Shown here: positions 1-26,614 of the stretch, one piece after another
Layout: each line of letters starts with the position of its first letter
How positions within the stretch are numbered: position 1 is the first letter of the stretch
Assembly: GCA_964636085.1 (NCBI GenBank)
Contig: CAZWPQ010000016.1
Location: 1 to 26,614 of the forward strand
Direction of reading: 5' to 3'
Length of the DNA: 26,614 nt
From: an uncultured Nitrososphaerota archaeon
Lineage (GTDB): Archaea > Asgardarchaeota > Njordarchaeia > Njordarchaeales > Panguiarchaeaceae
The notes under the pieces: model-generated
Database searches by the model: none
What the model was told of the DNA's origin: nothing
What the model saw: the letters and a program-made list of their open reading frames with translations, nothing else
Program-made: the position numbers and the translations under genes

Positions 1-1155
1 ATTTCTAAGGCGTCAGGTATACCACTAGAATACATTTCTAGAGCCCATATGCTTCTTGGCGATTTAGGAGAAGTCGCAGAACTCGCACTATTTGAAGGAT
101 ACGAATCCATAAAGAATGTTAAGGCACAGGTCTTTAGACCCATTAAACCTATGTTAGCACTCAAAGCAGATAATATAGTTGACGCACTAAGGGAGCATGG
201 ATGGAGAACAGCGTTTGAATATAAGCTAGATGGACTACGAGCACAGATACACAAAAGAGGCGATAAGGTAAGGATATATAGCAGAAGACTTAAGGATGTA
301 ACGGAAAGTTTCCCAGAAATCGTTGAGAAAATAAGAGACAGGATTTTAGCCAAAGAAACAATATTGGAGGGCGAGATCATCGGTATAAAGAATGGAAGAC
401 CAATCCCCTTTCAATATCTCATGAGAAGAGTACGAAGAATTGAGGACTTCGGCAGATATCGTAGAATTTTCCCCGTTGAGATATACCTATTCGATGTAAT
501 CTACGTGGATGGGAACATGACAATAGATTTGCCATACATAGAGAGAAGAAAATTACTTCAAAAAATATCGAATGGAATTAGACTTGTACCTCAAATAATT
601 ACTGATAATGTTCAGGTCGCCGAGAATTTCTTCAACGCAGCTATTAAGGCTGGTCATGAAGGACTTGTTGCTAAAAAACTCGACTCTAAATACTCGCCAG
701 GAACCAGAGGCAAAAAGTGGCTCAAAATAAAAAGAATTTTAGAGCCACTAGACTGTGTTATATATGCTGCCGAGTGGGGTTATGGGCGTAGGAAAAAATG
801 GTTAAGTGATTATTACCTGTCTGTGAGGGATAAAAGTAAAAACAAATGGGTAGTCATAGGCAAGACCTTTAAGGGACTGTCTGATAAAGAGTTCGAGGAA
901 ATCACAAGAGAACTGCTCAAGATAAAGATCTACGAGAGAGGTAGGATAGTTTATGTTAGACCAAAAATCGTGGTTGAAGTAATTTATGATGAAATACAAA
1001 AGTCTCCGAAGTATGAATCTGGTTTTGCTTTACGTTTTGCCAGAATAAACAGAATCCGTTGGGATAAGGGGCCAGAGGATGCTGACACCCTCTCAAAGGT
1101 TAAAGAAATATATGAAGGTCAGTTCAGATATAAAGCAAGACCATCCTTGAGATAA
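1..1155 (+). CDS. lig: ATP-dependent DNA ligase (5'-truncated by window edge)
   Basis: Frame is open from base 1 (ISKASGIPLEY...). Motifs: KPMLA, motif I EYKLDGLR, EGEI, LFDVIY, EGLVAK, WLKIK, and OB-fold ALRFARINRIRWDK. Confidence 0.97.
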   Translation: MSKASGIPLEYISRAHMLLGDLGEVAELALFEGYESIKNVKAQVFRPIKPMLALKADNIVDALREHGWRTAFEYKLDGLRAQIHKRGDKVRIYSRRLKDVTESFPEIVEKIRDRILAKETILEGEIIGIKNGRPIPFQYLMRRVRRIEDFGRYRRIFPVEIYLFDVIYVDGNMTIDLPYIERRKLLQKISNGIRLVPQIITDNVQVAENFFNAAIKAGHEGLVAKKLDSKYSPGTRGKKWLKIKRILEPLDCVIYAAEWGYGRRKKWLSDYYLSVRDKSKNKWVVIGKTFKGLSDKEFEEITRELLKIKIYERGRIVYVRPKIVVEVIYDEIQKSPKYESGFALRFARINRIRWDKGPEDADTLSKVKEIYEGQFRYKARPSLR

Positions 1156-1184
1156 AACATCAACTCCCCAGTAAGATAAAAACT

Positions 1185-1721
1185 TTATTCTGTTAAACGC
1201 GACCTTATTCTTAGGGCAAAAGCATGTATTATCTTCGCAAGTTCATTATTAATCTCCATTAATTCGCTACTCTTCCTAAGCACCTCCTGCCTGAGCCTTA
1301 TCGACTTATCGTAGATCTCTAGTACATCCGATATATTTACTCCACGAAGTTTTAATATCACGTTCTTCATTCGATTAAGCCATGGTTCAACATACCTCCT
1401 GATTATAAACTCTATTTCATCTTCGAGAGTTAACCTTTCATAAAACCCCATTATGTGAAGTTTATAATCGAACCATTCATATCTTCTCAAAAGCTTTTTT
1501 AGCCCGAGAGCCCGCATTAATCTTCCAAAGAGGGGAAGCCCATAGCTCACCGTTCTTGCCTTTTGATACGGAACACCTAAAGCAACGAGAAACGCTTTTC
1601 TAAACGATTCTATAGCATTCCAAGCTTTCTCCGCCGCATCATAATAATCCCCCCTGTCCAGAAGCTCAATAGCTCTTTCATAGTCTCTAAGCCCAGCATT
1701 AATAAGCTCACCCACATCCAT
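1185..1721 (-). CDS. PaREP1-family (HEPN-like) protein with C-terminal helical extension
   Basis: GDYYDAAEKAWNA and LHIMGFYE match the PaREP1 pattern. ATG at 1721 is preceded by a GGTGA SD, so it is preferred over the ORF-track start at 1754. Confidence 0.75.
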   Translation of the reverse strand: MDVGELINAGLRDYERAIELLDRGDYYDAAEKAWNAIESFRKAFLVALGVPYQKARTVSYGLPLFGRLMRALGLKKLLRRYEWFDYKLHIMGFYERLTLEDEIEFIIRRYVEPWLNRMKNVILKLRGVNISDVLEIYDKSIRLRQEVLRKSSELMEINNELAKIIHAFALRIRSRLTE

Positions 1722-1885
1722 AAAACCGTCACCAAAGTATTTACAACCCCACAATTTTTAAGATTATATTCACTCTAGCTTTTAAAACATCGAAAAAACA
1801 CGAAAAAAGTTTTCTACATGACTTGGAAGGGTATATTCATCAATCGTTGTTGATCTATGAAAAAGTTCCAAGTTTTCTATTTTGC

Positions 1886-2512
1886 TTATACGGCAATTTT
1901 AGAAAAAGCATTTGCAAGTTCTTCTAGGCCCAACTCTTTTAGCTCCTTGATTGTTCTTTCCTGAACCATCTTCCTAATTTTGTCGCTCCTTGAGTTGTTT
2001 ATCGCATATGCTATCATCAATAATAGCTTCTCAAGAACACTAGCACTTCTTAAGGCGACGCACATATACAGAGATAATGCAATAATATTCATTATCTCGT
2101 TTATCTCCTCTTCGTAGTCCTCCAATATGGATAAGTCTTTTATAGATAGCGCACACGCAGATGTTAATTGTGGGATTAGGCTCAACACGTCATTAGTAAC
2201 ATCTATTTCTCTATTGCCCTCAACTATGATTGCACGCCCATCTTCAGTTATTTTTACCGATATCACTCCCAGCAGAAGTGTCACAGCGTATTCTCTGTGG
2301 ATTAGTCCGGCCATGAAAACAAGTGCATCCTTATCCTTCTTCTCTAGTATGAATGGATTTGGTATGTAGTTGTTCTTTGCCTTTTCCTCGAACTCAGATA
2401 GCTCCTCCTTTGGAAATCTCTTTCTTACTTCATCAATTATCATAGGCATCTTCTTAGATAAATACTCATCCTCGATCCATTCCTCATTATTTTTTTCCAA
2501 TTTTTGCACCAA
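1886..2512 (-). CDS. Hypothetical protein (208 aa, acidic, largely helical)
   Basis: Long ORF with normal composition, co-oriented with the vWA/MoxR genes. No recognisable motif. Confidence 0.7.
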   Translation of the reverse strand: MVQKLEKNNEEWIEDEYLSKKMPMIIDEVRKRFPKEELSEFEEKAKNNYIPNPFILEKKDKDALVFMAGLIHREYAVTLLLGVISVKITEDGRAIIVEGNREIDVTNDVLSLIPQLTSACALSIKDLSILEDYEEEINEIMNIIALSLYMCVALRSASVLEKLLLMIAYAINNSRSDKIRKMVQERTIKELKELGLEELANAFSKIAV

Positions 2513-2576
2513 TTTTTCTTACTTGCAAAATATGTATAATAGAATATTTAAAGGATATACTAATCGACTACATCTC

Positions 2577-4262
2577 TCATATCATCTCCCATGTTTGTGG
2601 CTTTTCGGTGAATATATGTTTCTCTGTCAATGTTAGCGCAATTTTAGGTAACTCGTCAGGATCTGGTATGCTTATGATGTATCCTCCACCCGACCTTACC
2701 CTTTCTAACACACCATATTTTGCTGGAAGCTCTATATGGAAAAAGTATACGGTATGATGTCTTGATAATTCTTCTAGAAATTCCCCAGCACTTTTTCTGT
2801 TATAGATTGCTGCATCACTTATCACAATTATCAACACATTTTTTCTATCACCAATAACTCTCCTTATGGTCTTTATCGGAAAGTATGTTCCTCCATTCTG
2901 GTGGATCATTAGGACATCCTCTATTAATCTCTTATTCATTCCAAACCTAGCAACGATGGGTCTGTCGGAGAAATTTATGGCTGCAACATCACACCCAATG
3001 TCCAGTGCATACTCTAATATTCCAAAAGACGTGAGAAGGGCCACGTCGAATTTGGAGCCGATGACATAGGTAATATTCAGCTTCTTCATCAGTTTCTTCA
3101 TTCCCCTAGAAATACGAGGTTGTCTATATCCGTGTAGTTTTCCCATCGATCCAGAAGAATCTATTATGATAAGAACATCTGGCGTATATCTAATCACCCT
3201 TAGGGGAACACTCTCCCCTTTTATCCACTTTTTCGTCGTGTATCCAGGTATCATTATTGGGGAAATGTTTGATGACATGTATACGTCCAATTTCTCTATA
3301 CTGTCCCCCAACTCCCAAGTGTCTGGGTAATCAATTTTTTGGCGCACCACCTTCCTCCTCTCCTTTATAGTTATCCTAATTATTTCTCTGGCCCTTTCCC
3401 GATACCATAAGCGCATTATTTCCTTTGGCTTCATGGGGATCGTGCTCAGTAGGAATGGGGCCGATGTGGAGAGTTCACCACCCATCACCCCATAAATCGT
3501 ACTGAAAGCTTCGGGGAGGACCTTGCGTCTGGGCGTCTGTACCGCCATTACGGGTATGAATTCCTCGAGAATATCATATCCCGTCGTTTTGCCTAGCTTT
3601 TCTGCCTCACTTCCTAGATCAATCTCTCCAAATTTCTTTGAGAGGTATTCGGCTACATCTCTTGCTATTATGGGCCATACATATGGGTCATTTACATTCC
3701 TGGTGAATATTATGTTATACAAATCTTCTGCCATTTCGGCTATCTGTTTGTCCTCTATTGGGAATACATCTTGTCCATACATCTTGTTTATCAAACATAG
3801 ATGAAGCAAAGATGTTTTCCCAATCTCTTTGCCAAAGAGCTTCTTGATTATTCTATATGCCTCTATCACCAAATCTGGATCCTTATGTAGCAAATTTGCA
3901 TCGTTTATTATTTCGATCAATAGCGCGGACGTTATAATGCCGACCGCATATTCGCCATACTTCATGGATTGTTTTATAATCTCCACAGCCGTTCTTACAT
4001 CGTAGGGACAGAATCTTCGATAGCTTAGAAGCTTCGAAATGTAGTATGTCAAAATGACCTCCAACTCTTTTGACGATAGGTATAAAAACCTGCCCACGAT
4101 TATTTTGAAGCGTTGTGTCTCCCTATCTATGCTGATCTTTAATTTTGGCAGAATCCTCATTTCTAGGTCTATCTTTGGTGGTTCTTGCAGCATGAAGTAT
4201 GAGGCCGCCCTGTTTAATGCCTTTTCGATTATACGTTTTACCTTGCCCTTGGTCAGTATCAC
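2577..4262 (-). CDS. vWA (MIDAS) domain protein, partner of MoxR AAA+ ATPase
   Basis: C-terminal vWA: VLIIIDSSGSMG (DxSxS), AAINFS, GGT, IIVISD. Long helical N-terminal region. Starts 9 nt after the MoxR stop. Confidence 0.9.
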   Translation of the reverse strand: MILTKGKVKRIIEKALNRAASYFMLQEPPKIDLEMRILPKLKISIDRETQRFKIIVGRFLYLSSKELEVILTYYISKLLSYRRFCPYDVRTAVEIIKQSMKYGEYAVGIITSALLIEIINDANLLHKDPDLVIEAYRIIKKLFGKEIGKTSLLHLCLINKMYGQDVFPIEDKQIAEMAEDLYNIIFTRNVNDPYVWPIIARDVAEYLSKKFGEIDLGSEAEKLGKTTGYDILEEFIPVMAVQTPRRKVLPEAFSTIYGVMGGELSTSAPFLLSTIPMKPKEIMRLWYRERAREIIRITIKERRKVVRQKIDYPDTWELGDSIEKLDVYMSSNISPIMIPGYTTKKWIKGESVPLRVIRYTPDVLIIIDSSGSMGKLHGYRQPRISRGMKKLMKKLNITYVIGSKFDVALLTSFGILEYALDIGCDVAAINFSDRPIVARFGMNKRLIEDVLMIHQNGGTYFPIKTIRRVIGDRKNVLIIVISDAAIYNRKSAGEFLEELSRHHTVYFFHIELPAKYGVLERVRSGGGYIISIPDPDELPKIALTLTEKHIFTEKPQTWEMI

Positions 4263-4271
4263 TACGCTTCC

Positions 4272-5930
4272 CTATGACAAGATTTTCTTCATGGATTCTA
4301 CCATGTCGTCCCATAGAGAATATATAACCACATGGACGGGGCTATCATCCTTCTCGCATATTGAATATATCTCCATGTAGCTCAGATCGACATATGCAGA
4401 GATAGATTTTGGTGGTTTTAGAGTATGCCTTATTTCATTTATCCCGGTGTATTTGACTACATCGTCGATCCTATTCTTCCACTCTTTATATGTTACTGTT
4501 AGTCTTGTTCTGTGTTTGAGGAGTTCTGAGTGGTATACTTGTTTTAGTGTATTGTATTGATGAATAGATAACCTAGATTTTGCCTCCTCTAGAATCCTTC
4601 TAATTGTGTCCTTATCCGCAATCTTAATTGCTTCCATGAGTTGCCTCGCATACGTTACATATCTTTCTTCGAGCAATTCATCTATTTTTGGTAGCACGTC
4701 ATATTTAATAATCAGATCGTTAACCGCTGCATTTTTTATCGCAGTAACCATATTGGGGTCGACCTCTCCTCTCTTGATATTCTCATAGGCCTTCATTAAT
4801 GGTAGCCTTTGGAGGAAATTCCTTAGGACAACATTGACAATCTCCTTTGTTAACTCGAATTTATTATAGTGGAACCTCTCTAAGTATTTCTCAGAAAACT
4901 TTAGTCGATGCCACAGTACGTATGGGGCTATTGTTACAACAATATCCAGCGATACTTCGTCGAGACCAAGAAGCCAGGCTAGTGCTTTTGAATACCTTAT
5001 GAGATCCTTCTGTGCCCTTATGCTTAGGGGCGTATATACAATCTTACAAACAGTATCGAGGTTCTCATAATGACAACCAGTACATATTTTGCTGCCTATA
5101 GCCATGAATATCCCGGTCTCCTTGTTCACTCTATCACATAGCGATAATTCCTTCACCAAAACGCTAGTGAATAATCTGGCATCCTCACTCACCGGTATTG
5201 TTTCAACATAACTCCATATCGTTATCAACTCATCAATGGTGAGTATCGAGGGCACAGTCCTCTTAGCAACTTTTTCATCTGGAATATCGGCGATTTCTAT
5301 CACATCTTCAAGAGGCGGTGACTCAACTATCACAGCAATACCAAATCTATCCAACATTGGGAGCCCCATTGGAAACGTACCCACGTCACGGGGGTTTAGA
5401 GTTGCATATAGGACATACCTTGGTACAAAGTATATTTTATCAAAATATTTAGCTATTCCCTCTCCAAGCAGGCTAAGAATCGCATCTTGGGCACCAGGCG
5501 ATAATCTGTTAATCTCGTCTATAATTTTCCAGAAACATTTCACGAATCTTCTCCATATGATCATCTCCTCTCCTTCGCTTATTAGTTTTCCTAGGTGCAG
5601 TCTAGCAACAATTTTCTCCTCAGTAAGTTGTGGATTTGAACGAAGAATACTGGCTTCTATTTCCTCCATAGGTTGGCTAGTAAGTATTTTTCCAAGATAC
5701 TTCAGAAACATCGTTTTTCCATATCCGTACCCCCCATATAGTATCATTGAACCATTACCAACAATAGCATTGATTATTGAGAACCCTGTTACGACGGGGA
5801 ATGCGAATGATCCATTTGGCGTATTAATCACTATTGTTTTGGTATGTATAAATAGCTTGTTTTTTTGCAATATATCCATCGCAGCTAGGACTTTTTCTCT
5901 CAATAGATCCTCATTTTTCACTTCGCTCAA
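4272..5930 (-). CDS. MoxR-family AAA+ ATPase
   Basis: Walker A GGYGYGKT, Walker B IIDEINR followed by QDAILSLL, sensor-1 ATLNP, LDRF arginine finger, SIRA sensor-2. Confidence 0.9.
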   Translation of the reverse strand: MSEVKNEDLLREKVLAAMDILQKNKLFIHTKTIVINTPNGSFAFPVVTGFSIINAIVGNGSMILYGGYGYGKTMFLKYLGKILTSQPMEEIEASILRSNPQLTEEKIVARLHLGKLISEGEEMIIWRRFVKCFWKIIDEINRLSPGAQDAILSLLGEGIAKYFDKIYFVPRYVLYATLNPRDVGTFPMGLPMLDRFGIAVIVESPPLEDVIEIADIPDEKVAKRTVPSILTIDELITIWSYVETIPVSEDARLFTSVLVKELSLCDRVNKETGIFMAIGSKICTGCHYENLDTVCKIVYTPLSIRAQKDLIRYSKALAWLLGLDEVSLDIVVTIAPYVLWHRLKFSEKYLERFHYNKFELTKEIVNVVLRNFLQRLPLMKAYENIKRGEVDPNMVTAIKNAAVNDLIIKYDVLPKIDELLEERYVTYARQLMEAIKIADKDTIRRILEEAKSRLSIHQYNTLKQVYHSELLKHRTRLTVTYKEWKNRIDDVVKYTGINEIRHTLKPPKSISAYVDLSYMEIYSICEKDDSPVHVVIYSLWDDMVESMKKILS

Positions 5931-7248
5931 TGTCCAGCACCCCCAAATATGTCAACGTTTTTAAATCCATATACCTTCTCCAATTTGGCATATTCTTTTC
6001 TAATTTTTTTACATCAATATGTATTTCTGACTCTACAGATAATCTCTTAGCTACTTCATATGGGATGTATGCCTTGATGAGCCGATTAAATGCTTGGAAA
6101 ATTAGGGTAGATGGATAATTGGTCAATATCTCGATTATCCTTCTTCTAGTACCATCCATTTCTAGGAATCTTCTAATCACTACTGGTCTTGCCTCCGACG
6201 CGATCTTATCCATTATCTTGAAAACATACGTGTCTATGTTTGGTTCTTTTCCCCAATGTTTGTTCAGCATTTTATAGACAAACTCTAGAATCTCTTGTAG
6301 ATTTGCCATACTGCTAGTGGTATATGACGTCGACAATAACAAAGCTACCGCGCTTTTTGTTGATGTTATACCCTTCGTTACTGCGTATATCAAGCTGGAA
6401 ACAGGGCCCCTATAGTATTTTGAAATCATCTTTGATAGTATATCAAATATGAGGCTAGGATCATTTTTCCTAGCCTTCTGATATAGCTGAAGCGCCTCTT
6501 GGTCGGTATAGTCGAGAGTTTTAAGCAAAATGTTCCATGTAAAGTATCGAACCCCCTTTAATCCTAAATATCTCATGAGGGCATAGCCAGCCGCGATACA
6601 AAAACCATATGTGGCGTCAAAATTCCTCGATATAGAGTTCACTACAACATCAAATATTTTTGTGTTTGTACCGACACAATAAAATAGTGGAATTGACGCA
6701 ACAATGCTCTTCTCGGTAGACAGTTTTTCTCCCATACTTTTAAAACTCTTGGAGTACTCCTCTGCAAAATTTGGGAGCTCAAAGGCTCCAAACTTTTCTA
6801 GGAGCAACGTATATATATCCCCAATAGCGATGGCTTCATTATATTTGGCCAATTCTCCAGTAAAACTTATTTCTACACTTTTGGAGATTCCGTACTCCTT
6901 AGCGAACTTTAGTATCACATTTTTCGTCAACATGAGAGGTAATCTCGGGTTGAAGACTTCATGTATCACATATGCTACTTGAGTCCCCATTATACTTATG
7001 ATCTCGGGTGAAATCGGGCTACCATATGCCATAAGCCTCATTCTTAGTGTCTGCTTTAGTTTTGCGATATATGCGCCCCCACAATATTTCTCTAATACCT
7101 CAAATACACGGTCTATGTGATGGTCATACGGCTCTAAAAATCCTGCATATTCAACTATTTTTTCACAGATTTCCCTCCTACTTCTCTTCTCCATTAAAGC
7201 GTCCACATTCGCTAGAATCGCGTCTAGATTCTCAATATATTTGGACAT
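5911..7248 (-). CDS. Hypothetical protein (445 aa, helical), first gene of the MoxR-vWA operon
   Basis: Long ORF with GAGGGA SD upstream. Its 3' end overlaps the MoxR start by 20 nt. Confidence 0.75.
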   Translation of the reverse strand: MSKYIENLDAILANVDALMEKRSRREICEKIVEYAGFLEPYDHHIDRVFEVLEKYCGGAYIAKLKQTLRMRLMAYGSPISPEIISIMGTQVAYVIHEVFNPRLPLMLTKNVILKFAKEYGISKSVEISFTGELAKYNEAIAIGDIYTLLLEKFGAFELPNFAEEYSKSFKSMGEKLSTEKSIVASIPLFYCVGTNTKIFDVVVNSISRNFDATYGFCIAAGYALMRYLGLKGVRYFTWNILLKTLDYTDQEALQLYQKARKNDPSLIFDILSKMISKYYRGPVSSLIYAVTKGITSTKSAVALLLSTSYTTSSMANLQEILEFVYKMLNKHWGKEPNIDTYVFKIMDKIASEARPVVIRRFLEMDGTRRRIIEILTNYPSTLIFQAFNRLIKAYIPYEVAKRLSVESEIHIDVKKLEKNMPNWRRYMDLKTLTYLGVLDIERSEK

Positions 7249-7348
7249 AAGACTTCCCTCACAACATGAATTCCATTACCCGCATTAACTCAGTATGAAA
7301 AACTAATCTTTAATTTCCATATAACAACACTTTTGTCTACTTATGATC

Positions 7349-9184
7349 TTATGGGTATCTTATTCTTTGATTTAGATATTTTGGGAAGTATAGATCCCTC
7401 CATGGGTAGCTATCCTGTTCTTGTTTGAGTATCCTTATCAAGTCCTCCACATGCATTTGTCTCTGGCTTCCCTCGCTCCTAATTCTAACTGTTATCTTTC
7501 CTTCCCTAGCTTCTTTTTCCCCTATAATCACGATATATGGTATCCATTCCCTCTCCGCATCAAGTATCTTCCTAGATAGTGTTCTATTCGTGTCGTCAAA
7601 GTCCACCCTTACCTTGCTAATTTCTAATTTTTTCATAACTTCCTTTGCATATTCGAATACACTATCGCTTATTGGGATTATTCTTACCTGTATTGGAGAG
7701 ATCCAATAGGGCAACATCGGTTTTTTGCCCTTCTTCTTCATTTTCATAGCAACATCAAATAGCATGTAAATAAACCTAATTATTGTCCCCAAGATCGCGG
7801 TATGTAGTATTACTGGGTGCTTCTTGTTTCCATTCTTATCCACATAGTGAATATCGAATCTCTTCGCGTTCCCAACATCTATTTGAACCGTCCCAATCTC
7901 CCTAGGCCTGCCTAAGTAATCGGTTATATGATACTCAATATTGATTGTCCAGTAATAGGAGAGGCCTGTCGGTGGGTATATTGAGACAAGAATGGGCTTG
8001 CCAATGTCTTGAGCAATCCTTATCATAAAGTCCTTGTATCTCTCGTATTGTTCTGGCGAAACTACATTTATTAGGAGCTCATAGTTCTGTCCAAACTTCA
8101 TAGCCTCGTCCATTATTTGCTTGTGGATCCTTATCAGCATTTCTTTGGCCATCGACTCATCCTTAACTATTATGTGAAGATCAGGCATCCAAAAGCGCCT
8201 TAACCTAAATGCTAACTCCACCTCACCACTCTGCTCATATCTGTATGAATCCGCTACTTCGAATATTCCAAAAGGCATGTTTTTGTATGATATATACCAA
8301 TCACTCAATATGGAAAATTGTTGATGGCAGGCCGCATATCTCAGAATGAACGTCCCCCTATCCGTCTTTATTTTGTAGAGCCTATCACCATAGAGCTCGG
8401 CGTGCTCCTTTACGGCTTGATCTCTAAGATTGAAAAATGCCGTACCTTTTACCTCATAGACAGGTATGCCTAGTTTCCTAATTGCATCCCTTGAATAATC
8501 AACAGCTAAATCAAAAATCAATGATGCATATGGATGAAGCCTCAGATGGCCAAAATCAGACCTCTCCTCCCACTCAAACCCAAACCTTTTTAAATAGTCC
8601 AACATTTCATGTTTTTTCTCCTGTAATGGAACACCTAAGGCTTCCCTTTTTACTAGTAAAGCAAAGTCATCGTTAAATTCATTCAGTATATCCTCCGTAG
8701 GGATTGCCTCCTTACCATTAGGCCAAATTATAACATACTTCTTTTCCCCACGTCTCTTCTCCACAATTATATCTTCTCTAGTTATGACCCTAGATCGCTC
8801 AGCCAAGGGATGTCCCTTTACATGTGCCTTAAATTCCTTGTAGTAGCCAAATGGAGCAATATATGTCTCCACGTTCATATCTCGAAGCCGCTCATATATC
8901 CCCCTTAGTATCTTCTTAGCCGAATCAGGAGGCGCAAGCTCGGATGAGAGATGAGCATAAGGATACACTAATATCCTTTCAGCCCCCACCTCACTGGCCA
9001 TATTCAGTATTTCCTTGGAGACGTAGTCTATAAGAGACTCATCATCACTATATTCTACAGATATTAAAGCAACCAATACATTATCAAATGCGTATTCCTT
9101 TTCTTCGGTTTCCTCGGCCTTATCCATCGCTTTTTTAGTTGGCCTAAATTTAAAGTTTTCGCAGTGCCATATTAGCATCCTCAT
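7349..9184 (-). CDS. thrS: Threonyl-tRNA synthetase, archaeal type
   Basis: Archaeal N-terminal editing domain (VYPYAHLSSELA, APFGYYKEF, KGHPLAE), LRYAAC, SYRYEQSGE, RRFWMPDLH, TVQIDV, PVILH, anticodon domain (PIQVRIIP, EWIPYIVIIGEKE). Confidence 0.97.
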   Translation of the reverse strand: MRMLIWHCENFKFRPTKKAMDKAEETEEKEYAFDNVLVALISVEYSDDESLIDYVSKEILNMASEVGAERILVYPYAHLSSELAPPDSAKKILRGIYERLRDMNVETYIAPFGYYKEFKAHVKGHPLAERSRVITREDIIVEKRRGEKKYVIIWPNGKEAIPTEDILNEFNDDFALLVKREALGVPLQEKKHEMLDYLKRFGFEWEERSDFGHLRLHPYASLIFDLAVDYSRDAIRKLGIPVYEVKGTAFFNLRDQAVKEHAELYGDRLYKIKTDRGTFILRYAACHQQFSILSDWYISYKNMPFGIFEVADSYRYEQSGEVELAFRLRRFWMPDLHIIVKDESMAKEMLIRIHKQIMDEAMKFGQNYELLINVVSPEQYERYKDFMIRIAQDIGKPILVSIYPPTGLSYYWTINIEYHITDYLGRPREIGTVQIDVGNAKRFDIHYVDKNGNKKHPVILHTAILGTIIRFIYMLFDVAMKMKKKGKKPMLPYWISPIQVRIIPISDSVFEYAKEVMKKLEISKVRVDFDDTNRTLSRKILDAEREWIPYIVIIGEKEAREGKITVRIRSEGSQRQMHVEDLIRILKQEQDSYPWRDLYFPKYLNQRIRYP

Positions 9185-9268
9185 CTACAAACACCATACA
9201 AAGGATTCGTACTATACGCCAAAAACTTGCTTATCTATAATTCTTAATCGGGATTAAAATTCAAACAA

Positions 9269-10147
9269 TTAATATGTGGTTAGGAATAGCCTCTGTATGA
9301 AGGGCCGAGATTTCATTATTGTCAACTCCTCCTCATATGTATAATGAAATTTCCATAATACCCTGAACAAACCCTCAAACTGTCGCCTAGTCTTTGATGA
9401 AATATAGGGCCTCCTATAGTCATTTTTATACATCCCATAATACGCATATAGCAACTTGGTTGTAGCAAAATTTATCGACTCTACTTTCTCCCATCTAAAC
9501 TCTGGGATCAAAGGATAGAAAATACTTATCAACCGCTCTGCCTTCTTGCTCCTGATCAGCACACCAGGTATATACTTCTCAAGCGTTGTAAACGCCACGT
9601 AGTGACAAAAATTCTCTTCCTCCAATGTCCTCAACAATGAGTATTTTCCCTTCTTCATACCCTCCAAGATCAAAGCCATGTCCTCGAAAACGTGATGTGC
9701 CACGCTATGGGCATAATGGAATACGATGTACTCAACGAATAGTGAATTCACAAGCACCAGAGAATTCTTTCTAACTCTATTAAGTTTCAGAGTCAGAGTA
9801 TCGGAATCTTCGGCGATAGATCTTAACAGACGAGGATCTCGCAATATATAGGAGGCATAACTCATAAATTTAACGAAGTCGTCCCACAACTCCCGTAGCC
9901 TGAAATATACCCCATACTTCTTACTATCGAAATGATAGGGAACATAATAAAATACATCATCGACAATTATTGTTTTCCTAGAATACCTCTTTGGTCTAGG
10001 TTTTGATCTCCATAAAATAAATTGTTCCAAGTTGCTGATATACCTAGAGAGAATACTCTCTACATCCTCAATGGATTTCACAAATTTCAACATCTCGACG
10101 GGTTCTTCGGGAACATACGATTCAGTAGCATCAATTAAACGAGTCAT
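9269..10147 (-). CDS. Hypothetical protein with degenerate zincin-like motif
   Basis: Likely start is the ATG at 10147 (GGGG upstream), because the ORF-track extension to 10351 overlaps the divergent radical SAM gene. Contains HYAHSVAHHVFE and a downstream LEEENFC. Confidence 0.65.
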   Translation of the reverse strand: MTRLIDATESYVPEEPVEMLKFVKSIEDVESILSRYISNLEQFILWRSKPRPKRYSRKTIIVDDVFYYVPYHFDSKKYGVYFRLRELWDDFVKFMSYASYILRDPRLLRSIAEDSDTLTLKLNRVRKNSLVLVNSLFVEYIVFHYAHSVAHHVFEDMALILEGMKKGKYSLLRTLEEENFCHYVAFTTLEKYIPGVLIRSKKAERLISIFYPLIPEFRWEKVESINFATTKLLYAYYGMYKNDYRRPYISSKTRRQFEGLFRVLWKFHYTYEEELTIMKSRPFIQRLFLTTY

Positions 10148-10284
10148 CGCCCCTTTATCAAGCTTGGGTACATATTCTACACTCCTATATTCAAGAGTAA
10201 AAGTAGAAGCAAACAAACCATACACCACGAATATAATAATAATCCATATTATATTTTTGGAACAAATAATCATGGTATGCAGGC

Positions 10285-11418
10285 ATGGAATTTGATCCAA
10301 TTCTCCTAGCGAAACGTCACCTAGAGTTAATAGACCAGTATAGGGAAACACTCAATGCAAAATCCAAAAGACGCGCTGAGAAAGATTCCCATAGATTCAG
10401 AATCCCACGACACTGCGGACTAACCGTACATTTTGCCCGCGGGGGATGTCCGTATCAGTGCTCTTATTGCTATATTTATGATATGGATCTGGGAAAAAAT
10501 ATCGAACCATACCCACTCTCTCCCAGAGAGCTTGTTTATGCTATTTTACTTAACAGAAATTTTATCTCTGGCAGATTTGGTACTCTACTAGCTATCGGAT
10601 CCATAACGGAGCCCCTCATTTTTGAGAAACACGCACTTGAATACTTCTACGAATTAGCAAACCTCGGAAACCCTATCCAATTCTCAACCAAGAAATTTAT
10701 CACAAGTTCTTTTGCTTTAGAACTTTCAAGAGTCCCTACCCCCGTTTCCCCTCTTGTATCGATTATAACCTTTGAGCTCAGCGATATCCTTGAACCTTAT
10801 GCACCTAAACCAGATTTGAGGTTGGAATCCATTAGGAATCTTAGCAATGCAGGATTAAACGCTTGTCTCTTTCTCAGACCCATAATTGTTGGAATTAATT
10901 ATCGTGAAGCATATAAAATCATGGATGTTGCTAGAGAATATGGTGCTAGGTGCGTTGTCTTCGGCTCATTCAGAATAACATATCGTATATACAAAACACT
11001 TAAAGATCTCGGATTGGATATGAGTAAAGTCGAGGCGAGAGCGAATATAAAACTTATTAAAAAATTCCCTAAGAGACAGTATCCAGTATCACTTTCACGG
11101 CGTGAGAAGGACAGACTAATAGCATATGCAAGGAAGATTGGGCTTATTCCTTTCAAGTCTGCATGTTGTGCAAACTCATTCAACGCTGGTGTTGTATGTC
11201 CATCCATATGTTTTGAGACATCATTCTGTACTAATTGTCCTAATAACTGTAGAACACAGACAAGACCCAGTATTAATTCCTTGACCGAGGCACTTAGATT
11301 ACTTAATATTCATATAAGGCTACATTTACACAATGAAAAGATCTTCATCGATAAAAAAAATTATCTAAAGTTGGTGCAGACTCTGTCTAGAAGGATTACC
11401 CTGCCTCGTAGGCCTTAA
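10285..11418 (+). CDS. Radical SAM protein (SPL/photolyase-like archaeal group) with Cys-rich C-terminus
   Basis: CPYQCSYC (CxxxCxxC), GSITEP, QFSTK, LEPYAP..RL, FLRPII. C-terminal CC..CxxxC..CxxCxxxC. Confidence 0.9.
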   Translation: MEFDPILLAKRHLELIDQYRETLNAKSKRRAEKDSHRFRIPRHCGLTVHFARGGCPYQCSYCYIYDMDLGKNIEPYPLSPRELVYAILLNRNFISGRFGTLLAIGSITEPLIFEKHALEYFYELANLGNPIQFSTKKFITSSFALELSRVPTPVSPLVSIITFELSDILEPYAPKPDLRLESIRNLSNAGLNACLFLRPIIVGINYREAYKIMDVAREYGARCVVFGSFRITYRIYKTLKDLGLDMSKVEARANIKLIKKFPKRQYPVSLSRREKDRLIAYARKIGLIPFKSACCANSFNAGVVCPSICFETSFCTNCPNNCRTQTRPSINSLTEALRLLNIHIRLHLHNEKIFIDKKNYLKLVQTLSRRITLPRRP

Positions 11419-13129
11419 ATAATGCCTTCTTAATTAGATCCAACAAGTCTTCTCTCGTTCCAACTAGGCCAGCTTCTATGGGTACTTGTAGTGCTTTTAC
11501 TTCATCTGGAACATTCTCATCACACCATATAACAAAGTCTACTTTACTTACTATACGAATCAAATTCAGTGCTGACTTTATTATGTCTTGCGTGAACGCA
11601 CCAATAATTAAGAAGCCTTTTGTTTTTTCCTTTATTTCTCTTTGAAGAGATCTAGGTATACCCTTAACAGCTCCTTGGATTGTTAAATTATACTTAGTAG
11701 ACCCAATACTTATGGGCACAATCCACCTAAATGGTTTCGATTTATCCTTGTACGGAGCTAGAATCTCCGTCAGTTTTCTCAGATCGCCAAGAGCTGTCAT
11801 ATATACATCTACCTCTTTTATTTCCTCAACCTTCGGTACTTCTGGTGGCACTAACTCTACCTCCTCTGGTTTAGGTAACTCGGGAATAGCCTCGGGGGGC
11901 GCTGGTATCTGGGGAATTTCCTTTACGCCCACTTTAACCTCCATCGTTTCTTCTGGCTTTGCTATTGAAGGAATTTTTGCCTCTTTGGGGGTCGGGGGAA
12001 CCTCTGGAATTGGGACTGAAGGCGGAGGCATAATCTTTTCTGGTGCTTTTTCTTCCTTAGGAGGTTTCGGAGCCTCTATTTTGGGTCTTGGAGGTGGAGG
12101 TGGAGGCACCCTAGCAGCTTTTTCCTCCACTCTTACCAAGTATTTCTTCAGCACGACTTCGTCTAGTTTAAGGCCAATAAAACTAAGGGCATTCTTAAAA
12201 GTATCGATCATTTCACTTGGAAACCTTGCCCCAACGAAAGCTGAGGGCGGTCCAGATACTACGGATGGTCTTTTCGATATACCCTCAATAGCCTTATTTA
12301 GACTATCCACCGTACCAGCTAGCTTATCTAAAATATCCCTAATCTCTTTAACCTCAGAATCTAATGCAGTAATCTTATCCGATAACTTAGACAATGATCC
12401 AGAAAGATCCCCAATCTGCTCAAGTTTTTCACTAATTATATCACTTATTATCTTCTCTATAGCCTCCTTATCCAAGGCAAAAGATACAGGAGATTGTACT
12501 GCTATAGGTTTCGCTGTTGTGGGAGGCGCTTCAGGAGGGGCAGCTATCTGGGAAGATGGAGGTGTAGGTGCAGGTTGAGGTGTAGGTTGTGGGGGGGTTA
12601 TCTGCTCAGGCGCTGGCTGTGGGGCTGGTGCAGGGGCTGGTGTAGGCGCGGGCGCGGGCTGAGGGGCAGGTTGAGGAGGAGCCATTGTTGGTAGTGTGCC
12701 TCCTTTTATTCTTATTATGTCCTCGACATCCTTTATTAGTTTATTTAAATGCATTGATTGAGGAGCCTGAGAGGCTATCTGATTTAGGGCCTCCAAAACT
12801 CTTTCGGTTGGTGCATCATACGCAACCGATTTTATGTCTTCTCTTACCCTATATTTCGTAATCGCCATGTTGAATGCTTTAATGGCGACTTCTTTGAATT
12901 TTGGATCGCTTAACATTTGTATACATTGCTCATATGCCTGCTGAAAATTGTCTGGTAGCTGGACCTTTACTTGCCTCATTATTTGTTTGGCCAATAATTC
13001 TGTTCTCTCTGCGAATCCCCATGCTATTATCCATGCCATCAGTATGTCGGCAGGGTTTCTATCCATCCTGCTAAGTTCCTGCAGTATTATATGAGAATAT
13101 TTACCTATATTCTCTGGCAAAGCTAACAC
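11396..13129 (-). CDS. Proline-rich, coiled-coil multi-domain protein (577 aa)
   Basis: Order: helical N-domain, PQPAP/PAPAP linker, heptad coiled coil, second Pro/Glu-rich linker, globular alpha/beta C-domain. Start is GTG 13129 or TTG 13120 (AGGTG SD). Confidence 0.85.
   Translation of the reverse strand: MLALPENIGKYSHIILQELSRMDRNPADILMAWIIAWGFAERTELLAKQIMRQVKVQLPDNFQQAYEQCIQMLSDPKFKEVAIKAFNMAITKYRVREDIKSVAYDAPTERVLEALNQIASQAPQSMHLNKLIKDVEDIIRIKGGTLPTMAPPQPAPQPAPAPTPAPAPAPQPAPEQITPPQPTPQPAPTPPSSQIAAPPEAPPTTAKPIAVQSPVSFALDKEAIEKIISDIISEKLEQIGDLSGSLSKLSDKITALDSEVKEIRDILDKLAGTVDSLNKAIEGISKRPSVVSGPPSAFVGARFPSEMIDTFKNALSFIGLKLDEVVLKKYLVRVEEKAARVPPPPPPRPKIEAPKPPKEEKAPEKIMPPPSVPIPEVPPTPKEAKIPSIAKPEETMEVKVGVKEIPQIPAPPEAIPELPKPEEVELVPPEVPKVEEIKEVDVYMTALGDLRKLTEILAPYKDKSKPFRWIVPISIGSTKYNLTIQGAVKGIPRSLQREIKEKTKGFLIIGAFTQDIIKSALNLIRIVSKVDFVIWCDENVPDEVKALQVPIEAGLVGTREDLLDLIKKALFKAYEAG
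12520..12685 (-). repeat. Low-complexity coding repeat (PQPAP/PAPAP/PTPQP)
   Basis: Locally GC-rich imperfect repeats encoding MAPPQPAPQPAPAPTPAPAPAPQPAPEQITPPQPTPQPAPTPP. Confidence 0.85.
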
Positions 13130-13159
13130 CTTGTACTTTTAGTGGACTTGAGTCTAAAT

Positions 13160-13230
13160 CAATTTAATAATACATGAAAATAATATATAAAAGTAGTTTA
13201 TCACAACCCTACGATCATATAGAGGTGTAT
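13160..13230. promoter_or_regulatory. Putative divergent promoter region with TATA-like box and SD
   Basis: AT-rich intergenic region between divergent genes, with GAAAATAATATATAAAAG (BRE/TATA-like) and GAGGTG about 10 nt before the TTG at 13238. Confidence 0.5.
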
Positions 13231-13237
13231 TCATTAA

Positions 13238-13636
13238 TTGAGTAGGGGGGAGCTAGACCTAATAGAATTCCTTATAGAGCACAATGCAACCAGCCCTAGC
13301 AGGGGGATTCATATAACCTCTATTCCTCCCCCCTTAGCGAAGTATCTCGACGATTTAGTAGGGTTGGGAATTATAGTCTTGAGGGGAGATATGCTTTACG
13401 TGGATTTAGATAGTCTTTCAAAGGTATACCCACGTATATTGTTCTTACGGTATAGAAGAAGCATCATTGCGAGGACATGTATGATTACTATATTTACATT
13501 CGTCCTTTGTTTTCTTATTTTGTCAAGGATATTAATGCTTAATCATAATTTGGCTCTAGGTATCAGTGCCTTCATTACACTGCTACCGCTATGTTTGTTT
13601 TTATTTAAAGTGTATACAATTTTCTCTACTGGCTAA
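13238..13636 (+). CDS. Small membrane protein: possible winged-helix-like N-domain plus 2 C-terminal TM helices
   Basis: LIEFLIEH...LDDLVGLGIIVLRGDMLYV resembles a wHTH recognition helix and wing. Two hydrophobic segments at the C-terminus. GAGGTG SD. Confidence 0.65.
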   Translation: MSRGELDLIEFLIEHNATSPSRGIHITSIPPPLAKYLDDLVGLGIIVLRGDMLYVDLDSLSKVYPRILFLRYRRSIIARTCMITIFTFVLCFLILSRILMLNHNLALGISAFITLLPLCLFLFKVYTIFSTG

Positions 13637-13680
13637 CCTTATACGTTATCACGCAACCATATTTGGTTAGGGAGCGTAGA

Positions 13681-14334
13681 ATGGCTAAGGAAATACCAAT
13701 CAAATGCCCAAAATGTGGGGTTAGGGATGTTATTTTTATTACTGATGAGGATCTAGAGACCATCCGAAAATGTGGGATTGCTCGCGTCGGCTTTATTCAT
13801 AGGGATCATATATTGCTCATAGATATCGACCAAAATTGCTTTGTGAGAGGCGGCTATATAATGCCTTTTATGTCCATGGAGTCAGGGGTGAAACTTTTCT
13901 TTCAAGATTATAAAGTTCTAACCAACGCTATTGTTGGGATAAATCTGGAGTTCATTGTATTGGATCTCTCTAAGAGGGTCATAGATGCTAGGCCATGCCC
14001 ATCATGCATTACCAATCTTTATAATATATTGTTAAAAATATCCGAGTTTATTAGAATCTACGGTGGGGGGCCTCGTGGAGTCCCAAAATTCGTTGGAATA
14101 AAAGGCCAAAAATACTCTGTGTTCAATCGAGATCATATCTTCATCTTCTCCCCCGATAAGCCCTCCGAGCCTAAACATAAGTCTAAATGGCTTTATGTTC
14201 TCTGCAATACTGTATACATCAGAAAAATCCCGGACGATGCGGAGCTTAGCAATATAGTATCATATATTGAGGAAAACATTAGCCATGAACCAAGTGATGC
14301 TGACTGTGTCAAACTGCGGAATTATGTGTTATAG
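13681..14334 (+). CDS. Hypothetical protein with N-terminal Zn-ribbon-like domain
   Basis: ATG 13681 follows GGGAG. IKCPKCG ... HRDH ... IDID..FVRG gives a CxxC + HxxH ligand set, with a second CPSC. Confidence 0.7.
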   Translation: MAKEIPIKCPKCGVRDVIFITDEDLETIRKCGIARVGFIHRDHILLIDIDQNCFVRGGYIMPFMSMESGVKLFFQDYKVLTNAIVGINLEFIVLDLSKRVIDARPCPSCITNLYNILLKISEFIRIYGGGPRGVPKFVGIKGQKYSVFNRDHIFIFSPDKPSEPKHKSKWLYVLCNTVYIRKIPDDAELSNIVSYIEENISHEPSDADCVKLRNYVL

Positions 14335-14344
14335 ACCAATAGAT

Positions 14345-15088
14345 CTATGATAGCTTGCTCCAGTCTATTTTTATGTCAAGATATGCAAACACATGTATAA
14401 TTTTTCGCTTTCGGTTCAGGTACAGGTAGAATGGTAGTGTAAATATTATGTCGAATATGGAAAAAAGGTTCACTATAAATAGTAGTAACAAAACCTTCTT
14501 GGGAACTCCATATATCTTGTTCACAATCTCAGCCAATTTAAATATATGGTATGAAAATGCTATTGCGGAAGCCGAAAAACATAGTCTGCACATTCTCTCC
14601 GCAAAAAAGATGGATCTAGTAGTCAACACTATTGTCTCTGAATCACCCGTGCTGAATGCATAAAATAACCCGGCCCAAAAAAGTGCTGAGAGACAACAGG
14701 AAACAAACGAAAAAAAGAGTAGTAGTCTTGCCGAGTCTATCGTCATGGAGTATTGTATCTTTAGTGCCCCATGCAATACAGTTATTAATGTCCAGCTAGA
14801 TAATGCCAGAAGTATTAGACCTATAGAATATAATAGCGGAGAAACCTTTACCGCAGAAGGTAATTTGCTGAGTTCTTCCTGTATCCCAGTCACATCACCA
14901 GCTTCAGCTAGGGTTATTAGCCTATTAATGTATGGCATTATTATTAGCCATTTAACACAGATCAAAACTATGAAGGATAGTACTAAGAACAGCGCTACAT
15001 GTTTGAGCCTTTCTGAATATCTTTTCAAAAATTTTAGGCGCACTTCAATAACTTTTTTTGCTAACCCAATCTCCTTCAATTCTAACAC
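14345..15088 (-). CDS. Integral membrane protein (about 5 TM)
   Basis: Multiple hydrophobic ~20-aa segments. Start overlaps the upstream stop by 7 nt. Confidence 0.75.
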   Translation of the reverse strand: MLELKEIGLAKKVIEVRLKFLKRYSERLKHVALFLVLSFIVLICVKWLIIMPYINRLITLAEAGDVTGIQEELSKLPSAVKVSPLLYSIGLILLALSSWTLITVLHGALKIQYSMTIDSARLLLFFSFVSCCLSALFWAGLFYAFSTGDSETIVLTTRSIFFAERMCRLCFSASAIAFSYHIFKLAEIVNKIYGVPKKVLLLLFIVNLFSIFDIIFTLPFYLYLNRKRKIIHVFAYLDIKIDWSKLS

Positions 15089-15711
15089 TCATCAATATAA
15101 CTCTTGGTTATTTCCACTATATTGAACCTTTTATGTAGCTCTGTATAACTGAAACTCTTGTCTTTTTTGAGAGCAGGTTCATACACTATATCCTCAGTTG
15201 TATCGACAATTATAGGCCAATATATCGTCTCCTCAGAGACGTATCCACTATAGGCAGTTATTCCCGCGGCATCTATAAGAGCAAATATCGGGAAGTATCT
15301 CTCCGAGAGCTTGAGCTTTTTGGATTCAGGGAACTGTGCTGGAATAAACAATTGTAGCATTGACCTCTTAGGGATCTTCGTTACTGTGTCGCCCGCCTCC
15401 CATATTATCTTAAGTGCCTTTGCCCTGAGTTCTTGAATTTCACGGAATATCGTTTTTCCGTCGACTAGTAGTGGTAGTTTATGTCCATAGGTTATGTCTC
15501 CCTCCTCTACTTTAAAATGTTTAGGGTTTCGCATCAACCATACATATATCTCAGTATCGCCAATTTTTGGCGGAAAAAATCCGTCAAAGCACATCTCTTT
15601 TTTCTTGTCATCGGTTATGTATGTTATTTTGACATAAGGCACCCACAACACTATAATATCTTCCACATCTTTAAAGCGGGATAACTCAATTTTTGATACG
15701 GCATATTTCAC
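15082..15711 (-). CDS. Hypothetical protein (209 aa)
   Basis: ORF tightly packed between adk and the membrane gene, same strand. Confidence 0.7.
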   Translation of the reverse strand: MKYAVSKIELSRFKDVEDIIVLWVPYVKITYITDDKKKEMCFDGFFPPKIGDTEIYVWLMRNPKHFKVEEGDITYGHKLPLLVDGKTIFREIQELRAKALKIIWEAGDTVTKIPKRSMLQLFIPAQFPESKKLKLSERYFPIFALIDAAGITAYSGYVSEETIYWPIIVDTTEDIVYEPALKKDKSFSYTELHKRFNIVEITKSYIDEC

Positions 15712-15730
15712 ATCAAAAACCCTATTATCT

Positions 15731-16306
15731 TTAATCTAAAAATCCCATATTCTTCAAAATATGTACTATATCTTTATGTACATCCTCGATCGTCTGTTCA
15801 CCGTTCACCTCCACCAGCAATTTTTTAGATTTATAGTACTCGATTATAGGCCTTGTCTTTATTTTGTATTCATCAAATCTTCTAGCTATCGTTTGTGGTT
15901 GATCATCATGGCGCCCCCTCGCCAACAGTCTCTTAACCGCTTCATCCTTTGAAACCCTAAGGTAAATCACTAAATCCACTTTTTTCCCGATCTTATCCAA
16001 GATCTCGTCTAGTTTTTGGGCCTGTTCTAATGTTCTGGGAAATCCATCCAAGATGAGGTTACCACCACGCACTCTATCTATCTCTTGCTCCACAACTCTT
16101 ATGGTTATATTATCGGGGACAAGTTCTCCTTTCTCGAGATATTCCCTTATCATCTTGCCTAGCTCTGTATTATTATTCATGTGCCACCTAAAAATGTCCC
16201 CAGTCGCAATATATCTAAACCCGTACCTCTCAACCAACAATTTTGCCTGAGTACCTTTCCCCGAGCCAGGTGGACCTAAGAATATTATGACGACCATATG
16301 TATCAT
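15731..16306 (-). CDS. adk: Adenylate kinase, bacterial/eukaryotic type with short LID
   Basis: GPPGSGKGTQA, IATGDIFR, GELVPD, ILDGFPRTLEQA, RLLARGRHDD (no Zn-LID). Confidence 0.95.
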   Translation of the reverse strand: MIHMVVIIFLGPPGSGKGTQAKLLVERYGFRYIATGDIFRWHMNNNTELGKMIREYLEKGELVPDNITIRVVEQEIDRVRGGNLILDGFPRTLEQAQKLDEILDKIGKKVDLVIYLRVSKDEAVKRLLARGRHDDQPQTIARRFDEYKIKTRPIIEYYKSKKLLVEVNGEQTIEDVHKDIVHILKNMGFLD

Positions 16307-16449
16307 CCAGAAACAATAGAATAAGTTTATTTTAAATTACTATACACTTACTCGACTTGCTGGGAGATTCTTCACACCAATTCTAGTCTCGATATCATTA
16401 TATGCAATTTTTTTCATCAAGAATTGATATTATTTGATGGTGAGTTTAG

Positions 16450-18003
16450 ATGTCATATAAGGAAATAGATCCCTTAAAGGTGTCCCAGCAAATCGAAGCA
16501 ATTGCGAAGGAAGCATATAATCAACTTCGGCCCTTCTTCGAGCCTAAATCCGTTGCTATCGTAGGGGCTTCCCGCGATCCTTGGAGCGTCGGATGGGTCA
16601 TCTTTAAAAATTTTGTGGAGAATGCAGAAAAGGGAAAACTAAAAGCTAAAGTGTATGGGGTTAATATAAAAGGAGGCGAACTGTTTGGTAGAAGTCTTTA
16701 TAAATCTGTTATGGACATACCAGAAGATGTAGAACATGCCGTCATTGTCGTTCCTGCCAAATATGTCCCTAGCGTAGTAGATGAGTGCGGTAAAAAAGGA
16801 GTTAAAGTATTAACAATAATCTCTGCAGGCTTCTCGGAGATCGGTAATGTGGATTTAGAAAATGAAGTTGTTAACACTGCCAAGAAGTACGGAATGCGGA
16901 TCATCGGCCCAAATGGCCTTGGTGTTTTCGACAATTATAGCGGCGTGGATACACAATTTGTCCCCGAACTTAAGGATTACGGTGGCAACATGCTATTGGC
17001 GACACCACGGCCTAAACCAGGGAATATATTATTTGGAAGCCAATCAGGTGCCCTAGGAATAGCAATACTCGATGCGCTATATGGTGCAAATATTGGCATA
17101 GCAAAATTCATTAGCTATGGAAATAAGGTGGATGTAGACGAGACAGATATGCTTCTATGGGCATACAAGGATCCAAAGATTGATGTAATAATGCTTTATA
17201 TAGAGGGAATTAAACATGCTGGTCGCCATTTTGTAGAAATTGGAAAAGAAGTAAGCAAGAGGAAACCCATAGTCGTTCTAAAAGGCGGTAGAACCGAGGC
17301 GGGAGCAAGAGCAGCGGCTTCTCACACCGGTTCCTTGGCGGGGGATTATCGTATGTATGAAGCAGCATTTAAGAAAATGGGTGCCATAGTATGTGAGACA
17401 TTGGACGAGTTTATAGATACTGTTAAGGCCTTCTCCATGCAACCACCCGCCAGAGGATACCGACTAACAATCATAACCGATGGAGGCGGGGCAGGCCTCT
17501 TGGCGACAGATGCTGCAGAAAGATATGGATTAGAGGTGAATCCTCCCAGCGATTCCCTTATGGATAGACTCAAAAAAGGGATAGAGGAGGAAAAACTTGT
17601 TCCATTTTCGACTTTCAGTAATCCCATAGATGTAACAGGTTCCGCTACTGACGATAGCTTTGTCTATACCCTTGACGCGGTTCTAAAAGATGATGCCACT
17701 GATTGCATCATGATTATAGGTCTTCATCATGTACCTGGCGTTACTGATAAGCTTCCAGATAAATTACTAGAAACGATCAAATCATCTAGGTTATATAAAC
17801 CAGTAGTTTTCTGTGATGTAGGCGGGGCAGAGTATGCGATTAAATTTAGAGACAAGTTCGAGAGAGCAGGCATTCCTGCGTATCCAACCCCTGAGAGAGC
17901 TGCTGCTGTACTTAAAAAACTCGCGGATTATGGAGTGTGGCTCCAACAGCATGGTGTATTTGACGATTTTCTTAATATGTGGATATCTAAACATCAGTCA
18001 TAA
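16450..18003 (+). CDS. acdA: ADP-forming acetate/acyl-CoA synthetase, alpha subunit
   Basis: FFEPKSVAIVGAS, IISAGFSE, RIIGPNGLG, SQSGALG, SYGNKVDV, phospho-His motif AASHTGSLAG, NPIDVTG, YPTPERAA. GGTGAG SD. Confidence 0.93.
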   Translation: MSYKEIDPLKVSQQIEAIAKEAYNQLRPFFEPKSVAIVGASRDPWSVGWVIFKNFVENAEKGKLKAKVYGVNIKGGELFGRSLYKSVMDIPEDVEHAVIVVPAKYVPSVVDECGKKGVKVLTIISAGFSEIGNVDLENEVVNTAKKYGMRIIGPNGLGVFDNYSGVDTQFVPELKDYGGNMLLATPRPKPGNILFGSQSGALGIAILDALYGANIGIAKFISYGNKVDVDETDMLLWAYKDPKIDVIMLYIEGIKHAGRHFVEIGKEVSKRKPIVVLKGGRTEAGARAAASHTGSLAGDYRMYEAAFKKMGAIVCETLDEFIDTVKAFSMQPPARGYRLTIITDGGGAGLLATDAAERYGLEVNPPSDSLMDRLKKGIEEEKLVPFSTFSNPIDVTGSATDDSFVYTLDAVLKDDATDCIMIIGLHHVPGVTDKLPDKLLETIKSSRLYKPVVFCDVGGAEYAIKFRDKFERAGIPAYPTPERAAAVLKKLADYGVWLQQHGVFDDFLNMWISKHQS

Positions 18004-18010
18004 TTAACTA

Positions 18011-18020
18011 TTTTTTTATT
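18011..18020 (+). terminator. Putative archaeal oligo-T terminator after acdA
   Basis: T7 run starting 8 nt downstream of the acdA stop. Confidence 0.45.
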
Positions 18021-18080
18021 GTATGTGAAAGCTTTAGTAATTATTTCCTCTGCTACTGAGGTTCCCATTAGGGATATTGA

Positions 18081-18088
18081 TTTATAAA
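18081..18088 (+). promoter_or_regulatory. Putative TATA box for the ATP-grasp operon
   Basis: TTTATAAA about 40 nt upstream of ATG 18129. Confidence 0.5.
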
Positions 18089-18128
18089 TATATCTTGTAT
18101 CATAAGTTTTGATTATGAGTTTGATAAT

Positions 18129-19343
18129 ATGACTATGAGGGGCATTCAAAAGACCCTAAAACATTTGGACAATGTACTTCACTACCCATTTGCTGGCTTA
18201 GATTTCCTACTGGACGAGGATCTTAATCTAGTATTCATTGAAGCTAACTCTGTGCCAGGTGGGCTCTATGTTATGAATTGCACAAATAGACTTCTATGCG
18301 ACTTAGCTCCACAATTACGGTATTATTTACCAGGTATAGACTTTATTGAAGTTTTTGTGGATATGTGTATTTGTTATTATGAATATATTCGTGGCCGAAG
18401 ACCACGTAGGGTCGTGGTTACATCTCCAGTTAATCGGCCACCTCTTCTCATGCCAGAGCGTGCTTCTATAGCTTCCTGCTTCAGAAGACGTGGTATAGAT
18501 TGTATTATAAGTGATAGATCTAAGTATTTTGTGAAATCTAATATGTTGCATGTACGGCTAGGGTCTTTGATCTATACTCCCGATATGATCATTAGGAGAA
18601 ATACTGGGTTTCCAAAGGGACTAAGACAAATCGTTATTAATACCTCGGAGACGGGTCTAATAACGGGTAGTAAGTTTAGGACATATCGTTTTGTCAAGAG
18701 ATACTTGGACTCTATGCCTCAGTATAAGGATATTTTTAGAATGCCACTTACCCATTATGCAAAGAGAGTGAGAAACATTAGAACTATCGCAGAAGATATG
18801 CTGAGAGAGGGAAAAAAAGTAGTAATAAAACCTAATATTGGGGAAGGGGGAAAGAACATATTTTTTGTAGATTCGTTCCATAGATTGGAGCATGTTCTTA
18901 AAAAGATAGATAGAATGAATATCCGTTCTTTCGTTATTCAAGAGATGATAAATACGTATAAAGTAAGGATCAATAGTGAGCTCTATACGTTTGATATCAG
19001 AGCGTATGGTTTATTGGGAGAATTTATAGGAGGCCATATTCGTCTGGCAGGTCGACCAGTAGGGAGGGGGGCCGTGGAAGACTGGGCAATTAGCAACATA
19101 TCTAGAGGCGGAATGTATTTACCCGTCTTTTTTGATGGCTCCTTAAATATCATTAGGTGGAATAATAAACGAAGGATTGTCTATCCCTTTAGACATATTA
19201 TTGTGGATAATCATGCGTTGTGTCTAGATAGGAAAATCCTTGAAAAACTTAGATTAGCAGTTAGGATAATCGTGGAAGCAATTAGTGTAGCAACAAATGG
19301 CTATAGGGGAGCTGATTATGAGACCCAAGAGGATTCACTCTAG
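18129..19343 (+). CDS. Circularly permuted ATP-grasp amidoligase (TTL/YheCD/RimK-like motifs)
   Basis: The normally C-terminal motif FAGLDFLLDEDLNLVFIEANSVPG lies at residues 21-44. It is followed by PDMIIRR, VIKPNIGEGGKNI, FVIQEMI, FDIRAY and ISNISRGG. Confidence 0.85.
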   Translation: MTMRGIQKTLKHLDNVLHYPFAGLDFLLDEDLNLVFIEANSVPGGLYVMNCTNRLLCDLAPQLRYYLPGIDFIEVFVDMCICYYEYIRGRRPRRVVVTSPVNRPPLLMPERASIASCFRRRGIDCIISDRSKYFVKSNMLHVRLGSLIYTPDMIIRRNTGFPKGLRQIVINTSETGLITGSKFRTYRFVKRYLDSMPQYKDIFRMPLTHYAKRVRNIRTIAEDMLREGKKVVIKPNIGEGGKNIFFVDSFHRLEHVLKKIDRMNIRSFVIQEMINTYKVRINSELYTFDIRAYGLLGEFIGGHIRLAGRPVGRGAVEDWAISNISRGGMYLPVFFDGSLNIIRWNNKRRIVYPFRHIIVDNHALCLDRKILEKLRLAVRIIVEAISVATNGYRGADYETQEDSL

Positions 19344-20283
19344 TTGGACACTGATGATCCACATATTGAAGCTATACAAGGACATAAATCATCTGTTACA
19401 AGTACTAAACACAACTGATGGTGTCGAGATAAAACATGTACTTAGAAGAATTATTGGAAGATTGAAAATACTTAACACATTGGGAAGCGATGTCTGCTGG
19501 TATTTTCTGACTTTTCTACCACTGGATATTCTCATTTCTAGTAATGATAAATTTGAGAAAACACGAATTCTTAAACGGGGACTGTTGTTGCTTAGAAATT
19601 CCATAGAAAAAATGATTGTAGGGAGGGCAAGCCATAGATTCCTTAGGAGAAAAGGGATGTATATAAATCTTAGAAACCCTATGACATCACTATGTGTCCC
19701 ATCCAGATTCGAGGATTTTATCCCTGGATATACATATATCCCGGGGAAGAGACCAGTATTACTTACAGCTTCGCATGCCACACCTCCTGGATCCGATATT
19801 AACACAGCAATTCTTTCCAAGAGAATTGCTATGCGTTCTGGTGCACATGCATTGATATCTAAAATCCCCCGACTTTTCATCGACTCCAATAGACTTGTAG
19901 GTAGGATTTTGCCGTTCAGGAGGAAACTAGATGAGCTTCTCGGTTCAAGGCGGATAAAACTTATAATAGACCTACACAGCATGGAAAAGCGTAATAGTAA
20001 CATGGTCGAAATAGGCGTATGGTTTGGTCTTTCTACCACTAGATCCTATATAGAAAGACTAACAAAGATTCTAGACGAATACGACATACCATATGACATT
20101 AGTTACAGATTTTTGGGTGGTGACATTGTTTTCTATCATGCAAATAAACCATTGATAAATGCCATACAACTTGAGATATCTAACTGCGTTAAGGGTAAGG
20201 GTCTTAGACGCCTAAGCAATTGTTTAGTTAATTATATCCGCTCATTGGGTGATATAAATCGCCAAGAGAGATCTGGTAGATAA
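19318..20283 (+). CDS. N-formylglutamate amidohydrolase / gamma-glutamyl-hydrolase-fold Zn peptidase with N-terminal helical extension
   Basis: PVLLTASHA..SDINT, PRLFIDSNR, LIIDLHSM, AIQLEIS. ATG 19318 follows GGGGAG (alternative start 19297). Confidence 0.8.
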   Translation: MRPKRIHSSWTLMIHILKLYKDINHLLQVLNTTDGVEIKHVLRRIIGRLKILNTLGSDVCWYFLTFLPLDILISSNDKFEKTRILKRGLLLLRNSIEKMIVGRASHRFLRRKGMYINLRNPMTSLCVPSRFEDFIPGYTYIPGKRPVLLTASHATPPGSDINTAILSKRIAMRSGAHALISKIPRLFIDSNRLVGRILPFRRKLDELLGSRRIKLIIDLHSMEKRNSNMVEIGVWFGLSTTRSYIERLTKILDEYDIPYDISYRFLGGDIVFYHANKPLINAIQLEISNCVKGKGLRRLSNCLVNYIRSLGDINRQERSGR

Positions 20284-21721
20284 ACTCGTTATAAAGGTTG
20301 GTATAGAGAACGAATTATTTACTCTAAATGAGAAGGGATTTATAATACCTGCATCCAAGATTGTTGTGAAGGAAATCATCAGAGATATTCTCAACAAGGA
20401 GATAGATATAGACAAATTCAAGATGCTTATCTATGGCATCCAGTGGGAGCCCCATCCCGCCCAGCTTGAGATAGTTACCCAACCACTCAACCATATACTC
20501 ATCGAGAAGGCAATAAGACTTGCACGTAGCTACATTGCTAGTGTTGCTATGAGAAGGAAAATAAAGATATATGCAGGAAGCGTACATCCAATACAGTCAT
20601 GCCCATTTCCCATAAATGGTACACATATAAGCGTATCTATATTCCCTAAAAATCGCCGAGGAATGCCCAGAAAATTCCTAACTTACGTGCATAACAACAT
20701 TAGGAGACATATCCCAGAGCTTATAGCATTAACCGCAAACTCACCAATCATAGCTGGAAACTATTCTGGCTATGCGAGTGCAAGACTCGTATATAGTAGA
20801 GTACTAAGGCCCAGCAATTATGCGGTAATAAAGAGGAGTAAAGCAACGATTATACCTAGAGAAAAGAGGGCTCTACTAAAATATGCATTCACTTTTACAG
20901 ATAGGAAAAAATACGAGCATAAAGTCGTTGCTAATGATGTTGGACTTAGGTTTCTAGACGTTACTCCAAGGGGCCCATTTACAAACATAATTGAGGACAG
21001 ATGGGCAAGCCCCCAAGTAAGCCGAGTTGAGACCAGATTTCTTGACAATCCATCCAATGTGGATTATCTCATGGATATAGCCTCTATAATACTTGGTTTA
21101 TCGCTTGAAGCCATAATTATGATGTATAATGGCGAAAAAATTAGTGAACCAAAATACTTGGCCGAGAATAGAAGTAGAGCCATAAAGCATGGAATAAACG
21201 CTATGTTCATACATGATGGGACAGAGATCCCGGCTCGTGAGAGCACCATGGAAATGATTGAACGGGTCTCGGAATATTTAGATTTACTTAACATAAAACT
21301 ACGTACATCCCTAGCCAAAGCGATACCAGAGATAGAATACTATGGGTATCCATCAATAGTATCTGATCATGAAGAAATCATAAAGTACATACTCCAAGGC
21401 AAAAATCTCATGAAGATCGAGTTGCGTGAGTCCCGTTATTTGATCTCAACAAATGGTAAAAAGAAAAGACTTAGAGAGGGCACCACTATTTTTGGCTTGG
21501 TATTTCCGGAATACGACTTTGAGTGGGATGAAGACGAATATAATATCGCGTCTAGGTTTAAGAAAATAGGGATATCATACTGGCTATTATCGCAACATGG
21601 ATATGTGCGACTAAGTCCCGAGGACAAAATCGTATTTGCCACATCACCCATTGGAAGACTCGTTAGATTGTTTAATTATGTATATAAAAACTTATCCACA
21701 GCTTCTTCGGTTAATAATTGA
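20258..21721 (+). CDS. Glutamate-cysteine ligase family 2 (GCS2/YbdK-like) carboxylate-amine ligase
   Basis: KVGIENELF (upstream of the ORF-track start), QLEIVT, GSVHP, NGTHISV, LIALTANSP, YASAR, DVTPR, RVETRFLD, ENRSRAIKHG. Frame is open from ATC 20258, which follows GGTGA. Confidence 0.87.
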   Translation: MAKRDLVDKLVIKVGIENELFTLNEKGFIIPASKIVVKEIIRDILNKEIDIDKFKMLIYGIQWEPHPAQLEIVTQPLNHILIEKAIRLARSYIASVAMRRKIKIYAGSVHPIQSCPFPINGTHISVSIFPKNRRGMPRKFLTYVHNNIRRHIPELIALTANSPIIAGNYSGYASARLVYSRVLRPSNYAVIKRSKATIIPREKRALLKYAFTFTDRKKYEHKVVANDVGLRFLDVTPRGPFTNIIEDRWASPQVSRVETRFLDNPSNVDYLMDIASIILGLSLEAIIMMYNGEKISEPKYLAENRSRAIKHGINAMFIHDGTEIPARESTMEMIERVSEYLDLLNIKLRTSLAKAIPEIEYYGYPSIVSDHEEIIKYILQGKNLMKIELRESRYLISTNGKKKRLREGTTIFGLVFPEYDFEWDEDEYNIASRFKKIGISYWLLSQHGYVRLSPEDKIVFATSPIGRLVRLFNYVYKNLSTASSVNN

Positions 21722-21761
21722 ATAAAATAAAAATTCATTCCACATAAAAATGGGGGGAACA

Positions 21762-22187
21762 ATGCGTATCCTAGATATTGACATTTCCACAGTAGCTATT
21801 GTGGGGGCATCAAGAAATCCAAATAAATGGGGCTACAAAGTATTTAAGATCTTGCTTGAAAAATATCCTGACCTAAAGGCCTATCCGGTGAATCCAAATG
21901 CTGACGCGATATTAGGTGTCAAGGCATTCCCTAACCTAAAATCTCTACCAGAAAAACCTGACATGGTGATAACAGTAGTACCCCCAAAAATCACCGAAAA
22001 AGTCGTCGTCGAAGCTGTCGACCTGGGAGTGAAACTGATATGGATGCAACCTGGCTCTGAGTCCGACAAAGCCATAAGATACGCACAAGACCATGGAGTT
22101 AGGGTTCTACATGGAGTCTGCTTCATCGAGACGTCAAAATCCGAAAACTTTCCAAGATTTAGGGTAGGTTATCTTGGACAACAATAG
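21762..22187 (+). CDS. CoA-binding protein (YccU-like, CoA_binding_2)
   Basis: VAIVGASRNPNKWG, YPVNP, PDMVITVVPP, IWMQPGSES, HGVC. Alternative start at 21750. Confidence 0.92.
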   Translation: MRILDIDISTVAIVGASRNPNKWGYKVFKILLEKYPDLKAYPVNPNADAILGVKAFPNLKSLPEKPDMVITVVPPKITEKVVVEAVDLGVKLIWMQPGSESDKAIRYAQDHGVRVLHGVCFIETSKSENFPRFRVGYLGQQ

Positions 22188-23118
22188 CTCTCTTGTTATC
22201 TACGTAGATGTACAGCCACAAAAAAATAAGTCACTCTCGAACATAGACTTCTTATACACAAGCGAGAAAAAACTCGATGAGACAATAAATCGTGCCTTAT
22301 CCTCAGGCAAATACGGCTCCATTGTGGTCATATATGGGCATTACATTGATACTGACATCATACTCAGACTTATAAAGGAACTAGACAAGAATGACGTTGT
22401 TTATTTGACATCTCCAAAAAAGTTTGGAATTTTATCCAAAGTGATAAACAAGGTTTATAATACTCTAATAAGGCTTTGGTCAAACACACAAACAGATTTT
22501 AATGACATATGCATAGGTGTCTCCTTTAGAACATCATGTATCACAAAAATCCCCCTCAAGATGACGCCGCCCTATCTCCTACATAGCGTACTTGCTCATT
22601 CAAAAAGAGGGGTCAGATTGCTAGCTATACATGCCGATATCCCTAAGATTCGCTTCCCAACATCGAAGTTTATTGGATTCATTAAAAACATTATTAGATT
22701 TGGCAAAATCACGGGAGAGTTCTATCGCTCATTAAAATTCGCAATTGTCGGGATATCAGGGATAATAGTTAACGAGTCAACGCTCTGGCTAATAACCGAA
22801 TACCTACACAAGCACCCCCTTATTTCCTCTATATTTGCTATAGAGTTATCGATTCTATCCAATTTCATATTTAACGATATCTGGACCTTCAGGGATCGCA
22901 GAGAACCTGGGTTTTCACGCACCATTAGTAGATTAGCCAAATACAATGCTATTTCTTGGTCTACGGGAAGCATAAATTGGGTTATTCTCGCAACACTGAA
23001 AGAATTCATGGGGATGTATTATCTAGTAGCCAATCTTTTTGGAATATTTGCTGCGTTTGTGGGAAATCTATTGCTAAGCTCCTTTTGGGCCTGGAAACCA
23101 TACACAAAAAATGTTTAG
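22174..23118 (+). CDS. GtrA-family membrane domain fused to a degenerate GT2 (Dol-P-Man synthase-like) domain
   Basis: C-terminal KFAIVGISGIIVNE...AIELSILSNFIFNDIWTFRD...YYLVANLFGI (GtrA). The N-terminal part follows a GT2 layout but has no DxD motif. Confidence 0.82.
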   Translation: MDNNSSLVIYVDVQPQKNKSLSNIDFLYTSEKKLDETINRALSSGKYGSIVVIYGHYIDTDIILRLIKELDKNDVVYLTSPKKFGILSKVINKVYNTLIRLWSNTQTDFNDICIGVSFRTSCITKIPLKMTPPYLLHSVLAHSKRGVRLLAIHADIPKIRFPTSKFIGFIKNIIRFGKITGEFYRSLKFAIVGISGIIVNESTLWLITEYLHKHPLISSIFAIELSILSNFIFNDIWTFRDRREPGFSRTISRLAKYNAISWSTGSINWVILATLKEFMGMYYLVANLFGIFAAFVGNLLLSSFWAWKPYTKNV

Positions 23119-23124
23119 TACTCC

Positions 23125-23352
23125 CTAGTCTTTTTCGGGATTAAACTGTCGATTACTGAGTTCTGTCTGTATTTTCCCCAGATTTCTCAGCAGCATAACA
23201 GCCTTTATTCTTTCAACACCACTTGCTCCTTGGATATATTTCTCTAATGCCCTCATGCACCTATTTATAATCATCAACGCTTCCCTCTCGTTCCCTTCAC
23301 TCACCAGTTTAAGGGCGGTATTATATTTTTCCTCTATTTCCCCTAGATCCAT
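23125..23352 (-). CDS. Small three-helix protein, MIT/TPR-like (75 aa)
   Basis: ATG preceded by GGGAG. Pattern A.KL..EGN..EAL....R....L then a third amphipathic helix. Confidence 0.6.
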   Translation of the reverse strand: MDLGEIEEKYNTALKLVSEGNEREALMIINRCMRALEKYIQGASGVERIKAVMLLRNLGKIQTELSNRQFNPEKD

Positions 23353-23392
23353 TATTCTCCCTACTATAAATTAGGGTAATCAGCATTTAAGT

Positions 23393-24480
23393 CTATATTC
23401 TACCTATTGTATACTTGTTTAATTTTTCAAGATTTACATAGACTCCTAGGCCGGGACTATCGGATATTACATTGCTTGAGCCAACTAAGCGTATTCCGCT
23501 CGCAATATTATCCGCCAATAATAAATAGCCGTCCAAATCATTATATCCAGCGATAGTGCCAAATTAAGGCCCGCAGATATAGCTATTTGGGTCTCGCTCA
23601 TGCATCCAATTTGACATTGAATACCTGCCGCCTCGCAAAGGTTAGCTATTTTTACTGCATTTCTAATCCCCCCACTCTTCATAAGTTTTATATTAACCAT
23701 GTCTGCTGCTTCTCTTTTGATTATCTCTATAACATCATAGATGGAATGCACGGACTCGTCCGCCATTATTGGGATTTCCGTTTTTCTTCTTACTTCCCTC
23801 ATACCATCTAAATTTCTCCAATGTACTGGTTGTTCACAGAATTCTATCTCTATGGGTTCTAGCATCCTTAGGACGCGGATAGCTTGTTTTACTGTATATC
23901 CTTGATTTGCATCGAGTCTCAATTCGATATCGCTACCGACAGCCCTCCTAATAGCTCTTACCCTCTCGATATCAGCGTGGGGATCTGTACCTATTTTTAT
24001 TTTGAGAATTTCAACTCCTTTTTCTATATACTTGACCGCCTTGTTGACCGCACGATTTGTATCCATAATGCCTATAGTCACAGATGTTCTGAACGAATTT
24101 TTTGATCCACAACCCATCAAACGCCGTAAGGAAACACCATAGCTCTTAGCGACAACATCATGGAGGGCGATATCTATCGCCGCCTTTGCGGCGGGATTTC
24201 CCAGCATAAATTTATCTAAATCATCTAATATCTCGCTGTAGGCCAGGGGGTCGCGACCAATTATAACCTTTCTCAGTCTCGAGATTAGCGCCATCACCGT
24301 CTCTACAGTTTCTCCAGTTATCCTCCTACTTGGAACCCCCTCTCCGTACCCCACTATACCTTCATCCGTCGTTATTTCTAATATAACCCCCTCATGGTAG
24401 ATCGATGAACCCAAGGCTATACGGAATTCTTCTACCAAGGGGATTCTTATGGCATATGCTTTAATATCAACAATTTTCAT
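23393..24480 (-). pseudogene. L-Ala-D/L-Glu (dipeptide) epimerase, enolase superfamily, frameshifted near the 3' end
   Basis: GYGEG, AKAAIDIALHD, LKIKIG, LDANQGY, EQP, MADES, NIKLMKSGG, IGCMSE. The conserved tail DLDGYLLL...PGLGV is in a different frame from about 23540 to the stop at 23393. Confidence 0.8.
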
Positions 24481-24587
24481 TATTTTCCACCAGATACCTA
24501 TTTAACTGTTTTTTATCTTCAATTTTAACATATTATCGATAGAACTATCGTGCTTTACGCAAATACCAACAATGCTTGGTGAATACA

Positions 24588-25181
24588 ATGAGCGAGCCCA
24601 GGAGCCTGGTATCAGTAAAAATTGTACTGATAGGAGACGGAATGGTAGGTAAGACTACTATGGTAAAATCCTTTTTGATGGGAAAGGCTATTGCCGACAC
24701 ATCGTATCGACGTACTATTGGTGCTGATATATTCATAAAGGAGGCAATATACACAATAGAACCTCTAGGAGATCTAAAATTTAAATGGCTTATTTGGGAT
24801 CTTGCTGGACAACCCATCTTTAGGGAGGTTCGAGGTGAATATTATCGAGGCGCCCAAGCAGGCATTGCTGTCTTTGATGTTTCTAGACCAGATACATTTA
24901 AAAATATCCCATACTGGATATCCGAGTTCTTTAAGCATAGTGGAGGGCCAAAACCAATAGTCCTTGTTGGGAATAAGGTCGACTTGAGAGACAAAATCCC
25001 ATGCCTTCCTCCCGAGCAAGGGCAAAATTATGCTGAGCGTCTTTCACAGGCAACGGGTTTACCAGTTTCATATCTAGAGGCTAGCGCATTACATAATATT
25101 AATGTGGAGATTGTATTTGAGAAATTGGCAGAAACCATAATCCGTAGCTATATTAAGAAGAAAAAACAACAACCTGCTTGA
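24588..25181 (+). CDS. Ras-superfamily (Rab-like) small GTPase
   Basis: G1 GDGMVGKT, G2 TIGADI, G3 WDLAGQ, YYRGA, G4 NKVD, G5 EASA. ATG 24588 follows GGTGA. Confidence 0.95.
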   Translation: MSEPRSLVSVKIVLIGDGMVGKTTMVKSFLMGKAIADTSYRRTIGADIFIKEAIYTIEPLGDLKFKWLIWDLAGQPIFREVRGEYYRGAQAGIAVFDVSRPDTFKNIPYWISEFFKHSGGPKPIVLVGNKVDLRDKIPCLPPEQGQNYAERLSQATGLPVSYLEASALHNINVEIVFEKLAETIIRSYIKKKKQQPA

Positions 25182-25226
25182 TCTTATGCTTATGCCTCTT
25201 TTTTAACAAAACCATGGTGATACTAT

Positions 25227-25679
25227 ATGGACGATATATTCTCTGACATCTTTGGGTCGAATCAATTTAACCCGACGAAGATAGCGTTATCACGCACCAC
25301 CCTTAGGAAGCTGAGAAACCTAGGCATACGTAACATCTGCTTTACCGATCATGATGAAGCCGTTGGGCCATACCTAAAATTTTATCTCAATAGGAAGTCC
25401 ATATTTTTTAGACAACTTGAAAATAACCCAGCATTTCTTGCAGATCTATTGATCCTATCTAAAGACATGAAGGAGATCTTACTGAAGGACGAGAGATCAC
25501 TAGTGTTATTCGGATCCCTTGACAAGACAGGTCTTAGACTTATACTTGTAGAAACTACAAAGGAATTTAAGGACTCATCCTTGGCCTTCATTGATAACCT
25601 CGTTGAAAGGCTAAGGGGTAAGGATCTAACATTAGAGGCTATAGAAAATGCGATAGAAGATGTTTTGCAACTGTTGTGA
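25227..25679 (+). CDS. Hypothetical protein, possible longin/uDENN-like domain
   Basis: GGTGA SD. IRNICFTDHDEAVGPYLKFY beta-hairpin with GP motif, then helix, strands and two helices. Confidence 0.6.
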   Translation: MDDIFSDIFGSNQFNPTKIALSRTTLRKLRNLGIRNICFTDHDEAVGPYLKFYLNRKSIFFRQLENNPAFLADLLILSKDMKEILLKDERSLVLFGSLDKTGLRLILVETTKEFKDSSLAFIDNLVERLRGKDLTLEAIENAIEDVLQLL

Positions 25680-25684
25680 TTATT

Positions 25685-26614
25685 ATGAACATATACGATA
25701 GGGCCTTATCAATACTTAAAGAGAGACCCCCCGCCCATTTTTCTACTAAGGCAGCACTAAAAATATTGTCTAGATTCCCAGAAGAGAAAAAATATGTTTT
25801 AGAGGCCGGTTTTACCCCCAGTGGTAAAGTTCACTTGGGCAATTTTGGGGATATACTCATTACTGAGTCTGTAAGAAAAATATTAAACATCTGGGGCCAT
25901 GAAGCAACATCCATTCTCGCTATCGATTCCAAGGATCCCTACAGAAGACCCCCTGTTTTCCTACCTGAAGGTTTCAAGAAAAAATCTGAACAATACACAG
26001 GTATGCCCCTTATCCACATACCGGATCCCTATGGATGCCACAAAAATTTCGCTGAACATTTCACAGAACCACTCGTAATCTCATTAAAGTATTATGGATT
26101 ACATCCAGAAATAGTCTATGCCCATCAAATACATACCAACGAAAAATACATTGAACTCTTAAAATCGGTAATATTCCATAGACAAAAAATAATTGAGATA
26201 TTCAATAGAGTCCATGAAAGAGCTGGGCACGCCAAGAGATATGATTATTCTTGGATACCCTACAGGCCATTATGTGATAACTGCAATAGAATTGATGAAA
26301 ATGTTATCGCCACCGAAATCATGGATGATGGATATCTCATAGGCTACCACTGCAAACATTGTGGATATGAGGGAATAGCAGATATAAGAAAGGGACAAGG
26401 AAAGCCACCTTGGAGAGTGGATTGGGTTTTACGTTGGGTATTATTTAATGTCCACTTTGAACCAATGGGAAAAGACTTGATGGCTGCGGGTTCTAGTTAT
26501 GATACTGGGTGCGAATTAATTCGGGATTTCTTTGGAAGACAGCCCCCCGTGGCAATATTTTACGATTTCATATATTGGTTGGAGCCTAATAAACCACCAG
26601 TAAAGTTTTACAAG
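25685..26614 (+). CDS. lysK: Class I lysyl-tRNA synthetase (3'-truncated; absent from ORF track)
   Basis: Translated from ATG 25685: AGFTPSGKVHLGNF (HIGH), DSKDPYR, IPDPYGCH, WIPYRPLCDNC, CKHCG, GKPPWRVDW..RW, FEPMGKD, GSSYD. Open to the window end. Confidence 0.95.
   Translation, partial: MNIYDRALSILKERPPAHFSTKAALKILSRFPEEKKYVLEAGFTPSGKVHLGNFGDILITESVRKILNIWGHEATSILAIDSKDPYRRPPVFLPEGFKKKSEQYTGMPLIHIPDPYGCHKNFAEHFTEPLVISLKYYGLHPEIVYAHQIHTNEKYIELLKSVIFHRQKIIEIFNRVHERAGHAKRYDYSWIPYRPLCDNCNRIDENVIATEIMDDGYLIGYHCKHCGYEGIADIRKGQGKPPWRVDWVLRWVLFNVHFEPMGKDLMAAGSSYDTGCELIRDFFGRQPPVAIFYDFIYWLEPNKPPVKFYK

Follow-up and report, generated by a model that had tools for sequence, protein, structure and literature searches.

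That the ATP-grasp fold can be circularly permuted has been established before, and in principle such a ligase is no novelty. The classic permuted ATP-grasps are carboxylate-amine ligases that work via an acyl-phosphate, and the structures used here for comparison were those of eukaryotic glutathione synthetase (GS; 2hgs, 1m0w and 3kaj), GspS/trypanothione synthetase (2io7 and 2vpm), YgiC/YjfC (7uka and 7uk6), CP_ATPgrasp_1 (3n6x) and fungal Cp1B (9cjn). A further structure, 3k1t from Methylobacillus flagellatus, is a structural-genomics entry whose title, 'putative gamma-glutamylcysteine synthetase', does not show a function; we take it to belong to the T. ferrooxidans-type GshA family (Pfam PF08886, TIGR02049). 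As for gene neighbourhoods, Iyer, Abhiman, Burroughs and Aravind reportedly predicted in 2009 that CP_ATPgrasp_2 (PF14403) lies beside a GCS2-like ligase and an amidohydrolase, and the Pfam text for PF14403 presumably names the same neighbours. Here we describe a ligase gene of a Njordarchaeota-like Asgard archaeon, located in a DNA stretch of 26,614 nucleotides (the window).

Results

The ligase gene encodes 404 aa from an ATG start (Table 1). Directly upstream lies the gene for the alpha subunit of an NDP-forming acyl-CoA synthetase (ACS-alpha; 16450–18003), and a TATA-like element in the 125-nt gap separating the two genes may, judging from its sequence, be the promoter of the ligase gene.

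Table 1 Features of the permuted ligase gene and its neighbours in the window
Feature	Position	Strand	Residues	Evidence
TATA-like element TTTATAAATA	18081..18090	+		Read straight from the sequence; ~40 nt 5' of ligase ATG
Circularly permuted ATP-grasp ligase ORF (P0001)	18129..19343	+		ORF listing; permuted-order partial Pfam matches; conserved family; AF2 model; fold searches
Beta-hairpin with Mg-binding D25, E38, N40	18189..18248	+	21–40	Strands E21–29 and E34–40, pLDDT ~90; invariance
Helices joining Mg strands to substrate-binding N-domain	18264..18392	+	46–88	Model secondary structure
Pre-ATP-grasp (substrate) domain	18408..18638	+	94–170	Classical-structure alignment; conserved columns
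ATP-binding central domain and first part of C-domain	18645..19112	+	173–328	Pfam; invariant columns; hhalign
Beta-rich insert	19146..19226	+	340–366	Model strands E340–366
Terminal helix	19230..19310	+	368–394	Classical enzymes align as far as model residue 386–390
FGase-like (PF05013) amidohydrolase	19297..20283	+		Pfam E 1e-8, 36.1 bits vs cut-off 28.9
GCS2/YbdK-type carboxylate-amine ligase	20258..21721	+		Pfam GCS2 and NCBIfam YbdK-like matches; 487-aa open frame

The earlier note had proposed that the Mg-binding strand pair has moved to the N-terminus, and motif positions, permuted profile matches and residue invariance all confirmed this. The pair, G23-L-D25 ... E38-A-N40-S-V-P43, lies near the N-terminus; residues 233–244 read IKPNIGEGGKNI, and VIQE, FDIRAY and NISRGG occupy positions 269–272, 288–293 and 323–328. 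In the family alignment, D25, E38 and N40 were unchanged throughout 29 homologues with identities as low as 21%, so the N-terminal motif is neither a chance resemblance nor a gene-calling artefact. K182, K234, Q271, R291, R305, G327 and G328 were likewise invariant, and the residues expected of an ATP-grasp enzyme (K234, Q271-E272, D25, E38 and N40) were invariant or nearly so in the 29 sequences; more than one ATP-grasp Pfam model matched the ligase or its relatives above cut-off. All full-length homologues begin a few residues ahead of the Mg-binding motif, and 41 of the 42 database relatives in which the pattern was detected carry it within the first 60 residues.

Comparison with profiles of classical enzymes revealed two-piece matches in permuted order for TTL, RimK, YheCD and Ddl. 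Positions 146–168 of 188 in the RimK profile matched ligase residues 21–44, and C-terminal profile parts of YheCD (202–236 of 255), TTL (226–260 of 292), Dala_Dala_lig_C (154–176 of 204) and ATP-grasp_3 (135–155 of 160) matched residues 5–70 of homologues. The central parts of the YheCD, TTL and RimK profiles matched residues 170–330, which is not the collinear order with the Mg strands last. Positions 10–80 of the family profile aligned with residues 308–384 of solved TTL (i-E 3.6e-4), and the central domain matched TTL separately. When the alignment was re-permuted in silico, hhalign returned a single collinear alignment over residues 18–292 of E. coli RimK. Relatives of ~300 aa showed the permuted pattern too. 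A PDB sequence search with the single ligase protein gave chance matches only. Longer fused or tandem forms (permutation intermediates, GCS2 or FGase fusions) were sought and none was found, which we take as weak evidence; a 967-aa sequence with nine stretches (P0046) was low-complexity noise, and another (P0011) appears to come from a chimeric metagenome contig that fuses the ligase gene, at the IKP motif, with a classical ATP-grasp.

The AF2 model of the ligase (pLDDT 85.1, pTM 0.87) has the three-domain ATP-grasp fold, and a fold search with the model of the native sequence, a check suggested earlier, agreed with the permutation: known permuted enzymes aligned from residue ~10, classical ATP-grasps only from ~90, and the top structural matches were all permuted enzymes. 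Classical structures placed their own residue 1 at model ~90–93 and aligned only within model ~90–390; residues 1–266 of E. coli GshB (1gsa) superposed on model 92–389. The Mg-binding hairpin is the counterpart of the last two core strands in classical ATP-grasps and aligns with TTL 308–340 and RimK 241–292, and the helices after it correspond to the classical C-terminal tail helices, along which the family profile runs to TTL 384. Judged by superposition ranges and counts of aligned residues, D25, E38 and N40 would belong to the ATP site. Conserved residues of the pre-ATP-grasp domain are E110-R111, R156-R157 and F161-P-K163..Q167..N171. The segment that follows holds K182, K234 (IKP), a Gly-rich lid (238–244), Q271-E272, D289/R291, R305 and N323..G327-G328, and has Pfam matches to YheCD, TTL, ATP-grasp_3 and GSH-S_ATP. 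The protein had been described as ending in a helix after NISRGG; the terminal helix was indeed present, but not directly after this motif, since a beta-rich stretch (~336–366) intervenes. The insert within it occurs in the ~400-aa forms and is missing from the ~300-aa forms, and in a short-form model NxSLGG leads straight into the final helix. The terminal helix of the ligase is the equivalent of the one preceding the Mg strands in classical enzymes, and the new C-terminus lies just past it.

The view that the motifs are TTL/YheCD-like rather than GspS-like held throughout the family: YheCD (PF14398) and ATPgrasp_ST matched 29 of 29 members and TTL (PF03133) 27 of 29, against 1–2 of 29 for CP_ATPgrasp_1, CP_ATPgrasp_2 and GshA. 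The ligase itself passed the cut-offs of YheCD (32.3 bits vs 26.8) and TTL (25.1 vs 20.1), both with partial profile coverage, and its RimK (PF08443) score of 14.8 was below the cut-off of 21. Values from hhalign were 96.7% for RimK (E. coli RimK 20–229), 96–97.5% for RimK-like neighbours and 85% for GshB. Classical LysX/ArgX cores superposed with an rmsd of 2.3–2.5 Å at 18–21% identity, compared with 3.5–4.2 Å at 10–18% for permuted enzymes. The classical RimK, LysX/ArgX, GshB, YheCD, ATPgrasp_ST and TTL enzymes are nearest to the ligase in sequence and core geometry and share all of its catalytic motifs; however, the last two strands of their core, with the tail helices, stand at the chain end, whereas in the new family these come first. 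Because the segment order differs, only ~220 residues are collinear with the classical ligases, and the remainder forms a separate piece.

Similarity to the classic permuted families was much lower in sequence. The CP_ATPgrasp_1, CP_ATPgrasp_2 and GshA Pfam models each matched only 1–2 of the 29 members, and weakly; the CP models did so at E 0.02–0.03 and covered nothing but the generic ATP-binding core. CP_ATPgrasp_1 (PF04174) had no match to the window ligase at E ≤ 1 and matched 1–2 relatives at E 0.031, below cut-off; CP_ATPgrasp_2 did not match the window ligase, and in two relatives the best match (P0018; E 0.021, 14.2 bits vs cut-off 32) spanned just profile positions 282–357 of 374. 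The 301 Asgard genomes sampled yielded no PF14403 protein. PF03738, which covers GspS, YgiC and YjfC, had no match to the window ligase, and its best relative (E 7.4e-5, 22.5 bits vs cut-off 29.3) matched in the ATP core only. Eukaryotic GS (PF03917) gave E 0.054 with the ligase, below cut-off, and human GS E 0.09. The hhalign values were 15.6% for YgiC, 1.6% for YjfC and 1.4% for Gss; the YgiC alignment was collinear across 269 columns, though its probability was only that 15.6%. The family profile matched 3n6x weakly and collinearly over the whole protein (E 5.4e-6, profile 15–153 on chain 143–277), but the N-terminal part alone reached only E 0.026; the whole-protein match shows superfamily-level similarity.

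The position of the chain ends separated the ligase from most of these enzymes. The chains of the classic permuted enzymes, eukaryotic GS among them, stop at a point matching model residue ~336 and carry 85–160 additional residues ahead of the Mg strands; for 3n6x the last residue corresponds to model 337, and ~135 residues come before these strands. Eukaryotic GS, GspS and CP_ATPgrasp_1 are cut ~55 residues earlier than the ligase. Over both models and structures, CP_ATPgrasp_1/2 and GSP_synth stop near the NxSxGG equivalent, which puts their cut ~25–55 residues earlier. Since both the chain ends and the lengths before the Mg strands differ, the cut point of the ligase is not that of the classic permuted enzymes, and with this family permuted ATP-grasps have two classes of cut point. 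Only 3k1t has the same chain termini. It was the best structural match, of the same fold and collinear with the model end to end, but only 14–15% identical to the ligase, and it was missing from matches of the family profile to the PDB at E ≤ 10. PF08886 and TIGR02049 had no match to the window ligase at E ≤ 1; PF08886 weakly matched one of 29 relatives (E 0.033), with the K-P motif at profile 250–287 of 402, a relative position similar to that in the ligase family, and had no match in the genome of the window or in E. coli K-12.

The ligase family is small, rare and without a curated model, and its members are annotated only as 'hypothetical' or 'ATP-grasp domain-containing'. It occurred in 10 of the 301 Asgard genomes sampled, in only three genera, and also in Clostridia and as short 300-aa forms. 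A search for related loci, built on a 9-sequence alignment, showed that an FGase-like hydrolase and a GCS2 ligase adjoin the permuted ligase in every archaeal locus examined. The three-gene set was kept, in two gene orders, in all Njord- and Baldr-archaeal loci and with a 29%-identical homologue. In the window the FGase-like gene overlaps the 3' end of the ligase gene, although its translation may in fact begin with the ATG at 19318; comparison of homologue N-termini revealed that the conserved N-terminal VGIENE of the GCS2 protein is encoded upstream of the first ATG/GTG/TTG (20366). The distant Clostridial and short forms likewise adjoin another ligase, here a RimK-type one, and one of these loci is a multi-ligase cluster.

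Discussion

We consider it probable that the ligase is a catalytically intact permuted ATP-grasp carboxylate-amine ligase, probably permuted separately, that serves a two-ligase pathway with GCS2. The chain runs from the Mg-strand pair (Asp, Glu-x-Asn) through the former C-terminal helices to the substrate N-domain, the ATP-binding domain and the last helix; as the segments are merely reordered, the folded ligase would be an ordinary ATP-grasp with shifted chain ends. By family chemistry, ATP and two Mg ions would be held between the central and C-domains, the substrate carboxylate would be phosphorylated to an acyl-phosphate, and attack by an amine would yield the amide.

Of the two origins put forward earlier, hhalign, rmsd and cut point favour a RimK/YheCD/TTL-like ancestor that was permuted independently over a divergent CP-ATP-grasp. 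The ligase most likely arose from RimK/LysX/YheCD-type stock, by a permutation apart from the one in eukaryotic GS, GspS and CP_ATPgrasp_1/2. We favour this separate origin, without regarding it as proven, because the sequence is far closer to RimK, LysX, YheCD and TTL (hhalign 96–97%) than to YgiC, YjfC and GspS (≤16%). The ligase could instead belong, as a highly diverged branch, to the permuted clade already established (GspS/YgiC, eukaryotic GS, CP_ATPgrasp_1/2, T. ferrooxidans-type GshA) that goes back to one ancient permutation, with a gene module homologous to the CP_ATPgrasp_2 neighbourhood. The exclusively permuted top structural matches, the full-length collinearity with 3k1t, and the weak collinear matches to 3n6x and YgiC agree with such descent, as does a gene neighbourhood analogous to that described for PF14403: in both, a GCS2-type ligase and an amide hydrolase accompany the permuted ATP-grasp, although the hydrolase here has the FGase fold and those of the PF14403 neighbourhood are of the GAT-II/C26/M20 kinds. 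This parallel could reflect common descent instead of convergence, and the permutation could also be shared with the 3k1t family, which has the same termini. However, the generic core matches of the Pfam models for permuted enzymes, the poor N-terminal match to 3n6x, the earlier cut in CP_ATPgrasp_1/2 and GSP_synth, the much stronger similarity to classical enzymes and the lack of PF14403 in the sampled Asgard genomes make membership of that clade unlikely. The suggestion that the family is relevant to eukaryotic enzyme origins was not supported for either GS or TTL: its cut point is unlike that of eukaryotic GS, with negligible sequence similarity, TTL is no nearer than bacterial YheCD/RimK, and among the 301 Asgard genomes sampled the gene turned up in three genera only.

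Given the conserved gene set of the archaeal loci, which suggests a pathway with two ligases, the permuted ligase and its GCS2-type partner would act in series. Their product would be a small gamma-glutamyl-type peptide or amide, assembled in the style of glutathione synthesis, and the FGase-like hydrolase would trim, deprotect or recycle it. Alternatively, the enzyme could tag proteins or peptides as RimK, TTL or LysX/ArgX do, joining an amino acid to the carboxylate of a C-terminus or side chain in a protein or carrier, with the FGase-like enzyme removing the tag. This appears improbable: the loci examined hold no conserved small carrier or evident target gene beside the three genes, the enzyme is always paired with a GCS2/YbdK-type ligase, and small molecules are the substrates of the characterised relatives of that ligase, and clusters of the bacterial relatives resemble small-molecule peptide pathways. 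That the ligase is a substitute ATP-grasp (beta-like) subunit for ACS-alpha is very hard to credit and was rejected, even though the ACS-alpha gene is adjacent in Njord-type loci and the beta subunits of ACS have the ATP-grasp fold. The genome has a canonical ACS beta gene at another place (ATP-grasp_5, E 2e-80), the ACS-alpha gene is on the opposite strand in one locus (L007) and missing from another (L010) and from the Baldr loci, whereas FGase and GCS2 are always present, and the ligase matches amide-ligase families and not ATP-grasp_5.

A more specific form of the two-ligase pathway, which we hold to be doubtful, is that a second, independent permutation from RimK/LysX-like stock and a GCS-type partner give Njord- and Baldr-type, and reportedly also Korarchaeal, archaea a glutathione-like gamma-glutamyl peptide or thiol. 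If true, archaea would have arrived convergently at a match for the eukaryotic pair of GCS and permuted GS, with a dedicated FGase-fold hydrolase. The strict pairing with GCS2 and the FGase-like enzyme points to an uncharacterised three-enzyme pathway that is testable with recombinant proteins, and because it combines a second class of cut point with a near-classical sequence, the ligase family is a clean natural example in which to study how many times the ATP-grasp fold was permuted and along which path.

Motif order in the ligase family

The motifs that the earlier note had read in the ligase were all found, each where it had placed them, and the permuted order was borne out by profile placements, invariant residues and the position of the N-terminal motif in relatives. 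Pfam comparison revealed that part of the RimK profile (146–168 of 188) falls on residues 21–44, and the central parts of the YheCD, ATP-grasp_3, TTL and GSH-S_ATP profiles on residues 180–296; in homologues, the YheCD, TTL, Ddl and ATP-grasp_3 profiles reach residues 5–70 with their C-terminal ends. Against solved TTL, the match of the family profile (n = 29) falls into two segments whose order is inverted, profile positions 10–80 corresponding to TTL 308–384 and the central domain to TTL 144–237. D25, E38, N40, R157, K182, K234, Q271, R291, R305, G327 and G328 were invariant down to 21% identity. A simple pattern search located G-x-D...E-x-N, the signature of the Mg strands, in the first 60 residues of 41 of the 42 database relatives that showed it; the odd one out is P0044, an ordinary ATPgrasp_ST protein. 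Permutation is therefore a family-wide trait, not a mis-called start.

Predicted structure and cut point

The ligase was modelled with AlphaFold2 from a 9-sequence alignment (pLDDT 85.1, pTM 0.87). Permuted enzymes occupied the top ranks in both Foldseek and VIA-align. From the aligned-residue count with 3n6x (297 of the 325 in range, at 3.6 A), it is almost certain that the superposition takes in the N-terminal hairpin along with the ATP site. For classical enzymes (ArgX/LysX, RimK, Ddl, GshB, PurT/PurK and TTLL), alignment was limited to model residues ~90–390 and breaks off in the enzymes' own chains just ahead of the final strands (for example, model 92–389 pairs with 1gsa residues 1–266). 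A second model, of a ~300-aa relative (pLDDT 93), repeated this three-way match pattern.

Features of the window and of the ligase model
Feature	Position	Strand	Remark
Permuted ATP-grasp ligase ORF	18129–19343	+	404 aa
TATA-like TTTATAAATA	18081–18090		within gap ahead of ligase ORF
CoA_binding_2 gene	21750–22187
GtrA-like membrane protein gene	22174–23118
Enolase-superfamily (MR_MLE) gene	23485–24480	−
Small GTPase, then 150-aa ORF	24576–25679
ORFs of 561, 445 and 577 aa	2577–7248; 11396–13129	−	no Pfam match
AAA_5/MoxR-like ATPase gene	4272–5930
Strands with metal ligands	residues 21–29, 34–40		AlphaFold2 model
Helices	residues 46–88		AlphaFold2 model
Alpha/beta N-domain	residues 94–170		AlphaFold2 model
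ATP-binding domain	residues 173–280		AlphaFold2 model
Strands	residues 284–335		AlphaFold2 model
Beta-rich insert	residues 340–366		AlphaFold2 model
Final helix	residues 368–394		AlphaFold2 model

Permuted enzymes matched by the ligase model
Structure	Score	Model residues	Chain residues
3k1t	19.9 (Foldseek E 6e-16)	8–393	30–423
3n6x (CP_ATPgrasp_1)	18.7	13–337	136–472
GspS (2io7)	17.5	8–334	54–615
YgiC (7uka)	16.4	13–336	90–385
Eukaryotic GS and GS-like	13.5–16.4	12–17 to 336–337	reaches chain end
Cp1B (9cjn)	14.1	13–338	129–502

In GspS, YgiC, eukaryotic GS, trypanothione synthetase, Cp1B and 3n6x, the chain ends at the equivalent of model residue ~336 (~282 in the short-form model), and 85–160 additional residues precede the Mg strands. 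The family is cut later than such GspS/GS-type enzymes, with its termini in the loop between a helix and the first Mg strand. Weak Pfam matches mapped the family ATP core to GSP_synth 280–362 of 371, CP_ATPgrasp_1 250–325 of 332 and CP_ATPgrasp_2 282–357 of 374, all close to the ends of these models and in agreement with the structural cut point. Only 3k1t is collinear with the family through both termini. A weak PF08886 match, with the K-P motif at 250–287 of 402, is consistent with a layout shared with the family.

Relation to classical and permuted ligases

By sequence, the family is clearly nearer to classical than to permuted ligases. Among the 29 members, Pfam matches were to YheCD and ATPgrasp_ST (29 each), TTL (27), ATP-grasp_3 (26), GSH-S_ATP (23) and RimK (18), whereas GSP_synth, CP_ATPgrasp_1 and CP_ATPgrasp_2 (2 each) and GshA (1) were matched rarely and always weakly. 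Against PDB sequences, the family profile matched TTLL7 (9.5e-11), LysX (4.3e-10), 3n6x (5.4e-6) and human GS (0.09), and gave no match to 3k1t. In hhalign comparisons with natural E. coli proteins and two RimK-like neighbours, values were high for RimK (96.7%), the neighbours (96.0–97.4%) and GshB (84.7%), and low for YgiC (15.6%), YjfC (1.6%) and Gss (1.4%). When residues 1–91 were placed behind 395 within the alignment, a single hhalign alignment covered RimK 18–292. Classical LysX/ArgX cores superposed at 2.3–2.5 A with 18–21% identity, and permuted enzymes at 3.5–4.2 A with 10–18% identity. Because of these profile, alignment and core-superposition results, a permutation separate from that of the GspS, GS and CP_ATPgrasp_1/2 group is favoured as probable, and one shared with that group is rather unlikely. 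The TTL/YheCD-like permuted ligase proposed earlier is thus real and a permutation independent of that group the preferred option; the suggested relevance to eukaryotic enzyme origins was not supported, no specific link being found. The family failed all profile tests for the CP families, eukaryotic GS and GspS, and its cut point differs from those of eukaryotic GS, GspS and CP_ATPgrasp_1/2.

Distribution

A phmmer search of 1.84 billion representatives returned no more than 52 proteins at E<=1e-3. A search for longer fused forms came up empty, although this counts as weak evidence. The tree splits ~400-aa from ~300-aa forms (SH-aLRT 97) and places the window protein in a 9-member clade, nested in a wider clade that holds a Baldrarchaeota member. 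Further long forms occur in Clostridia (Aminipila, Anaeromicropila and a Firmicutes bin), annotated 'hypothetical' or 'ATP-grasp domain-containing'. Sampling of the window's phylum (301 genomes) gave 10 with the gene: the window's own, all four others of its genus, 4/7 from a second family of the order and 1/4 from a third. P0011, a 291-aa ENA metagenome protein, has first 111 residues 88% identical to residues 139–249 of the window protein, but past the IKP motif its C-terminal half is that of a classical ATP-grasp (ATPgrasp_Ter/ATP-grasp_3); most probably the assembly is chimeric, or else the protein is possibly a recombinant.

Gene neighbourhood and likely function

The window DNA is archaeal, from a 2.41-Mb assembly (102 contigs, 83% complete); other genes encode class I LysRS, an archaeal ThrRS editing domain, PaREP1 and a Ras-family GTPase. 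This Ras/Rab-like GTPase (201 aa, Pfam Ras E 1e-34) is followed by an ORF without Pfam match, an arrangement typical for Asgard archaea. The AAA_5/MoxR-like gene neighbours large Pfam-less ORFs.

Upstream of the ligase, across a 125-nt gap, lies the gene for the alpha subunit of an NDP-forming acyl-CoA synthetase (ACS-alpha). The 3' end of the ligase gene is overlapped by the gene for an FGase-like (PF05013) amidohydrolase, followed by a GCS2/YbdK-type carboxylate-amine ligase gene. The latter shows no canonical start codon between the TAA stop at 20255–20257 and the conserved motif VGIENEL.T.N.KGFI.PA, which sits 5' of the first ATG/GTG/TTG (20366; region 20255–20368); homologues have a Met start 10–13 residues ahead of VGIENEL. 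Either translation begins at a non-canonical codon (the first one past the stop is ATC at 20258), or the MAG has a substitution or a sequencing error at the start codon.

The three genes adjoin each other in every archaeal locus with flanks, in the order ligase-FGase-GCS2 in Njord-type genomes and one homologue at 29% identity, and FGase-GCS2-ligase in a Baldrarchaeota MAG. ACS-alpha was not counted as a member, since its position beside the set is restricted to Njord-type loci, in one of them on the opposite strand, and a canonical ACS beta is encoded elsewhere in the window's genome. The MR_MLE gene (63–65% identity) is convergent to the set in the window, with the CoA_binding_2 and GtrA-like genes in between, and lies just downstream of GCS2 in two other Njord-type loci (L004, L006); this linkage is confined to close relatives. 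On contig L026, which carries P0024, a 29% identical homologue, genes for an ABC importer (SBP_bac_1/8, fused permease, ATPase) precede the permuted ligase, which comes last; an ACS-alpha-like gene is found at a distance of 4 kb, and neither FGase nor GCS2 is present. This different context might be a hint that the substrate is an amine or peptide brought in by import. Beside the permuted ligase and a RimK-like ligase, the cluster on an Aminipila-like contig includes radical-SAM enzymes, an amidohydrolase, an ATP-grasp of L-amino-acid-ligase type, two proteins of the arginase family and an MFS transporter.

Distant relatives adjoin a classical RimK-like ligase, and archaeal loci contain GCS2; thus the recurring partner of the family is a second carboxylate-amine ligase. 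From gene context and family chemistry, the two ligases would build up a small peptide or amide stepwise, with a dedicated hydrolase accompanying the pair. Such predicted assembly fits the ligase pairing and would be analogous to the two-ligase scheme of glutathione synthesis (GshA plus GshB). A less likely alternative is that the ligase tags a protein, in the manner of RimK, LysX or TTL.

Circular permutation was reportedly described for eukaryotic GS by Polekhina et al. in 1999 and for GspS and CP_ATPgrasp_1/2 by Iyer et al. in 2009, whose survey is said to have predicted that CP_ATPgrasp_2 is associated with an amidohydrolase and a GCS2-like ligase; in the family locus, by contrast, the hydrolase has a different fold. 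Permuted ATP-grasp ligases are thus already established, and the family is a further variant with another cut point and another hydrolase fold.
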